Positions 1 through 64,000 of a stretch of 64,000 bases of DNA are shown here, in pieces (positions within the stretch are counted from its first letter, which is position 1; every line of letters starts with the position of its first letter). Under the pieces are notes generated by a model, which was given only the letters and a program-made list of their open reading frames with translations, made no database searches and had not been told where the DNA came from. Source of the stretch: Candidatus Cloacimonadales bacterium (lineage in GTDB: Bacteria; Cloacimonadota; Cloacimonadia; Cloacimonadales; JAFGVF01). The stretch covers positions 864,001 through 928,000 of the forward strand of contig OY762964.1 of the NCBI GenBank assembly GCA_963667035.1, written 5' to 3'. Made by a program: the position numbers and the translations under genes.

Positions 1-351
1 GTTCAGCAGTTGCTCTATAGAACCATGGGAGAGTTGGCTACAAAGGATAAGGAGTTTAAGGCTCTAATCAAAGCTGAAGAGGTTGAGAGAATCACTGAAT
101 ATGTCCATAAACTGGAATCTGAAGTTCAGCTTACAGGATTTGTTAAAACTGGTCGTACCATTCAATCTGCTAAGCTTGATATTTGTAGAGCTATAGTAAG
201 AAGAGGGGAGAGAAGAATTCTTGAACTTAACGATATAGAGGAAGTGAGTGAGCAGTTAAAGAAACTTGTTAACAGATTGTCGGATTTATTTTTTATTTTA
301 GCAAGATTCGAAGAGAAAAGATTGAATAAATTAGAATATAAGACACTGTGA
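1..351 (+). CDS. PduO-type cob(I)alamin adenosyltransferase, 5'-truncated by window edge
   Basis: Motifs [14 protein letters not shown] and [13 protein letters not shown]. Confidence 0.8.
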
Positions 352-362
352 TAGGAGATCGA

Positions 363-1109
363 ATGTATAAATTAGTGTTGTTAAGACATGGTCAGTCGAT
401 GTGGAATTTAGAGAATAAGTTTACGGGATGGACAGATGTAGACCTTTCTGAACAAGGAGTTAGAGAAGCAAAACAAGCTGGTGAGTTAATGAAGGAAGCC
501 GGTTTGACTTTTGATATTGCTTTTACTTCTGTTCTCAAAAGAGCAATCAAGACATTATGGTTTGCTCTTGATGGGATGGATTTACAATGGATACCCGTTA
601 ATAAGGCTTGGGAGTTAAATGAACGCCATTATGGAGCGTTACAAGGTTTAAACAAATCCGAAACAGCTGAGAAATTTGGTGACGACCAGGTTCTTGTTTG
701 GAGAAGAAGTTATGATACTCCACCTCCTGAATTAACAAAAGATGACGAACGATATGCCGGTCATGAAGCTAAGTATTCAAAATTACTTGAAGAGGATTTA
801 CCACTTACTGAATGTCTTAAGGATACTGTTGCAAGAGTGATCCCATATTTTGAAAGTAAGATAGCTCCATATATTAAAGATGGTAGAAATATTATTGTTA
901 CAGCTCATGGTAACAGTCTTCGAGCCTTAGTGAAATATCTTGATAATATAAGTGACGAAGATATTATAAATCTTAACATCCCAACAGGAATTCCATTAGT
1001 ATATGAATTGAATGAAGATCTTAAGCCTATAAAGAATTACTATTTAGGAGACCAAGAAGCCATAAAGAAAGCTCAAGAGCAAGTTGCTAACCAAGGTAAA
1101 TCAAAATAA
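363..1109 (+). CDS. gpmA: 2,3-BPG-dependent phosphoglycerate mutase
   Basis: LLRHGQS, LNERHYG and AHGNSLR motifs; AGGAG RBS before ATG 363. Confidence 0.97.
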
Positions 1110-1126
1110 TTGTGAACATACATATT

Positions 1127-1152
1127 AAGCCTGCTGTTTAGCAGGCTTTTTT
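1127..1152 (+). terminator. Intrinsic terminator after gpmA
   Basis: AAGCCTGCT-gttt-AGCAGGCTT followed by a T run. Confidence 0.85.
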
Positions 1153-1220
1153 AGGTTATATACTTTAACACATTTTTAATTTGACAGAAAGATAACATTC
1201 AATCGAATAGCATATAATTG

Positions 1221-1278
1221 ATTAGCGGCGATTTTCGCAGTTTGCTCCGCTATATAAATTTGCTAAAGTGTGCGAATA
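1221..1278 (+). ncRNA. SAM-II/SAM-V-like riboswitch aptamer
   Basis: P1 TAGCGG(1223-28)/CCGCTA(1247-52); GATTT, TTGC, ATAAAT and GCTAAA motifs in SAM-II order; TTCGCA/TGCGAA pseudoknot arm; lies upstream of metK. Confidence 0.75.
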
Positions 1279-1284
1279 TTTTTT

Positions 1285-1316
1285 GCCGACTTTAGCAACT
1301 TAAAGTCGGCTTTTTT
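1285..1316 (+). terminator. Attenuator terminator of the metK leader
   Basis: GCCGACTTTA/TAAAGTCGGC plus T6; alternative pairing TTGCTAAAGT(1260-69)/ACTTTAGCAA(1289-98). Confidence 0.85.
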
Positions 1317-1343
1317 ATTTATAAAATATAAGGAGGTCCTATA

Positions 1344-2513
1344 ATGAGTAAGGACGTGATGAATAAACCCGGAAGCTTTATTTTTACTTCCGAGTCTGTA
1401 TCTGAAGGACATCCGGACAAGGTCTGTGATCAAATTTCAGATGCGATTTTAGATGCCTATCTGACTGTTGATCCTCAAGCTCATGTTGCCTGTGAGACTT
1501 TGGCAACTGAAAATCAGATTGTTCTAGCTGGAGAAATTAGTGCTAATAGTGAACTTGATATTGAATCTATTGTAAGAAAAGAAATAGAGAAGATTGGATA
1601 TACTAAAACCGGAAAAGGTTTTGACCATAATTCAAAAATCCTTAATTTGTTACATTCTCAAGAGGGAGCATTAAAGGATAACGCAGATATCCAAGGAGCT
1701 GGTGATCAGGGTTTGATGTTTGGATATGCTTGTCATCAAACAAAACAACTTATGCCAATACCAATTCTTATGGCTCATAAACTTGTTTTGAAATTAGCTC
1801 AGCTCAGGAAAGATAATACTTTAGAATACCTGATGCCGGATGCTAAATCTCAAGTGTCTATGCGTTATGAACATAGAAATGCCGTTAATTTGGAATCTCT
1901 CATTATATCAACTCATCATCAACCTAAATCTGCTACCGAGTTTGAAGAGATGAAAGCTGAGATTTTAAGACTAGTTGTAGAACCTGTAATAATAGATGTT
2001 TTGCAAGAAAGCAGAAGAGAATTCAGTTATAATCTAAGTAAGTATGAGATAAATCCTTTAGGTATGTGGGAAGATGGTGGTCCGGCTTTTGATACCGGAT
2101 TAACAGGCCGTAAAATTATTGTTGATACATATGGTGGATGGGGAAGACACGGTGGTGGTGCTTTCTCAGGTAAAGATGCTACAAAAGTTGACAGAAGTGC
2201 TTGCTACATGGCTAGACACATAGCAAAGAGTATTGTCGCTTCTGAGATAGCTGAAGAGTGTGAAGTACAGTTTGGTTTCATTATTGGTGAACCACAGCCG
2301 GTATCAGTAATGATTGATACTTTTGGAACCGGTGATGTCCCTGAAGAAGTACTAGTAGAGCATGTTAGAAAGAACTTCGACCTTTCGGTTAAAGGAATTA
2401 TTGATTACCTTGAACTGAGGAAACCAATCTATAATCAAACTGCCTCTTACGGGCATTTCGGTAGAGATGACATTGAGTTACCTTGGGAGAAGGTTGTTCA
2501 GTTGAAGGTTTAA
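1344..2513 (+). CDS. metK: S-adenosylmethionine synthetase
   Basis: FTSESVSEGHPDK, GAGDQG and GGGAFSGKD motifs; AAGGAGG RBS. Confidence 0.98.
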   Translation: MSKDVMNKPGSFIFTSESVSEGHPDKVCDQISDAILDAYLTVDPQAHVACETLATENQIVLAGEISANSELDIESIVRKEIEKIGYTKTGKGFDHNSKILNLLHSQEGALKDNADIQGAGDQGLMFGYACHQTKQLMPIPILMAHKLVLKLAQLRKDNTLEYLMPDAKSQVSMRYEHRNAVNLESLIISTHHQPKSATEFEEMKAEILRLVVEPVIIDVLQESRREFSYNLSKYEINPLGMWEDGGPAFDTGLTGRKIIVDTYGGWGRHGGGAFSGKDATKVDRSACYMARHIAKSIVASEIAEECEVQFGFIIGEPQPVSVMIDTFGTGDVPEEVLVEHVRKNFDLSVKGIIDYLELRKPIYNQTASYGHFGRDDIELPWEKVVQLKV

Positions 2514-2532
2514 TACAAATTGATGAATAGAT

Positions 2533-2561
2533 AAAGGTTGCTGAGTTTCAGCAACCTTTTT
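2533..2561. terminator. Terminator between convergent metK and EamA gene
   Basis: AAAGGTTGCTGA/TCAGCAACCTTT plus T run. Confidence 0.85.
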
Positions 2562-2586
2562 CATATATTCAAACACTAAATTAGTC

Positions 2587-3453
2587 TCAATCTTTGTTGT
2601 TAATAGAGGTTTGTTTACTACCAATTTGAGCAATAAAACCAATGCAGATAATCGCAACTCCTACCAGAAATCTTGGAGCACTTAGAGTTTCCTTAAATAT
2701 TATCGTTGAAGCTAGAATCGCTAACGGAATCTTCATATTGTTCATAATCGCAAGTGTGCCAATACCGGTTTTTCTTGCTCCAAGGTTCCATAAAAAGAAA
2801 CTCAATCCGCTTGCTACTGCACCTAAATATATAATAGATAAGATCTGAGCACTATTAAGAGTAAAGCTTATCTCGTGTACATGAAAAAGCATACTAAGAC
2901 CTGCAATTAATGTACCTCCCAAATAAAGCAAAGCAAATGAGTTTACATCCTTCTCAACATTCCTTTTCTTGCAGAAGTATTTATAGCCAACCTGTCCAAG
3001 TGCAAATGAGAGGTTGGAAGCTTGCACTAATAAGAATCCTGTTAAAAAGAAGCTGAACTCCTTATCCGGAAGCTTAAGAATCAGACCGCCCAGTACTGCT
3101 AGGATAGCTGTTACAAGGTTACGCCATCTAAACTTATGTTTTAACAAATCTGCAATCAAAGAAACAAAGATAGGAGTCGTAATGGTAAATACAGATACTT
3201 GCCAGGCAGGAAGAAATTGAAATGCCTTCAAATAAAAGATATACATTAACCCAAATTGTATTGCTCCTAACGCAATTAAGAAACATGCATCTTTAAAGCT
3301 GGTTCTCCTCAATTTTAACAAAGGTAAAAAGAATATGAAAGAAATACCTATTCTTAGAGTTGATAAGTAGTAAGGATTGACATCACCTAGATATGTCTTG
3401 ATAAGTCCGAATGAAAATGCCCATATAAATGACACTATCCATAGATAAATCAC
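2587..3453 (-). CDS. EamA/DMT family transporter
   Basis: About 10 hydrophobic segments; WAFSFGLIK start; two EamA-like halves. Confidence 0.88.
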   Translation of the reverse strand: MIYLWIVSFIWAFSFGLIKTYLGDVNPYYLSTLRIGISFIFFLPLLKLRRTSFKDACFLIALGAIQFGLMYIFYLKAFQFLPAWQVSVFTITTPIFVSLIADLLKHKFRWRNLVTAILAVLGGLILKLPDKEFSFFLTGFLLVQASNLSFALGQVGYKYFCKKRNVEKDVNSFALLYLGGTLIAGLSMLFHVHEISFTLNSAQILSIIYLGAVASGLSFFLWNLGARKTGIGTLAIMNNMKIPLAILASTIIFKETLSAPRFLVGVAIICIGFIAQIGSKQTSINNKD

Positions 3454-3542
3454 TTGTTTCTCCTAACACCAATAGTTAGGAGTCAAAATCATGAAAACAG
3501 GTTTAATTGCAAGTTATTTAGAATACAAGATATTGCATATAT

Positions 3543-3576
3543 AAAAAAGACTGTATAGATATAAAACTATACAGTC
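3543..3576 (-). terminator. Terminator after purH
   Basis: GACTGTATAG/CTATACAGTC with an A run on the + strand (U tail on the - strand). Confidence 0.75.
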
Positions 3577-3596
3577 CGATATAAATATATAATCAA

Positions 3597-5141
3597 TTAA
3601 TGACGGAAATGTCTCATTCCGGTCATAATCATAGTTATGCCATATTCATTGCATGCTTCGATACATTCGGGATCACCTTTAGAACCGCCCGGTTGAATAA
3701 TGGCAGTAATGCCTAATTCATGCATAGCATCGATGCTATCTCTAAACGGGAAAAATCCGTCTGAAGCACAAACAGAACCTTTAATCTCAAGTCCAAACTT
3801 TTTAGCTTTACTAATTGCTATCTCAGTTGAATCGATTCTGGAGGTCTGTCCTATACCAAGACCTATTGTTCTGTCGTTCTTAGTGAAGCAAACAGCATTT
3901 GATTTTAAGGTTGCCACTGTATTCCAACCAAACTCAAGAGCTTCCATTTCCTCTTCTGTAGGCTTTCTATCAGTAGCTATTATCCAGTTTTCTTTACTAT
4001 CTTTAGCATAGTCAAGATCCTGACTCAAATACCCATCTAGACATGATACTGTATACTTGCTATTTAACAAGCGTTTAAGGTTTTCTTGAGAGTAAGTGAG
4101 AAGTCTACGATTTTTCTTTCTCCTAAGTTTATCCAAAGCCTCTTCACTGTAAGACGGGGCAATAATAATTTCTGTGAATACCTTGTTTATTGCTTCAGCA
4201 CCGGCAAGAGTCATTTCTCTGTTAGTTATAACGATACCTCCAAATGGTGAGAGTGTATCAGTAGCTAATGCCTTAGCATGTGCTTCTTCAATTGTCTCTC
4301 CCGTCGCAATTCCGCAAGGATTAGTATGCTTTAGAATAGCAACACAGCATTTATCGTTAAATCTGGAGATTAGTTTCAGAGCTGCATCAATATCAATGAA
4401 GTTGTTATATGAAAGTGCTTTACCATGGAACACTTCTACTATCTGTTCTTTGTTTCTTGAATAGTAACCTGCAGATTGATGAGGATTTTCTCCGTATCTT
4501 AACTCCTTATTCAATGGAGTGGATATCTGCAAATATCCTTTAATTGAATCTTCATTCCTGCTGCTGAAGTAATTACTGATAAGGCTATCATAATCAGCTG
4601 TATGTCTAAATGTTTTAAAGGCAAGGTATTCTCTTGTTTTGAGAGTAGTACATCCTTCCTCTTTTAATTCTTCTAAGACTTTGTCATAATCTATCGGATC
4701 GGTAATTACAGTTACATCATTATAATTTTTTGCTGCAGAGCGTAGCATTGTGGGTCCGCCAATATCGATATTCTCAATAATGAGTTCATGACTTGAATCA
4801 GGATTTGTTACTGTTTGCTCAAATGGATATAGATTAACTACAACCATATCTATCATTGTAATTTCGAGTTCTTCAGCTTCTTTTACATGACTCTCGACAG
4901 ACCTATTCGCCAGTATACCACCATGAATAAACGGATTAAGAGTTTTTACTCTCCCATCCATAATCTCAGGAAATCCGGTAACGTCAGTGACTTTGATGAC
5001 ATCAATTCCGGATTCTTTTAGTAGTTTATGGGTTCCACCTGTTGAAATGATTTCATAATCAAGTTCGGTTAACGCTTTTGCAAATTCTACAATTCCACTT
5101 TTATCAGATACACTAATCAGAGCTCTTCTTTTCTTCTTCAT
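3597..5141 (-). CDS. purH: Bifunctional AICAR transformylase/IMP cyclohydrolase
   Basis: ALISVSDK, IDIGGPTM, LRYGENPHQ and ASDGFFPF motifs. Confidence 0.98.
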   Translation of the reverse strand: MKKKRRALISVSDKSGIVEFAKALTELDYEIISTGGTHKLLKESGIDVIKVTDVTGFPEIMDGRVKTLNPFIHGGILANRSVESHVKEAEELEITMIDMVVVNLYPFEQTVTNPDSSHELIIENIDIGGPTMLRSAAKNYNDVTVITDPIDYDKVLEELKEEGCTTLKTREYLAFKTFRHTADYDSLISNYFSSRNEDSIKGYLQISTPLNKELRYGENPHQSAGYYSRNKEQIVEVFHGKALSYNNFIDIDAALKLISRFNDKCCVAILKHTNPCGIATGETIEEAHAKALATDTLSPFGGIVITNREMTLAGAEAINKVFTEIIIAPSYSEEALDKLRRKKNRRLLTYSQENLKRLLNSKYTVSCLDGYLSQDLDYAKDSKENWIIATDRKPTEEEMEALEFGWNTVATLKSNAVCFTKNDRTIGLGIGQTSRIDSTEIAISKAKKFGLEIKGSVCASDGFFPFRDSIDAMHELGITAIIQPGGSKGDPECIEACNEYGITMIMTGMRHFRH

Positions 5142-6147
5142 TCTCTTTAATCAATTCCTTTATTATTTCTTTTAATTCAATTTTATTGATATCTTTACTT
5201 ATCTTTGTGTAAGTTTGTTTGTTTATAGGTATTTTTACTTCAATAGAAGCAGTTTCAGTTTCTTGTACACAATCAATGGAAGGTAGATGCTCCATAATAG
5301 ATACAAGAACAATTCCACTCAAAATGATAAACCAATTAATGTAGACCCATAAAAGAAATATTGGAATAGAAGCCAGAACTCCGTAAGATATCTGAATGCT
5401 GGTTAGATTATTAATATACCAGTCGAAACCAAGTTTTACAATGAACCAGACAAATGCCGTTACCGTAGCTGATTTAGCTATGGACTTGATTCTCATGTTT
5501 CCGGTAGGAACAAAGAAATATAGAAATGCTACTAATAGGAATTCAATCATTATTGGATACAGATAAGTAGCAAACTTTTGGATTAGGGTGTTCTTAGTAA
5601 AACTATTTAGCACAGGAGCTGAAATGGCTGTAAAAAGTATTAGTATGATTAAGAAACCAAAGAAGATAGTTCCAAAGAATTTCAACAGATTGAAAATGAA
5701 GTCGTTACTTTTTTCTTCTTTAACTCTAAGTATCCTATCAAAAACAGTATTAATGCCGTTGAAAAGGGAATAGGACGTTATAATAAAGAGTATGAAGTTA
5801 AAGAAGCTGAAAGAGGTCGTCTTTGAAAGTAACTGAGTAATGAAATCGCCTAAAGTCTCAGCAGACTGTGGCAAGAAGAAGTTTTTAAGGAAAGAATCGA
5901 GTACTTCATTAAAGTTAAAAAACGGCAAATCAGGAAGCATCATCACAATAAATATAATGAACGGAACAAATCCTAAAAACGTTATGTAGCTTAATGAAGC
6001 CGCTTCCGAGAAGATTTTATCTTCGTTAATACGTTTCCAGAATAGCTTCACAGAAGCCACTATTGAACTAAATGCTTGTTTTCTATACGCAGTACTATTG
6101 AAGAAGTTTTTTAGTTGTATGAAGAAGTTCTTATTACTTCTACTCAT
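5113..6147 (-). CDS. YihY/BrkB family membrane protein
   Basis: AASLSYITFLGFVP and YGVLASIPIFLLWVY motifs. Confidence 0.88.
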   Translation of the reverse strand: MSRSNKNFFIQLKNFFNSTAYRKQAFSSIVASVKLFWKRINEDKIFSEAASLSYITFLGFVPFIIFIVMMLPDLPFFNFNEVLDSFLKNFFLPQSAETLGDFITQLLSKTTSFSFFNFILFIITSYSLFNGINTVFDRILRVKEEKSNDFIFNLLKFFGTIFFGFLIILILFTAISAPVLNSFTKNTLIQKFATYLYPIMIEFLLVAFLYFFVPTGNMRIKSIAKSATVTAFVWFIVKLGFDWYINNLTSIQISYGVLASIPIFLLWVYINWFIILSGIVLVSIMEHLPSIDCVQETETASIEVKIPINKQTYTKISKDINKIELKEIIKELIKENEEEKKSSD

Positions 6148-7375
6148 ACCTTAAAGCCTTTACCGGATCGAGATTACTTGCTCGTACAGCCGGGAAAATT
6201 CCAAATATAAAGCCTATCCCAACTGATACTAATAAAGCCGAAAGTACCATTGATTCAGAGGCAATAGCTTTCATCTGAAGGAAATTACTAACCAAGTCGA
6301 GTATGGATAATCCTCCGATAACTCCCAGAACACCACCAATAGTTGTAATAATAATTGTTTGGATTAGGAATTGAAGGAAAATATCAAATCTTCTTGCTCC
6401 AACCGAAAGTCGAACACCTATTTCTCTAGTTCTTTCTTGGATAGTGGCTAACATTATATTCATAATAACAATTCCACCTACTAGCAATGAAATTGCTGCC
6501 ACAAGAAAGAAAATCATCTTCATAAGTTTAAAGCCGTCATCCGATTGATTTGAACTCTCAAAATTGGAGTCAACATTCATTAACTGCTTACCACGATTAA
6601 GATTAAGAATCATGTTGTTAAGTTTTTCTTTCAAAGCAACAGATTCCTCCGGTGAATTGGCTGTAACACCAATGTTCCAAACTCTGTCATCGGCTTTTTC
6701 TTTTATCAGCATAGTTGAAATCGGGATAAAGCTATTCCAGTTTTTCCATTCCATAGCATTATCACTTTGACCTTCACCTGCCCACCTGTTCTTCATATAT
6801 CTATGCTTCATTATTCCAACAACAAGATATTTTCTGCCATTTAGAGTAACTAACTTGTTTATGGCATCTTCATTACCAAACAGGGATTGTTTAACACTTG
6901 TTCCAAGCACAACCACATCGGTTTTCCTCTTTATATCCGTATCGGAGATAAATCTACCTTCTTGGACTGTCCATTGTTCGGCAATCTCATAGTCGGGATA
7001 TACACCAACCACATTTTTTCTCTCTGTCTTTGCTCCATTGCTAATCTTAGTCCACAAATCACTTGTAGGATTAAAAGCTTTTGCTTCCGGGCATTGTTCT
7101 CTCAGAAAATTAACTTGTGAAAGAGTTAAACTTTTATCATCCCAAGTATCATTTCTATCATATTCCCAATTAGGATAGATATTTATTTTGCTCAATCCAC
7201 CTGACTCCATCATCCATTCCATAGACATTTCTTTTACTCCGTTAACCAGAGCTAAAACAACGATGATGGACATTATCCCTAAAATAATACCAAATATTGT
7301 TATAAGACTTCTTACTTTTCTGGACCAGAAGTCAGCAAATCCGACTACAATTGATTGACTAAGTGAGAGAGCCAT
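6140..7375 (-). CDS. MacB/FtsX-like ABC permease
   Basis: RSLITIFGIILGI and IMNIMLATIQERTREIGVR motifs; LDPVKALRYE C-terminus. Confidence 0.92.
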   Translation of the reverse strand: MALSLSQSIVVGFADFWSRKVRSLITIFGIILGIMSIIVVLALVNGVKEMSMEWMMESGGLSKINIYPNWEYDRNDTWDDKSLTLSQVNFLREQCPEAKAFNPTSDLWTKISNGAKTERKNVVGVYPDYEIAEQWTVQEGRFISDTDIKRKTDVVVLGTSVKQSLFGNEDAINKLVTLNGRKYLVVGIMKHRYMKNRWAGEGQSDNAMEWKNWNSFIPISTMLIKEKADDRVWNIGVTANSPEESVALKEKLNNMILNLNRGKQLMNVDSNFESSNQSDDGFKLMKMIFFLVAAISLLVGGIVIMNIMLATIQERTREIGVRLSVGARRFDIFLQFLIQTIIITTIGGVLGVIGGLSILDLVSNFLQMKAIASESMVLSALLVSVGIGFIFGIFPAVRASNLDPVKALRYE

Positions 7376-8039
7376 CGACTATATACCCGTCTTTGATTGT
7401 AATAACTCTATCAGCTTGTTGAGCAACGAGGTTATCGTGGGTAACCATAACGATAGTGTTTCCCTGATCATGTAGGTTCTTAAATATGCCTAGTATGTCA
7501 CTACCTGATTGACTATCAAGATTACCTGTTGGTTCATCTGCAAGTATTAAAGCAGGTTGATTCACAATTGCTCTGGCAATGGCAACCCTTTGTCTCTGTC
7601 CACCGGATAACTCGGATGGCTTATGCTTTAATCTATCTTCTAAGCCGACATCTGTCAGAACTTTCTTAGCTAATTTTTTTCGCTTTCCTTTACTCAAGCC
7701 TGCATACATTAAAGGTAACTCAACATTCTTAAGAACAGATAGATGGGGAAGAAGATTAAAAGTCTGAAAGATAAACCCGATTTTATCGTTTCTGATTGTA
7801 GCCAGATGTTTCTTCTTCATCTTTGATATCGGGGTTTCGTCTAAGAAGTACTCTCCGCCGGAAGGAGTATCTAAACAGCCTAAAATGTGCATAAGAGTGC
7901 TTTTACCGGAACCTGACGGTCCCATAATTGCTACAAATTCACCTTTCTTAACGGTGAAATCTAAACCTTTAAGGGCGTTTACCGTAACTTTGCCCATTTT
8001 ATAGTCTTTAATGAGGGAGCTTGTTTTTATTATATCCAT
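7359..8039 (-). CDS. MacB/LolD-type ABC ATP-binding protein
   Basis: GPSGSGKST, LSGGQRQR and ILADEPTG motifs; likely start MDIIKT. Confidence 0.95.
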   Translation of the reverse strand: MDIIKTSSLIKDYKMGKVTVNALKGLDFTVKKGEFVAIMGPSGSGKSTLMHILGCLDTPSGGEYFLDETPISKMKKKHLATIRNDKIGFIFQTFNLLPHLSVLKNVELPLMYAGLSKGKRKKLAKKVLTDVGLEDRLKHKPSELSGGQRQRVAIARAIVNQPALILADEPTGNLDSQSGSDILGIFKNLHDQGNTIVMVTHDNLVAQQADRVITIKDGYIVDGSLT

Positions 8040-8214
8040 AACAATTCTCTTAATTTTATCTATTGTTAGTAATCTTCTGTAGGAATATTTGTCAATGTAA
8101 TTCAAGGTATACGCTACATTGATTATATTTATCTCCAACAGACTGCTTATAATGTTTCAGATAGAACTAATTATAATAACGAATATACTTATGGAAGTAA
8201 CATTATTAATGAAT

Positions 8215-8242
8215 AAAAAAAGCCCGGTTTTAAAACCGGGCT
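8215..8242 (-). terminator. Terminator after RRM gene
   Basis: AGCCCGGTTT/AAACCGGGCT with an A run on the + strand. Confidence 0.85.
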
Positions 8243-8267
8243 CATAAAGTGATAGCTCTAAAAGAAT

Positions 8268-8558
8268 CTAATATCTTCTACCGCCACCGTTACCGCCTCT
8301 GTAGCTGTTGTTACGTTCAGGACGTGGTCTTGCTTCGTTAACGGTTAGTGCACGGCCACTAAGTTCTTTGCCGTTCATCTCTTCGATTGCCTTTTTAGCA
8401 GCGTCAGCATCAGGCATTTCGATAAAACCGAAACCCTTTGATCTGCCGTCATGGTCTGTAATGATGCGAGCTGAGTCTACTGCACCATATGCTTCAAAAG
8501 CTTCTTGTAAGTCAGCTTCTGAAAGTCTGTAAGAAATATTTCCTACATAAATATTCAT
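8268..8558 (-). CDS. RRM RNA-binding protein with Gly/Arg tail
   Basis: RNP2 IYVGNI, RNP1 KGFGFIEM and VNEARPR. Confidence 0.96.
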   Translation of the reverse strand: MNIYVGNISYRLSEADLQEAFEAYGAVDSARIITDHDGRSKGFGFIEMPDADAAKKAIEEMNGKELSGRALTVNEARPRPERNNSYRGGNGGGRRY

Positions 8559-8797
8559 CTGGAAATCCTTGAATCTACCCGGTAATTATAATCATTAGGC
8601 AAATCCCGGGAGAAAGTTGCGTATGATGCCAACATATTCTGGTGAAGGCTCCGGCTCAACGTTGAAGGAATCAAAGGTGAGACACTACTATTACTCGAAT
8701 CAAATTTTCAATTCAATTTCATTCTTTTTAAGCCACAATCTTTTGTCAATATGATTATCTAAAAAATCTAATTTTTTTTTTCGGGGAATCAAAATCT

Positions 8798-9166
8798 CTA
8801 ACTTCCCATTATGTTGTTATTTAAGTTCTGCCTCACGGATTCCAGATTATCATTTGCTTTGGAAGGTAAGTTTTGTAGGAACTTTTCAAGCTCTTCACAT
8901 TTGTAGGAACTGCATAAAGCACAGTTGTCAACACCCCTTTTTATGGCACAATGTCGGATAGTACACTCTCCACAGAATCCAATTTGTACTCCGTCACTTT
9001 TACAACCTGAACAGCCTATGTCAGCCGGATCAATCTCCATACCGCTATTCTTTGACCAAATCTCTGCGAGCTTCTCTCGTAACTCATCATCATTGTTCAT
9101 TGTTGCTTTGTAAGCATCGCATTCGTAGCAATCCAATCCACAGTAAGCAAGTTTGCGATTCATCAT
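8798..9166 (-). CDS. DUF3795-like Cys-rich metal-binding protein
   Basis: AYCGLDCYEC, CSGC, CxxCxIRxCA and NCALC motifs. Confidence 0.85.
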   Translation of the reverse strand: MMNRKLAYCGLDCYECDAYKATMNNDDELREKLAEIWSKNSGMEIDPADIGCSGCKSDGVQIGFCGECTIRHCAIKRGVDNCALCSSYKCEELEKFLQNLPSKANDNLESVRQNLNNNIMGS

Positions 9167-9351
9167 ATCCCCTAGTATTCAGTTTCACTAAAACTGTAAG
9201 TTTGGATTTAATTGTCAAACATTAATCACTTGGAAGATAACAAGCATTAGGTTCTGATTGCAGTAACTTGTTATTACTTTATGGCTTAACATAGAATTTA
9301 AAACTTAAAATAAATGATCGAATCATGTGTTTATAGGCAAGTACTGGCAAA

Positions 9352-9379
9352 TAAAAAAAAACCGTTCAACTGAACGGTT
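9352..9379 (-). terminator. Terminator after the 59-aa ORF
   Basis: AACCGTTCA/TGAACGGTT with an A run on the + strand. Confidence 0.8.
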
Positions 9380-9403
9380 CAAAAAACTATATTATGGAAA
9401 AGC

Positions 9404-9583
9404 TTACTCAGCTAATTTCGCTCCATCTATGTTACGACAGTTTTTACAAACCTTTACAGTTTTTTCGCCTGCTTTAACTTCGTGGAGAAGCTTGATTCCT
9501 GTTCTTCCACAAGATGGACATTCACCTCTTGCTGAACCAGGAATTGTTTGTTTTAATAATTTACCACGGTGGTTCTTAGCCAT
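9404..9583 (-). CDS. 59-aa basic zinc-ribbon protein, possibly ribosomal bL38-like (not in ORF track)
   Basis: Translation MAKNHRGKLLKQTIPGSARGECPSCGRTGIKLLHEVKAGEKTVKVCKNCRNIDGAKLAE; AAGGAG RBS; own terminator. Confidence 0.85.
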   Translation of the reverse strand: MAKNHRGKLLKQTIPGSARGECPSCGRTGIKLLHEVKAGEKTVKVCKNCRNIDGAKLAE

Positions 9584-9892
9584 TAATATACTCCTTAAGT
9601 TTCTAACTATTTGCCCAACATTTTGATTAAGAGCTTTTTAGTCAAGAAGTTTGTGATAAAACGGTATTGTGCTATGCTTTAACTGTCTCTTATGGGGGTA
9701 TCTTATCTTAAACAAAGTCAATAGCGGTTTTAGTGTTACCATATTCATTATTTGATAAAAAAGACGATAAAGTATTGTAAGGATGAATCTCTTCACTTGG
9801 TAATGAAACACTTAACGTGATTTTGCTTTACAAATTCAACCGTTCTAATTTCTTGCAATCATAAGAAATACTATACTTTAAGGAGTCGTCTT

Positions 9893-11269
9893 ATGAAACA
9901 AGTCGGTTTTAAATTTCCTTCAGAGATACGCCAAACTGCTCTAACTCGTGTTGAAGAGGAGTGGTACTTACCTACTCTTGCAAAAAAGCTCGGTAGAGAG
10001 ATAACCCCGGTTAAGAGAAGTAATTTTGGCGAATATGACATGGCAGTACATTACTTAACAACTGTTCTTGAAGAAGCTAAGGCAGTGGAAAAAGTAGCTG
10101 TTTATAATATTGATCATATGGCTCAAATAAGATTTACAGGTAAAGATGCTCTTGCTCTTCTGGACAGAGTACTTCCGGCTAATGTTGAATCCATGAAAAT
10201 AGGTCAGTGTAAATATACACTTCTTCTCAATGAGAAGGGTGGAGTTCAGGATGACTTGATTATCATGAGAGTTGCCGAGGATGATTTCATTCTCGTTATT
10301 AATGCAGGTCACGATTTAACTGATACCGTTGACGGTGTTGAATACATCGCTGATGTCGATAGAATACTTGCTCACAAGAAAGAGGATGAAGATGTTGTTG
10401 CAGAAGACATCTCAGATAAACTCGTTAAGATAGATGTACAAGGACCTTACTCATATAAACTTCTTAAGACTCTTTACGGTCAAGATGTACTTAGAAATCG
10501 TAATAAACCTGATAAGAACATGGGATTCTTCTCATTTAATGAGTTCGATTATGAAGGTAACCATTACTTTATAAGTCGTACTGGATACACTAACAGATGG
10601 GGTTGGGAACTCTATGTTCCGGTTGAAGTTGCTGAAGAACAATTTAAGAGAATCGTATCTGAAGCTTTGGATTTAGGTGGTTTACTAGTAGGTTTAGGCG
10701 GAAGAGATGAGAATCGCTTATCTGCAGGTAATGTAGGTCTTCCTTTAATGGGACAGGAATATACACCGGGTATGACTCCAACAAATGCACCGTTGTTTAA
10801 CGCTGCCTTTGATCTTGATTCAGAGTTTGTCGGTAAAGAAGCTATCATTAATGATATTAAATCAGGTACAGATAAGAGAATGGTACTTGTTATCAGCGAA
10901 GGTATAGCAACTCACAGAGCAGTATATAAAGATGGGGTAAGACTTGGAGAAGTTACGTCAAGTATCAATTCACCTAATGTTTCTCAAGAGAAGAGAGAGT
11001 TTATCGGCTCTACTCGTAAGAGTGTTAATGGGGAAGAAGGCGTTGCGGCAATCGGTTTGGCTTGGCTTGCTAATAATCCTTATAACGTTGATGAAGAAGG
11101 AAACGATATCATAACCGATGGTGATAAACCAATCAGAATATATGTCGATTTCTATAAAGAGGACGAAGACGGTAATCCTAAAGGAAAACCTATGAAGGGT
11201 TACATCTCCGCTGACGGTGTTACACCTGCGACAGCTCCTAAAGCCCTTAAGAATATCGAGAAACTATAG
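9893..11269 (+). CDS. gcvT: Aminomethyltransferase (glycine cleavage T protein family)
   Basis: IDHMAQI, CKYTLLLNEKGGVQDDLI, VINAG, VQGP and SRTGYT motifs. Confidence 0.85.
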   Translation: MKQVGFKFPSEIRQTALTRVEEEWYLPTLAKKLGREITPVKRSNFGEYDMAVHYLTTVLEEAKAVEKVAVYNIDHMAQIRFTGKDALALLDRVLPANVESMKIGQCKYTLLLNEKGGVQDDLIIMRVAEDDFILVINAGHDLTDTVDGVEYIADVDRILAHKKEDEDVVAEDISDKLVKIDVQGPYSYKLLKTLYGQDVLRNRNKPDKNMGFFSFNEFDYEGNHYFISRTGYTNRWGWELYVPVEVAEEQFKRIVSEALDLGGLLVGLGGRDENRLSAGNVGLPLMGQEYTPGMTPTNAPLFNAAFDLDSEFVGKEAIINDIKSGTDKRMVLVISEGIATHRAVYKDGVRLGEVTSSINSPNVSQEKREFIGSTRKSVNGEEGVAAIGLAWLANNPYNVDEEGNDIITDGDKPIRIYVDFYKEDEDGNPKGKPMKGYISADGVTPATAPKALKNIEKL

Positions 11270-11292
11270 AAATAGTATTGTTATTATATATG

Positions 11293-11321
11293 AGCCTGTT
11301 GATTATTCGACAGGCTTTTTT
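11293..11321 (+). terminator. Terminator after gcvT
   Basis: AGCCTGTTGA/TCGACAGGCT plus T run. Confidence 0.8.
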
Positions 11322-11322
11322 A

Positions 11323-11472
11323 ATTAGTCGGTACGCGGACATCCTTGTCCGCATATCTTTAGGTGCACGGACATCTTGTCCGCATGTTTTTGGAACGCGG
11401 ACATCCTTGTCCGCACATGCATTTGATTTAAATCAAAGCCTGCAGGATGCAGGCGTACCCGGTGTACCCGGT
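11323..11472 (+). repeat. REP-like cluster copy 1 (three GGWACGCGGACATC(C)TTGTCCGC hairpin units)
   Basis: About 150-bp direct repeat of 11867-12015; GC-rich hairpins. Confidence 0.9.
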
Positions 11473-11654
11473 GTAGTGCAAGAGCCCTCTCTTGCACATA
11501 GCTCAAGGAGCTATGATTACAATCTAGAATCTCAGCTTAATTATAAGTGTAGTACAGCATCATTTAATTCTATCAAAAGATGTAGACAGTGGTACTACCA
11601 GTTAGTTACGCTATATTTGTGTCCCTTTTTCTTTCTCTCACTGCTAAAGTTATC

Positions 11655-11752
11655 AACGCACTGCGTTTGCACTGTGCAGACACTATGATCACGGTGTCAA
11701 CCCACTGTTTCAGTGCGTGCACACTGCATTCACAGTGGATAAGCAGTGCGTT
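11655..11752. repeat. 11-bp-phased CASTG array, copy 1
   Basis: CASTG-like motifs at 11659, 11670, 11681, 11692, 11703, 11711, 11722, 11733 and 11744. Confidence 0.8.
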
Positions 11753-11866
11753 AAATGCGTATTATTTAATAGTTCGCAGCAACCGAATTGAATCTGTGAA
11801 ATATCAAGAATTTCTATGTATTCATCTTTATTGACGATGAATATTGGATTTATTTATAGAGGTATC

Positions 11867-12015
11867 ATTAGTCGGTACGCGGACATCTTGTCCGCATATA
11901 TTAGGAACGCAAGCATCCTTGCTCGCATATCTTTAGGAACGCGGACATCCTGTCCGCACATGCATTTGATTTAATTCAAAGCCTGCAAGATGCAGGCGTA
12001 CCCGGTGTACCCGGT
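11867..12015 (+). repeat. REP-like cluster copy 2
   Basis: Direct repeat of 11323-11472. Confidence 0.9.
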
Positions 12016-12023
12016 ATGGTTGC

Positions 12024-12168
12024 AATCCTAAATGGATTACCTAATAATAGCCATAGGTCTCAACCTATGGAAAAGATACACCCTTATTATTGGGAGGGGT
12101 CATCGAGTATTCGTTTTAACAACCATGCATTTCATACAGGACTACTCATAGTTTATCCCGTCGGGATA
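12024..12168. repeat. Partial modular palindromic repeat
   Basis: Shares ACCTAATAATAGCCATAGG..CCTATGG with copies A-C and AACCATGCATTTCATAC with 16816-16885. Confidence 0.75.
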
Positions 12169-12234
12169 TAGACCTATTTGACTTGATTTCCTCTCCAATC
12201 TCATGATTCTCGCATGACAAATAAACACATCAAT

Positions 12235-12320
12235 CATGCAAGACTCTTGCATAACCCTTGCATAAATCCTGCATAATTATGTAAGAGAGTTGTAAGATTC
12301 TTGTAAGTTGGTTGTAAGCC
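12235..12320. repeat. 11-bp-phased TGCA/TGTAAG dyad array
   Basis: Motifs at 12237, 12248, 12259, 12270 and then 12280, 12291, 12302, 12313. Confidence 0.8.
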
Positions 12321-12555
12321 TTCTGTGCTTGTTGGTCGAGTGGGATTCGGGGGAGAAAAGGGATAAAATAGTGTTGGCAAGTTACCCTTAAAAGTATCCA
12401 CCCTAGGGAGGTCAAAGTTTTACCAAAAAAATACTACGTAAACTACATGATGCAATATCATCAGAGAAAGATGAACAAAGTAAAGGAGAAGAGCTTACAA
12501 AAGATTCATCAAGGAATAAAAGAAAGATAATTAGAATATTTCCATTTTATATTAG

Positions 12556-12870
12556 TTCAACCCCTTCAGGGTTGCGGTTTTTTGGGGGGCATTTCCCATG
12601 CACGCAAGCGTACATGGCTATTTATATTCAGCACCTCCAGTGCTGATAACAATAATTCCGTCAGGGATAACTCCTAATAATTGTTAATCCTAAAGGGATT
12701 ACCTAATAATAGCCATAGGTTTTAACCTATGGAAAAGGAAACCACAACAATTATCGACCCTACATGGGTTGCACAGGAATAACCATGAAAGGTTTCAATA
12801 TGAATAGCCTTGAATGCAATTCGGGTAGTATGACAAGAATATGTTTCAAACCCGAACGATGGTTGAATTT
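12556..12870 (+). repeat. About 315-bp modular multi-hairpin repeat, copy A
   Basis: Shared blocks CCCATGCACGCAAGCGTACATGGCTAT, GCCATAGGTTTYAACCTATGG and CGACCCTACATGGGT. Confidence 0.9.
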
Positions 12871-13033
12871 ATCTATGAAATCCGATCACGCCTGATCGGA
12901 TTATTGGCAGTTTAGGATTGCATCGACTATGTCGATGTACATTGACACAGTCAATGTACTGCTAAAGTGTTTAAACAGAATTTGTTGCTAATCATTATGG
13001 GTCGGGATAATAGGTTCTTAAATCAACAATTGG

Positions 13034-13345
13034 GCAACCCCGCTAAGTTTGAGTTTTTCGTGAACTCTTGCCCATGCACGCAAGCGTACATGGCTATTCA
13101 TATTCAGCACCTACAGTGCTGAGAACAATAATCCTGTCGGGATAATTCCTGCCAATTGTTAATCCTAAAGGGATTACCTAATAATAGCCATAGGTTTCAA
13201 CCTATGGAAAAGGAAACCCCAACAAGAATCGACCCTACATGGGTCGCACAGGAATAACCATGTAAGGTTTCAATATGAATAGCCCTGAATGTAAATTGGG
13301 GATTACGACAAGAATATGCTTCAACCCCAAACGATGGTTGAATTT
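13034..13345 (+). repeat. About 315-bp modular multi-hairpin repeat, copy B
   Basis: Collinear with copies A and C. Confidence 0.9.
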
Positions 13346-13531
13346 GTTTATATAAATTGATTACACTAGACCTATGTATAACCATATTCAACCTACATTA
13401 AGGTCGGTCATCGAGGGAGGAACGTTGTAAAATGTTAGCTAATATTGCTATGAGACTTTTGTTGTTGACATTAAAAATCTAATACCTTTTTAATGTTTGA
13501 TAGAAATTGTTATTGATTAATGAGGTGCAAT

Positions 13532-16447
13532 ATGGGGAAAAAAGAGATTAAAACAATTGATGATTTAAGAGAACTTAGTAAACAGATTGATGTATTATAT
13601 AATCTAGGGAAAGAATCTGAAGGTTTAGATTTACTAAATTATGCTTTAGAACAATCCAAAGATATCGATGAAGCATATCACCTCTTCTTTCAAGGAGAAC
13701 TAGAAGGTTATGTAAACAGTGACCATGAAAAACGATTACAACTGTTTAGTGATGCATGTAAAATCGCTAAAGATGATTTTTTCTTGTTAAGAAATAAGGG
13801 TGCCAGTCTTTCGGTACTTGGAAAGATGGAAGAAGCCATTGAGTGTTTTGACAAAGCTTTAGAACTCAATCCTAAGGATTATAATGCATTTAGACAGAAG
13901 GGTGTCAGTCTTTCGGTACTTGGAAAGATGGAAGAAGCCATTGAGTGTTTTGACAAAGCTTTAGAACTCAATCCTAAGGATTATAATGCATTTAGAAGTA
14001 AGGGTGTCAGTCTTTCTAATCTTAACCGTGAAGAAGAAGCAATTGAGTATTATGACAAAGCCATAGAACTCAACCTTAAGGATTATAATGCATTTAGACA
14101 GAAGGGTGTCAGTCTTTCGGTACTTGGAAAGATGGAAGAAGCCATTGAGTGTTTTGACAAAGCTTTAGAACTCAATCCTAAGGATTATAATGCATTTAGA
14201 AGTAAGGGTGTCAGTCTTTCTAATCTTAACCGTGAAGAAGAAGCAATTGAGTATTATGACAAAGCCATAGAACTCAACCTTAAGGATTATAATGCATTTA
14301 GACAGAAGGGTGTCAGTCTTTCTTATCTTAACCGTGAAGAAGAAGCAATTGAGTATTATGACAAAGCCATAGAACTCAATCCTAAGGATTATGATGCTTT
14401 TAGACAGAAGGGTGTCAGTCTTTCAATACTTGGAAAGATGGAAGAAGCAATTGAGTATTATGACAAAGCCATAGAACTCAATCCTAAGGATTATGATGCT
14501 TTTAGAGGTAAGGGTGTCAGTCTTTCTAAGCTTAACCGTGAAGAAGAAGCAATTGAGTATTATGACAAAGCCATAGAACTCAATCCTAAAGATGCATTTG
14601 CTTTTAGAAGTAAGGGTATCAGTCTTTCTAATCTTAACCGTGAAGAAGAAGCAATTGAGTATTATGACAAAGCCATAGAACTCAATCCTAAGGATTATGA
14701 TGCTTTTAGAAGTAAGGGTGTCAGTCTTTCTAAGCTTAACCGTGAAGAAGAAGCAATTGAGTATTATGACAAAGCCATAGAACTCAATCCTAAGGATTAT
14801 GATGCTTTTAGAGGTAAGGGTGTCAGTCTTGGAAAACTTGGAAGGCTTGAAGCATCTATAGTAGAGTTCGACAAAGCCATAGAACTCAATCCTAAAGATG
14901 CATTTGCTTTTAGAAGTAAGGGTATCAGTCTTTCTAAGCTTAACCGTGAAGAAGAAGCAATTGAGTATTTTTACAGAGCTTTAGAGCTCAATCCTAAGGA
15001 TTATGATTCTCTTTTGTTTTTAGGTAATATCCAATACAGACAAGGTAAATATGAGCATGCTAAGCAGCTATTCAACAGGGCTAAACAAACTGCTAAGTAT
15101 AATGATAGTAGAAGTGAATTGAAGCAGTGGGTTCAATTCATGCTAAAAGGGATTGATGCAAAACTACATGATTCATCACAAAAAAATGAAATCGATATAA
15201 AAGATGTAATACATTCAGCTCAGAAAGCAATGAAATATGAATTCAGTGGTTTTAAGAAAAATATGAAGGAGACAGAAGAACTACTAGATTGTTTCATCAC
15301 AGATCAGCCACAATCTAAGTATGAACAGAGTCTGCTATTTACTTTAAGGAAATGGAATTCTTACACTCCAATTTTACCTATGGATAATGGTGAAAGATCA
15401 ATCGGTGGCGGATACTTTATCACGCATCACGGAGAAGGTATAGTAATAGACCCGGGGTTTAACTTCATTGAAAACTTTTGTAATGCAGGATTTGTTCTTA
15501 AAGATATCAATAAAATTATCATTACACATGGACATAATGACCATACAGGTGATTTGGAGTCTCTACTGACATTGTTTTATAAATTGAATGATTTTGATAA
15601 TAATGAGGTTAAGAAACAGAGAGTAGAACTTTACATGAATTTGGGCTCATTTCAAAAATTTGCTGGATTTTTAAACTTAAAAAGTACAAGTTTCATCAAT
15701 AAAATAGTTGTCATAAGCGAGAAGATGTCTATAGAAATCGCTGAAGGGCTAATCATGAATGTACTTCCTGCTTACCACGATGAAATAGTATGTAGAGATT
15801 ATGCTGTTGGCTTGGAGTTTGAGTTTCACTTTAATAATGCCAAATCTAAATCTATTGTTCTTACATCTGATACAGGATATTATCCATCAGATAAAAATGG
15901 TATCTCAAGTACAAAAGATAAAGATGCACTTAGTAGTAGGTACGGTTTTGATGAGGGAAAAGAAATAGATTTGCTAATTCTGCATCTTGGCTCAATAAAA
16001 GAAAGTGAGATTGAGTTAGAAAAAGAATTGAAGGAAGTATTCTATCCTAATCATCTGGGGTTCTTAGGCACATCATGTATGATGTCAAAACTCAAACCTA
16101 AAGTTTCTGTGATTTCTGAATTTGGGGAAGAGTTGAAAAAATTCAGAAAACCCTTAATGGACTTATTTAAAGAAGTTATGAAAGAGCTTGATATTGATGT
16201 AAGACTTTTACCTGCAGATCTCACATTTGTTTATGATATTGAGAACGCAAAATTATATAGTGTTTTGGATGAGAAAAAAGAACCAATAAGTAATATGGAC
16301 TATGATTATATTGAAGACACTAATACTTTTTATTACTATAGCAAAGAATCTAAAAAGAGTATAGCTAATTTACAAAGTAAGGGAGAGAAGTTTATGTCAG
16401 ATCGAAAAACAAAAGGTTTTTACCTAAAACAAGAAAAGGTTAAATAG
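13532..16447 (+). CDS. TPR-array protein with C-terminal metallo-beta-lactamase-fold hydrolase
   Basis: Twelve near-identical 34-aa TPRs plus one degenerate; IDPG and THGHNDH (HxHxDH) motifs; GAGGTG RBS before ATG 13532. Confidence 0.9.
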   Translation: MGKKEIKTIDDLRELSKQIDVLYNLGKESEGLDLLNYALEQSKDIDEAYHLFFQGELEGYVNSDHEKRLQLFSDACKIAKDDFFLLRNKGASLSVLGKMEEAIECFDKALELNPKDYNAFRQKGVSLSVLGKMEEAIECFDKALELNPKDYNAFRSKGVSLSNLNREEEAIEYYDKAIELNLKDYNAFRQKGVSLSVLGKMEEAIECFDKALELNPKDYNAFRSKGVSLSNLNREEEAIEYYDKAIELNLKDYNAFRQKGVSLSYLNREEEAIEYYDKAIELNPKDYDAFRQKGVSLSILGKMEEAIEYYDKAIELNPKDYDAFRGKGVSLSKLNREEEAIEYYDKAIELNPKDAFAFRSKGISLSNLNREEEAIEYYDKAIELNPKDYDAFRSKGVSLSKLNREEEAIEYYDKAIELNPKDYDAFRGKGVSLGKLGRLEASIVEFDKAIELNPKDAFAFRSKGISLSKLNREEEAIEYFYRALELNPKDYDSLLFLGNIQYRQGKYEHAKQLFNRAKQTAKYNDSRSELKQWVQFMLKGIDAKLHDSSQKNEIDIKDVIHSAQKAMKYEFSGFKKNMKETEELLDCFITDQPQSKYEQSLLFTLRKWNSYTPILPMDNGERSIGGGYFITHHGEGIVIDPGFNFIENFCNAGFVLKDINKIIITHGHNDHTGDLESLLTLFYKLNDFDNNEVKKQRVELYMNLGSFQKFAGFLNLKSTSFINKIVVISEKMSIEIAEGLIMNVLPAYHDEIVCRDYAVGLEFEFHFNNAKSKSIVLTSDTGYYPSDKNGISSTKDKDALSSRYGFDEGKEIDLLILHLGSIKESEIELEKELKEVFYPNHLGFLGTSCMMSKLKPKVSVISEFGEELKKFRKPLMDLFKEVMKELDIDVRLLPADLTFVYDIENAKLYSVLDEKKEPISNMDYDYIEDTNTFYYYSKESKKSIANLQSKGEKFMSDRKTKGFYLKQEKVK
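13778..15001 (+). repeat. Twelve tandem 102-bp TPR-coding repeats
   Basis: Recurring GACAAAGC..TAGAACTCAATCCTAAGGAT at 102-bp spacing. Confidence 0.97.
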
Positions 16448-16456
16448 TTGATGCAA

Positions 16457-16885
16457 TCCAATCCCTTTAGGGTTGCAGTTTATTTTGGGGGTAACTTCCC
16501 ATGCACGCAAGCGTACATGGCTATTCATATTCAGCACCTACAGTGCTGAGAGCAATAATTCCGTCGGGATAATTCCTTACAATTGTTAATCCTGAAGGGA
16601 TTACCTAATAATAGCCATAGGTTTCAACCTATGGAAAAGGAATCCACAACAAGAATCGACCCTACATGGGTCGCACAAGAATTTACCCTGAAAAGGGTTA
16701 CATTTGAGTAGCCCCGAATGCAATTCGGGGTCATGATACCCGAATCCATATCAACCCCAACGGTGGTTGAATTTATTAATGTAACTCGATCACCCTTGAT
16801 TGAAGTGTAAAAATATTCGACCCACTTTGGGGTCGGTTGCCGTTGGTGTATTAGTAACCATGCATTTCATACATGGCTACTCATA
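16457..16885 (+). repeat. Modular multi-hairpin repeat copy C (16457-16774) plus extra module (16816-16885)
   Basis: Collinear with copies A and B; starts about 10 bp after the TPR-MBL stop codon. Confidence 0.9.
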
Positions 16886-16967
16886 TTTAATCCCTTTGGG
16901 ATAAGGATATTATTCCCACCTCCTCTTTTCTCTTGACACTATCAAACCCTCTAAAACTGTTTAAGCT

Positions 16968-18137
16968 ATGGAAATAACAGTCAAAAAATTCGGTGGGACT
17001 TCGGTTGCCGGCATAGAGAAGATAAAACGAATAGCACAAAACCTTGCTGATGCAAAGCGTCGAGGGGAGAACATTGTGACCGTAGTATCGGCTATGGGTA
17101 AGACGACTGATAACCTTACCAGACTAGCTTATAAAGTAACCGGTAATCCCGGAAAAAGAGAAATGGACATGCTACTCACTGCCGGTGAGAGAATAAGTAT
17201 GTCACTACTTTCCATTGCACTACAAGACCTTGGAGTTGAGTCTATCTCATTTACCGGTTCACAGAGCGGGATTATTACCAATTGTAATCACGGTAATGCC
17301 AGAATACTGGATGTGAAAGCTTTTCGTATAAGAGAGGAGCTTGAAAAGGGAAAACTTGTGATTGTTGCCGGATTTCAAGGAGTAAGCGGACAAAAAGAGG
17401 TTACAACTCTGGGCAGAGGAGGCTCGGATACAACCGCTGTTGCACTTGCTGCTTATCTGGGAGCAAAACATTGTGAGATTTATACCGATGTTGACGGGAT
17501 TTATACCACTGATCCGCGTTATAATGATAATGCCGAATGTTTGAAACAAATTGACTATGGTAGCTGCATTGCATTAGCTGCCAGAGGAGCTCAGGTTATA
17601 CATCCGAGAGCTGTAGAATTTGCAAGCATTTACGGTATTGACGTTGAAGTGAAATCTTCATTCACATTCAGTGTGGGAACAATGATAGGAGATAGCGAAG
17701 AAATGGAAGAACGTAAAATAACAGCTTTAACCTCCAGAGAGGATTTGTTAGCAGTAACGATAGATTGTGAAGAGCTTTACGGACGTATCATAGAAAAGAT
17801 TGGCTTTGAGCTCTTTGCCTATCAGATTGATAAAGGCAATCTGATTCTGTTTCTTGAAGATAAATATGAGAGTGAACTGGTTGATATTCTTAGTAAGCTT
17901 GAATGTCAGCCCTGTTTGATGCAAAGAAATATAAGTTGTATCACAGTAGTTGGGGCAGGTATTCAATCTAATCTGATATTGGTTAGAGAGCTACTCGAAC
18001 TATTCAAAGAAGAACAAGAAACCCTGCTATACATGAACACACCGATTAACGGAATCTCCTTTTACATTGAGAGTGAGAAAATTACTGATTTAGTATCTGA
18101 TATTCATAATAGATTTATAGAAACCAAGGATAAATAG
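16968..18137 (+). CDS. lysC: Aspartate kinase
   Basis: KKFGGTSV, VVSAMGKTTD and TLGRGGSDTTA motifs. Confidence 0.95.
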   Translation: MEITVKKFGGTSVAGIEKIKRIAQNLADAKRRGENIVTVVSAMGKTTDNLTRLAYKVTGNPGKREMDMLLTAGERISMSLLSIALQDLGVESISFTGSQSGIITNCNHGNARILDVKAFRIREELEKGKLVIVAGFQGVSGQKEVTTLGRGGSDTTAVALAAYLGAKHCEIYTDVDGIYTTDPRYNDNAECLKQIDYGSCIALAARGAQVIHPRAVEFASIYGIDVEVKSSFTFSVGTMIGDSEEMEERKITALTSREDLLAVTIDCEELYGRIIEKIGFELFAYQIDKGNLILFLEDKYESELVDILSKLECQPCLMQRNISCITVVGAGIQSNLILVRELLELFKEEQETLLYMNTPINGISFYIESEKITDLVSDIHNRFIETKDK

Positions 18138-20156
18138 ATGGGAAAATATTTAGTAACAAGCGCTTTACCGTATGCAAACGGTAAACTTCATATAGGACAC
18201 GTTGCCGGAGCTTATTTACCGGCTGATATATTCGTGAGATACAGAAGATTGCATGAAGAAGATGTAATCTATATTTGCGGAACCGACGAGCATGGTGCAC
18301 CAATCTCGATTGCTGCCGAGAAAGAGGGACTAAAGCCACAGGATATAGTGGATAGATACCATAAGAGTATTAAAGATAGTTTTGACGGACTTAACATCGA
18401 CTTCGATAACTTCTCGGGTACTGCAAGAAAACCACATCACGGTTTAGCTCAACAGTTCTTTACCGAGTTGCTTGCTAACGGTTACATAACTACCAAACAT
18501 AGCAGTCAATTCTTTGATGAGAAAGAGAATAGGTTCTTACCTGACAGATACATAGAAGGAATATGCCCTCATTGTAATGCTGAAGGAGCCAGGGGTGATC
18601 AATGCGATGCTTGCGGTAAACTAATTGATGCAGAGACTTTGATTAATCCCGTGAGTAAGATATCTGGTTCAACACCTGTCTTGAAAGAGACTTATCATTG
18701 GTATCTGGACCTGCCTAAATTTAATGAGAAACTTCAAACCTGGCTCGGAAGTAAGGACTACTGGAAAGAGAATGTTGTTAATTTCATCATGAGCTGGTTG
18801 AAAGAAGGTTTGATTGAAAGAGCTATTACAAGAGATATAAACTGGGGCGTGCCTGTTCCTGTGGACAATGCCGAGGGAAAAGTACTTTATGTATGGTTTG
18901 ATGCACCTATCGGTTATATATCATCAACCAAAGAATGGGCGGAGCGTATCGGTGAGCCCGATAGATGGAAAGATTATTGGCTTGATAAAGAAACAAAGAT
19001 GATTCACTTCATCGGAAAAGACAATATTCCGTTCCATACAATAATCTGGCCGGCTCTATTAATGGGACAGAATGAAGGTTATGTATTACCTTATGATGTT
19101 CCTGCTAACGAATATTTGACTCTTGAGGGTGACAAGATTTCCACTAGCCGTAATTGGGCTATATGGGTGGAAGATTTTCTTAAACATTTTGATGGTGAGT
19201 ATCTGAGATATGTCTTAGCCGCTAATGCACCCGAGAGCAAAGATGCCGATTTCAATTGGAAAGAGTTTCAGGGTAAGATAAACAGTGAGCTTAATAACGT
19301 ATTCGGTAATCTTGTTAATCGTGTGTTTACTTTCACTAAGAAACGCTTTGAAGGTGTTATTGCAAAACCTGAAAACTTAAGCGATTATGCAGTAAATACT
19401 CTCAACGAAGTTGATACGCTGATAGCTGAAGTTGATAAAGCTTATGCAGGTTATCAAGTAAGAAGAGCTGTGAAGACTATTATGGATATTGCCCGAATAG
19501 GTAACAAATACTTTGATGAGACTCAACCTTGGAAGACTGTGAAAGAAACTCCGGAACAAACACAGGAAACTCTCTATGTTTGCGGAGAGATTATCAGAAA
19601 GATTTCAGTGGTATTTTATCCCGTAATGCCAAAGCATACAGAAACATTGCGTAAGATGATGAATCTCGAGCCAAAGCCGGTTTGGTCAAGTCTTGAGGGA
19701 GTTGAAACAATAGAACTTGGAGAGATTACTGCTCTCTTTAATAAGGTTGAAGATAAACAGGTTGAAGAGCAATTAGCCCTTCTTGAAGCTAATACAAAAG
19801 CAAACCGGAAGAAAGAAGTTGTACCTTTTAAAGAAGAAGTAGAGTTTGATGACTTCATGAAGCTGGATTTTAGAGTTGTGAAGATTATCTCAGCCGAGAA
19901 AGTGAAGAAAGCGGATAAGCTTCTGAAGGTTGAAGTTGAGGACGGAACAGGAATCAGAACAGTTGTTGCAGGTGTAGCTAAATACTACAAGCCGGAAGAC
20001 ATTATAGGCAAGAAAGTTATCATGTTAGTTAACCTGAAACCAAGAAAGCTTAGAGGTATTGAATCTCAAGGTATGATACTTGCTTGCTCTGATGATGAGA
20101 ACTTATCATTCCTTTCCCCTGAAAAAGATTTTGATCCCGGGACGGTAGTATCTTAG
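18138..20156 (+). CDS. metG: Methionyl-tRNA synthetase with C-terminal tRNA-binding domain
   Basis: HIGH motif, zinc knuckle, KISTS and C-terminal LRGIESQGM. Confidence 0.98.
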   Translation: MGKYLVTSALPYANGKLHIGHVAGAYLPADIFVRYRRLHEEDVIYICGTDEHGAPISIAAEKEGLKPQDIVDRYHKSIKDSFDGLNIDFDNFSGTARKPHHGLAQQFFTELLANGYITTKHSSQFFDEKENRFLPDRYIEGICPHCNAEGARGDQCDACGKLIDAETLINPVSKISGSTPVLKETYHWYLDLPKFNEKLQTWLGSKDYWKENVVNFIMSWLKEGLIERAITRDINWGVPVPVDNAEGKVLYVWFDAPIGYISSTKEWAERIGEPDRWKDYWLDKETKMIHFIGKDNIPFHTIIWPALLMGQNEGYVLPYDVPANEYLTLEGDKISTSRNWAIWVEDFLKHFDGEYLRYVLAANAPESKDADFNWKEFQGKINSELNNVFGNLVNRVFTFTKKRFEGVIAKPENLSDYAVNTLNEVDTLIAEVDKAYAGYQVRRAVKTIMDIARIGNKYFDETQPWKTVKETPEQTQETLYVCGEIIRKISVVFYPVMPKHTETLRKMMNLEPKPVWSSLEGVETIELGEITALFNKVEDKQVEEQLALLEANTKANRKKEVVPFKEEVEFDDFMKLDFRVVKIISAEKVKKADKLLKVEVEDGTGIRTVVAGVAKYYKPEDIIGKKVIMLVNLKPRKLRGIESQGMILACSDDENLSFLSPEKDFDPGTVVS

Positions 20157-20194
20157 CAAAAATCTCAACTATATTCCTGTTACTATTCGTAACT

Positions 20195-21559
20195 TTGTCA
20201 CTCTTCTCTTTCAAAATTGAGGGAGAGGAACTGTTCGTTGATGTATTAATAGCATCCGGTGATTCATTGATGCTTGATTCTGTGACCTTTGATCTTGTTG
20301 ACAAAGAGGTAGAATCGTTATCTACACCTATAGCAGTCACGATTGATACAACTTATGCTGACATTAAGTACCTGACAAAGGAACGGCATCAGTATGCTGA
20401 GCGTTGTATTGAACATAGATTATTCTTAAAAAATATGCACCTATCTGAGGTAGATGAGTGGTATTATAGCCTGAATAATCTGGAAGTTATGATGCATGAG
20501 AAGTCCGGTGGTGGAGATCTTATTGAGCGTGAAATACACTTTGGCAGGTTCATGATAAATAGTAATGGTGAAGAGAGATTCACTAAGTCCCGAATAACAA
20601 AATTCGATGCAGTAGCATTGACTATTGATGGTTTTGAAGGTACCTATTCCGGTACCTTCAGTTTACTTGCTCATGAAGGAAAAATTGGGATTGTACAACA
20701 GGTTCCTTTTGAGGAGTATGTGATTGGTGTTGTCGCTTCTGAGATAGGTGACTTTGCACCTGATGAAGCTCTAAAAGCCCAAGCGATAGCAGCAAGAAGT
20801 AAGACTGTCAGAACCCTATTGCACCCTCGAAATGAATATCCCTATATTGATTTCTGTAATACTACCACAACACAAGTCTATAGAGGAACCGATAAAGTTA
20901 GACCAAATATCAGGGAGGCTGTTGAAGCCACAAAGGGGCAGGTTCTTACCTATAACGAAGATATTATTGATGCACTCTTTAGTAGTAATTGCGGAGGAGT
21001 AACCGAATCAAATAATAATGTCTGGAAAGGTGATGCTATTCCATACTTACAAAGTGTAAGTGATATCCCGATTGCAGTTGATTACAATTTAAAATCGGAC
21101 GCAGGAGCGAAAAGCTGGATTGATTCAAAATATGTTCCCGAGTCAAAGCAGGAACTTGCCAGTTGGCAGAAGAAGTATTTTCATTGGGTAAGAAATGTTA
21201 AGATAGAAGATGTAGAAGCCAAGACAGGAATAAATAGGATTCTGGATGTTAAAGTACTTAAAAGGGGAGATTCGGGAAGAGTCCTTCAACTACAAGTTAA
21301 TGGTGATGAATCAAAGATACTTAAGAATCAAAGCGAGATTAGAGCAGTCTTTGGAGGACTACCAAGCTCTTTATGCTATTTTGTTAGGACAAAAAGCGGA
21401 TTTAAGGTTATAGGCAGAGGATACGGACACGGAGTAGGCATGTGTCAATCCGGTGCAATAGTCAAAGCTTTTGACGGATGGAATTATAAAAGGATTCTTT
21501 CTCATTATTATCACGGAACAGAGATAGATACCCTTAAGATACTTGATATTTACAAATAA
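20195..21559 (+). CDS. SpoIID/LytB domain protein (start uncertain)
   Basis: EEYVIGVVASE, ALKAQAIAARS and GYGHGVGMCQSGA motifs. Confidence 0.9.
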   Translation: MSLFSFKIEGEELFVDVLIASGDSLMLDSVTFDLVDKEVESLSTPIAVTIDTTYADIKYLTKERHQYAERCIEHRLFLKNMHLSEVDEWYYSLNNLEVMMHEKSGGGDLIEREIHFGRFMINSNGEERFTKSRITKFDAVALTIDGFEGTYSGTFSLLAHEGKIGIVQQVPFEEYVIGVVASEIGDFAPDEALKAQAIAARSKTVRTLLHPRNEYPYIDFCNTTTTQVYRGTDKVRPNIREAVEATKGQVLTYNEDIIDALFSSNCGGVTESNNNVWKGDAIPYLQSVSDIPIAVDYNLKSDAGAKSWIDSKYVPESKQELASWQKKYFHWVRNVKIEDVEAKTGINRILDVKVLKRGDSGRVLQLQVNGDESKILKNQSEIRAVFGGLPSSLCYFVRTKSGFKVIGRGYGHGVGMCQSGAIVKAFDGWNYKRILSHYYHGTEIDTLKILDIYK

Positions 21560-21629
21560 TGATTGACTTTGATTTAGAATTAAAGAAAAATAACATAAAT
21601 AATGAAAAGCGTGAAGGAGATAAGGCAGT

Positions 21630-22610
21630 ATGATTAATATGACAACCAAATATCTCGGGTTAACCCTAAAGAATCCAATAGTAATAGCTTCGAGTGGTCT
21701 AACCAATAATCTGGAATCTTTGATTGAATTGGAAAAGAACAACGCAGGTGCGGTAGTTTTAAAATCATTGTTTGAAGAACAGATTAGAATGCAGGTTGAA
21801 TCAGCCTTAAAAGACAGTATTAATCAATATCCCGGAGGAGAAGATTATCTCCGTTATTATGAAGAAAGAAATGTTTTAGATAACTACCTGAAGCTAATAA
21901 AAGATGCAAAAGCTAATCTTTCTATCCCTGTAATTGCCAGTTTAAACTGTACAACCGGTGGTGAATGGACTAAATTTGCTAAAGAAATAGAAAAAGCTGG
22001 TGCGGATGCAATCGAAGTTAATATATTCAGATTACCCTTTGATCTTCAGGATAGTAAAGCTGTTCACGAAGAGACTTATGGTCATATAATCAGAGATATC
22101 AAAGCTAATGTCAGCATTCCTGTTGCAGCTAAGATTGGTAAGTTCTTTACTAATCCTGCTATTTTCATTCAGAAGCTTGCTTTTAGCGGTGCTGACGGTA
22201 TAGTCTTGTTTAATAGATTCTATGGGGTTGATATTGATTTGGATAAAGAAGAAGTTGTGAACGGTAATCATTACAGTACAGCAAATGAGTTTTCGGATGC
22301 TATGAGATGGACTGCTTTCCTTTCAGATAGAATCAAAGCTGATATCTGTGGAAGTACTGGTATTCATACTTGGGAAGAGGGTATGAAAATATTGCTTGCC
22401 GGTGCTACAGCCTTTGAGATTGCCTCAACATTGTACATCAATGGAATTGAGAAGATTAATGACATCCTATCAGGAATGATTAAGTGGATGGAAGCACACA
22501 ATTATACCAGTATTGAGAGTTTAATCGGTAAACTCAAACATTCCGGTGATAAGAACAGCGAGATGTATGAACGAGTTCAATTCATGCTTTATCAAACAAA
22601 GCATGTCTAA
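21630..22610 (+). CDS. Dihydroorotate dehydrogenase-like flavoprotein
   Basis: YLGLTLKNPIVIASS, GAVVLKSLFEEQI and LFNRFY motifs. Confidence 0.88.
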   Translation: MINMTTKYLGLTLKNPIVIASSGLTNNLESLIELEKNNAGAVVLKSLFEEQIRMQVESALKDSINQYPGGEDYLRYYEERNVLDNYLKLIKDAKANLSIPVIASLNCTTGGEWTKFAKEIEKAGADAIEVNIFRLPFDLQDSKAVHEETYGHIIRDIKANVSIPVAAKIGKFFTNPAIFIQKLAFSGADGIVLFNRFYGVDIDLDKEEVVNGNHYSTANEFSDAMRWTAFLSDRIKADICGSTGIHTWEEGMKILLAGATAFEIASTLYINGIEKINDILSGMIKWMEAHNYTSIESLIGKLKHSGDKNSEMYERVQFMLYQTKHV

Positions 22611-22626
22611 ATAGAATGATTTTTAC

Positions 22627-22650
22627 AAAGGGCTACAACAGCCCTTTTTT
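22627..22650 (+). terminator. Intrinsic terminator
   Basis: AAAGGGCT/AGCCCTTT plus T run. Confidence 0.7.
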
Positions 22651-22672
22651 ATTTTACGCCTAAGGATACTTT

Positions 22673-25114
22673 ATGAAAAGAATACTGATTATCACATTTC
22701 TGTTTGTATGTAGTTATCTGCTTTCCGTAAACATGATTATTAACATACCTGATACTAACAAAGAAAACCTTATGGCTCAAGGTAGGGATATTGCCTGCTT
22801 TAAACCCGATAATACACTTGATTTGGTAATAGATGAATCAGAGTTATCAACTTACAGAGTAGTATATCCTAACTTGTCGGTAGTAACTACAGATAATGAG
22901 TTAAGAAGCAATCTTAGAATGAAGACAAGAGATATACCGGGCTATCATGATTATGCTATGCTTTCTCAGGAATTGTATAATCTGCAAATTCAATATCCTA
23001 CTCTCTCAATGTTAACCACTATTGGTGACAGTTGGGGAAAGATTCAATACGATAATGGTAATATGGCTTATTCTGATTACAATCATCAGTTGTTTGCAAT
23101 GAAAGTAAGTGATAATCCGGAAGTCGAGGAAGATGAACCGGTAATCTATTTCGTAGCAGAGCATCATGCCAGAGAACCTATTTCGTTGGAAGTGGTTCTT
23201 AATCTACTTAACTATCTTCTGGAAAACTATTCAATTGATCCCATGATACAAGAATATGTTGATAACTACCAAATTTGGTTCATTCCTTTGCTTAATCCGG
23301 ATGGTCATAAAGTAGTTACTGATGAAGGGGATATTTGGTGGAGAAAGAATATAAGGGACAATGATGAGGATAACATTCTGGATTTACCGAGTAGCTATGG
23401 AAACTCTACCGATGGAGTAGATTTAAATCGCAACTACGGATGGCATTGGGGTAACTTAAATGCTCCCGATGATTTTAACTACGCTACTTATCACGGAACA
23501 GGACCTTTCTCTGAACCGGAGACTCAAGCTTTCAGAGATTTTCTGGAATCAAAACGTCCTTTAGCGGGAATCAGTTATCATTCTTATGGAAACTATGTTC
23601 TCTATCCTTACGGGTATCATTGGAACGTAGAAACAGCAGATAGAGATCTATTTATAGAACTTGCCGGGGATATGGCTCAACTTATTCATCGAACTAACGG
23701 ACAGCCCTATTCTTCCTTTGTTGAATGGCAGCTTTATCCATGTATGGGTGGTACGGATGATTATGCTTACGGTACTTACAGGACCATTGCCCTTACTATT
23801 GAATTGGCTGATACTTTCATTCCGGATGCGTCTCTTGTTCCTGATATCTGCAGCGAGAATCTTAACGGTCAGCTACACTTCCTTGAAAGGTTTAGCAAAT
23901 CAATCTTAAGGGGTCATGTTACAGATTCAGTTACAGGAGAACCTCTTGATGCAAGAATTTTCATAGATGATTTAGATAACATGGGAACCGGGCAATCGGA
24001 TTACAGAACTAATCCGCAATGGGGAAGTTACTACAGAACCCTATTCCCGGGAGATTATACTTTTAGTGTTTCTGCTGACGGTTATGTAACTCAACGTGGT
24101 ATAGAATGCACAATAACAGATAGTACGGAGACTGTAATAGATATTCAAATGATTCCTTCCGGTGAATGTAATCTATTGATACAAATATTGGATGAGAATA
24201 ACTTACCTGTAAGTGACGCCAGTGTATTGATTGGTCATGAGGAGATAGAAACATATCAAGTTGATACATTAGGAAACTTGTCTTTAAACTCAATTCCTGC
24301 GGGAATATACAAAGTAAGAATAGATTATCCGGATTACGGATTGATTGATCGTACTTTGGAAGTTGCACCTGGAAGTACATATTGGACTTTTAATCTTAAT
24401 CCGGCTTCAACTGTTTATGATTTTGAAACAGAGACTAATGATTGGCTAACAAACGGAGCATGGGGGAGAACCGATAGCGAAAGCATGGAAGGAGTTTATT
24501 CCCTTTCAAGTAGAGCTCCTGACCACTTCTTTCAAAGTAACTGCTTTGCACGCCTAGCTCAGCCGATTGATAACTCAAACGGTGATTTGAGTATTGATTT
24601 TTACATGATGCGAGATTTGAATTATCCGGATAATATATGCTATCTTCAAATATCCGAGAACGGTCAGTTCTGGTTTTCTATCGATAGCTATAGAGAAGAC
24701 GAAGAGTGGACACGATATTCTTATGATTTAAGTCAATACAACTTCACAACACTGTACCTCAGATTCAGTCAACGCATTGATTCCGGTAACACTGATGGAG
24801 TATACATAGATAATTTCTCGATTTATCAAAATCAGGTAACGGTACCGGTAGAAGAGAATGCTCAGCTACCGGTGACAAGCAAACTCTCGGTATATCCTAA
24901 TCCCTTTGGAAATAGTATCAACATTAAGAGGGAAGGGATTTCGGATGAAGAAGTCAACATTTATAACGTGAGAGGACAATTAGTTAAAAGTATCAGAACC
25001 ACAAAGGACAATGTGAAGTGGGATGCAACTACGGTTAACGGACAAAAAGCTTGTAACGGTATCTATTTCTTCCAAAGTGGAGCTGTTAGACAAAAGGCAT
25101 TATTACTAAGATAG
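22673..25114 (+). CDS. Secreted M14 zinc carboxypeptidase with C-terminal Por/FlgD-type sorting domain
   Basis: Signal peptide; HHARE, WRKN, GVDLNRNY, HSY and TIEL motifs; VYPNPF...IYNVRGQLVK...GIYF tail. Confidence 0.92.
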   Translation: MKRILIITFLFVCSYLLSVNMIINIPDTNKENLMAQGRDIACFKPDNTLDLVIDESELSTYRVVYPNLSVVTTDNELRSNLRMKTRDIPGYHDYAMLSQELYNLQIQYPTLSMLTTIGDSWGKIQYDNGNMAYSDYNHQLFAMKVSDNPEVEEDEPVIYFVAEHHAREPISLEVVLNLLNYLLENYSIDPMIQEYVDNYQIWFIPLLNPDGHKVVTDEGDIWWRKNIRDNDEDNILDLPSSYGNSTDGVDLNRNYGWHWGNLNAPDDFNYATYHGTGPFSEPETQAFRDFLESKRPLAGISYHSYGNYVLYPYGYHWNVETADRDLFIELAGDMAQLIHRTNGQPYSSFVEWQLYPCMGGTDDYAYGTYRTIALTIELADTFIPDASLVPDICSENLNGQLHFLERFSKSILRGHVTDSVTGEPLDARIFIDDLDNMGTGQSDYRTNPQWGSYYRTLFPGDYTFSVSADGYVTQRGIECTITDSTETVIDIQMIPSGECNLLIQILDENNLPVSDASVLIGHEEIETYQVDTLGNLSLNSIPAGIYKVRIDYPDYGLIDRTLEVAPGSTYWTFNLNPASTVYDFETETNDWLTNGAWGRTDSESMEGVYSLSSRAPDHFFQSNCFARLAQPIDNSNGDLSIDFYMMRDLNYPDNICYLQISENGQFWFSIDSYREDEEWTRYSYDLSQYNFTTLYLRFSQRIDSGNTDGVYIDNFSIYQNQVTVPVEENAQLPVTSKLSVYPNPFGNSINIKREGISDEEVNIYNVRGQLVKSIRTTKDNVKWDATTVNGQKACNGIYFFQSGAVRQKALLLR

Positions 25115-25123
25115 GAGTTAGAC

Positions 25124-25891
25124 ATGGATAATATTGATTTTCAATTGTTTTATTTTTCCGGAACCGGAAATACTATTCTTTTGGTCGATCGTCTTATTGA
25201 AATTCTGGAACAAAGTGGGGAAAAGGTTTTAAAGAGAAGAATAGAGGATAATCCGTCAGTTGATACTAATACACCGATTATCTTAACCTTTCCGATTGCT
25301 TGTTTCTCTACTTATCCGCTTGTATGGAACTTTATCAAGAATATTCCCGAATCAAAGACTGCAACAAAAGTTAGTGTGTTCTACGACATGGCTGGAAGAT
25401 CATTTAATTTTTACAGCTTACTGCATAAGACTTTTAGAAAGAAAGGCTATGCTCCTCAAACTCTTGGAATTATCTTAATGCCAAGTAACATAGTTAAAAC
25501 CCTTCCTCCAGAAGAGAAGCAACAAAACATAATTCAGAATGGGGAAGAGGAAGTAGCTAAATTCGCTAACAATGTAATCAGCGGAGTCAAGAATTGGAAA
25601 TCTAAAGGGATTGCTACCGGTCTTTATAACCGGATGATTCAGAATATGAATTGGTATAAGACTATGAAAGCATGGCAACCTACGCTAGATGAGAGTAAAT
25701 GTACAAAGTGCGGTTTGTGTGCAGATTTGTGTCCAACCAAGAGTATAGAAATGAATGATTACCCCGAGCATCACGATACATGTATGATTTGTCTAAGATG
25801 TATTGGTGTTTGCCCTACTAAAGCATTAAGCTTGGGTAAAACAAAAAGTATACCTTATCTTGCTGTTAAACCTTCAAGATTTAAAGATTAA
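25124..25891 (+). CDS. EFR1-type flavodoxin/ferredoxin fusion
   Basis: YFSGTGNT and two CxxCxxCxxxCP motifs. Confidence 0.9.
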   Translation: MDNIDFQLFYFSGTGNTILLVDRLIEILEQSGEKVLKRRIEDNPSVDTNTPIILTFPIACFSTYPLVWNFIKNIPESKTATKVSVFYDMAGRSFNFYSLLHKTFRKKGYAPQTLGIILMPSNIVKTLPPEEKQQNIIQNGEEEVAKFANNVISGVKNWKSKGIATGLYNRMIQNMNWYKTMKAWQPTLDESKCTKCGLCADLCPTKSIEMNDYPEHHDTCMICLRCIGVCPTKALSLGKTKSIPYLAVKPSRFKD

Positions 25892-25896
25892 TATAG

Positions 25897-25930
25897 AAAA
25901 GGTGAGGAGTTTCTACAACTTCTCACCTTT
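25897..25930. terminator. Bidirectional terminator
   Basis: AAAGGTGAGGAGTT/AACTTCTCACCTTT between convergent genes. Confidence 0.75.
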
Positions 25931-25955
25931 AATAATTATGTATATCTAAGCGTTA

Positions 25956-26717
25956 CTACTTAATTTCAATCCCAACCGGACAATGGTCTGAACCCATTAC
26001 ATCCTGTAAGATAAAAGCATTCTTAATTTCCGAAATGAACTCTTTGTTTACAAAGAAGTAATCAATTCTCCAGCCTGTGTTCCTTTCTCTAGCTTTGAAT
26101 CTATAAGACCACCATGAGTATTGTTGGTCACGTTCATCAAAATATCTGAATGTATCAATGAAACCGTTATCAATAAGCTTATCTAACCAAGCTCTTTCAA
26201 TAGGGAGGAATCCGGAGGTTTGCTCGTTTGCTTTTGGACGGGCAAGGTCTATCGGTTTATGAGCTGTATTATAATCACCGCATACTACAATGTTCTTTCC
26301 GCTCTTTTTGTATTCAAGCATCACTTCCAAAACTCTATCGTAGAATCTAAGTTTGTAATCCAGTCTATCTTCATTCATTTGTCCGTTAGGAAAGTAGATA
26401 TTAAAGAGAGTGAACTTCTCAAACTCGGTCATTACAATTCTTCCTTCAGTTTCAAACTCAGGAGCACCAATCTTGGTGGATTGATTTGTTACGGGAAGGC
26501 TAGTGAAGGTCACAACTCCCGAATATCCCTTCTTTTCGGCAAAATCCCAATATGAGCTACTATATGGTAATTCTTTAATTTCATCAGGGATTTGGTTTTC
26601 TTGAAGTTTTGTTTCCTGCAAACAAAGTACATCAGGCTTGTATTTATTTATTGTATCGGTAAAATCTTTCTTTACTACAGCACGTAATCCGTTTACATTC
26701 CAAGACCATATAATCAT
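25956..26717 (-). CDS. xth: Exodeoxyribonuclease III
   Basis: SWNVNGLR, LQETK, GDYN, GWRIDYF and SDHCP motifs. Confidence 0.96.
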   Translation of the reverse strand: MIIWSWNVNGLRAVVKKDFTDTINKYKPDVLCLQETKLQENQIPDEIKELPYSSSYWDFAEKKGYSGVVTFTSLPVTNQSTKIGAPEFETEGRIVMTEFEKFTLFNIYFPNGQMNEDRLDYKLRFYDRVLEVMLEYKKSGKNIVVCGDYNTAHKPIDLARPKANEQTSGFLPIERAWLDKLIDNGFIDTFRYFDERDQQYSWWSYRFKARERNTGWRIDYFFVNKEFISEIKNAFILQDVMGSDHCPVGIEIK

Positions 26718-26721
26718 ATTA

Positions 26722-27390
26722 TTACTCCTTCGTATGTTTAGTTGTCACACCTATCCGATTACAATATTCATAGATAGGGCAAGTTGAGCATTTCGGGTTA
26801 ATCGGTCGACAGTGATTTTGACCGAATGCAACTAAATAGGAGTTAATATTCAACCAGTATTGCTCCGGAAGCTTTTCTCTAAGTGCCATCTCTGTTTCAA
26901 AGGGTGTCTTTGTATCAACATATCCGAATCTGTTGCTAATCCTGTGTACATGTATATCGACACATATCGCAGGCTTTTTAAAAGCTATCGCTCTAACTAA
27001 GTTTGCAGTTTTACGTCCTACACCCGGAAGTTGAGTTAAATCATCAATTTCATCTGGTATATTACCATCAAACTTACTTTTCAGAGCTTCCGGTAGTTTA
27101 TGAAGATATTTAGCTTTCTGCCTAAAGAACCCAACAGGGAATATCAGTTCTTCCAGTTCTTCAACGGAATGCTTCCTTAAATCATCAGGTTTATCTATTA
27201 CTTTAAATATTCTTTTCACAACTTCGGTTGTTGTCCCGTCTTTTGTTCTCGCACTTAAGATAGTTGCAACCAAAATCTTGAAAGGATCATGAGTCTGAGC
27301 CTCAACCAAATCTACTATCGGAGTCTGATAGGTCGCAAAATACTCACCTAATATTTCATAGATTTTATCAATATTTACTGTTTTGTTCAT
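26722..27390 (-). CDS. nth: Endonuclease III
   Basis: HhH LPGVGRKTA, VDIHVHR and a C-terminal 4Fe-4S Cys motif. Confidence 0.95.
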   Translation of the reverse strand: MNKTVNIDKIYEILGEYFATYQTPIVDLVEAQTHDPFKILVATILSARTKDGTTTEVVKRIFKVIDKPDDLRKHSVEELEELIFPVGFFRQKAKYLHKLPEALKSKFDGNIPDEIDDLTQLPGVGRKTANLVRAIAFKKPAICVDIHVHRISNRFGYVDTKTPFETEMALREKLPEQYWLNINSYLVAFGQNHCRPINPKCSTCPIYEYCNRIGVTTKHTKE

Positions 27391-27785
27391 AAATCTCCTC
27401 ATTTCATCATCGTTTATGAAAGAATAAGTTAATAATGACAGATTGTCGAGAAAAAGATTGCTTTTTATAATAAACAGGAATTTTTTTACTTTTCAGAGTG
27501 CTTCTTGTTTAAGATTTCTGTATGGGAATACGGCATTTTGTCTCCATTTTTCCCCACGGCAATCTGCCGGCAATGGGAAAGCCTCCCGTGGGTCTCCCGT
27601 GGCTTTGCACGAGAGGGTCTGCTCTTGGTCAGGAGAAACCGAAGGGTGCTTATCACATTGCCATCCCGCTCCCGGTGAGGCTCTATGCTCCTTTATTAGA
27701 GCTCATTCATTAAAGCACAGATACTGTACAATTATTCAATTGAGCTATTAACTTGGTTATATGGACGTTTAGAAACAAATTCCAC

Positions 27786-27853
27786 TTGACATATTCTTCA
27801 ATATCTCACAGTTGACTTATTGGTTTGACCATTTAGTCAGACTCATTAGTCAA
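27786..27853 (+). promoter_or_regulatory. Promoter and triple TetR-type operator
   Basis: TTGACA at 27786; GACY-N4-RGTY palindromes at 27814, 27827 and 27840. Confidence 0.65.
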
Positions 27854-27864
27854 GAGGATGAGTT

Positions 27865-28479
27865 ATGGATAATTCCCAGAATACGGAAGAAAGGATTTTT
27901 GACGCAGCGATTGATGCCTTCTGCGACCATGGTTATGATGGCACTAAGATGCAGTTGATAGCGGATAAAGCAGAGATTTCAAAGGCTTCACTTCACTATT
28001 ATTTCAGGAGTAAAGACAGATTATTCGAGCAGGTTGTTAGAAGGCTTTTTTCTGAGTTAATTACCAGAGTAACCGGTGGTCTGCAACCTGAGGATGATAT
28101 TGAGACAATCATCAGGAAGCTTATCTCGGGATACATTAGCACATTTATTAAATACAAGCGACAGACTTATTTCATCTTCTCGGAGATGATGAAACATGAG
28201 AAGTTAGTGGATAAAATAATAGGTGGAGTTATGAATATTGGTAACATCCATCTTATTGCAAAGAGACTGGAAGCAGAGAAGGAATCCGGCACTATCATAG
28301 ATATCTCAGCTGAACACTTGTTAGTAAATATGATCTCAATGAGTGTTTACCCGATTATTGCAGAGCCACTGGTTAGAAGAGTGTTTACTATGGATAAAAA
28401 AGAATATGATAAATTCCTGGAACAACGAGCCGAGATTGTAGCATCCTTTGTTCTAACAGCCGTGATGAAGAGGAGTTAA
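27865..28479 (+). CDS. TetR/AcrR family regulator
   Basis: N-terminal HTH IADKAEISKASLHYYFRSK. Confidence 0.95.
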   Translation: MDNSQNTEERIFDAAIDAFCDHGYDGTKMQLIADKAEISKASLHYYFRSKDRLFEQVVRRLFSELITRVTGGLQPEDDIETIIRKLISGYISTFIKYKRQTYFIFSEMMKHEKLVDKIIGGVMNIGNIHLIAKRLEAEKESGTIIDISAEHLLVNMISMSVYPIIAEPLVRRVFTMDKKEYDKFLEQRAEIVASFVLTAVMKRS

Positions 28480-28480
28480 G

Positions 28481-29740
28481 ATGAAAAGAATAATCACAAT
28501 CCTCTCTCTCATGTATCTATCTGCATTCCTAAATAGTGTTACTCTCAGTGAATGTCTCTCAAGTCTTAGGGATACAACACCCATCTCTGACCAACTTGTG
28601 CTTTATGAAAACCAGATGCATCTAACCAATGAGAAACTTAATGCCAATTATCTCCCATCTCTATATCTTACAGGCAATGCCTCCTGGAACAGTGAGATCA
28701 CGAAGATTGAGTTTGGCTCAGCTATTCCCGTCAATCCCCCTACTCCCGATAAAGACAGAGAAGGATTGGGTATTGAGCTCAGGCAAATGATTTGGGATGG
28801 TGGCATTACCTCTCTCTCTAAGAAAGCAAATAAATTGAACTCAGAGGCTAATGTATTAGAGAGCATTTCAAGAGTGCGAGCCCGTGAACAAGAAGCTGCA
28901 AGTATCTTTTTCAACATTGTCAATTTTACAGATACAATAGAGATTCTGGAGTTACAACGATCTAATCTAAACGCACGCTTATCGCAGACAGAGCAGTTAC
29001 ACCAAAACGGATTAAAAGAGATTTCAGATGTTAGATTAGTTCAATTGGATCTGCTTAAGTTAGACGGGGAAATAGTCAGTTTAAAAGTTAAAAAGCGGAC
29101 AGCCATCAGGAAGTTATCCCAGCTTACAAACCTGAATCTGATGTCGGAAACTGAATTCATCTTTCCTTTTTACTTTGAAAACAGTTCGCAGAAAGTTAAA
29201 TTATTTGAAATAGAACGCCTTGATGCCCTCATATCTCTCCAGAAGCTCAGTGCCAAGATGATAAACCGTAAACTATATCCCCAAATAACTGCTAAAGCAG
29301 ATTATAGTTATGGTAAACCGGGTTACAATATGTTTTCTACTGATTATCATGACTATTATAGTGCCGGTGTTGGACTTAGTTGGAAGCTCTGGGACTTCAA
29401 TCAGGTAGCAAAAGAGAAGCGAATTGCCCTGAATCAAGCAGAGATAATTTCAGCCACAAAAGATGACCTTCTTTTAACTATCGATCACCAACTGAAAACA
29501 ATTGATTCTGAGATCAGAAGTATTAATTATTTATTGGAATTATCTAATGAAAGAGTTGCTCTTTTAACTGAAATCGTCTCATCTTTCGAGCATAAATTCG
29601 AATCAGGTGTGATAACAACCTCAGATCTCTTAGTTCAATCAAACAATCTTATGAGTGCTCAGATAGAGCAACGACAATACAGAACCAATTTATCCGCTTT
29701 AGAGGTAAAGAAAATACTCACTTTAGGAGGCAAATTATGA
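28481..29740 (+). CDS. TolC family outer membrane efflux protein
   Basis: Signal peptide; two OEP halves (YLPSL/LYPQI, QMIWDGG/WKLWDF); operon context. Confidence 0.88.
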   Translation: MKRIITILSLMYLSAFLNSVTLSECLSSLRDTTPISDQLVLYENQMHLTNEKLNANYLPSLYLTGNASWNSEITKIEFGSAIPVNPPTPDKDREGLGIELRQMIWDGGITSLSKKANKLNSEANVLESISRVRAREQEAASIFFNIVNFTDTIEILELQRSNLNARLSQTEQLHQNGLKEISDVRLVQLDLLKLDGEIVSLKVKKRTAIRKLSQLTNLNLMSETEFIFPFYFENSSQKVKLFEIERLDALISLQKLSAKMINRKLYPQITAKADYSYGKPGYNMFSTDYHDYYSAGVGLSWKLWDFNQVAKEKRIALNQAEIISATKDDLLLTIDHQLKTIDSEIRSINYLLELSNERVALLTEIVSSFEHKFESGVITTSDLLVQSNNLMSAQIEQRQYRTNLSALEVKKILTLGGKL

Positions 29741-30606
29741 AGAGACTTTTAATAATTATTATAGCTGTAGTACTGATGGGATGTACAATAAAGGATAACA
29801 GCGCTGCCTGGGGTAGCTTTGAAGCTGATGAGACTATTATCTCAGCCAGAGTGACCGGCACTATTACCCAATTGCTTTCCAGAGAAGGAATGAGCGTTAC
29901 CAAGGATGAACTAATCGCTGAGATTGATGCCACAGACCTGCTTCTTAGCAAGGCTGAATTAGAAAGCAATATCAAGATGTTAGACCTTAAGATTATCGCC
30001 TCAGGGCAGAAAAGCCAGCTTACAGAGACTGAGATTCAGAACCTCTCAGTTGAACAGAATAGATTCAAGGAGTTAGTTAAGCAACACGCTGCAACTCAGA
30101 AGCAGTTAGATGATATCGATGCACATTTTAGACTACTACAGCAGAAACTGGAACTCAACAAAACAGAAGCTAAGTTGGCTAAGGCCGAGAAACAGGTGGC
30201 AAACAAGAAACTCAATACGTTGGAAAGCAATATTGAGAAATGCCAGATTAAAGCTCCTACCACCGGCACTATCCTCACAACCTATGCCAATGAAGGTGAG
30301 TTTGTTGCAATGGGGAAGCCAATTGTTAAGCTTGCTGACATATCCACTCTGAAAGCTGTTTTTTTTATCTCAGAGACTCAGCTCACATCCTTGAAACTTG
30401 GACAGAAGATAAAGGTCAGGTTAGATAGTGGCGAGACAATGAAAAGCTATCCTGCAACTGTATCCTACATCAGCAGTAAATCAGAATTCACTCCAAAGGT
30501 TATCCAAACCCGTGAAGAGAGAGTGAAGTTGGTCTATAAAGTCGAAGCTCTCTGCAACAATGACGGTTCATTGAAGATTGGTATGCCAATCGAAATCATC
30601 TTTTAG
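29737..30606 (+). CDS. HlyD-family membrane fusion protein (YbhG-like)
   Basis: Lipobox LMGC; coiled coil; EFTPKVIQTREER and LKIGMP motifs. Confidence 0.92.
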   Translation: MKRLLIIIIAVVLMGCTIKDNSAAWGSFEADETIISARVTGTITQLLSREGMSVTKDELIAEIDATDLLLSKAELESNIKMLDLKIIASGQKSQLTETEIQNLSVEQNRFKELVKQHAATQKQLDDIDAHFRLLQQKLELNKTEAKLAKAEKQVANKKLNTLESNIEKCQIKAPTTGTILTTYANEGEFVAMGKPIVKLADISTLKAVFFISETQLTSLKLGQKIKVRLDSGETMKSYPATVSYISSKSEFTPKVIQTREERVKLVYKVEALCNNDGSLKIGMPIEIIF

Positions 30607-30614
30607 GGGTATAG

Positions 30615-31538
30615 ATGCAACCCTTTATAATAGCAGAGAACATCACAAAGTCATACGGAAGTACCCGTGCTCTGAATGATATCTCTTTTGAAGTTAACAA
30701 GAATGAGATATTCGGGTTCATCGGTCCTGACGGAGCTGGCAAAAGTACGCTTTTTCAGATTATGACAACACTGCTTATACCCGATAATGGCACTGGTTCG
30801 ATTGACGGTCTCGACATTGCGAGAGATTACAAGAAGATCCGCTCTATGATTGGCTATATGCCCGGCAGATTCTCTCTGTATCAGGATCTTACAGTTGCAG
30901 AGAACCTCAATTTCTATGCCAATATCTTTGGAACTACTATTAAGGCTAATTATGACCTGATTAAGAATATCTATGATCTGCTTGAACCCTTCTCAAAACG
31001 CAGAGCAGGAGATCTATCCGGTGGCATGAAACAGAAGCTTGCCCTCTGTTGTGCCCTCATTCATCAACCAAAAGCACTCTTTCTCGATGAGCCGACAACG
31101 GGCGTCGATCCTGTTTCTCGTACTGAGTTCTGGGATAATCTTTCTCAAATAAAGCAACGGGATATTCCGATTGTGGTTTCAACACCGTATATGGATGAAG
31201 CTATCCGTTGTGACCGGGTCGCCTTGATACACAGGGGCAGGATACTTCAACTCGACACTCCTCAGAATATTATCAATTCATTCCCGGGGAAGGTATTCTC
31301 TTTGAGTGGAATAGATAAATATATCGCTAAAACTACTTTAAATAATCTCAGTGAAGTGTCTAGCATCTTTGCTTTTGGCGATGCCTTGCATATCACTATA
31401 CCACTTAAACATATCCAGGCAATTTCAAGAATTAAAACTGCATTGGATACGGTTTCAAGTGAATATACTTTGAAAGAAATAGAACCTGACTTCGAGGATT
31501 GTTTCTTGCAGTTAATGAAGGATAGTAACGATGTCTGA
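30615..31538 (+). CDS. ABC transporter ATP-binding protein
   Basis: GPDGAGKST, LSGGMKQK and LDEPT motifs. Confidence 0.95.
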   Translation: MQPFIIAENITKSYGSTRALNDISFEVNKNEIFGFIGPDGAGKSTLFQIMTTLLIPDNGTGSIDGLDIARDYKKIRSMIGYMPGRFSLYQDLTVAENLNFYANIFGTTIKANYDLIKNIYDLLEPFSKRRAGDLSGGMKQKLALCCALIHQPKALFLDEPTTGVDPVSRTEFWDNLSQIKQRDIPIVVSTPYMDEAIRCDRVALIHRGRILQLDTPQNIINSFPGKVFSLSGIDKYIAKTTLNNLSEVSSIFAFGDALHITIPLKHIQAISRIKTALDTVSSEYTLKEIEPDFEDCFLQLMKDSNDV

Positions 31539-32262
31539 TCCTATAATTAAAGTTGAAAACCTGACCCGTAAGTTTGGTGATTTCACAGCAGTGGACAGTA
31601 TCTCCTTCGAAGTCAGCAAAGGAGAAATCTTTGGTTTTCTTGGTGCCAACGGTGCAGGTAAAACCACAGCAATGCGTATCCTCTGCGGACTCCTCTCGCC
31701 TACTTCCGGCAAAGCAGATGTTTGTGGCTTTGATGTCTATCATCAGAGTGAGCAGATAAAGCTTAACATCGGCTATATGAGCCAGAAGTTCTCTCTGTTT
31801 GATGACCTGACAGTCTGGGAGAATATCAGTTTCTATGCCGGGATTTACAAGATGTCTAAACAGGAGATAAAGCTTGCAGGTGAAGAACTTTTAAACAAAC
31901 TGGAGCTAACCAAATACAAGAACAGGCTGATTAAGTCTCTCCCCCTCGGTTGGAAGCAGAAGCTCTCCTTTTCAATTGCCATTATCCACAAGCCCAAAGT
32001 GGTCTTTTTAGATGAACCGACCGGTGGGGTTGACCCTATCACTCGCAGAGCTTTCTGGGATATGATTTATCAGGCATCTGCAGAAGGAATAACCGTCTTT
32101 GTGACCACCCATTACCTTGATGAAGCTGAATACTGCGACCGGATTTCAATGATGGTTAAAGGGCGCATCGCAGCCCTTGGAACTCCAACAGAACTTAAAG
32201 AGCAGTTCAAGGTTGCAAACATGTACGATGTCTTCCTCAAACTCGCCAGAGGTGACGAATGA
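31531..32262 (+). CDS. ABC transporter ATP-binding protein
   Basis: GANGAGKTT, LPLGWKQK and LDEPT motifs. Confidence 0.95.
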   Translation: MSDPIIKVENLTRKFGDFTAVDSISFEVSKGEIFGFLGANGAGKTTAMRILCGLLSPTSGKADVCGFDVYHQSEQIKLNIGYMSQKFSLFDDLTVWENISFYAGIYKMSKQEIKLAGEELLNKLELTKYKNRLIKSLPLGWKQKLSFSIAIIHKPKVVFLDEPTGGVDPITRRAFWDMIYQASAEGITVFVTTHYLDEAEYCDRISMMVKGRIAALGTPTELKEQFKVANMYDVFLKLARGDE

Positions 32263-33359
32263 AAAACCTTTTAATCTTTATCAATAAAGAGATTCTCCAC
32301 ATAATCCGTGATCCTAAATCGCTCATGATTATGGTTCTATTACCCCTTATCGAGATTCTCCTCTTCGGATTTGTCCTTCGGTTTGAGATTGAGAACACCA
32401 CAATTGCCGTTTATGATATGGCTAAACAACATAGTTCAGTACAGTTGGTTCATAGACTCGAAGGTGGTAAACGCTTTAAAGTAATTCCTGTGGATTCGAT
32501 GCAGGAGGCAGAACTGTTCCTCAAATCCAATAAGATAAAGGCAGTTCTTCGCATCTCTCCTGACTTTGAGCGTGTGATGTTAGCTGACAATGAGCCTGTT
32601 TTTCAGTTAGTGCTTGATGCCATTGACCCCAACACTGCAACTACGATAGAGGCATATCTTAACGCTGTGCTGGTAGATTTCTTTGCAGAACAGGGGCTTG
32701 CGAATCAACCTCAAATGCTCAAAGTTGAACAGTTAATGTACTATAATCCGACAATGAAGAGTGTTTACTCTACCGTCCCGGGGCTAATTTCGGTCATTCT
32801 GATGCTTATTTGTGCTCTGATGACTTCGGTGTCGCTTACACGAGAGAAGGAAACAGGAACCCTCAATGTGCTCCTTATATCGCCTTTAAAACCTATTCAG
32901 ATAGTAATCGGAAAGGTTATTCCCTATCTTCTGGTTTCATTCGTCAATATCGCAATCATCCTCATCCTCGCTTTTACGGTCTTCAAAATGCCCTTAGCCG
33001 GTTCGCTATTCCTGCTTATTCTGGTCAGTCTCATCTACTGTATCTGTGCCCTTGCTCTTGGTTTCCTAATCTCTACCAAAGCTCAGAGTCAACAGGTTGC
33101 AATGATGATTTCACTGGCCGGGTTAATGCTCCCTACCACTCTTTTAAGTGGGATGATTTATCCCATTAAGAATATGCCAATCTGGCTACAGGGAATCACT
33201 TATATCATGCCGGCACGCTGGTTTGTCAATATCCTGAAACACATTATGCTCAAGGCTTCTCCTCTGTCTGATTTCCTGCCGGATATCGGTGTTTTAGTCC
33301 TCATGACCCTCATCTTAACTGCAATTAGCCTCAAGAATTTCAAGGTAAGGTTTAAATAA
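32259..33359 (+). CDS. ABC-2 permease (YbhS-like)
   Basis: KEILHIIRD and REKETGT motifs; multiple TM segments. Confidence 0.92.
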   Translation: MKNLLIFINKEILHIIRDPKSLMIMVLLPLIEILLFGFVLRFEIENTTIAVYDMAKQHSSVQLVHRLEGGKRFKVIPVDSMQEAELFLKSNKIKAVLRISPDFERVMLADNEPVFQLVLDAIDPNTATTIEAYLNAVLVDFFAEQGLANQPQMLKVEQLMYYNPTMKSVYSTVPGLISVILMLICALMTSVSLTREKETGTLNVLLISPLKPIQIVIGKVIPYLLVSFVNIAIILILAFTVFKMPLAGSLFLLILVSLIYCICALALGFLISTKAQSQQVAMMISLAGLMLPTTLLSGMIYPIKNMPIWLQGITYIMPARWFVNILKHIMLKASPLSDFLPDIGVLVLMTLILTAISLKNFKVRFK

Positions 33360-34459
33360 TGCGTAATATACTTCTATTAATCCAAAAAGAGTTTAAGCAG
33401 ATTTTCAGGAACAAGGCAATGCTGGCGATTATGTTTATCATGCCGATGATTCAGCTCTTGATTCTCTCCAATGCTGCTGACTTTGAACTTAAAAGCGTTT
33501 ACTTTGCCTGGGAGGATATGGACAAGTCTCCCCTCTCTAATGCTCTGCTTGCTAAGTTTGAGAATAACCCTCTCTTTCATCTGAAATACAGCTCTGATTC
33601 GGCAGAACTAAACGATGCACAACTAGAGAATAATCTCGCAGAAGTTATCATCAGTATCCCTACCTCATTTGAGTCAGACCTGATGAACAGACGCGAGTCA
33701 ACTATTCAGCTTCGCATTAATGCCATTGATGGCTCTGCCGGGGGGCTTATTGCCACCTATGCAAACAAGATTATCAATGATTTCTATACTGACGAGTTGC
33801 TTAAAGTCAATCAGATTAAGCGGATTGTCGAAGCTCGTTATCTCTACAACCCTGAGTTGAACTATAAAACCTATATGATCCCGGGGATTCTTGTTGTGCT
33901 TGTTACTGTGATTGGACTGCTCTTAACAGCTCTCAATATAGCCCGTGAGAAGGAGATTGGCACAATCGAACAGATAAATGTAACGCCTATCAAGAAGCAT
34001 CAGTTTATTCTTGGTAAGCTGTTGCCTATGCTCGTTATCGGGATTGGTGAGTTTGTCCTCGGTATGCTGATTGCCCGTCTTATCTTCCATATCCCTGTTG
34101 TCGGTAATCCGCTTGTGCAATTGCTCTTTCTTGTTGTCTATCTCTGCGTGATGCTTGGAATCGGACTCCTCATCTCTTCCCAGGTGCAGACTCAACAACA
34201 GGCGATGTTCATTGCCTTCTTTGTCATGATGGTATTTATTTTCCTCTCCGGTCTCTTCTCTGCTATTGAGAATATGCCCAAATGGGGACAGATAGTCGCC
34301 CAATTAATCCCTATCTCCTACTTCATCCGAGATACTCGGAGTATCCTACTCAAAGGTGCCGGACTAAAAGAACTTTACCCAGATTTGCTTATCCTCATGG
34401 GCAATGCCGTAGTTGTTAACACAGTTGCTATTCTGGCTTATAAGAAGACAAGTGATTAG
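33359..34459 (+). CDS. ABC-2 permease (YbhR-like)
   Basis: KEFKQIFR and REKEIGTIEQ motifs; multiple TM segments. Confidence 0.92.
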   Translation: MRNILLLIQKEFKQIFRNKAMLAIMFIMPMIQLLILSNAADFELKSVYFAWEDMDKSPLSNALLAKFENNPLFHLKYSSDSAELNDAQLENNLAEVIISIPTSFESDLMNRRESTIQLRINAIDGSAGGLIATYANKIINDFYTDELLKVNQIKRIVEARYLYNPELNYKTYMIPGILVVLVTVIGLLLTALNIAREKEIGTIEQINVTPIKKHQFILGKLLPMLVIGIGEFVLGMLIARLIFHIPVVGNPLVQLLFLVVYLCVMLGIGLLISSQVQTQQQAMFIAFFVMMVFIFLSGLFSAIENMPKWGQIVAQLIPISYFIRDTRSILLKGAGLKELYPDLLILMGNAVVVNTVAILAYKKTSD

Positions 34460-34532
34460 GTAGTTTAAGGGAAATGTAGTGAGAGTATGTAATGTTGAGA
34501 TTGAAAATCTGGTATACTCATTCACTATTTAA

Positions 34533-37388
34533 CTAGTAGTCCTCCTTGTCCTGGATTATTCTTCTCAAATTCATATTTCCATATCCATTTTCGGACATGA
34601 AATTCTGAATATGTTTGTATGAGTTTAAATTTTGCCCCGATTCAAAAATAATGTTTAATGCATTTTTCAGACCATCAACAAAATTTGGCGGTGATTCGAT
34701 TCTAATTATCCTCAGTAATTGGAAATTTTTATCGTTAACCAAAATACTCTTTTCCCATGTATTTGTTTCAATACTTCTTAAAGACCTTAACAAAACATCT
34801 TTACAATAACTAACTAGAGGTAAAGATATGGAATCACCATCAATAAAGAATCTGATATGCACATCTTGGATAGTACTCTCATTAATTAAAGTTTTTGCTT
34901 CCCAAGACCATTGATTGAGATGATTGATAAATGTCTCTGGCCCAACCCCTGAACAGACCAGAATTGTTTGATAATTGATTAATACATCCAAAATATTAAG
35001 TTTTTTTCTTTTTTGATTCGTCCCTATCAAATATTTAACTATAGATTTATGCAATCCAAATTGCATTTTAGAGAAATTGATTAATAACTCACCATATCCA
35101 ATATGGTGCTCAATTATGCCAGAAATATTCATGACAAACTCATTGCTAGTATTCTCCAATATAGATAATAATAGTGATTTATGTTGCAGATTTAGATTAT
35201 TATATTTAATTAACAACATGCAAATCAAATCATAGTAGACAACTGAATCGTTATCTGCTCTCTTTAAACGAGCATACAATATTTCATCGGGTAATGCTTT
35301 GTTTTTTTGATTCGGTGTAAACAATTGTTTTATAACGTTTCCTTTTGCACTAAGACTTTTTATATATGAATCAATACGGTTAAGAAATTTTGGTACTTCG
35401 CATTCAGGACTAAGATATGAAATGCATTTCATCTTTTCAATCTCTGATTCATCTATTTTACTTAAAGTTTCATCAAGTTTGCCATAATCAGATGAAATTT
35501 GATATTTGGAATACTCCTCTTTTGCTATCATTAAAAAAGTGATGAATGAATCTACATCGACTTCTTTGCTTTCAAGATTCTCAAAAACATTGATAATATT
35601 TAAATTAGCTAACATGTTAATACTGTTATAATAATCAAGCACAGAAAAAGATTCATGTGTTCGATATTCTTCAATGATCTTCTTCATGTATTCCTGCTTA
35701 TTCTCTATGTTTCGTATTAGAACAATTTGGTAGTCTAGAAGTGCATATTCCTTCAGTTCTCTTTCATAGACTAATTCAATGATACACTTCCAAATGTGTT
35801 TAATCCTAGCTTCTTCATTTTTAGATGCAAATACAGTATTCAGTACTTGCACGCAATTGGGAATGTTCGAAACATTTGTTACAGCATTATCTAGAAGCTC
35901 GAAGAATTCCATAGAATTGCTAATATCACTAACAATTGTTTCATCTCCATTGTTTAACGCTTTAGTTAATGAATCAATAAAAACAACATTTGTAACTTGT
36001 ATTAGAGGCAATTGGTAATAGAGTGATGCAATATTGGACGGCAAATTTGTATCTCTTGAATACAAAAACGCTAGAGAGTTTAAATATGTTGGATTAAAAA
36101 CTTCTGATTGAGGTCTTTCCGAAATTTTAGTTTTTCCAAAAATAAATAAAGCAATATATTCATCAGGAATATCATCTAAAAGAGTTTGTTTGATTGTTAC
36201 AAACTCATTGATAAAAGCAATAATCTTTCTTGGTGTTTGATCACTTGAAAGTAAATCATAAATCTGAGTAACTTTGTTATAATTAGTTTCATCTAGATTT
36301 GTGTTTCCAAAGGCTTCTAGCCATTTCAACCTAAAATATTTTTTCCAATCAACCATCATGGGTGGTGGAACTCGGTAAACAACATCAAATGTTTTATTAA
36401 TATAATCATCGCCAAAGCTGGGTATATCTACATTCGGATCTAAACTATTGTTCATATCTTCATATCTAAATGCACACCTCACATGTGATCGGTCAAATGG
36501 AAGCAATACTCTTATATTCCCATTTCCAGATTCTATTCTTTCCGCAAAGAAAGTATGAATAGAAGACCACAACTCTTGCACTTTATCTTTTGGCAACCTG
36601 TCCATATTATCAAAAACGATTACTAATACATCCATTCCAATATATTTGGAAATATCTAGCATCCAATTACGGAACTCTCTTGAAGAAGGATTAGCTTCAG
36701 AAATCACTTCGAGTGTTGTTGTTTCCATACTATCTTTCTGGTAAAGTGTAAAGAGCTCAGAAAGAGCTGATTTGAATGGTTCTTTATTACCACTTTTTTT
36801 CCCTTTGTTGGTTTTATATGCTAGTATTATAGAATATAAAACTAGTGGTACACTGAAAAGAACCATCTGCATACATATGCTCATTGTTGAATCTTTTATA
36901 ATGTTTAATAATTGCAAGAAGTAGATCGAAAGGATATAAATAATTATCCCAATACTTAGTTTAGGAATTGTTGATGCAGTCGTTTCTTTTTTCTTTGCTA
37001 ATAACGACTTCAGCTTTTTATGTAAAAATGATTCATCTCCTTCTTTTTCTCTAGTTTTAACTAAATGATCTGTCAATTCTTCTATAATAGCTCTTCTTTG
37101 GATATCTTCCTGATGTCCCCATGCATCATATGTAAAAAAATAAAACTTCTGTTTCAATTTTTCCTTTTGTTTTAATCTATTTTCCACGAGTTTAATTAGA
37201 TTTGATTTACCTGAGCCCCATCCACCTTCTATCCCAATCATAATGCAATTACTGTTATTTTTTATTTCGTCACATATTTTATCTGCAATTTTTTTATGAG
37301 CCTGTCCTTCAAACAAATCTTCACCACAAGGATCATTATTGATAATTTTAAATTGTGATCTTGTTATTTTACCATCATCCATCTTCAC
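34533..37388 (-). CDS. KAP-family P-loop NTPase with long C-terminal extension
   Basis: GGWGSGKS Walker A, YDAW, two TM helices inside the NTPase, VFDNMDRL Walker B, YINKTF and TPRK motifs. Confidence 0.9.
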   Translation of the reverse strand: MKMDDGKITRSQFKIINNDPCGEDLFEGQAHKKIADKICDEIKNNSNCIMIGIEGGWGSGKSNLIKLVENRLKQKEKLKQKFYFFTYDAWGHQEDIQRRAIIEELTDHLVKTREKEGDESFLHKKLKSLLAKKKETTASTIPKLSIGIIIYILSIYFLQLLNIIKDSTMSICMQMVLFSVPLVLYSIILAYKTNKGKKSGNKEPFKSALSELFTLYQKDSMETTTLEVISEANPSSREFRNWMLDISKYIGMDVLVIVFDNMDRLPKDKVQELWSSIHTFFAERIESGNGNIRVLLPFDRSHVRCAFRYEDMNNSLDPNVDIPSFGDDYINKTFDVVYRVPPPMMVDWKKYFRLKWLEAFGNTNLDETNYNKVTQIYDLLSSDQTPRKIIAFINEFVTIKQTLLDDIPDEYIALFIFGKTKISERPQSEVFNPTYLNSLAFLYSRDTNLPSNIASLYYQLPLIQVTNVVFIDSLTKALNNGDETIVSDISNSMEFFELLDNAVTNVSNIPNCVQVLNTVFASKNEEARIKHIWKCIIELVYERELKEYALLDYQIVLIRNIENKQEYMKKIIEEYRTHESFSVLDYYNSINMLANLNIINVFENLESKEVDVDSFITFLMIAKEEYSKYQISSDYGKLDETLSKIDESEIEKMKCISYLSPECEVPKFLNRIDSYIKSLSAKGNVIKQLFTPNQKNKALPDEILYARLKRADNDSVVYYDLICMLLIKYNNLNLQHKSLLLSILENTSNEFVMNISGIIEHHIGYGELLINFSKMQFGLHKSIVKYLIGTNQKRKKLNILDVLINYQTILVCSGVGPETFINHLNQWSWEAKTLINESTIQDVHIRFFIDGDSISLPLVSYCKDVLLRSLRSIETNTWEKSILVNDKNFQLLRIIRIESPPNFVDGLKNALNIIFESGQNLNSYKHIQNFMSENGYGNMNLRRIIQDKEDY

Positions 37389-37393
37389 AACTC

Positions 37394-37630
37394 CTACTTC
37401 TTATCTTTTGGTGGACATGGATCATTACCATAACTATTTCCACCTCGAATCTGCCCATTTACACCATGGATCTTGGTGTCTGATTTTTGATTCCTAGCAA
37501 TTTCAGTTGCTACTTGAATCGCTTCTTTTTGAGTATCTGTTCTCTTAGTTAGTCTTGAGTTTCCCTCACCTCTAACACCCCAACCGTTTTCAGTTTTCAC
37601 AACATGTTGATTTTTCCCTTTAGAACCCAT
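37394..37630 (-). CDS. DUF2188 family protein
   Basis: NQHVV..GWGV.GEG..TQKEAI..IH..GQIR..NSYGNDPCPPKD pattern. Confidence 0.9.
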   Translation of the reverse strand: MGSKGKNQHVVKTENGWGVRGEGNSRLTKRTDTQKEAIQVATEIARNQKSDTKIHGVNGQIRGGNSYGNDPCPPKDKK

Positions 37631-37904
37631 TCATCCTCCATATTAATCTATTGTATCAAGAGTTTCTATTCCTAATAGATTTATTAATATATTAGATGTT
37701 TTTTAACATACACATATAAGAGGTCAAGTAATATATTATTCTAATGAAACTTCTATCTATTTTGCGTGCAATTGGCAATTCCTCAGATAGCTCATACATT
37801 AGTTTCTAGTAGCAATTAAGGGAGAACTACGAGAATCCACAGTGCGTTTTATGCGGAGTTTCAGACTTTTATGCTATTTTTAGGCTCTAGTTATTCCCGA
37901 TTTA

Positions 37905-38003
37905 ACAACGCAGTGTGTTTCCACTGTGAAGGCAGTGCGGACGCACTATCCACGCACAGAATCACCGGGTTGACAGTACCTTCACAGTGCGAGAGCAGTG
38001 GGA
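37905..38003. repeat. 11-bp-phased CASTG array, copy 2 (inverted relative to 11655-11752)
   Basis: Motifs at 37911, 37922, 37933, 37944, 37955, 37963, 37974, 37985 and 37996. Confidence 0.8.
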
Positions 38004-38297
38004 AAAATGCGAATTGTTGAACCGGGCTAATTGTGTGCACTAATAGTTTATTCAAACTGACGGGAGAAATAATACAGCTCATAAAAAAGATTAAAGAGAT
38101 TTAACCTTAGTTTTTTTTATTTAGGATGAAGCTAACCTGTTAATATATGTATTGTTCTCTAGATAGATTTAGACATTCTTAAATTTACGTTTTCGATATG
38201 TATAAACATAGATTAAGATACGTAGAAGTAAGAATGCAGATTCCTGATATCATTAAAAACCTTGCATTTGAGATTGGGACTCTTTTTAGATACTAAC

Positions 38298-38651
38298 TTA
38301 GCCTTTTGACTTTATCCTATTTAGCAGCGAGAATACAATCATCAAGATTCCCGATAGAATTAACGGTAATGCCATTGAAAGAAATGCATAGATATTTTCA
38401 TAGAATTTGAGAGCAAATATCATGAGAAGACTAATGAGCAAAACAATAATTCCCCCGGTAAGAGGTTTCTTCCAGGTTGCAAACACAATTGCAAATAAGA
38501 TAAAAGATGGAATATTATGCATCAATAATCCGATAAGTATTTCCCCAAAACATAATCCCTGACCAAAGACATCAAGTGAGAAAACCATAAAAAAAAGAGC
38601 TACCGCAAGTGAAAGTATCCGACCTGTCCAAAGAATCCATTTGTGTTTCAT
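38298..38651 (-). CDS. Small four-TM hypothetical membrane protein
   Basis: Four hydrophobic segments; LMHNIP motif. Confidence 0.75.
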   Translation of the reverse strand: MKHKWILWTGRILSLAVALFFMVFSLDVFGQGLCFGEILIGLLMHNIPSFILFAIVFATWKKPLTGGIIVLLISLLMIFALKFYENIYAFLSMALPLILSGILMIVFSLLNRIKSKG

Positions 38652-38952
38652 TTTATCCCCATTTAATTTAAGCAATTATCTACTGAGTTAGTTGTTTAGT
38701 CAAGAAGAGAATCAAATAGCTCTCTAAACAGTGGAAGAAGTTGCCTTTTCTTTAGAAAATGATGTTTCTACTTCCTAAATAATACTGTTAGTTCTTTGAT
38801 GCTGCAAGCTTTTCTTTATCATCTCAGATACATTGCTATTAAGCTATTGTAGGCTTCTTCTCTATTAATAAATAAAACCTGATTGTACTATTGTTACTTT
38901 TTTCTATTGACTATTTTATTATCACTAAATGATATTGATAATCATCAATGGA

Positions 38953-38972
38953 GGATAACTATTAATTATGGG
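38953..38972 (+). repeat. Left inverted repeat, putative tyrosine-recombinase site
   Basis: GGATAACTATTAATTATGGG, the exact reverse complement of 41158-41177. Confidence 0.85.
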
Positions 38973-38980
38973 TTGTTACT

Positions 38981-39988
38981 ATGCTTGCTAGATTAATACT
39001 CTGTGTTATTAAAGCCACTATTGCTATTGCAGTATTGATAATTTTAGGTAGCATTATTACCCTGTTATTCCAAGGAAAAGCTTCTCTATATAGCTTCATA
39101 ATGGAGAGTGTTGTTAATTTTAACGGGCTGTTAGTTGGAGGATTTGGCTATGGATTGTTGTTTTTTCTTAAATCTAATGGCAAAACAATACTTATCAAGC
39201 TCTTAAATATCATTGAATTAGATTCTGATAGTGCACTATTCTTACAACAACAGTTTAATAGATACATCTCTTGGAAGAGGATCTCACTATCAAGTCTACC
39301 TTTTTACTTGATTGGAAGTGTTGTCCTCATTAACTGTGGGTATCCCTTACATGGTTTTTCAAAATATTATCTAATATTCTTTTCAACGTCAATTTATTTT
39401 GTCGCTTCATTTATTTTCTTTTTCTTCCTATTTGTGATTATATTTTTTATGAAATTGGATTCTCATAATCGAAACATTTCTATAAAAAAAGAGCTTATAT
39501 CCATGGATTTGAATAGTTTCAACATGTTCTTTATCATAACAACAACAGTTGGTATCCTTGCATTGTATCTAGGTTTCAGAGGAACCCTTACAGCTACTTT
39601 TGCTTTAGAAGACTCATTTATCAGAATATTGTTAACTTTACCAATTGTACTATTCATGCCAACAACACTATTATATAGCTTTTATCCTCGCTATGTTCTA
39701 AAGAAGATTAATGAACATACTATCATAGAAAAGTTAAAGTATATTAATCAGACCTATTCTAAGGAATTCTTACAAAACGATACAATAACTCTTAAGGACA
39801 GGCTTGATTTTGAAAGGAATTTAATGGACCTTAAAGATAAGGTTTATTCAGAACTGAAGCAATTCCCCGTATTTAGCTTACGGGATTCATTCTCCATCTT
39901 CATTCTTATTGTATTTTTTATTCAGTTCGTTCTTCACAATGACCCAACGATATCGATATTCTTTAAGAAGATACTTAAGATAATATAG
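38981..39988 (+). CDS. Hypothetical polytopic membrane protein
   Basis: About 7 hydrophobic segments; low GC; no recognised family. Confidence 0.75.
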   Translation: MLARLILCVIKATIAIAVLIILGSIITLLFQGKASLYSFIMESVVNFNGLLVGGFGYGLLFFLKSNGKTILIKLLNIIELDSDSALFLQQQFNRYISWKRISLSSLPFYLIGSVVLINCGYPLHGFSKYYLIFFSTSIYFVASFIFFFFLFVIIFFMKLDSHNRNISIKKELISMDLNSFNMFFIITTTVGILALYLGFRGTLTATFALEDSFIRILLTLPIVLFMPTTLLYSFYPRYVLKKINEHTIIEKLKYINQTYSKEFLQNDTITLKDRLDFERNLMDLKDKVYSELKQFPVFSLRDSFSIFILIVFFIQFVLHNDPTISIFFKKILKII

Positions 39989-41162
39989 ATTTTACAAAGT
40001 TTTTAAAAAGATAATTGTTAGGACTTAGGATTTTCAGTAACTGCTTCTGTTTGAGTATGTCTATAAGATTGAGTTCACCAAAAATGATGTCGAAAACAAG
40101 CTTATCATCTAAGAATTGCATTTGTTCCACGAAATTAGCAAATTTATCTGAATCCCATTTCATCACATCCATGAAAAGCTTTAACTGAAACTTTGTGGCC
40201 AGATTACTAATACCAATATTCTTTAGTGCAAGTAAGTTTTTTCTGTCGGTCCTATTTTCTTTTACCACACAAACTAACTCTTTTGCTAGGTCTTTGTATT
40301 GTTTAAGCATTATAGTAAGAGCGGTTGCTGATGTTGCAGGATTTAACTGACCTGCTTCTCCATAGAAGAATATTTTATTTAAAGCCCTGGTATTAAGATT
40401 TCCAACCGGAATGATGCCATTTACTGAATCATTATCAAAGTAAGTATTATCAAAATAACTTTTCATGTGTGAGTCATTCACAATAAATTCAAATTCCTCT
40501 AGTATCGATTTAGATGAGTATGTACTACTTTGAGTACTGATAATGGCCGCAAAAGCATATTCATTTTTTAATGGGAATAGTTCAAAATATTTAGAAGAGG
40601 ATTGCAATATTATATTTTGAAGCCCTATTGGATTAACTCTTTCTCTTAGCTTAAGTTTCTTCCCAAACATGTGATAGTATCCTTTGATATCAATGATTCC
40701 TTTTGCATTTACAATAGGAGAAGAGTATCCCATACAATCAATTACAAGTTTTACACTATATTTTTTATCTCCGGCAGATATGTTTATTCTATCTTCAACA
40801 TATTCGTAAGAATAAAATTGTGTAGAACACATAACCGGACAATCATTAGCAACAATTGTTTGATAAAGATGATTAATTAGTCGATTCGTATCCCATAAAA
40901 TGTAATTACCAGAACAAGTATATTTAACATTATTGTATCCAACAAAATCTAGATAATCGTATTCATTATCAATGCAGTGAACCAGCTCAGGATTGTCTTT
41001 GATACAATCTTTGTTAGTTAGCCAGTATTTATGAGATGGTATTGATGATTTCTTTTCAATCAATATTATCGAAAGCTCTTTCGACAGTTCACTTGCTAAC
41101 AACAAACCTGATATTCCTGCTCCTAAAATTGCAATGTCAAATTTTGGAGTTTTACAGCCCAT
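39975..41162 (-). CDS. FAD-dependent oxidoreductase (lycopene cyclase/geranylgeranyl reductase-like)
   Basis: DIAILGAGISG Rossmann motif, VIDCMG and YGEAGQLNPATSAT. Confidence 0.75.
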   Translation of the reverse strand: MGCKTPKFDIAILGAGISGLLLASELSKELSIILIEKKSSIPSHKYWLTNKDCIKDNPELVHCIDNEYDYLDFVGYNNVKYTCSGNYILWDTNRLINHLYQTIVANDCPVMCSTQFYSYEYVEDRINISAGDKKYSVKLVIDCMGYSSPIVNAKGIIDIKGYYHMFGKKLKLRERVNPIGLQNIILQSSSKYFELFPLKNEYAFAAIISTQSSTYSSKSILEEFEFIVNDSHMKSYFDNTYFDNDSVNGIIPVGNLNTRALNKIFFYGEAGQLNPATSATALTIMLKQYKDLAKELVCVVKENRTDRKNLLALKNIGISNLATKFQLKLFMDVMKWDSDKFANFVEQMQFLDDKLVFDIIFGELNLIDILKQKQLLKILSPNNYLFKNFVKSILS

Positions 41163-41177
41163 AATTAATAGTTATCC
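41158..41177 (-). repeat. Right inverted repeat, putative tyrosine-recombinase site
   Basis: CCCATAATTAATAGTTATCC; contains the oxidoreductase start codon. Confidence 0.85.
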
Positions 41178-41187
41178 ATTAATCATA

Positions 41188-41600
41188 TCATGCCTCCTTT
41201 AGCGTTGAGAAAGATCTGCGGGGATGTTTTGAATTCATAATCTTCTTTTAAATCTTACGTTTACATGCGTATAAACATAAGTAGTACTGATTGAGCTATG
41301 TCATAGAAAATGTTGGATATACTTAATATCAACGCCTACTTCAAAGAGGAGAGTTGCGAAGGTATGCCTGATGTATGTGAAGTAACAGTTTTATTAATCT
41401 TAGCGATTTTGACACACTTTTTTTATCATTAATCTTAGAGACTAATCAGAGATAGGATTTACAGCAATTATATCTTCAAACTCAAGATAATTAAGAAATG
41501 TTTTCAATGAGGAGTCTTTCCTTTTTGCACACTTGACCTTGTATGCTTTCTTGAAATTATGCTAATAAAGGCCTAAATGACTTTAGTAATTCATGAAACA
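41188..41600 (-). pseudogene. Decayed tyrosine recombinase
   Basis: Fragments KRK..SLKTFLNYLEFEDIIAVNP, ISD*SLRLMIKK, VTSHT/HTFATLLFEVGVDIKYIQHFL*HSSISTTYVYTHV and KHPR; stops, frameshifts and an internal deletion; 5' limit approximate. Confidence 0.88.
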
Positions 41601-41618
41601 TTTAGCAAGGTGCGAGTA

Positions 41619-41810
41619 TCAATCAAACATAAAAATCTCTTCTATAGGTAAGTTAAACACTTTGGCAATATCGTATGCGAGCTTAAGTGACGGATTATAT
41701 TTTCCTTTCTCAAGAAAGACAATTGTCTCCCTTCTCACATTTACCATTTTAGCCAATTGACTCTGGGTTAAATTATCTCGGGCTCTTAGCTCTTTAATTC
41801 TTGTTTTCAT
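41619..41810 (-). CDS. XRE-family HTH regulator
   Basis: [25 protein letters not shown] pattern. Confidence 0.93.
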
Positions 41811-42204
41811 TAAACGTCATCCTAACTATAGTGTAACTGATAAGAAAGGTTAAAGCACTTATTAAGAATCCAAATATCAGAAGGGACTTGGAGAAATCTG
41901 CTTTTTCTGCATAACGATAAATCTCTAACCAAACAAATAGATTAAGAGCTCCCGCATAAGTATTTGCTTTGTTTCTGATTTTCATAGTCAATTCGTCGTC
42001 GTCAGGTTCTCCAGTTCTCTTATTTTTGTATGCTATAAATGCTCCGTAAATGATGACAACTAAACCCGTGATTAGGTAAACAGTCTCTAAAAAGCTTGTT
42101 TTATCAAGCATTCCACTTACTTCAATAACTTTTAATAATACAGCCATCACTATCTGGTGTACTAATACTACTACTCCGACTAATACTAATTTCTTTGCTT
42201 TCAT
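41794..42204 (-). CDS. Membrane protein (DUF2178-like) paired with the XRE regulator
   Basis: Four TM segments; [12 protein letters not shown] motif. Confidence 0.7.
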
Positions 42205-42457
42205 ATCTTCACCTTATGTTATAAATATATAACAAGATGTTAGAAATAGTTAATAATAGTCAAGAAGAAAATTATGTAATGTTTCTTTATCCTCCTGGAG
42301 ATACAATCCTTTTTAGGATATATCGGGAGTAATAAGAAGAGTGTGTAAACTTCAATTTGTTATCAAGTACTTTTAAAATGCAATACTGGGATTTGTGGAT
42401 CGTGATTTCTATAAAACATTTGACAAACAGCATCGTTAAAATATAGATGACTCAATT

Positions 42458-42568
42458 CTGTTTTCGGGGCTGGGTGAAATTCCCGACCGGTGGTAAAGTC
42501 CACGAGCCGAAAGGTTGAATTGGTGAAATTCCAATACCGACAGTTAAAGTCTGGAGGAGAGAAAACAG
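42458..42568 (+). ncRNA. FMN riboswitch (RFN element)
   Basis: TTCGGGGCTGGGTGAAATTCCCGACCGGTGGT...ACCGACAGTTAAAGTCTGGAGGAGAGAA upstream of the rib operon. Confidence 0.97.
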
Positions 42569-42608
42569 TTCTTAACTCGTTCCAAGCCCCGGTGCGAGGT
42601 TTTTTATT

Positions 42609-43700
42609 ATGTGCAAAAAATTTATGAAACGAGCCCTTGAACTTGCAAAAGAGTTTGAAGGACGTACAACTCCCAATCCGATGGTAGGAGCCGTATTGGT
42701 AAAAGACGGTGTAATTATCGGAGAAGCAGCTCACCACAAAGCAGGTGAACCCCATGCGGAGGTTAATGCAATTAACAGTGCAACCTGCTCCCCTTCCGGT
42801 TCAACCCTTTATGTCACCTTAGAGCCATGTTCTCATTACGGGAAAACACCACCTTGTGCTGATTTGATTATCAAATCGGAGATTGCTGAAGTTTATGTAG
42901 CGATGACTGATCCTAATCCTCTTGTAAATGGAAAAGGGATTAAGAAGATGCAAGATGCAGGGATAGTAGTACACGTGGGATTATTGGAAAGTGAAGCTGA
43001 GCAGTTAAACGAAGTCTTTATCCATAACGTCACAAAGAAAAGGGCTCATTTTGCTTTGAAAACTGCGATAAGTTTAGACGGCAAAATTGCTACTTCCGGA
43101 ATGGATTCCAAATGGATAACATGCGAAGCTTCCCGTAAGGAAACTCATCGACTTAGAAGTATTTATGATGCAATTCTTGTTGGTAAGAATACCTTTATCA
43201 AGGATAATCCTTCCTTGAACATCAGATTTGATTATCAAGTCATGAAAGAACCCGATAAAATAATCTTGGTAGATAAGTGGGAATGGGAGAAAGATGTCAT
43301 TGTTTCAAGCAATGCTTATCAAACACTTAGCACCAACAAGCTCTACTTTGCCGTGCCACTTTCCGAAATTGAAAAGGCAAGGTCTATTACAAAGCTAATT
43401 GATAAAGTAGATATTATTCCATTCAATAGTTTTAGCGATTTGCCGGAAATACTATATGATATTGGTGTAATGAGTGTGTTCATTGAAGGTGGAAGTGGAG
43501 TTTACAATAGTTCTGTTAAAGTAGGAATGATTAATAAATACTATTTGTTTAATGCCCCGATACTACTTGGCAATGAAGGAATAGGTTGGAGTGGAAATCT
43601 TGGTATTGCCACTGTGAAAGATAGCATAAGATTAAAAATAGCTAAAGTAATTCGGTTTGATACCGATACATTAACTATTTTGTATCCTGAGGAGAACTAA
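42609..43700 (+). CDS. ribD: Riboflavin biosynthesis deaminase/reductase
   Basis: PNPMVGAV, HAE, LEPCSHYGKTPPC and EGG motifs. Confidence 0.97.
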   Translation: MCKKFMKRALELAKEFEGRTTPNPMVGAVLVKDGVIIGEAAHHKAGEPHAEVNAINSATCSPSGSTLYVTLEPCSHYGKTPPCADLIIKSEIAEVYVAMTDPNPLVNGKGIKKMQDAGIVVHVGLLESEAEQLNEVFIHNVTKKRAHFALKTAISLDGKIATSGMDSKWITCEASRKETHRLRSIYDAILVGKNTFIKDNPSLNIRFDYQVMKEPDKIILVDKWEWEKDVIVSSNAYQTLSTNKLYFAVPLSEIEKARSITKLIDKVDIIPFNSFSDLPEILYDIGVMSVFIEGGSGVYNSSVKVGMINKYYLFNAPILLGNEGIGWSGNLGIATVKDSIRLKIAKVIRFDTDTLTILYPEEN

Positions 43701-44341
43701 TGTTTACAGGTATAATAGAAGAAATAGGGAAAGTTAAAAGCTTCTCGCAAGGTTCGGATGCATGTATTATAGAAATCTGTGCCGAAAGAGTCTTGGAAGA
43801 GACTAAGATTGGTGACAGTATATCTGTAAATGGGATATGTTTGACGGTTATAGGTTTGGGGATTGATAGTTTTACTGCGGATGTAATGCCTGTAACAATC
43901 GAGAAATCATCTTTAAAAGGAGTTGCTCCCGGAATGGAAGTTAATCTTGAAAGAGCACTTACTCCTTCAACAAGAATGGGTGGTCATATTGTATCAGGAC
44001 ATGTTGATGCAGTTGGGACTATAATATCAGTAAAGACTCTAGGCAATGCAGTGCTGTATGGAATTGAGGTTGAGACCGATGTGATAAAATTTATGATACC
44101 AGAGGGTTCAATAGCAATAGACGGAATTAGTTTAACGATTGCCGAGTTATCCGACAGAGTTGTTACAGTGTCAATTATACCCACTACCAGAAAAGAAACA
44201 GTTTTACAGTACAAAGAAGTGGGCGATAAGGTTAATATAGAAAGTGATGTGATTGGTAAATATGTCTGGTATCAGACAAATAATGAACGAGAAGAAAGTA
44301 AGATTACAAAATCATTCTTGGCAGAGAACGGATTTATATAG
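43700..44341 (+). CDS. ribE: Riboflavin synthase alpha chain
   Basis: MFTGIIEE and GGHIVSGHVD motifs. Confidence 0.97.
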   Translation: MFTGIIEEIGKVKSFSQGSDACIIEICAERVLEETKIGDSISVNGICLTVIGLGIDSFTADVMPVTIEKSSLKGVAPGMEVNLERALTPSTRMGGHIVSGHVDAVGTIISVKTLGNAVLYGIEVETDVIKFMIPEGSIAIDGISLTIAELSDRVVTVSIIPTTRKETVLQYKEVGDKVNIESDVIGKYVWYQTNNEREESKITKSFLAENGFI

Positions 44342-44354
44342 GTTAGGAGTAGAG

Positions 44355-45590
44355 ATGGAAGAAATTAAATTAAACACAATTGATGAAGCAATTGAAGATA
44401 TAAAGCAAGGAAAATTAATAATTGTTGTTGATGATGAAGATAGAGAAAACGAAGGTGACTTTGTTATGGCAACTGAATTGGTTACACCCGAAGCTGTAAA
44501 TTTCATGATTACACATGGTAAGGGACTTGTCTGTGTCTCTATGCCGGAACAGGAGCTTACACGATTAGGTATTGACCTGATGGTTTCAAAGAATTCCGAT
44601 TCCTTTAAAACAGCTTTTACAACTTCTGTAGACCATGTTACAACAAAAACGGGAATCTCAGCTTTTGAAAGAGCCGAAACACTTAAACAGTTAACTAATC
44701 CCGAATCAAAACCGGCTGATTTTAATCGTCCCGGACACATATTTCCGCTACAAGTTCAACACGGGGGAGTGTTATCTCGTCCCGGACATACGGAAGCATC
44801 TTCAGATTTAGCTAAAATGGCGGGATTATTCCCTTCCGGGACTATATGCGAAATAGTTAATCCGGATGGAACTATGGCAAGATTGCCTCAGATTATGAAG
44901 TATGCTAAAGAATGGAATTTGAAAGTTGTATCCGTTGCTGAATTGATAGATTACATTAAGAAGAATAATGTAAAACTATATTCAGAGAGAAAATACGATG
45001 CAAGACTGCTAGCCGAGTCAACTCTTCCTACTGCTTTTGGTGAGTTCAATCTTTTTGCATTTGATAACTTTGGTTCCGACGAACCTAATTTAGCCTTGAT
45101 TAAAGGAAATCCGTCAGACTTTAAAGATGATGTATTAGTTAGAGTTCATTCCGAGTGCTTTACAGGAGATATATTTGCCTCAAGCAGGTGTGATTGCGGT
45201 GCTCAGTTACACGAATCAATGAGAAGAATCCAGGAAGCAGGACAAGGAATGATAATCTACTTGCGTCAAGAGGGTAGAGGTATCGGGCTTGTAAATAAGA
45301 TAAGAGCTTATAAGCTACAAGAAGGTGGCTATGATACTGTTGAAGCGAATCATAAGTTAGGATTTGCTTCCGACTTAAGAGATTTCAAATCCGCTGCCGA
45401 TATTTTAAAGTTCTTCGGAGTTAACAGCATCAGATTGTTAACCAATAATCCCCTAAAAATTAAAGATCTGGAAAAGCATGGTATAAAGGTAACAAGTAGA
45501 GAAGAAATTGAGATACCGGCTCATCACGGTAACCATAACTATTTGAAAACAAAAAAAGAAAAAATGAATCATATATTGAAACTTGTATAG
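44355..45590 (+). CDS. ribBA: DHBP synthase/GTP cyclohydrolase II
   Basis: [10 protein letters not shown] and [13 protein letters not shown] motifs; AGGAG RBS before 44355. Confidence 0.97.
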
Positions 45591-45601
45591 TGGAGGATAA
45601 A

Positions 45602-46066
45602 ATGGCAAATGTAATTGAAGGAAAACTGATAGGAAAAGGTTTAAAAATCGCTATTGTATGCGGTAGATTTAATGAGTTTATATCATCAAAGCTTTTAAGC
45701 GGTGCAATGGATGCATTGGTTCGTCATGATGTTAATGAAGCTGATATAGATGTGCTTTGGGTTCCCGGTTCTTTTGAGATACCTTTAGCAGCTCTGAAAG
45801 CAGCTTCAACTAAAAAGTATGATGCAATAATCTGTCTTGGGGCAGTAATTAAAGGTGCTACACCACACTTTGATTATGTATCTGCAGAAGTAAGCAAAGG
45901 AATTGCAAAAGTTATGATGGAGTACTCTATACCTGTAAGTTTTGGCGTACTTACTACTAATACAATAGAACAAGCAATTGAAAGAGCAGGAACCAAAGCC
46001 GGAAACAAAGGCTGGGATAGTGCAGTTAGTGCTATCGAAATGGCAAACTTGCTCAAAAACATGTAA
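45602..46066 (+). CDS. ribH: Lumazine synthase
   Basis: [16 protein letters not shown] and GTKAGNKG motifs. Confidence 0.97.
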
Positions 46067-46115
46067 TAAAGCTATTAGGGATGTTCGTTAAGAGCATCCC
46101 GTATTTTGGTGTAAT

Positions 46116-46853
46116 ATGATTTTTAATAGAACAGAAATGCTCTTTGGAAAGGAAGCTGTCGGTAAGTTCAAAGAAGTTAAAGTCGCTGTATTCGGATTGG
46201 GAGGAGTAGGATCTTATGCTTGCGAGAGTCTTGCCAGAAGCGGTTTTATGAAATTTGTCCTTATTGATTTTGATACTGTCGATATAACTAACATAAACAG
46301 ACAGAACATTGCACTTCATTCTACTTTAGGGAAAGCAAAGACAGAGGTCATGTGTGAACGCCTATTAGATATAAATCCCGATTGTGAGATTGAGCTTTTC
46401 AATGAGTTTGCTGATGTGAATACTCGCAATAAGATGCTATCTAATGGTGTAGACTTTGTAGTTGATGCAATTGATAGTTTGAATCCCAAAGTCGGACTTC
46501 TGGAAGATGTATACAATCTTGGAATCCCAATCATTAGCTCAATGGGTGCCGGGAATAGAATTGATCCTGCTATGGTCAGATTGGATGATGTTTTTAAGTC
46601 TCAGAACTGTCCCTTAGCTTCAAGAGTACGAAAATACTTAAGAAGAAGAGGTATCACAAGCGGAATACCATGTGTATATTCAACAGAAAAACCGGTGACA
46701 TTAGAGCTTGAGAATGATGCAAAGAATGAAGTTAGCAGAGGAAGGCAACGTGTACCTGTAGGTTCGGTTTCATATATGACTGCGATTATGGGATTGTGGG
46801 TGTCATCTTATGTTATTAGAACTATTGCTGAGAAATTGGGGAGTTCTGAATAA
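46116..46853 (+). CDS. tcdA: tRNA threonylcarbamoyladenosine dehydratase (ThiF family)
   Basis: GLGGVGS, TNINRQ, VDAID and SSMGAG motifs. Confidence 0.88.
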   Translation: MIFNRTEMLFGKEAVGKFKEVKVAVFGLGGVGSYACESLARSGFMKFVLIDFDTVDITNINRQNIALHSTLGKAKTEVMCERLLDINPDCEIELFNEFADVNTRNKMLSNGVDFVVDAIDSLNPKVGLLEDVYNLGIPIISSMGAGNRIDPAMVRLDDVFKSQNCPLASRVRKYLRRRGITSGIPCVYSTEKPVTLELENDAKNEVSRGRQRVPVGSVSYMTAIMGLWVSSYVIRTIAEKLGSSE

Positions 46854-47196
46854 AAGAGGGAGTTGGTCAGCTTCGGGACATAGCTTTTAGCCAAGATTGG
46901 CATGAGAGGAAAAGATTTCCGGGAATTGCAAATAGTCAGTAGCACGAGTCTTTAAGAACAATAGTGAGTTCGACTCCAAATGTACATACAAAGAAATGTG
47001 TATTGATGAAATGATAATGAATGATTAGAATTAATAAACCAATGCTTAGGTGTTGGTCTATTTCATATTTATGTTTAGATACTGTTTTGTGTTGTGTAAT
47101 CCCAAACTATATATGAATGAGTATTTAGTATTAACTTTTCCTTGACGTTTAGAATTAGCTTTGTTAATGCATATCTAAATCACTTAAGAGGGAAAC

Positions 47197-48243
47197 ATGA
47201 AAAAACTTATTCTTATCTGTTTGCTCAGTCTCATTCTATTAGGATTGGGTGCTAATACTTCTATTAGAGATATTAGGTTTGGTTACTATGATTTTGGTGC
47301 AAGAATAGTTATTGAAACAGATGCTACTACCGATTATAGTTATGATGTTGTTAACAGTGAGTTGAAGTTAAGGATTAATTCCAAGTCATCTCAAGCTATC
47401 TCTGAGATTAAACCTAAAACAAAGTTTATAGATGCTTTTCAGGTTAGTGGAGATGACTCTGAAACATATATCACGGTTGGAACCAGATTTTTAAGAAGAC
47501 CAAGTATTTTTACTCTTTCAGGCAAGCCTTTTAAGATAGTTATCGACTTATTATGTGAGCCTTCTAAAAATGCCTATACAAACGATTTAGGTATTGCAAA
47601 ATATCTTATGAATCTTGGAATGAGAAAACAAGCCGGTGATGAGTTCGAGAAGATAGAGCAAAACTATCCGGATAAAAAAGACTTTTATTTCTATTATGCT
47701 ATGAATGATTTGAAACTATCTAATAAAGATGATGCGATAAATCATTTTAAAATGGTAGAGTCTGATGATAGAAACTATCCTGAAGTTGTTAATAATCTGA
47801 AAAAACTGGGTGTTAATATTCCTGAAAAAACAGAACGAGTTGCAGACGTTCCGGTTCCGGAAGTTAAAGAGGTTGAAGAAACTTTAGCAATGGATGTGCC
47901 TGTTGAGATTCAGAAGGAGAGAGTTAATCAATTAGAAGATATAAGTGATTCTACTTCCGTTATAGACCCGTCATTCTTTAAGTCACCTTTCTGGTATCTT
48001 ACCTTAGTTTTATTCATTATCGTTGCTGGTTCTACTATTTTCTTCTTTATTAGAAAAAGTGCTTTTAAATCCAAGTTTGATGAGTCGGACATAAAGTTCA
48101 ATAGTGCTCATGACCTCCAAAGCAAACAAGATGCTATTAGAAAACTCTATAACCAAGGTTGGAGTGTTAAAGCCATATCTAAAGAATTGAATGTAGACCA
48201 GGAAGATGTATATCTGACAATTGAAGACGATCAAAAGGTATAA
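47197..48243 (+). CDS. Hypothetical protein: signal peptide, AMIN-like and TPR regions, TM helix, C-terminal HTH-like tail
   Basis: RIVIE..KIVIDL pattern; TM near aa 265-285; LYNQGWSVKAISKELNV. Confidence 0.65.
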   Translation: MKKLILICLLSLILLGLGANTSIRDIRFGYYDFGARIVIETDATTDYSYDVVNSELKLRINSKSSQAISEIKPKTKFIDAFQVSGDDSETYITVGTRFLRRPSIFTLSGKPFKIVIDLLCEPSKNAYTNDLGIAKYLMNLGMRKQAGDEFEKIEQNYPDKKDFYFYYAMNDLKLSNKDDAINHFKMVESDDRNYPEVVNNLKKLGVNIPEKTERVADVPVPEVKEVEETLAMDVPVEIQKERVNQLEDISDSTSVIDPSFFKSPFWYLTLVLFIIVAGSTIFFFIRKSAFKSKFDESDIKFNSAHDLQSKQDAIRKLYNQGWSVKAISKELNVDQEDVYLTIEDDQKV

Positions 48244-48248
48244 GCTAA

Positions 48249-49232
48249 TTGAGAGTATTAATTATCAGGATGAGTTCTCTGGGAGATATAATCCTAACGG
48301 AACCGATTACAGCACTTGTTAAGTCTCAATATCCTGATTCTGTGATAGAGTATCTTACTAAACCGACATTTAAAGAACTAGTTGAAATGTTCCCTCATGT
48401 AGATAAAGTTCATACGGAATACAAAGATATTGCATATCTAAAGAAGTTAGGACATTTTGATTATGCAATTGATTTGCATGGAAAGCTGAGTTCTTATATT
48501 GCTATAAAAGCAGTTAGAGCGAAGCAGAAATACACTTATAAGAAACAGCATTTCCTTAGACAAGCTATAGTTGCAAAGAGAACCGATAGAACAATAGGCT
48601 CAACAATTGATTTATATGCAACTGCTGTTTCATCTTTTGTTAATACGAAAGAGATGCCCTTTCCTAAACTTATAGTACCCGCAAGAAAACGTAACAATGA
48701 AAGAGATGTGAATCTCAGAGTTGGGGTGTTTCCGGGAGCTAGCTTCAACACAAAGCGTTGGCTGACAGAATATTTCAAAACAACTATAGATAAACTTATC
48801 AGTGAAGACGGAGTTGAAATAACTTTACTTGGATCAAAAGATGAGTACGATTTATGTAGCTCTATAGCCAAAATGAATCCCTCAAGATGTGAGAATAAAG
48901 CAGGAGAGTTTAGCTTTAGGCAACTAGCAGAAGAAGTAGATAAATTTGATTTATTGATAACAAATGATAGTGGACCGATGCACTTAGCATCAGCTTTATC
49001 AAAACCATTGATTGCTATTTTTGGTGCAACACATCCAAAACTCGGTTTTGCTCCTTTAAATGATAAAGCGATTGTGTTGACTAAAGATTATCCTTGCCAG
49101 CCTTGCTCATTGCATGGGGGCGATAGATGTCCTCTTAAGCATTTCAGGTGTATGCAGGATATTAAGCCTAATGAAGTTTTAAAAGCAGTTAGAAAACTGA
49201 TTGGAGTTATTGATGCTGAAAGAAACAGTTAA
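48249..49232 (+). CDS. GT9 LPS heptosyltransferase
   Basis: SSLGDI, DLHG, PGAS..KRW and NDSGPMHLA motifs. Confidence 0.93.
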   Translation: MRVLIIRMSSLGDIILTEPITALVKSQYPDSVIEYLTKPTFKELVEMFPHVDKVHTEYKDIAYLKKLGHFDYAIDLHGKLSSYIAIKAVRAKQKYTYKKQHFLRQAIVAKRTDRTIGSTIDLYATAVSSFVNTKEMPFPKLIVPARKRNNERDVNLRVGVFPGASFNTKRWLTEYFKTTIDKLISEDGVEITLLGSKDEYDLCSSIAKMNPSRCENKAGEFSFRQLAEEVDKFDLLITNDSGPMHLASALSKPLIAIFGATHPKLGFAPLNDKAIVLTKDYPCQPCSLHGGDRCPLKHFRCMQDIKPNEVLKAVRKLIGVIDAERNS

Positions 49233-50304
49233 TGTTCCACCTTCCAGAATTATCGAAGTTGGTAATCTTGTAAAGAAGCTAACTCAAGAAACCGGTAAGG
49301 AATACTTAGCTCTAAATAGGGGAGTGAATGCTGTTGTACCAATAGATCTTGATAAACTTGTGAAAGAGATGAATCTTAATGATGGACTTTTACAGAATTA
49401 TCCTGTATCTCATGGAGCAGAATTCTTCAAGAAAGCTGTCATAGAAGAGTATTTTGATTCAAGAACAACAAGTGATATGATTACTGTTACATCAGGTGCT
49501 ATAAGTGCTTTGGATTTAATTTTTAGGGTAAACAGCCCGACAACTATATATCTCCCTGAATTGTTTTGGGGACCTTATAAGTATCTAGCCGAGTTAAACG
49601 GTCATGCGATTGAACACTATAAATGTTTAGATAGAGAGTTTCCTGATGATTCATTGTTAATAATCTGTGACCCAAATAATCCAACCGGTTCAAAATACGA
49701 TGATGAGTATCTCTTTGATAGTTTAATGCGGATAACTTCAAAGGGGACACTTGTTGTTTTCGATAGTCCTTACAGAAGAATGAGAAGAGATAGAACAGAC
49801 CTTTTCTTCCAGAGAATATCTGATTTTAAGAATCTGGTTATTGTTGAGTCATTCAGTAAATCTCTAGGTATTCCCGGATTGCGGATTGCCTTTGTAAGAA
49901 CCTTGGATAGAGAGTTAACAAAAGCGATAAGAACTCGTCTGACTTACGGGTTTAGCGGTGTCAATATGTTTGCTCAAATGGTGGTTGCAAATCTTCTGAC
50001 TACAACTAATGGCAGAGAAATTGTTAAAGAGTTTAAAGATAATACAAACACCGAGATTATCAAAAACATTGATTGGCTAGAAAAACACGATATGTTGGAA
50101 AACTCTTTGTATAGTCAAGCTCCTGACGGTATTTTTGCCGTAATCAATAAATCTGAGGAGTATTTGTTAAGCAATAGAATCGGTTCTGTCACGCTTGATT
50201 TCTTCACTGCTATTTCGGAGCTAAAGGAAAGATATTCAAATTCATCCCGCATCTGTATATCTGTTCCCCATAAAAAGTTTGTCGAATTTTTCTCTAAATT
50301 ATAG
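49213..50304 (+). CDS. PLP-dependent aminotransferase class I/II
   Basis: PNNPTG, DSPY and SFSKSLGIPGLR motifs. Confidence 0.88.
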   Translation: MLKETVNVPPSRIIEVGNLVKKLTQETGKEYLALNRGVNAVVPIDLDKLVKEMNLNDGLLQNYPVSHGAEFFKKAVIEEYFDSRTTSDMITVTSGAISALDLIFRVNSPTTIYLPELFWGPYKYLAELNGHAIEHYKCLDREFPDDSLLIICDPNNPTGSKYDDEYLFDSLMRITSKGTLVVFDSPYRRMRRDRTDLFFQRISDFKNLVIVESFSKSLGIPGLRIAFVRTLDRELTKAIRTRLTYGFSGVNMFAQMVVANLLTTTNGREIVKEFKDNTNTEIIKNIDWLEKHDMLENSLYSQAPDGIFAVINKSEEYLLSNRIGSVTLDFFTAISELKERYSNSSRICISVPHKKFVEFFSKL

Positions 50305-50746
50305 TAAAATCCTTCTGCTATTATATAGTACACTCAATAACAAAAGTTATTATTCTAAGTGTTTTTATAAAACATTATTTACCCTTCGGTTGGATAGTTT
50401 AATAACATTAGATTTTCTAATCGGCAATTATCTAAGCTTTGATGGTGCTAACTACTTGATAAGAATAACAAGCGAGATGCTTGAGAAAATGTACGATTTT
50501 AGATTACAAATAATTCAACAAAATTGAAACCAACTATTAATCCTCACTCAAATTTATATCCCAATTCCAAGCAATAGTAATTCTAAATTGAGATGTAATA
50601 CTAAAAACAACTCTATTTATTTATCACAACATTGTTTGCACGTTCTTAATAATCTCAATGAATTCATAAGCTTTTATTGACAAGCAAATTGGCTTTCCAA
50701 AAATGGTCTTCAAATTGTTAAAAAATACCTAATACGGGGGAATAAT

Positions 50747-52801
50747 ATGAAACAATACAGTTTAGACAAGATAAGAAATATCGGTTTCTTCGGTGGAAGT
50801 GGAGCCGGTAAAACCACTTTAGCAGAACATCTTTTCAACTATGCTAAAATGACATCAAAAATAGGTAAAATAGAAGACGGCAATACAGTGTTAGACTTTG
50901 ATCCTGAAGAGATTGAAAGAAAGATGTCTTTAATGACCAGTCTCGGTTTTGTTGACTGGAAAGACTGGAGAATCAACATTGTGGATACCCCCGGAAATCC
51001 AGATATGATTGGTGACCAAACAACTGCTACTGCTGCAGTTGAAACAGCTGTTGTTGTTGCAAATGCAACCGGTGGATTTGAAGTTGGTCTTGAACAAGCT
51101 CTTGAATTGTTGGAATCAAAGAAGATAGGTAAAGCCCTTCTTGTTAATAGAATGGACAGTGAAAATGCTGATTTCAATAAAGTTATTGAACTTATATATG
51201 AAAACATGGAAATCAAAGCTGTTCCTGTAATGATACCAATCGGTGCAGAAGGAAGTTTCCGAGGTGTTGTTGACTTAGTTAAACAGAAAGCATATATTGA
51301 TAATGAGCTTACTGATATTCCTGCAGACCTTGCTGATGTTGTTGAAGAGAAAAGAATGGAATTGATGGAAAGTATTGCTGAAACTGATGAAGCATTACTT
51401 GATATATTCCTTGAAGAGATGGAACTTTCAGAAGAAAACATGGTTAACGGTATAAAGAAAGCTGTTGTCGAAGGTAACTTAATGCCAGCTTTCGCTTGTT
51501 CAGCAACAACCAGTCAAGGTATAAAAGCATTTATCGAAGGTTGTATTAACTACCTTCCTTCTCCTGCTGATGCAAAAGAAATTACCATTATAGAGAAGGG
51601 TGAAGAGAAACAAATGATAGTTTCTCCTGACGGCGATTTATTAGGTTATATTTTCAAAAGTATTGCTGATCCGGTAATGGGTGATATCGCTTATGTAAGA
51701 GTTTTCTCGGGTACATTGTCAAACGCTCTTGATGTTCTTGTCCCTGAAAAAGACGGAAAAGATAAAGTTGGAAATATGTTCTATATCATGGGTAAGAACA
51801 GAAAGGATACGACAGAACTTAAAGCCGGTGAAATTGGCGGTCTTGTTAAGCTTAAAACAGCTAAGAATCTTTGCTCAATGGTTAATCTTAACTCAAAGAT
51901 TCAATATCCTGCAGTAGAGCTTCCTTCTCCTGTTTATTGGCAAGCAATCAGGGCTGCAAATCAATCTGATGAAGATAAAATTGGTGAAGCTTTAAACAAG
52001 CTCAGTAATGAAGATCCAACTATCAGAACAGAGATTAATGCCGAAACTCATGAGAATGTAGTTTCAGGTATGGGCTCACAGCAGATTGCATTGTTACAGA
52101 AGAAACTTAAAGCTAGATATAAAGTTGAAGCTCTTCTTCAAAACCCAAGAGTTGCTTACAAAGAAACTCTTACCGGTAGTTCTGATGTTAAGTATAGACA
52201 TAAAAAGCAATCAGGTGGTAAAGGACAGTTTGGTGAAGTTTATTTTAGAGTTAAACCAAGACAACGCGGTGAAGGCTTTGAATTTATCAATGCTATCGTT
52301 GGTGGTGTAATTCCATCAAACTACATTCCTGCAGTTGAGAAAGGTTTGCATGAGTCATTGAAGAAAGGTATTGTTGCAGGTTATGAAATTGTTGATATCT
52401 CTGTTGAGCTTTACTTTGGTTCTTATCATGATGTGGATTCATCTGAAATGGCTTTCAAAATTGCTTCTTCTCAGTGTCTTAAACTTGCCTTCGATGAAGC
52501 AAAACCAGTTCTTCTTGAACCCATTATGATAGCTAATATCATCATCCCTAATGAATACATGGGTGATGTAATGGGTGATATCTCTACTAGAAGAGGTAAG
52601 ATTATGGGAATGGAACAAATCGGCCGTAAACAAATTCTCAAAGCTCAGCTTCCTCAAAGTGAGTTGTTTGCTTACTTCCCATCATTAAAATCACTTACAC
52701 AGGGACGCGGAAGATTCACTAATGAATTCTCACATTATGAAAGAGTTCCTGCAGATAATGCAAAGAAGATTATCGCAGAAGCTAATTCTGATCATGAATA
52801 G
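50747..52801 (+). CDS. fusA: Elongation factor G-like paralogue (EF-G2)
   Basis: GAGKTT, DTPG, KKQSGGKGQFG and YHDVDSSEMAF motifs; not in an rpsL-rpsG-tuf context. Confidence 0.92.
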   Translation: MKQYSLDKIRNIGFFGGSGAGKTTLAEHLFNYAKMTSKIGKIEDGNTVLDFDPEEIERKMSLMTSLGFVDWKDWRINIVDTPGNPDMIGDQTTATAAVETAVVVANATGGFEVGLEQALELLESKKIGKALLVNRMDSENADFNKVIELIYENMEIKAVPVMIPIGAEGSFRGVVDLVKQKAYIDNELTDIPADLADVVEEKRMELMESIAETDEALLDIFLEEMELSEENMVNGIKKAVVEGNLMPAFACSATTSQGIKAFIEGCINYLPSPADAKEITIIEKGEEKQMIVSPDGDLLGYIFKSIADPVMGDIAYVRVFSGTLSNALDVLVPEKDGKDKVGNMFYIMGKNRKDTTELKAGEIGGLVKLKTAKNLCSMVNLNSKIQYPAVELPSPVYWQAIRAANQSDEDKIGEALNKLSNEDPTIRTEINAETHENVVSGMGSQQIALLQKKLKARYKVEALLQNPRVAYKETLTGSSDVKYRHKKQSGGKGQFGEVYFRVKPRQRGEGFEFINAIVGGVIPSNYIPAVEKGLHESLKKGIVAGYEIVDISVELYFGSYHDVDSSEMAFKIASSQCLKLAFDEAKPVLLEPIMIANIIIPNEYMGDVMGDISTRRGKIMGMEQIGRKQILKAQLPQSELFAYFPSLKSLTQGRGRFTNEFSHYERVPADNAKKIIAEANSDHE

Positions 52802-52842
52802 TAAAAAATAGCTTTACAAGTTATGATATTATAAAGATAATT

Positions 52843-52870
52843 CCGGGAGGTAGAAATGCCTCCCGATTTT
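52843..52870 (+). terminator. Probable terminator after EF-G2
   Basis: CGGGAGG/CCTCCCG plus ATTTT. Confidence 0.6.
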
Positions 52871-52899
52871 AGTAAAAATTTACAAATGAGGTAATACAA

Positions 52900-53646
52900 A
52901 TGTCAGGACATAATAAGTGGAGTTCAATTAAGCATAAGAAAGGTGCGGCAGATGCAAAAAGAGGCAAACTGTTCACACGTATAGTAAAAGAAATCATTGT
53001 AGCTGCAAAACAAGGTGGGGGTGATTTAGAATCTAATCCTGCTCTTAGAACTGCAGTAGGATTAGCAAAGCAAAACAACATGCCTAAGGATAACATAGAG
53101 AGAGCTATAAAACGCGGTACCGGCGAACTTGAAGGTGTTAGCTATGATAATATCACCTACGAAGGATATGGTCAAAATGGTGTTGCTATTATCGTAGATT
53201 GTTTAACCGATAATAAAAATAGAACTGTTGCCGAGATTAGACATACTTTTTCTAAATACGGCGGATCAATGGCTGAGAGTGGGTCCGTTTCTTGGAATTT
53301 CGAAAACAAAGGCTTCTTCACAATTGCTAAAGGTGATCTTGACGAGGACGAAGTGATGATGGAGCTCTTAGAAGCTGGTGCTGCCGATGTAGTTATCGAA
53401 GATGATACTATTCTTGTTTATACTGAACAAAGCGATTTCCATAGATGTCTTTCTGAAGTGGAAGGATTAGGATATAGCTGTGAAAACGCTGAGTTGACTA
53501 AAATACCTAAGTCAACTGTCAATGCTGATGAAGTAGCTGAGAAACTTATGAAATTAATCGATATGCTCGAAGATTGCGATGATGTTCAGAAAGTTTACTC
53601 AAACTACGAGATTTCAGAAGATATATTAGAACAATTAGCTGAATAA
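52900..53646 (+). CDS. yebC: YebC/PmpR family protein
   Basis: MSGHNKWSSIKHKKG, YEGYG and TDNKNRT motifs. Confidence 0.96.
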   Translation: MSGHNKWSSIKHKKGAADAKRGKLFTRIVKEIIVAAKQGGGDLESNPALRTAVGLAKQNNMPKDNIERAIKRGTGELEGVSYDNITYEGYGQNGVAIIVDCLTDNKNRTVAEIRHTFSKYGGSMAESGSVSWNFENKGFFTIAKGDLDEDEVMMELLEAGAADVVIEDDTILVYTEQSDFHRCLSEVEGLGYSCENAELTKIPKSTVNADEVAEKLMKLIDMLEDCDDVQKVYSNYEISEDILEQLAE

Positions 53647-53651
53647 GGTTT

Positions 53652-54131
53652 GTGGTAATACTAGGTATTGATCCGGGGAGTATTAAGTGCGGATATGGTC
53701 TTTTAGACCTTAAGAAGAGAACTATAATAGCTGCAGGAGCGGATGTTATAAGGACTCGTCCTACTGAAGCCTTGAGTGTTCGGATTAATGTGATTTATAA
53801 TCAAATCTCAAAGATTATTGAAGAATATAAGCCGGATGTTGTGGCTGTAGAATCCATATTTCACGGCAAAAATATACAGTCAGCTTTTACATTGGGTCAT
53901 GCCAGAGGTGTAATACTTCTGGCTATTGCTCAACATAATAAACAATTTTTAGAATATTCTCCCAGAGAAGTCAAAAAGGCTGTTACAGGTAATGGTAATG
54001 CATCCAAACAACAAGTTCGTTATATGGTTGAGCAAATGTTGAAACTCAAGAGTATTCCTGAATCTGAAGATGCTTATGATGCATTAGCTGTTGCTCTATG
54101 TCACTATAATAAAGTAAAGTTTGATTTATAA
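53652..54131 (+). CDS. ruvC: Holliday junction resolvase
   Basis: ILGIDPG, VKKAVTGNGNASK and DALAVA motifs. Confidence 0.96.
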   Translation: MVILGIDPGSIKCGYGLLDLKKRTIIAAGADVIRTRPTEALSVRINVIYNQISKIIEEYKPDVVAVESIFHGKNIQSAFTLGHARGVILLAIAQHNKQFLEYSPREVKKAVTGNGNASKQQVRYMVEQMLKLKSIPESEDAYDALAVALCHYNKVKFDL

Positions 54132-54135
54132 GAAT

Positions 54136-54735
54136 ATGTATGAATATTTAAGAGGAATTCTTACTGTAAAGGAACCTGAATATGCTGTCGTTGATGTCAA
54201 TGGGATAGGTTTCTATGTCTCAATACCACTAAGTACTTTTGAAAAACTACCGCAAATCAATAACGAAACATTACTTCATATACACTACCATCAAAGTCAA
54301 GATTCAGTAAGACTTTTCGGATTTTTAGAACCAAGTGAGAGGAAAATGTTCCGTCTTCTTTTATCTACTTCAGGAGTTGGTCCCAAGTTAGCTTTAGCTG
54401 TACTATCAACATTATCGGTAGGAAGAATTGTAAGTTCGATACTGGAAGGTGATTCCAAAACAATTTCAACCGTTCCGGGATTGGGTAAGAAGACTGCTCA
54501 AAAGCTGATAGTGGAATTAAAGGATAAAGTTGACACTATAAGCGGTTTAGAACAATCGTCTGACGATTCGATTCATAGTGAAGTATTTCTTTCTGCGGAA
54601 ACAGCATTAGTCAATTTAGGCTATATAAAATACGAAGTGAGAAAGTCATTGAAATTTCTGACAGAACAAAAGAGTTACAATGATGTAGAGAAATTAATCA
54701 AGGATGCAATAAAACAGCTTTATAGAAAAGGTTGA
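54136..54735 (+). CDS. ruvA: Holliday junction branch migration protein
   Basis: SGVGPKLA and VPGLGKKTAQK HhH motifs. Confidence 0.96.
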   Translation: MYEYLRGILTVKEPEYAVVDVNGIGFYVSIPLSTFEKLPQINNETLLHIHYHQSQDSVRLFGFLEPSERKMFRLLLSTSGVGPKLALAVLSTLSVGRIVSSILEGDSKTISTVPGLGKKTAQKLIVELKDKVDTISGLEQSSDDSIHSEVFLSAETALVNLGYIKYEVRKSLKFLTEQKSYNDVEKLIKDAIKQLYRKG

Positions 54736-54736
54736 A

Positions 54737-56059
54737 ATGATAAACGAAAGACTTGAAGCATATAAAGTGATAAAAAAAGTTTTAAAAAGTAATGAGTTTT
54801 CAGACTCATTGCTTCATGCAAGTGCAAAGAAAATCCGTAAAGATAACGGTGATTCCAATCTCTTTTACACTCTCGTAAAGGGTGTAATCAAAATGAGAAA
54901 TAATCTGGAGTATATTGCCGGAACGTTAACTAATCAAGATAAGTATTCAAAGACAGATATACAGATTAAAGTCTGGTTGTATATAGGACTTTATCAGTTG
55001 ATATATATGGATGCAGTTCCTGAGTACGCTGCGGTTAATGAAACAGTGGAGCTTGCTAAAACAAATTTGAACCCAAAGACTGCGGATTTTATTAATGCAG
55101 TACTTAGAAACTACCTGAGAACACCGGGTATAAAGTTTCCCACTGATCCGGTACGAAGAATCTCAGTTGAGCATTCTTATCCGGAGGATATAATTAAGAG
55201 ATGGATTGATTTGTGGGGAGAAGAAGAAGCTGAATATCTTGCAATATATTTTAATGATATACCTAAATTGCATGTTAGAGTAAACGAGGTAGCTACAACA
55301 ACTCCTAAACTAATAAACTATTTTAAAACAAAACACCAGTTGAATTTTGCTATTAGTAACTTTATCCCCCAGATGTTAGTTACAGAATCTGCATCAGAAG
55401 TCTTACAGGATGTAGCTTTTGAAGAAGGTTATTATTCAATTCAAGACACTGCCGCCGCAGGTGTTGTACAACTTTTAGACCCTAAAGAAAATGAAAATAT
55501 TCTAGATATGTTTGCTGCTCCCGGAGGTAAAGCAACATTCATTGCAGAAAGAATGAATAACACCGGAGAAGTTATTGCAATCGACAAAAGCCCTTCCAAA
55601 GTAAAGAAAATTAAGCAAGCTGCTGAGAGATTACAGTTAACTAACATCAAGACAATTATATCAGATGCTCTTAGCTACGGTCCTTTAGCTCCTGCTTATG
55701 ACAGGGTTTTATTGGATGTTCCTTGTACTGGCTGGGGAGTGTTCGGAAGAAAGGCAGAATTAAGATGGCAAGAGCATCAGGATATCAAGAATATTTTAAA
55801 AATACAGGCTAAGGCACTAGATTATGGTTCTCAATTCGTAAAGAAGGGTGGTTTTCTTGTATATTCTACCTGTACAATGAATCCGGATGAGAATCAGAAC
55901 CAGATAATGAAATTCCTTGCTTCTCACAAAAACTTTGCATTGGTCTCAGCGACAGAGAGTATACCTTTAGCGTACACTGACAAAGAGTTTTATTTGACAA
56001 AACCACATGTCCATAATATAGATGGTGCATTCGCTGCAAAAATGCAAAAGATGAATTAG
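54737..56059 (+). CDS. rsmB: 16S rRNA m5C967 methyltransferase
   Basis: NusB-like N-terminus; AAPGGK, DVPCTG and YSTCT motifs. Confidence 0.93.
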   Translation: MINERLEAYKVIKKVLKSNEFSDSLLHASAKKIRKDNGDSNLFYTLVKGVIKMRNNLEYIAGTLTNQDKYSKTDIQIKVWLYIGLYQLIYMDAVPEYAAVNETVELAKTNLNPKTADFINAVLRNYLRTPGIKFPTDPVRRISVEHSYPEDIIKRWIDLWGEEEAEYLAIYFNDIPKLHVRVNEVATTTPKLINYFKTKHQLNFAISNFIPQMLVTESASEVLQDVAFEEGYYSIQDTAAAGVVQLLDPKENENILDMFAAPGGKATFIAERMNNTGEVIAIDKSPSKVKKIKQAAERLQLTNIKTIISDALSYGPLAPAYDRVLLDVPCTGWGVFGRKAELRWQEHQDIKNILKIQAKALDYGSQFVKKGGFLVYSTCTMNPDENQNQIMKFLASHKNFALVSATESIPLAYTDKEFYLTKPHVHNIDGAFAAKMQKMN

Positions 56060-56069
56060 CGGAGTATAA

Positions 56070-56705
56070 ATGAACGTTACAAAGATAAAGGCATTTTTTC
56101 TATCGACAGGCTTAATGATAGGTATTCTACTTGTTACTTCAGTTTTAGTGGCAAAAGTTATACTACCTTTAGCAGTAGGAAAAGGTAGGGAAGTACTTGT
56201 ACCCTCTTTAGTTGGATATGATGTCCAGAAAGCACAGAAAATATGCTCTAAAAGCAGAATACATCTTGATGTTGTTTCTTATGAATATAGTAACGATTTT
56301 GACAGGGGTGATATCATTAGACAGAGACCTACTTCGGATAATAAGATTAAGCAGGATGGGTCTGTTAAAGTATTTGTAAGTAAAGGTCCAAGATTGATTG
56401 AAGTTCCATATCTGACTAATAAATCAATACCGGTTGCAGTAGATATGTTGCTCGATGTTAATCTGAGTTATGCAATTGCTGATTCTGCTTATTCAGAACA
56501 GATACCACAAGGTTATATTATTAATACAGTTCCTCCTTCTGGAACTAGAGTTAAATTGAAATCAGATGTTAAATTGAATATAAGTAGAGGTCGTAAAATA
56601 GTGATAGACTCTCTATTATACAAGGATAAAACAGATATATCGATTGAGCAGATGGATTCATTAATTGATTCATTAAGGCAGTCAGATAAACAAAGAAAAT
56701 TTTAG
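56070..56705 (+). CDS. Membrane-anchored PASTA-domain protein
   Basis: TM helix plus two VPxL...VSKG/ISRG repeats. Confidence 0.88.
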   Translation: MNVTKIKAFFLSTGLMIGILLVTSVLVAKVILPLAVGKGREVLVPSLVGYDVQKAQKICSKSRIHLDVVSYEYSNDFDRGDIIRQRPTSDNKIKQDGSVKVFVSKGPRLIEVPYLTNKSIPVAVDMLLDVNLSYAIADSAYSEQIPQGYIINTVPPSGTRVKLKSDVKLNISRGRKIVIDSLLYKDKTDISIEQMDSLIDSLRQSDKQRKF

Positions 56706-56714
56706 GGCGTTATT

Positions 56715-57635
56715 ATGAGAAAGATTCTCTTTATAGGTTTGTTAGCTTTAGGTACGGTTTCTCTCTTTGCAAGTAAAATTGACACATCCCTCAATAAACT
56801 TCACTATAACGGATTAAAGAGACTGGTCAGAAGAGTTTATATTATAACTCAAGATTTTGGACAAGACACTGAATATCTTGATACCAGAGACTACTGTTAC
56901 TTTAATGATAAGGGTGAAATTGAGCACATTGACTCTTATCTTGCAAATACTGCTGTAGATTCTAAAACAATATATAAGAGAACTTTCGATCCTAAGAGAA
57001 TAGAACGACTCAAATACAATAAATTCAATGATCTTGAAGGTCGTGAAGTGGAAATATGGAACGACAGGACAGGTGAATATTCTTACACTAAATATGGTGG
57101 ATATACTAATATTGTGGAGAGAGTTACTGCATTAACCGATACAGTTAAAAAGGTCGTCACCGAGTATTTTTACGATGAAGTGGGTGAGTATCCTTTATAC
57201 ACAACAAGATCAGAACTAAATGACTTCGGAAGAGAAACCAAGAAAGTAGAACTTAACAAATATAATGAACCTGTTTTGTACTACGAGAAGAGCTATAACG
57301 AATTAGGATTGATTTCCGAAGAGCGTAAGTTAACTTATAAAGATAGTTTGGTAGAATACACTAATTATACTTACAACAATCGTGGCAAGATTTCAAGAGT
57401 TGCTTCATTCAACGGTTTAAACAAAATGATTGCTTTGCATGAGAATCTATACGATGTTGAGAATAGACTTGTAGAAGAACTATTTTATGAGATAAACCCA
57501 CGTCATGGTGTGATTCCTATATTAAAGAAAGTTCATAGATATGATTATGAAGAGACTAGAAAGTATAAGAGTAAAATGAGCAAGATAAGAAAGAAGCGTC
57601 AGAAGGAATATGAAAAGAGTCGCAGAAAGAAATAA
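56715..57635 (+). CDS. Secreted hypothetical protein with YD/RHS-like beta-hairpin repeats and basic tail
   Basis: Signal peptide; repeated Y-N/D-x-x-G motifs. Confidence 0.65.
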   Translation: MRKILFIGLLALGTVSLFASKIDTSLNKLHYNGLKRLVRRVYIITQDFGQDTEYLDTRDYCYFNDKGEIEHIDSYLANTAVDSKTIYKRTFDPKRIERLKYNKFNDLEGREVEIWNDRTGEYSYTKYGGYTNIVERVTALTDTVKKVVTEYFYDEVGEYPLYTTRSELNDFGRETKKVELNKYNEPVLYYEKSYNELGLISEERKLTYKDSLVEYTNYTYNNRGKISRVASFNGLNKMIALHENLYDVENRLVEELFYEINPRHGVIPILKKVHRYDYEETRKYKSKMSKIRKKRQKEYEKSRRKK

Positions 57636-57650
57636 TTAATAGATATTTTA

Positions 57651-57683
57651 AAATGGGTACAGATAAGTTATCTGTACCCATTT
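57651..57683. repeat. 33-bp palindromic target duplication, left
   Basis: AAATGGGTACAGATAAGTTATCTGTACCCATTT, identical to 59346-59378. Confidence 0.95.
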
Positions 57684-59345
57684 CAGACTGTTGACAAAGC
57701 TATGAGTAAGATTTCATAGCTTTGTCTTTTTTTAGCTTAAAATAAGAACATCAATCATTGACAAAAACCCCCTTAGTTTATACTTAAACCATCATAATTA
57801 GAGGTGGTTATGCTTAAAAAAGTTTCTGACACACAGTCCCAAATGGAATTTGTAATAATAGATGATCTTGTCCCGGAAGATCATATTCTACGCAAGATTG
57901 ACAGGGTAATAGATTTTAGTTTTATTATGGACCGAACTGCTCATTTGTATTGCCCCGACAACGGTCGTCCCCCAGTGCATCCCATAACTTTCTTCAAAAT
58001 GCTTTTTATTGGTTATCTATTTGGTATCCGTTCTGAGCGACAACTAATCAGAGAGATTCAGGTCAATGTAGCATATCGCTGGTTCTTAGGGTATGGGCTT
58101 ACTGATAAAATACCGAGTCATTCTCTCTTCAGCCAGAATCGTCGCAGACGCTTTACTGATAGCACTGTTTTTGAAGAGATTTTCATTGATATTGTAAAAC
58201 TTGGTATCGAGAATGGTTTGGTAGATGGCAAGGTTCTTTATAGCGATTCAACTCATCTGAAAGCTAATGCTAATAAAGGCAAATATGAATCAATTAAAGT
58301 AGAGACCACACCTCAGAGTTATCTTGAAGATCTAAATAAAACAGTGGATGAAAACCGAAAAGCTCACGGTAAGAAGCCACTCCCACCTAAAGACAATGAC
58401 TTTAAAGGCGGTTCGTCACCCAAAGTTAAAGAGATTAAGTCTAGTAAAACAGATCCTGACAGTGGTTTCATGACGCGAGACAAGAAACCACAAGGTTTCT
58501 TCTATCTTGATCATAGAACCGTAGATCCTAAAGTAAACTTCATAACAGATGTTCATATTACCGCCGGCAATGTGAATGACAGTTCTTGCTATATTGATAG
58601 GCTAAAAGTGCAGCAAGAGCGTTTTGGTTTTGATGTCCTGGCAGTAGGTCTTGATGCCGGGTATGATACAGCTAATATATGCAAAGAATTAGTAGATATG
58701 GGAATCATGGGAGTAATAGGTTATCGTCGACTTGGAGGTAAAAAAGGTCTTTTCAAGAAGCGTGATTTTAAGTTCATTTCAGATAGAGACATATACATCT
58801 GTCCAGAAGGGAAAGAGCTTAAATATCGAACAACAAACCGTAACGGTTATGATGAATATGCATCCGAGAGTAGCTATTGTAAAAACTGTCCAATGCTTAA
58901 CAAATGCACCGAGAGCAAGAACCATCAAAAAGTTATCATGCGTCATGTATGGGAAGACAGTAGAGAGATTATCCATAAAAACAGGTTAACCTTTTGTGGC
59001 AAAGAGATATACAAAAAACGAAAAGAAACCATTGAGAGAAGCTTTGCAAATGCAAAGCAACTTCATGGTTATCGGTATGCGAAATATCGAGGTATAGAAC
59101 GAGTTCGAGAACAAGCATATATGACATCAGTAGTTCAAAACATAAAGAAACTGGTTAAATACCTTTTCAATGGCATATCAGGGAAAGTGGCATCAATGTT
59201 ATTAGCTTTTTATGTTAATATATGCTCTGGTTTAGACGAATATAGAGCTAAATCTCATTATCCTGATATTGTACTCAACTAATCAGAAATAAACTTACAA
59301 TGTAAAAACCCAGTCATTTTCATAACTGGGTTTGTAAACGGTCTG
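57684..59345 (+). mobile_element. IS1182-family insertion sequence
   Basis: IRL CAGACTGTTGACAAA and IRR TTTGTAAACGGTCTG (13/15 match); subterminal hairpins; transposase ORF. Confidence 0.93.
57804..59282 (+). CDS. IS1182-family DDE transposase
   Basis: GRPP, GIRSERQL, YRWFLG, DSTHLKANA, TDPDS, DAGY and IERSFA motifs. Confidence 0.95.
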   Translation: MVMLKKVSDTQSQMEFVIIDDLVPEDHILRKIDRVIDFSFIMDRTAHLYCPDNGRPPVHPITFFKMLFIGYLFGIRSERQLIREIQVNVAYRWFLGYGLTDKIPSHSLFSQNRRRRFTDSTVFEEIFIDIVKLGIENGLVDGKVLYSDSTHLKANANKGKYESIKVETTPQSYLEDLNKTVDENRKAHGKKPLPPKDNDFKGGSSPKVKEIKSSKTDPDSGFMTRDKKPQGFFYLDHRTVDPKVNFITDVHITAGNVNDSSCYIDRLKVQQERFGFDVLAVGLDAGYDTANICKELVDMGIMGVIGYRRLGGKKGLFKKRDFKFISDRDIYICPEGKELKYRTTNRNGYDEYASESSYCKNCPMLNKCTESKNHQKVIMRHVWEDSREIIHKNRLTFCGKEIYKKRKETIERSFANAKQLHGYRYAKYRGIERVREQAYMTSVVQNIKKLVKYLFNGISGKVASMLLAFYVNICSGLDEYRAKSHYPDIVLN

Positions 59346-59378
59346 AAATGGGTACAGATAAGTTATCTGTACCCATTT
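59346..59378. repeat. 33-bp palindromic target duplication, right
   Basis: Identical to 57651-57683; followed by T residues. Confidence 0.95.
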
Positions 59379-59389
59379 TTATTTACTTA

Positions 59390-61201
59390 TCATTTGATTT
59401 TCAACATACGAGAATCTGCATTAGCTTCTTGATTCGGTCCTATAAAACTGATAGTATGTGTACTCGAATCCCAGTTAAACGGTTCATTATTGTAATGATT
59501 ATACATCGAATCCTTCTTTGAATTCAGAAATGTTACAATATCCTCATTGTTAAGATTGAGTTTTTTAATATGGGCAATTGCCTTTAGCATATACAATCTT
59601 ACTTGTAAATCTCTAATCTTTACCGGATAAGAGTGATACGCAGCTAAGTAGTTCTTAGAAAAAATGACTCCTAAAGGATTATACATTGTCTCAAAGAATG
59701 AGTATTTTGGTACATCTGATATACCATACAACTTCATCATTTTGTATGTTGGTAACTCAGAATAATCTGCATTACTGTCATGATATAGATAAGTATGATT
59801 TATTATGTTGTTAGCTTTGAAGAATAATGGATTTGCTTGTGAAATTTCTTCCGGTGATATCGAATAATCCGTTATAGCTTCCGGTGAGTTTAGCATTCTA
59901 CTAATAAAAGCAACAGTGCAATTATATTCATGCATATAGGCTTCACGAATACTCAATGCTTCTCTCGAATAATCTGTCATGTTTTGTACATAGTCGTATA
60001 AGCGATAATCAATATCATTTTCATAGTTCAATAATTGATTTACTCCATTCTGGTGAATATACATCATAATACATGCAACCAGTTTGTTTATCAAGGTATC
60101 AGATTTCTCAAGTAAATTCATGCAAACAGCTTCTTCTTTTTTCATCAGATTGATAGCATTATCTATATTACCCCGCATATATTCATCAACAAAGTTAAAG
60201 ACATATAATCTTTCATAAACAATGAGGGGTAGCATAATGGGGGCAGGTGAGATAATATCGGGAATAATCTTGCTGTTAAAACTTTTATACTCGCTGAGTT
60301 TATGGTACCTTTCCTCCATGTAACTATACTTCTGATAATACTGCTTAATGAAATCACTGTTTTCTTTTGTGAAATTAAGGAATTCTTCACTATCTACGGA
60401 ACTTAAAATGTTTAACTCTTCATCTAGAGAGTCATGAACAGTTTTAATACTACTCATCATGTTAAGAATGCTTGAGCTTGTTTTCTCTTCTAATGCAGAG
60501 ATAATCTGTTCATTCATTTCAGTAGTTCTTTTAAAGCCTTCCTCAAAAGGACTCATATTCTCTTGCACTCCGAAAGCAATAAGAGCATAGAATCCGTTTT
60601 CTTGGGGATTGGTGTCAGGAGAGAAGTCTCTTAAAGCCTCTGTTGCTTCTTTTGTTAATGGCTCTTCATATTGCCAGACAAAATTAACTACTATTAGTAT
60701 TAGAATTGACAGCACAACTATTACTTTCCCTACTTTCCATCTTGATACATCTGTATTTGTCGGTTCATGAATGAATCTTCCATCGTCTTTTGAAGGTATT
60801 ACAATTGTATTGGATAGTTTGTCAGCAAAGGTTTGTTTTCTTGAATCAAACAAAGCCCAAAGAAAACCTATTAACAGTGAGAACCAAGATAAAAAGAATA
60901 CTGCATATCTAACTATTATCTTTATGAAACTAGGTCTATCATGAGATTCAATACTAACAACTTTAAGTTTGCAAATCATCATACCAAGAGTTGCACCTAA
61001 ACTCTTCCACAAAGCAATAGTATAAATTGCAGGAATTATGAATATCAGTAATATACAAGTTAATTGTAAGCTGACTCCTGTAAGATATCCTTCTCTTAGG
61101 TAATGTTGAACCGGTATTTGTAATGCTAACCAAAGAACTAAATCAATTAAGAAAGCACATACTCTTCTTATTATTAAAACTCTACTAGAAAATTCTTTCA
61201 T
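59390..61201 (-). CDS. RDD-domain membrane protein with large extracytoplasmic domain (paralogue 2)
   Basis: RRVCAFLID, GATLG and QTFADKLSNT motifs. Confidence 0.85.
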   Translation of the reverse strand: MKEFSSRVLIIRRVCAFLIDLVLWLALQIPVQHYLREGYLTGVSLQLTCILLIFIIPAIYTIALWKSLGATLGMMICKLKVVSIESHDRPSFIKIIVRYAVFFLSWFSLLIGFLWALFDSRKQTFADKLSNTIVIPSKDDGRFIHEPTNTDVSRWKVGKVIVVLSILILIVVNFVWQYEEPLTKEATEALRDFSPDTNPQENGFYALIAFGVQENMSPFEEGFKRTTEMNEQIISALEEKTSSSILNMMSSIKTVHDSLDEELNILSSVDSEEFLNFTKENSDFIKQYYQKYSYMEERYHKLSEYKSFNSKIIPDIISPAPIMLPLIVYERLYVFNFVDEYMRGNIDNAINLMKKEEAVCMNLLEKSDTLINKLVACIMMYIHQNGVNQLLNYENDIDYRLYDYVQNMTDYSREALSIREAYMHEYNCTVAFISRMLNSPEAITDYSISPEEISQANPLFFKANNIINHTYLYHDSNADYSELPTYKMMKLYGISDVPKYSFFETMYNPLGVIFSKNYLAAYHSYPVKIRDLQVRLYMLKAIAHIKKLNLNNEDIVTFLNSKKDSMYNHYNNEPFNWDSSTHTISFIGPNQEANADSRMLKIK

Positions 61202-61247
61202 TATTCCTCCTTATTATAGAATTGAAAATCTTCTTTATTATGGAGAT

Positions 61248-61275
61248 GAGCGGGAATATTTTAATATTCCCGCTC
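61248..61275. terminator. Strong hairpin between the RDD paralogues
   Basis: GAGCGGGAATATT/AATATTCCCGCTC. Confidence 0.55.
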
Positions 61276-61327
61276 TTTCGAATGGGATTACGCCCTATTC
61301 GCCCTATACAGAGGGTATGAAGAAGAT

Positions 61328-63148
61328 TTATAGTTTAACAAACCTAGAGTCTTTTGTCTCTTCCTGATATGGACCGTTAAAGCTTAGTTTTCCGGTTTCT
61401 TTATCCCAATCCAAAGGTTTGTTTGTATAATGATTGTAGAAATATCCTTGTTTCTTAGTTAGAAACTCTGTGATTTGAGCATCAGTTAGATGATTTCGCT
61501 TAATGTAGCTTGCTGTTTTTAAGAGATACATTCTATTCTGAACATCTCTTATCTTAATTGCATATTGATTGTAGTAGACCGAGTAGTTCTTGGACAATAT
61601 GATTCCAATCGGATTATATATATATTCTAATAATGAGTAGCTTTCTTTCGGTCTGTCATTAACCAATTCATACATCTTATCTGTTGAAAGTTCGGAGTAT
61701 TCAGCACTCCGAGCTAACTCTTCATAAGTATGGTTAGCTATATTATTACCCTTAACAAAAAGCGGATTTGCTTTAGCAATATCCTGACGGGAGATAGCAT
61801 AATCCTTCAAGCTTTCTGACGAATCAAGAGATCTTGTAATAAATGCAGTTGCCAGATTAAACTCATGCATGTAAGGTTTTCTCAAGCTTAGTGATTCTTT
61901 AGTAAAATCTGACATGCTGTCGATGTAATCAAGAAGTCTCGGATCAACAGGATTTTCATAAGAAATTAACTCTGAAACACTACGTTGATGAATAGCCATA
62001 AGGATTGTGCTTACTAATTTGAAGATAAGGGAATCAGATGTATTCATAAGATGCATACAGACATTTTCACCCTTTTTCATTAGCTCAATTGCATAGTCCC
62101 TGTCTCCGTTTACATATTCTAAAACAAAGTTAGCAGTATATAGTCTTTCAAAAATAACCATTGGCATTAGAATCGGAATCGGAGTAATCATGTCGGGGAT
62201 AAGTTTATTATCGAATTTGTTATAATTCAATAGGCTAAAGTACCTATCTTGTATATAGTTATATTGATTGTAATAATGCTTGATTAAATCTTCGTTCTCA
62301 AGGGTGGATTCAATCAATTTGCCATTATCAATGTCACTCAGCACTTCAAGTTCTGTTGCAAGAGTATCTATCGGTGGATCTAAAGATGAGAATTGATCTG
62401 TCAGATTAATATCTGAATCAGGTGCAATAATACTAAGTATCTTAGTGTTAACACCTTTTGTTCTTCTTAATCCTTCTTCAAAAGCGTTAACTTCTTCCGG
62501 AACTCCGAAAGCACTGAGCAAATAGAAGCCATTATCTTCAGGATTCTCATCGGGCGAGTAGTTGATTAATGCTGCTTCTGCTTCATTGGAAAGCGGTGCT
62601 TCATATTGCCAGAGGATATTGACTATGATGAGGATTAAAATGGAGATAATCATGAAGATCTTACCCGCTTTCCAACGACTGATATCTATATCTGTTAATT
62701 TTGGAATATCACTATGCATTTGTTTTAGTGGGACTACAATTGTACCACTAAGTTTATCAGCGAAATTCTGGTTTCTGGAATCGAAACATGACCAAATGAA
62801 TCCTATAAAAAAAGAAAACCAGGAAAGAAAATAGCCACAATATCTGAGTAGAGATATTAGTAACATTGGTTTCTTTCCGGTTTGAGTCTCTATCAATCTT
62901 AAGTTAAAGCAAAACATCCCTACTGTCGCTCCGAACACATACCACATTAAGATTGAATAGATTGCCGGAACCACAAATAGTACCAGCATTATAACGAAGT
63001 GCAGTTTACCTCCTACCAAGGCTCCCTTATCAATCATTAAAAACTTTACTAGATATACTAACGCGAACCACAATGCAAAATCGATTACAAATGCTCCGAA
63101 TCTTCGTAGCAGTAACATAGCATTTCCGCCTTGTTTCTTCTCTTCCAT
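61328..63148 (-). CDS. RDD-domain membrane protein with large extracytoplasmic domain (paralogue 1)
   Basis: RRFGAFVID, GATVG and QNFADKLSGT motifs; collinear with 59390-61201. Confidence 0.85.
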   Translation of the reverse strand: MEEKKQGGNAMLLLRRFGAFVIDFALWFALVYLVKFLMIDKGALVGGKLHFVIMLVLFVVPAIYSILMWYVFGATVGMFCFNLRLIETQTGKKPMLLISLLRYCGYFLSWFSFFIGFIWSCFDSRNQNFADKLSGTIVVPLKQMHSDIPKLTDIDISRWKAGKIFMIISILILIIVNILWQYEAPLSNEAEAALINYSPDENPEDNGFYLLSAFGVPEEVNAFEEGLRRTKGVNTKILSIIAPDSDINLTDQFSSLDPPIDTLATELEVLSDIDNGKLIESTLENEDLIKHYYNQYNYIQDRYFSLLNYNKFDNKLIPDMITPIPILMPMVIFERLYTANFVLEYVNGDRDYAIELMKKGENVCMHLMNTSDSLIFKLVSTILMAIHQRSVSELISYENPVDPRLLDYIDSMSDFTKESLSLRKPYMHEFNLATAFITRSLDSSESLKDYAISRQDIAKANPLFVKGNNIANHTYEELARSAEYSELSTDKMYELVNDRPKESYSLLEYIYNPIGIILSKNYSVYYNQYAIKIRDVQNRMYLLKTASYIKRNHLTDAQITEFLTKKQGYFYNHYTNKPLDWDKETGKLSFNGPYQEETKDSRFVKL

Positions 63149-63191
63149 AAAAAACTCTCCTTATCCATTTTTGTTTTCTCTTCCAAATATC

Positions 63192-63206
63192 GCAATCTCC
63201 GTTCCA
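63192..63206 (-). promoter_or_regulatory. Sigma-54 (-24/-12) promoter for the RDD genes
   Basis: Minus strand TGGAACG-GAGA-TTGC versus consensus TGGCACG-N4-TTGC. Confidence 0.75.
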
Positions 63207-63260
63207 AACTTGTAACTCCCTGAAAGATAATAATATAATGCTTTCCCCGTATTTGCCATG

Positions 63261-63297
63261 TGTTGCGTAGTGAACATTTGGTGTTCGAATATGAACA
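63261..63297. promoter_or_regulatory. Tandem TGT-N10-ACA enhancer-like sites
   Basis: TGTTGCGTAGTGAACA (63261) and TGTTCGAATATGAACA (63282), 21 bp apart. Confidence 0.65.
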
Positions 63298-63353
63298 TTT
63301 TTAACAGATTGACAAACTGCTTTGCTTATGAGAAATAGGGGGCAGGAGTACTT

Positions 63354-64000
63354 ATGATAGAAAATGCTAAATTATTAATAATAGATGATGATGAAGATAT
63401 AGTTTTTTCATTGAAAGTTTTATTGGATTCTATCTCAGAAAGAATAGAATCCACATTGGACCCGAGGGATATTCCTTCTCTTATTAGGAGGAATAGGTAT
63501 GATGCTATTTTGCTTGATATGAACTTCAACGGTGATGCTATTAGCGGGGAAGAGGGATTCTATTGGCTTAGCAGAATAAAAGATATTACTCCGGAAATCC
63601 CCGTTATTTTGATTACAGCTTACGGAGATATTGAAAGAGCTATTAGAGCTATTCACTCAGGAGCTTATGATTTCATAACCAAGCCGTGGCAAAATGAGAA
63701 GTTGATAGCTACAGTTAATGCAGCAGTAAACTTTGCCAGAACCGAACGTAAGGTCGGGATTACCAAAGTACAGAGAGATTATCTTAAGAGTGATGTTTCA
63801 ATTACCGAGATTATCGGTGACTCGGATGAGTTAACGGAGATTATTAAAACTATAAAGACTGTTGCTCCGACAGATGCGGATGTCTTAATCATCGGTGAGA
63901 ACGGTACCGGAAAAGAATTGGTTGCTAGAGCATTACATAAATGTTCTCTCAGATCTGATGAAGTGTTCTTGTCTGTTGATATGGGAGCGTTAAACAGTAA
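63354..64000 (+). CDS. NtrC-family sigma-54 response regulator, 3'-truncated (not in ORF track)
   Basis: MIENAKLLIIDDDED, LLDMNF, LITAYG, DFITKPW and GENGTGKE; AGGAG RBS. Confidence 0.93.
   Translation, partial: MIENAKLLIIDDDEDIVFSLKVLLDSISERIESTLDPRDIPSLIRRNRYDAILLDMNFNGDAISGEEGFYWLSRIKDITPEIPVILITAYGDIERAIRAIHSGAYDFITKPWQNEKLIATVNAAVNFARTERKVGITKVQRDYLKSDVSITEIIGDSDELTEIIKTIKTVAPTDADVLIIGENGTGKELVARALHKCSLRSDEVFLSVDMGALNS

Follow-up and report, generated by a model that had tools for sequence, protein, structure and literature searches.

A SAM-II-class leader ahead of metK in a Cloacimonadota genome, with an aptamer that overlaps a predicted antiterminator

The window, by which we mean the whole 64,000-nucleotide stretch of Cloacimonadota DNA that was analysed, carries near its 5' end a metK gene that is the sole metK match in the 3.1 Mb genome. 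The leader described here occupies the interval between gpmA, upstream, and the metK start codon, and its surroundings contain the following features:

1127..1152, forward strand: intrinsic terminator-like hairpin closing gpmA (9 pairs, T run)
1181..1186, forward strand: TTGACA, a candidate -35 box with a weak -10 box (predicted promoter element)
1331..1336, forward strand: Shine-Dalgarno sequence AGGAGG, about 60 nt past the aptamer and outside it, behind the terminator
1344..2513, forward strand: metK, methionine adenosyltransferase, 389 aa (TIGR01034, 473.7 bits against a cut-off of 309.4)

The hairpin after gpmA sets metK apart from the upstream genes. TTGACA recurs 42-55 nt upstream of the P1 stem in all three genus members examined; a promoter scan of the leader returned nothing convincing and did not pick this box, and its single call, at 1318-45, was rejected as no better than chance and as running across the start codon. 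Downstream, metK converges on an EamA-type transporter gene; a 12-pair inverted repeat in between (2533-2561) has, by eye, the look of a bidirectional terminator, although the terminator scan did not call it. At gathering level, Rfam recognises only one element in the whole window, a canonical FMN riboswitch at 42456-42570 (117.1 bits), and the metK leader has no match.

Beneath that threshold, the elements of a SAM-II-class aptamer can be laid out along the leader:

1223..1252, forward strand: P1 stem, UAGCGG (1223-28) with CCGCUA (1247-52), six pairs enclosing loop L1
1230..1234, forward strand: GAUUU, predicted third strand of the SAM-binding triplex (G8, A9 and U10-U12 in 2QWY numbering), placed by alignment to the SAM_alpha consensus, its role taken from PMC3764141
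1236..1245, forward strand: predicted 5' strand of the pseudoknot, with P2a at CGCA 1236-39 in the preferred register and P2b at UUGC 1242-45 (U20-C23)
1262..1272, forward strand: predicted 3' strand of the pseudoknot, GCUAAA 1262-67 (G42-A47) and UGUG 1269-72 (P2a), which doubles as the 5' strand of the predicted antiterminator

The first-pass annotation had recognised the SAM-II motif order from the letters alone, and every element that it named is present where it was placed, with AUAAAU (1254-59) completing the core beside UUGC (1242-45) and GCUAAA (1262-67). PMC3764141 lists 13 completely conserved SAM-II positions (U10-12, U20, U21, G22, C23, G42, C43, U44 and A45-47), and all 13 pocket bases are present here, at 1232-34, 1242-45 and 1262-67. 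Searching with the Rfam SAM-II and SAM-V models, as had been suggested, gives SAM_alpha (RF00521) as the best match of the stretch, at 16.8 bits against a gathering cut-off of 36, with GAUUU, UUGC and GCUAAAG set on consensus positions; SAM-II long loop (RF01726) is second, at 13.1 bits against 44. The SAM-V model (RF01826) does not match the leader even at E 10, and the SAM-I model finds nothing in the window's genome. The features that set SAM-V apart are not seen here: there is no model match, AGGAGG does not lie within P2a, and the nine-base A/U linker that follows P1 contains no hairpin that could serve as a SAM-V-type P3. Low scores are shared by other copies, since non-alphaproteobacterial sequences that match SAM_alpha reach 20.3-22 bits, and two relatives (L005 and L007) reach 29.3 and 27.5 bits on RF01726. 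This is a real SAM-II-class leader of known kind that scores below the Rfam cut-offs; it would work like SAM-II and agrees with the general class in those features of sequence and gene context that were compared, while no Rfam model scores it as a member.

The same scores might be expected of a terminator/antiterminator switch that has the SAM-II fold but answers another signal, which might be SAH, some derivative of SAM, or a protein, MetK itself for example. Two further observations point that way: the base preceding UUGC, opposite A47, is U1241 rather than the A of the solved SAM-V structure (PMC6061858), and 20 of 122 copies among the matches listed stand before no recognised methionine gene. 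Yet the position opposite A47 varies between A, C and U among homologues and is C in the SAM_alpha consensus, none of the 13 invariant pocket positions is altered, and an OFF switch ahead of metK suits SAM, so that we consider a different signal highly improbable.

The helices were compared in a 48-row alignment, in which 35 rows carry a GCGG/CCGC stem, most of them fixed by the search pattern, and the other 13 were hand-picked from 97 loose metagenome matches, most of those being chance. The inner four pairs of P1 form in all 48 rows, with double changes from C-G to U-A (5) and from G-C to C-G (3), and P2b is likewise pairable in 48 of 48, but its sequence is the same throughout and so offers no covariation. 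For P2a, a single fixed register applied to these rows gives 53.6% pairing. When six registers were compared over 93 types, the one continuous with P2b was best (0.51 versus 0.30-0.42); its margin is narrow within Cloacimonadota (0.62 versus 0.58 for UUCGCA/UGCGAA), and the three genus members form 11 of 12 pairs with CGCA 1236-39 and UGUG 1269-72, versus nine of 12 with the alternative. That alternative, UUCGCA (1234-39) with UGCGAA (1271-76), is the extended arm that the first-pass annotation had built into the pseudoknot. The complementarity exists, but it is complete only in the window's genome and lies two bases downstream of the better register; moreover, 146 of 2000 shuffles reach a six-base match, placing the arm by itself within chance. 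We have dropped it as the conserved P2a, since it fits relatives less well and its sixth pair takes U1234 from the pocket triple, although it may act as an alternative pairing in this genome.

Two further structures occupy the 3' half of the leader:

1285..1316, forward strand: intrinsic terminator, an 11-pair hairpin (1285-1310) followed by a U run (1311-16), -15.3 kcal/mol
1260..1298, forward strand: predicted antiterminator, 1260-69 with 1289-98 (10 pairs) and 1272-76 with 1282-86 (5 pairs), -18.1 kcal/mol, z -5.9

The terminator hairpin has a z-score of -5.3 and none of 200 shuffles is as stable. It cannot coexist with the antiterminator, which shares 1285-95 with it and is built from aptamer bases. 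The perfect complementarity reported at the outset is borne out, UUGCUAAAGU at 1260-69 being the exact complement of ACUUUAGCAA at 1289-98, and a 10-base match of aptamer to terminator arm arises in four of 2000 dinucleotide shuffles of the aptamer.

Whether this pairing is maintained can be judged from relatives, using 82 of the 93 terminator rows among the matches listed; ten rows whose hairpin starts 9 nt or less from the motif were dropped, together with one (L082) in which the call fell on a later hairpin. Across 46 types, duplexes of the aptamer strand and its cognate terminator arm average -11.9 kcal/mol, compared with -6.6 for shuffled arms; the difference is significant in 30 types and the remaining 16 fail to beat shuffled arms. 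A permutation of duplexes among 17 groups gave 7/10,000, with the cognate arm the best partner in one group only. Anchoring on the invariant core, possible for 37 of 45 types, isolates the variable part of the antiterminator, where pairing is found in 114 of 148 cells and permutation predicts 84.8 +/- 4.8 (0/10,000), or 42 of 64 against 32.9 +/- 3.3 (54/10,000) with one row per 4-mer, counts that overstate the case because relatives are not independent. The first two variable positions are each paired in 34 of 37 types, variously as G-C, A-U, C-G, U-A and G-U. The covariation sought among leaders of relatives is thus found, with antiterminator pairing kept through compensatory changes, and the motif and its terminator are themselves conserved ahead of orthologous genes.

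Pocket conservation, gene context and these compensatory changes together support the core of the original reading, in which a SAM-II-class aptamer shares its 3' strand with an antiterminator in a predicted OFF switch. We put at roughly 85% the probability that the aptamer core, overlapping rival antiterminator and terminator folds, acts as a kinetic, SAM-responsive OFF switch for metK transcription. When 1221-1318 is folded at equilibrium without ligand, the terminator has a probability of 0.93 and the antiterminator 0.07, and blocking the aptamer strand raises the terminator to 1.00. Since equilibrium favours the terminator even without ligand and does not by itself reproduce the ON state, switching would have to be kinetic and co-transcriptional. 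In prefix folding the antiterminator is the best fold when the transcript reaches 1298 and 1304, and once it reaches 1310 the terminator takes over, so the antiterminator prevails before the terminator is complete and the ON state would be a kinetic trap.

In such a scheme, the pseudoknot would form and bind SAM in the time polymerase takes to cover roughly 1272-1298, where U-rich sequence at 1278-84 may slow it. Without SAM, 1260-69 would pair with 1289-98 as the latter emerges, ahead of the 3' arm of the terminator, and polymerase would read through. With SAM bound, 1262-72 would be locked in the triplex, the hairpin at 1285-1310 would form at the U run and transcription of metK would stop, the outcome being product feedback on SAM synthetase.

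The equilibrium preference also has another potential explanation, namely a terminator that is mostly constitutive, a fixed-rate throttle on metK, beside an aptamer that does bind SAM, with SAM acting on RNA stability or translation. The terminator is favoured without ligand not only here but in 62 of 81 homologues, while 18 of 81 switch at equilibrium. A precedent is S. meliloti metA, where the terminator that follows a SAM-II aptamer could not be tied to any antiterminator (PMC9373788). In addition, the read-through fold can pair the freed terminator arm and U run (1308-18) with the Shine-Dalgarno region (1328-38), a helix that would cover the Shine-Dalgarno sequence. A constitutive terminator, however, would not need a complement that tracks the variable 3' bases of the aptamer across lineages, and the position of the Shine-Dalgarno sequence outside the aptamer tells against SAM acting on translation. 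We therefore think a constitutive terminator unlikely, and retain the kinetic OFF switch.

The motif with its P1 stem and terminator occurs as one strong copy only in the 3.1 Mb genome, but an exact pattern scan of the genome_contigs collection recovered at least 119 loci. Among the matches listed there are 122 distinct ones after removal of six duplicates, of which 76 precede metK, 22 precede metY-like genes, 20 precede other genes or none and four are truncated; a loose detector places a hairpin of -8 kcal/mol or better ahead of a U run in 93 of the 122. The 80 titled loci among the matches listed include Smithella/Syntrophales, Omnitrophota, Gemmatimonadota, Cloacimonadota and the alphaproteobacterium Pelagibius. 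Viral contigs gave no match with either motif pattern, the A47G form described below included. A covariance model of the motif, trained partly on the very families it then recovers, matches 81 of 151 phylum genomes at E 0.05, strongly in 68 of 69 Cloacimonadaceae (family f4), both members of family f3 and the one genus mate sampled; weak matches of 20-27 bits in families f12, f14 and f15 were left uncounted, except that in genome G128.

Thirty MetK loci of relatives divide into nine with motif and terminator, 15 without such a leader, two with a second SAM-II-like leader, three showing none and one without a gene start. This second leader has a GGUAG/CUGCC P1 and an inserted hairpin, stands before a 319-aa MetK (L028, L029, L301-L306; G004-G011) and scores 27-30 bits on RF01726, where the cut-off is 44. 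The combination of short, divergent MetK and second leader is found in eight of eight genomes from other genera of the window's family and in none of five from two other families. In a quick MetK tree (L019 and L117 left out, L070 a faulty translation), the leader-bearing Cloacimonadota MetKs form one clade with support of 99, separate both from leaderless MetKs and from the divergent short MetK. The tree and the family distribution together suggest that metK and its leader were exchanged jointly at least once.

Several other arrangements came to light in these comparisons. A tRNA gene immediately precedes the riboswitch-metK unit in families f3 and f4 (L003-L008, L051, L052, L065, L090); in the window's genome the unit follows gpmA. 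Many Cloacimonadaceae metK leaders have AAUUU in place of GAUUU, which turns G8 of the G8-G42-C23 triple into A (L273-L278, L280, L281, L283, L287, L289, L293-L296, L315). In Smithella/Syntrophales the same riboswitch stands over a very divergent MetK on a long branch (L032, L036, L038, L042, L066 and kin). Three metagenome copies with a GCGC/GCGC P1 and terminator (L199, L229, L240) have the HcyBio homocysteine biosynthesis enzyme (PF01837) downstream. Other metagenome aptamers of SAM-II-like form have a GUGG/CCAC P1, some of them in tandem, and lie ahead of non-methionine ORFs encoding unknown proteins and a MoxR-type AAA ATPase (L152, L159, L169, L174, L194, L195, L204, L209, L253, L259). 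A P1-free pattern applied to metagenomes returned mostly chance matches (32 of 96 have a P1 of at least four pairs, where shuffling gives 13.4 on average), so hand-picked rows alone were used. Finally, a tandem SAM-II-like pair on the minus strand of G128 (L317; C136, about 1750-1895), its first member with a terminator and its second abutting the ribosome-binding site, heads a gene for an orphan protein of 227 aa; the gene after that one encodes a Cap4 nuclease domain.

Some family f4 genomes carry second aptamer copies that end in GCUAAG, replacing A47 with G, a variant absent from the window's genome. Searching 232 phylum genomes by pattern yielded 17 GCUAAG matches, in 13 genomes; seven of the matches lack the 5' motif and are chance, leaving ten full aptamer copies, each with a hairpin, in seven genomes (L324-L330 and L335-L337 in G055, G061, G086, G109, G184, G185 and G186); two of the loci are tandem, both pairs in G061. 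The same pattern is absent from 151 genomes of the order on the Syntrophales side. None of the ten copies precedes metK, and A is kept in all 32 metK-linked Cloacimonadota copies among the matches listed. The antiterminator partner of G47 is C in all ten and mostly U in canonical copies, which may reflect one ancestral event. A47 contacts the amino and carboxyl groups of SAM (PMC3764141), and in SAM-V, replacing the equivalent base with inosine severely impairs SAM binding (PMC6061858).

The A47G copies head small orphan operons of genes unrelated to methionine. One small orphan protein family, whose model was built from four of its five members, occurs at five of eight A47G loci and in five of 203 genomes, always downstream of an A47G copy; a homologue search with a 328-aa A47G-linked protein returned a single match, its own near-identical record. 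Four of the eight loci adjoin defence genes; the 26 selected ORFs scanned include Schlafen-group-3 helicases at two loci, a type III restriction-modification pair, and genes of the McrBC-like and AbiEii kinds, and one tandem lies ahead of an ARPP-1 protein. These copies could be a variant class that recognises another ligand (a SAM derivative such as decarboxylated SAM or methylthioadenosine) or has been retuned to report loss of SAM, for instance to a phage SAM lyase, so tying methyl-donor status to defence islands; we offer this as a doubtful proposition. A near-identical leader that keeps A is also found away from any recognised metK (L040, L292), which makes drift or retuning as plausible as a change of ligand. 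The literature listings searched contained no natural SAM-II A47G variant, no SAM-II termination assay and no riboswitch sensing SAM lyase.

The metK switch is itself ordinary, and its interest lies in practice: with it, SAM-II reaches into Cloacimonadota and further anaerobic lineages, and the copies tested there fall under the Rfam cut-offs, so that riboswitch surveys likely undercount the class. No paper placing SAM-II in Cloacimonadota turned up in the text passages searched, and an earlier listing of the class in these phyla may exist. The A47G copies provide a natural variant at a ligand-contact position, and such changes have revealed new riboswitch ligands, a spermidine variant of a SAM aptamer reportedly among them (PMC10853860). 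With an antiterminator defined by covariation, the metK leader also offers a small system in which to study whether SAM-II terminates transcription in response to SAM, which the sources cited here predict or show only indirectly (PMC2258182, PMC9373788).

With the SAM-II metA motif (RF00521; Corbino 2005, PMC1273637; 2QWY) the metK leader has in common P1 and a predicted pseudoknot, the GAUUU/UUGC/GCUAAA order, the 13 pocket bases, a methionine/SAM gene context and a downstream intrinsic terminator; it differs in its shorter L1 and P2a, its GCGG/CCGC P1 with a one-base linker, its score of 16.8 bits, its Cloacimonadota host and its target, metK and not metA/X/Y/Z. The SAM-II long loop form (RF01726; Weinberg 2010, PMC2864571), described from Bacteroidetes and marine data, shares the core and the 3' AAAUGCUAAAG stretch, but the window's loops are short and score 13.1 bits against 44; tandem and long-loop forms are treated in PMC9481103, PMC2864571 and PMC11508383. 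SAM-V (RF01826; Huang and Lilley 2018, PMC6061858) shares the triplex pocket, but is translational, with its Shine-Dalgarno sequence in P2a and a P3 hairpin, neither of which the window leader has. McCown 2017 (PMC5473149) places SAM-II and SAM-V in one general class.

The initial view that SAM-II and SAM-V often act on translation needs correcting for SAM-II, for which these sources describe termination as the commoner mode (PMC6061858, PMC2258182). Terminators follow many SAM-II members (Corbino 2005, PMC1273637); according to Barrick and Breaker 2007 (PMC2258182), terminators are what SAM-II is most frequently associated with, by a mechanism that they had not established; and Huang and Lilley (PMC6061858) describe SAM-II as mostly transcriptional and SAM-V as translational. 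Since termination is the usual predicted mode, the mechanism proposed here is not new. Its nearest counterparts are the metXZ element of beta-proteobacteria (Leyn 2014, PMC4239095), missed by Rfam at first and later termed canonical SAM-II (McCown 2017, PMC5473149), and metZ of S. meliloti, for which Scheuer 2022 (PMC9373788) predicted termination and saw a matching small RNA. Both combine a SAM-II aptamer with a proposed terminator/antiterminator, in another lineage and ahead of other genes; the antiterminator of those systems was a matter of speculation, while the one here has covariation counts behind it.

Follow-up and report, generated by a model that had tools for sequence, protein, structure and literature searches.

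In the Mu G, P1 C, and e14 P segments, the serine invertases Gin, Cin, and Pin act on sites that lie inside a gene, the constant N-terminus of which is kept. The vpma, vsp, and vsa systems of Mycoplasma (recombinases Xer1 and HvsR) are many-site families of homologous surface lipoprotein genes. For plasmids of Acinetobacter, three papers describe dif modules between inverted pdif sites, the sites of XerC/XerD, which have an ATAA...TTAT core (PMC6449649, PMC13141974, PMC11705084). The screen of Milman et al., 2023 (PMC9881135) was set to repeats of 22 bp or more, of which one or more had to lie strictly within a coding sequence.

The window analyzed here is a stretch of 64,000 nucleotides from the genome of a Candidatus Cloacimonadales bacterium (G000). 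It contains a 2.2-kb cassette bounded by inverted copies of a 20-mer (Table 1). We consider it likely, with a probability of about 0.8, that these repeats are the sites of a dedicated Xer-like recombinase which flips, and also swaps, the cassette, and that an intact paralogue of this recombinase could act in trans. The perfect 20-bp inverted repeat reported in the first-pass annotation was recovered at both positions, and its arms can be extended to 24 nt with 96% identity (38953-38976 and 41154-41177). With up to three mismatches to the 20-mer, the window has exactly two matches (0.03 expected; 0 of 100 shuffles had two or more) and the whole 3.1-Mb genome only four, which form two inverted pairs. 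The reversed 20-mer pattern, used as a control over the same 3.1 Mb, had zero matches. A chance origin of the repeat pair in the window was dismissed, the counts being far above shuffles and expectation.

Table 1. Features of the cassette and its surroundings, in window coordinates.
Feature	Position	Strand	Remarks
Putative remnant of the 3′ end of a third recombinase	38179..38210	-	72% direct repeat of 41248-41279; weak
Promoter-like flank outside the cassette, reading inward	38907..38936	+	TTGACT (38907-12), 17-18 nt, TGATAT/GATATT
GGAGG, possible ribosome-binding site	38950..38954	+	Reaches into the left site at its outer edge; read from sequence
Left recombination site	38953-38972	+	GGATAACTATTAATTATGGG; family core 38954-38970 = GATAAC-TATTA-ATTATG
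Mini-ORF MGCYYAC, 7 codons	38969..38992	+	Opened by the ATG of the site
Cargo gene 1, all-helical membrane protein of 335 aa	38981..39988	+	Unknown family
Cargo gene 2, 395-aa FAD-dependent oxidoreductase	39975..41162	-	Lycopene-cyclase / geranylgeranyl-reductase fold
Right recombination site	41158-41177	-	GGATAACTATTAATTATGGG, perfect inverted copy of the left site
Decayed Xer-like tyrosine recombinase gene	41188..41620	-	Two matching pieces

The gene coordinates confirm that the repeats enclose two convergent genes, for a membrane protein and an FAD-dependent oxidoreductase, the 3′ ends of which overlap by 14 nt. For the membrane protein, Pfam, PADLOC, and NCBIfam gave no match, the ESM Atlas yielded no function, and the structural model (pLDDT 88.5) had no counterpart among PDB folds at E <= 0.001; the protein is 35% identical to its partner at locus L088. 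The oxidoreductase matches Pfam Lycopene_cycl (6.7e-07), and the top folds for its model (pLDDT 89.9) are geranylgeranyl reductases (TM 0.76). Its family is small (84 proteins at E <= 1e-10), and a PDB sequence profile search matched the FAD-binding motif alone. PADLOC found no defense system in the window cargo. An Rfam scan of positions 37400-42700 had an FMN riboswitch as its sole match, with no other RNA family, and an ARAGORN scan had no match.

A dead recombinase gene adjoins the right site, as annotated initially, its frame ending about 10 nt from the site. One matching piece covers residues 63-114 (56% identity, one TAG; window positions 41406-41561) and the other residues 257-302 (67% identity, two TGA; 41235-41372). 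The frame carries stops and a frameshift, and about 410 bp of the middle are gone. The catalytic set of this copy is incomplete, with R162, K186, and H255 lost or altered.

Just one recombinase of this family is intact in the genome, P0001 (320 aa), whose gene lies 306 kb away in a sister locus (C1:596352-599955) of the same layout but with different cargo. The protein consists of the Pfam domains PF02899 (SAM-like N-terminal) and PF00589 (catalytic), and its catalytic residues R162, K186, H255, R258, H281, and Y290 are invariant across 28 family members. By catalytic set and two-domain layout, it belongs to the Xer-like tyrosine recombinases. Its scores are below the cut-offs of the NCBIfam equivalogs for both XerC (247.3 bits, cut-off 335) and XerD (244.3 bits, cut-off 329.6). 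The genome has two further Xer-type genes, at 31% identity. The stop codon of P0001 is 1 nt from its site. The sites of the sister locus (GATAACTATTTATTATG) have the same binding arms as those in the window but differ from them at one central base, so that exchange between the two loci may be barred. The sister cargo, an SHMT-like protein and a STAND/TPR NTPase, is unrelated to that of the window, and homology between the loci is limited to the recombinase side (73% at the nucleotide level) and to 36 bp of the far flank. The sequence ATCAATGGAGGATAAC is common to both, and the distance from TTGACT to the site is exactly equal. The GGAGG and TTGACT motifs can both be read at or outside the left site, and the conservation of this flank at the sister locus supports the earlier proposal that promoter-like signals are fixed outside the cassette.

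As a test of its proposal, the first-pass annotation had named intact homologues with similar flanking sites and variable cargo. Such homologues were found, which favors the proposal. Of 80 homologue loci, 27 have an identical inverted GATAA-N7-TTAT pair adjoining the recombinase (downstream in 17, upstream in 9, other in 1), and none has a direct pair. Many of the remaining loci are truncated by contig ends, and some may be cassette-free. When the 20-mer was used, an inverted partner was detected in 13 of 44 loci and a direct one in 1 of 44; the upstream control yielded 0 of 47 but missed the divergent layout. In all 50 site pairs, which were located by exact or near-exact matching so that identical centers are favored, the two sites agree at positions 1-16, and the five central bases differ between loci. 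The family consensus is GATAAY-N5-ATTATC/G, with identical centers in both copies of a pair, and the ATAA-N7-TTAT dyad noted initially is its invariant core. As in invertible elements, the sites are identical in the crossover region, inverted, and located beside a recombinase gene; each locus found has a dedicated recombinase abutting a site. Cargo genes start at a median of 14.5 nt from the site edge (<=30 nt for 44 of 58 ends). An ATG in the inner arm, also pointed out initially, is indeed the oxidoreductase start on the right and opens the mini-ORF on the left (ATG GGT TGT TAC TAT GCT TGC TAG), but it is restricted to the site variant of the window and not a general feature, position 17 being C in 72% of sites. 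The mini-ORF is probably incidental. Homologous membrane genes use their own start codon, a few nucleotides past the site, and comparable mini-ORFs of 4-5 codons directly follow two sites in genome G048.

Of 35 metagenome loci that could be evaluated, 33 have inverted pairs around relatives of the window cargo. In 10 loci, the recombinase is found beside the oxidoreductase, and in 14 loci beside the membrane gene. The hosts of homologous loci span several phyla, and the loci are chromosomal as well as plasmid-borne. Cultured carriers are Paenibacillus lentus P8CEA5 (L042) and Maribellus maritimus 5E3 (L027), and a further locus is on the plasmid pACRY43158 (L196). Across 61 related genomes, exact sites are confined to the source genome and G048. 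The latter belongs to another family and has, next to an intact recombinase, an inverted site pair with a spacing of 4.9 kb. When 25 cargo proteins were analyzed by PADLOC, the sole clear system was the pair at locus L027, which is Thoeris (ThsA 1e-98, ThsB 8.8e-10). The two genes of Thoeris are needed together. A full-text literature search, with subscription journals outside its coverage, returned no description of such a cassette system, and the widespread family to which the window cassette belongs does not seem to have been described in print.

Inversion was observed directly in near-identical relatives. Two metagenome contigs from different samples (L138 and L139) have the same oxidoreductase/membrane-protein cassette, with 1 mismatch in 2188 nt, and a 3.5-kb flank of 100% identity is joined to opposite ends of it, with the breakpoint confined to 18 bp, within TGATAACTAGGAATTATC. 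The fact that an identical flank is attached to opposite cassette ends with so narrow a breakpoint establishes inversion for the family, and both orientations of this homologous cassette thus exist in nature. Opposite orientations were also encountered across species (L116 vs. L119/L120; the window vs. L088; L005 vs. L102). The term "shufflon-like", which had been applied to the window cassette, is too strong because there are only two sites and one segment.

For the window, we envisage an Xer-like tyrosine recombinase that acts on the two inverted 20-bp sites, recombination between which would flip the two-gene cassette. Because the recombinase gene in the window is dead, this role could be taken in trans by P0001, as we infer from sequence. 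The cargo start codons abut the sites, so that the genes have hardly any space for their own promoters; after a flip, each gene would come to lie either behind the fixed promoter-like far flank or immediately after the recombinase gene. It is also at these sites that whole cassettes would be replaced. Neither an intact paralogue that could act in trans nor cassette replacement had been foreseen in the first-pass annotation. Scanning both G000 loci for promoters and terminators did not reveal any excess over shuffles (23 vs. 17.6 +/- 4.7 and 22 vs. 33.7). Since promoter-like matches do not exceed shuffles, it is the conservation of the far flank, with its -10/-35-like boxes, that suggests an effect of orientation on expression. 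Should transcription come from both flanks, a flip might have little consequence.

Replacement of cassettes likewise takes place at these sites. The members of three pairs (L069/L070, L027/L102, and the two G000 loci) have recombinase and sites in common but not the cargo, and such replacement follows from sister recombinases being associated with unrelated cargo while homology stops at the sites. This raises the question whether the chief purpose of the sites is to capture and exchange cassettes, as a naturally occurring version of recombinase-mediated cassette exchange, with flipping as a by-product devoid of a regulatory role. Such a reading is compatible with our preferred explanation, and we rate it as a serious contender, somewhat below an even chance. 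To the same tentative degree, the head-on, edge-to-edge layout may serve to let a promoterless cassette work either way round between two outside promoters. Closely related recombinases with the same sites and unrelated cargo, as just described, are what exchange predicts. Furthermore, cargo is scattered on the recombinase tree as in shuffles (SHMT plus NTPase, 4 changes in 4 rows; NTPase plus ATP-grasp, 5 in 6), a comparison from which the oxidoreductase rows had to be left out because they had been picked by cargo. The two orientations are about equally frequent, the recombinase stop abuts the site without room for a terminator, and the Thoeris cassette has to provide both of its genes at once. 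Against this, no donor form (a circle or a platform-free plasmid cassette) was seen among the loci, and exchange is deduced from comparisons.

In the window itself, inversion as proposed initially is hinted at by contig breaks in one of three assemblies, in contrast to the direct evidence from L138/L139. In assembly X3, contigs end or begin at 38972, 38953, 41177, and 41158. Assemblies X1 and X2, from the same sample, run straight through in the reference orientation only, as judged from their contigs, in which 10-nt overhangs cannot be displayed; no contig with the inverted junction of the window cassette was seen. Two records fitting two places occur in X3 only, among the three assemblies. 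Breaks at all four repeat boundaries are expected from a k=31 graph if both junction forms are present, and they suggest that the window cassette may currently be inverting. Alternatively, the cassette could be a relic, once invertible and locked since the recombinase decayed, with the breaks in X3 being an assembly quirk. The state of the remnant, with its stops, frameshift, and deletion, would fit, as would the single orientation read through by two of the three assemblies. We nevertheless regard a locked cassette as unlikely, because both sites are still perfect over 20 bp next to a wrecked gene, an intact paralogue with the same arms is encoded in the genome, and a 20-bp repeat at k=31 requires alternative junctions for contigs to end at all four boundaries.

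Two further explanations are hardly credible. Both genes could be carried by a small transposon, or a MITE-like element, with the repeats as its terminal inverted repeats, as inverted 20-bp ends around a 2.2-kb unit might suggest, and the unit is missing, along with the whole 8-kb island around it, from the same-genus genomes G001-G003 (in G001, the flanks of locus 2 are on separate contigs); but there is no transposase and no target duplication visible in the flanks, conservation between loci extends past the repeats into the flanking sequence, a recombinase always abuts one site, and the flip in place between the identical flanks of L138/L139 contradicts this reading. A control element, either an operator or a translational one, that two co-regulated genes have in common at their 5′ ends would account for the dyad overlapping both start regions, but is contradicted by the same flip, by the pair-specific centers, and by cargo replacement at the element, and leaves the obligatory recombinase neighbor unexplained.

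Beyond flipping and replacement of this one cassette, a broader view of the family is conceivable, to which we assign just short of an even chance. A cross-phylum socket-and-plug system may exist in which the socket would be a dedicated Xer-like recombinase with an outside promoter, and the plug a pair of promoterless, head-on genes with a 17-bp site on either side; the recombinase would flip and exchange plugs, a two-ended counterpart of integrons for conflict-type pairs, with the window as a worn member. The plugs found contain mostly a STAND-type NTPase and a small-molecule-modifying enzyme; one is Thoeris, and others have isoprenoid or sugar enzymes. A flip would switch strong expression from one partner to the other and might arm or disarm the pair. 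If this holds, many bacteria from at least five phyla, with gut Firmicutes and Bacteroidota, soil lineages, and Arcobacter plasmids among them, use cassettes of one standard format to house gene pairs of an immune or an envelope-modifying kind. Such cassettes would flip within a population and swap between genomes at a 17-bp address, which would represent a new route of phase variation and gene exchange and would account for short-read assemblies often breaking around such loci. A recombinase with an inverted GATAA-N7-TTAT pair would then be a handle for finding new two-gene systems, most cargo found in family loci being uncharacterized, and recombinase/site pairs with their own centers could serve as orthogonal tools for inversion or cassette exchange.

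With the vpma, vsp, and vsa systems, the cassettes share a tyrosine recombinase alongside, short 5′ sites, and promoterless genes which there are moved to an expression site by inversion; the difference is that two sites and one cassette are involved here, with unrelated enzyme or NTPase pairs across many phyla. The Mu G, P1 C, and e14 P segments resemble them as multi-kb invertible segments with genes reading inward, an outside promoter, and an adjacent invertase. Those segments carry two versions of one tail-fiber gene, whereas the pair in the window is unrelated, always together, and replaceable; unlike Gin, Cin, Pin, and Hin, the recombinase is of the tyrosine and not the serine type, and its sites are at or before start codons. 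As in the dif modules (PMC6449649, PMC13141974, PMC11705084), a variety of cargo, shuffled among replicons, is found between the same sites, but a dedicated recombinase abuts the site instead of the host XerC/XerD, many phyla are involved, and a head-on pair starts at the sites. Gene-altering programmed inversions and hsdS invertons (PMC9881135; PMC7672463) likewise have inverted repeats, a nearby recombinase, and population heterogeneity. The family sites have 16-20 bp and lie at or before both start codons, so that, by its settings, the screen of Milman et al. would filter these cassettes out. Integrons have in common with the cassettes a tyrosine recombinase platform, an outside promoter, and promoterless exchangeable cassettes, although P0001 scores far below the cut-offs of two integron-integrase models (131 bits, cut-off 265; 79 bits, cut-off 435). 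In place of attC hairpins and cassette arrays, the sites are 17-bp inverted duplex dyads, and for this reason the cassettes flip and, unlike those of integrons, do not excise.

The perfect inverted 20-mer GGATAACTATTAATTATGGG, which the first-pass annotation had read as the boundaries of an invertible cassette, is indeed present at both ends of the gene pair, and its arms extend to 24 nt with 96% identity. When up to three mismatches are allowed, the window has only these two copies (0.03 expected; two copies were obtained in 0 of 100 shuffles). The enclosed genes for a membrane protein and an oxidoreductase are convergent as claimed, with 3' ends overlapping by 14 nt, and GGAGG (38950) and TTGACT (38907) are found where they had been reported. 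The recombinase gene to the right of the cassette is dead: its frame has stops and a frameshift, and about 410 bp of its middle are gone. The coordinates are listed in the table.

Features of the window locus and of related loci
Feature	Location	Strand or orientation	Basis
Left site	window 38953-38972	+	20-mer match
Membrane protein gene, 335 aa	window 38981-39988	+	inside repeat pair
FAD-type oxidoreductase gene, 395 aa	window 39975-41162	-	inside repeat pair
Right site	window 41158-41177	-	20-mer match
Wrecked tyrosine recombinase gene	window 41188-41620	-	recognizable C-terminal motifs RHTFAT..., YVYTHV
Sister-locus site pair, same genome	G000:C1:596352-71 and 599936-55	inverted	20-mer match
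Complete cassette locus on plasmid pACRY43158	L196 7001-11781		culture-collection strain, sequenced plasmid

The predicted structure of the oxidoreductase (pLDDT 89.9) has geranylgeranyl reductases as its closest folds (TM 0.76), and an isoprenoid lipid would be a reasonable guess, but only a guess, at its substrate. The model of the membrane protein (pLDDT 88.5) had no match among the solved structures that were compared.

The entire 8-kb stretch around the cassette (34465-42412) is missing at this place in same-genus genomes, and the rib operon beside it is conserved (75%). In addition to the cassette and the recombinase remnant, the stretch carries a 951-aa KAP P-loop NTPase (weak PifA/QatA matches), DUF2188, DUF7670, an HTH and membrane gene pair, and a repeat of ~190 nt; it looks like a variable, defence-type island. 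The G+C-rich ~190-nt element (37833-38021) is a dispersed repeat with dozens of copies (67-96% identity, both strands) in three same-genus genomes (G001-G003). In the sample contigs its depth is raised, reaching 166x at 37948-37958, and one copy is a variant that differs at 13 positions; comparison with Rfam and tRNA gave no match. An ordinary FMN riboswitch (42456-42570, 117 bits) precedes ribD/ribE/ribBA.

A search of the whole genome for the 20-mer with up to three mismatches returned only four matches, which form two inverted pairs (reversed-pattern control: zero matches). The second pair, with the site sequence GATAACTATTTATTATG, marks a sister locus 306 kb away that is laid out like the window locus. 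Its cargo is a 416-aa SHMT-like gene convergent with a 783-aa STAND/TPR NTPase gene, and an intact tyrosine recombinase gene (P0001, 320 aa) has its stop codon 1 nt beyond the inverted site. On the far flank, TTGACT has the identical distance from the site as in the window and is followed by ATCAATGGAG. Likeness between the two loci is confined to the recombinase side (73% at the nucleotide level) and 36 bp of the far flank, and the cargo is unrelated. The central base is identical within each site pair and differs (A vs T) between the loci.

P0001 has the catalytic residues R, K, H, R, H, and Y, all invariant across 28 aligned relatives. It scores as Xer-like, yet under the XerC and XerD cut-offs (247 and 244 bits vs 335 and 330), and far under those for integron integrases. 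The genome has no second intact gene of this family; two further Xer-type genes share 31% identity with P0001, and one of them (G000:C1:2317949-2318818) has an in-frame TAG. Of the 8,000 candidates scored, over 7,700 are homologues at E <= 1e-20. The best named match is from Candidatus Cloacimonetes (65% identity), and Bacteroidota, Firmicutes, and Arcobacter have homologues with ~50-55% identity. A cultured carrier is Aliarcobacter cryaerophilus ATCC 43158, where plasmid pACRY43158 codes for a recombinase with 51% identity and has an identical inverted GATAATAGGTAATTAT pair around the gene for an 803-aa protein and an ATP-grasp and YbaK gene pair. The YbaK/EbsC-family gene (aminoacyl-tRNA deacylase type) comes after the ATP-grasp gene, a hint that the NTPase and ATP-grasp cassettes may involve aminoacyl chemistry.

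Flanking sites and variable cargo, whose recurrence beside intact homologues the first-pass annotation had proposed as a check, do recur at the sister locus and well beyond it. Within a set of 61 related genomes, the exact core is restricted to the window's own genome and one from another family (G048). In G048, an intact recombinase sharing 44% identity with P0001 adjoins two inverted sites spaced by 4.9 kb, and a third site is found where a contig ends; the cargo differs throughout. An identical inverted GATAA-N7-TTAT pair adjoins the recombinase in 27 of 80 loci fetched by recombinase similarity, many of the others being cut by contig ends; identical direct pairs were found in 0 of the 80. 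The cassette is downstream, with the recombinase reading into it, in 17 of the 27 loci, upstream and divergent in 9, and elsewhere in 1. A separate 20-mer test gave an inverted downstream partner in 13/44 cases, a direct one in 1/44, and 0/47 for upstream controls. When 50 site pairs, collected by exact or near-exact matching, were aligned, positions 1-16 were identical within the pair in 50/50. The share is 86% for position 17 and ~70% for the seven outer positions, beyond which identity drops to background. Between loci, GATAA and TTAT are invariant and the five central bases variable. Tyrosine recombinases require the overlap regions of two partner sites to match, and centres that are identical within pairs but vary between loci are the pattern expected from this rule. 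Some cassettes (L043 9971-10022 and 14092-14143; L094 3774-3835 and 8813-8873; L090) have two site motifs 36-45 nt apart per end; their inverted repeats exceed 50 nt, and the sequence directly inside the two ends is the same for a few dozen bases.

The cargo pair of the window also recurs as a unit. With 84 proteins at E <= 1e-10 among 5.8 billion, its oxidoreductase family is small. For ~17 of the 84, the longest contig of the source assembly measures 2.2-2.3 kb, which corresponds to the distance from repeat to repeat. Breaks at these sites seem to be the rule in short-read assemblies, and this may be the reason why the family escaped notice. With the oxidoreductase, 78 metagenome loci were fetched, of which 76 (L104-L179) were checked for both genes. 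The convergent membrane gene is directly behind the oxidoreductase in 60 of these. Both ends are readable in 35 loci, and 33 of them have an inverted GATAAY-N5-ATTATC pair, spaced by 2.2-2.3 kb or, where an extra gene is present, 2.9-3.2 kb; 8 loci terminate exactly at a site. The recombinase is located beside the oxidoreductase in 10 loci and beside the membrane gene in 14, and this holds for co-oriented as well as divergent layouts. Opposite orientations of the same gene pair relative to the recombinase are seen between the window and metagenome locus L088 (37% and 35% identity), and between the sister locus and L102 (54% and 64%).

Direct evidence that the inverted sites give inversion, as had been proposed, comes from a homologous cassette. 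Contigs L138 and L139, from two different samples, have cassettes that differ at 1 of 2188 positions, and the 3.5 kb after the membrane-gene end in L138 are 100% identical, as reverse complement, to the 3.5 kb before the oxidoreductase end in L139. At base level, this same flank adjoins TGATAACTAGGAATTATC at opposite cassette ends. Both flanks are exchanged in L116 compared to L119 and L120 (~72% identity). The window locus itself is represented by contigs at 4-8x depth in three runs (X1-X3) of one sample. A single contig passes through the cassette in reference orientation in X1 and X2. Contigs 37989-38972, 38953-41177, and 41158-42549 of X3 break at all four repeat boundaries, and two records that fit two places occur in X3 alone. 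A 20-bp repeat cannot by itself break a k=31 graph. Unitigs would be expected to end in these places if both junction forms were present, which is an indirect hint of inversion at the window locus. A separate contig in X1-X3 at 58-103x depth (vs 4-8x for the window's genome) carries both 20-mers, so that a cassette with this very site pair is probably also present on a second, more abundant DNA in the sample.

In a tree of 45 recombinases, where selection by cargo makes the oxidoreductase rows uninformative on cargo scatter, well-supported sisters have different cargo: L069/L070 (SH-aLRT 99), L027/L102 (100), L089/L090 (100), L060/L066 (100), and L094/L100 (99). The same cargo types reappear in distant clades, with as many changes as in shuffles (SHMT and NTPase, 4 for 4 rows; NTPase and ATP-grasp, 5 for 6). 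At the DNA level, likeness between L069 and L070 is limited to the recombinase gene (83.6%) and the site regions, and homology between L027 and L102 stops 6 nt into the site. These comparisons indicate that cassettes are replaced at the sites.

Convergent genes fill the cassettes edge to edge: the distance from the start of the long ORF to the site edge has a median of 14.5 nt and does not exceed 30 nt at 44 of the 58 ends or 75 nt at 54. Among the recurring types of cargo, STAND-type NTPases (~800 aa or 1030-1140 aa) are opposite SHMT-like, ATP-grasp (with or without GNAT), glycosyltransferase, or carbamoyltransferase enzymes; pentapeptide proteins occur with aminotransferase or ATP-grasp/radical-SAM enzymes; and methyltransferase, spermidine-synthase-like, UbiA, or polyprenyl-synthase enzymes have a partner of no known type.

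The recombinase is predicted to bind the GATAA and TTAT arms and would exchange strands in the pair-specific centre, flipping the cassette; the flipping part of this mechanism holds for the family. Each cargo gene is probably transcribed from outside, since promoter-like boxes are found just outside the far-flank site (TTGACT-17/18 at both loci of the window's genome; TGnTATAAT or TATAAT 10-25 nt before the site in L042, L043, L089, L090, L032, and G048) and since, in the co-oriented layout, the recombinase stop codon adjoins the site and leaves no space for a terminator. The corresponding promoter-like boxes in the Bacteroidota loci are T-rich TAnnTTTG-like motifs. A flip would then swap which gene follows which signal. 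Flipping might act as a switch or might merely be tolerated. A clear Thoeris pair (ThsA 1e-98) makes up one of the cassettes, and because Thoeris needs both genes at once, transcription on both sides can be argued.

The first-pass observation is confirmed, and the main claim of its interpretation is supported. In the window lies a decayed representative of a widespread family of two-gene cassettes that can be flipped and replaced. The family is apparently unpublished, as a search of full-text literature found no description of this cassette system. The systematic screen by Milman et al. (PMC9881135) considered only repeats of >=22 bp with at least one inside coding sequence, and would by these criteria have left out the present class. 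The defining features of the Mu G segment, the Mycoplasma vpma/vsa switches, the Acinetobacter dif modules, and the integron are absent, but the cassette design works like that of the first three, and promoterless cassettes are shared with the integron.
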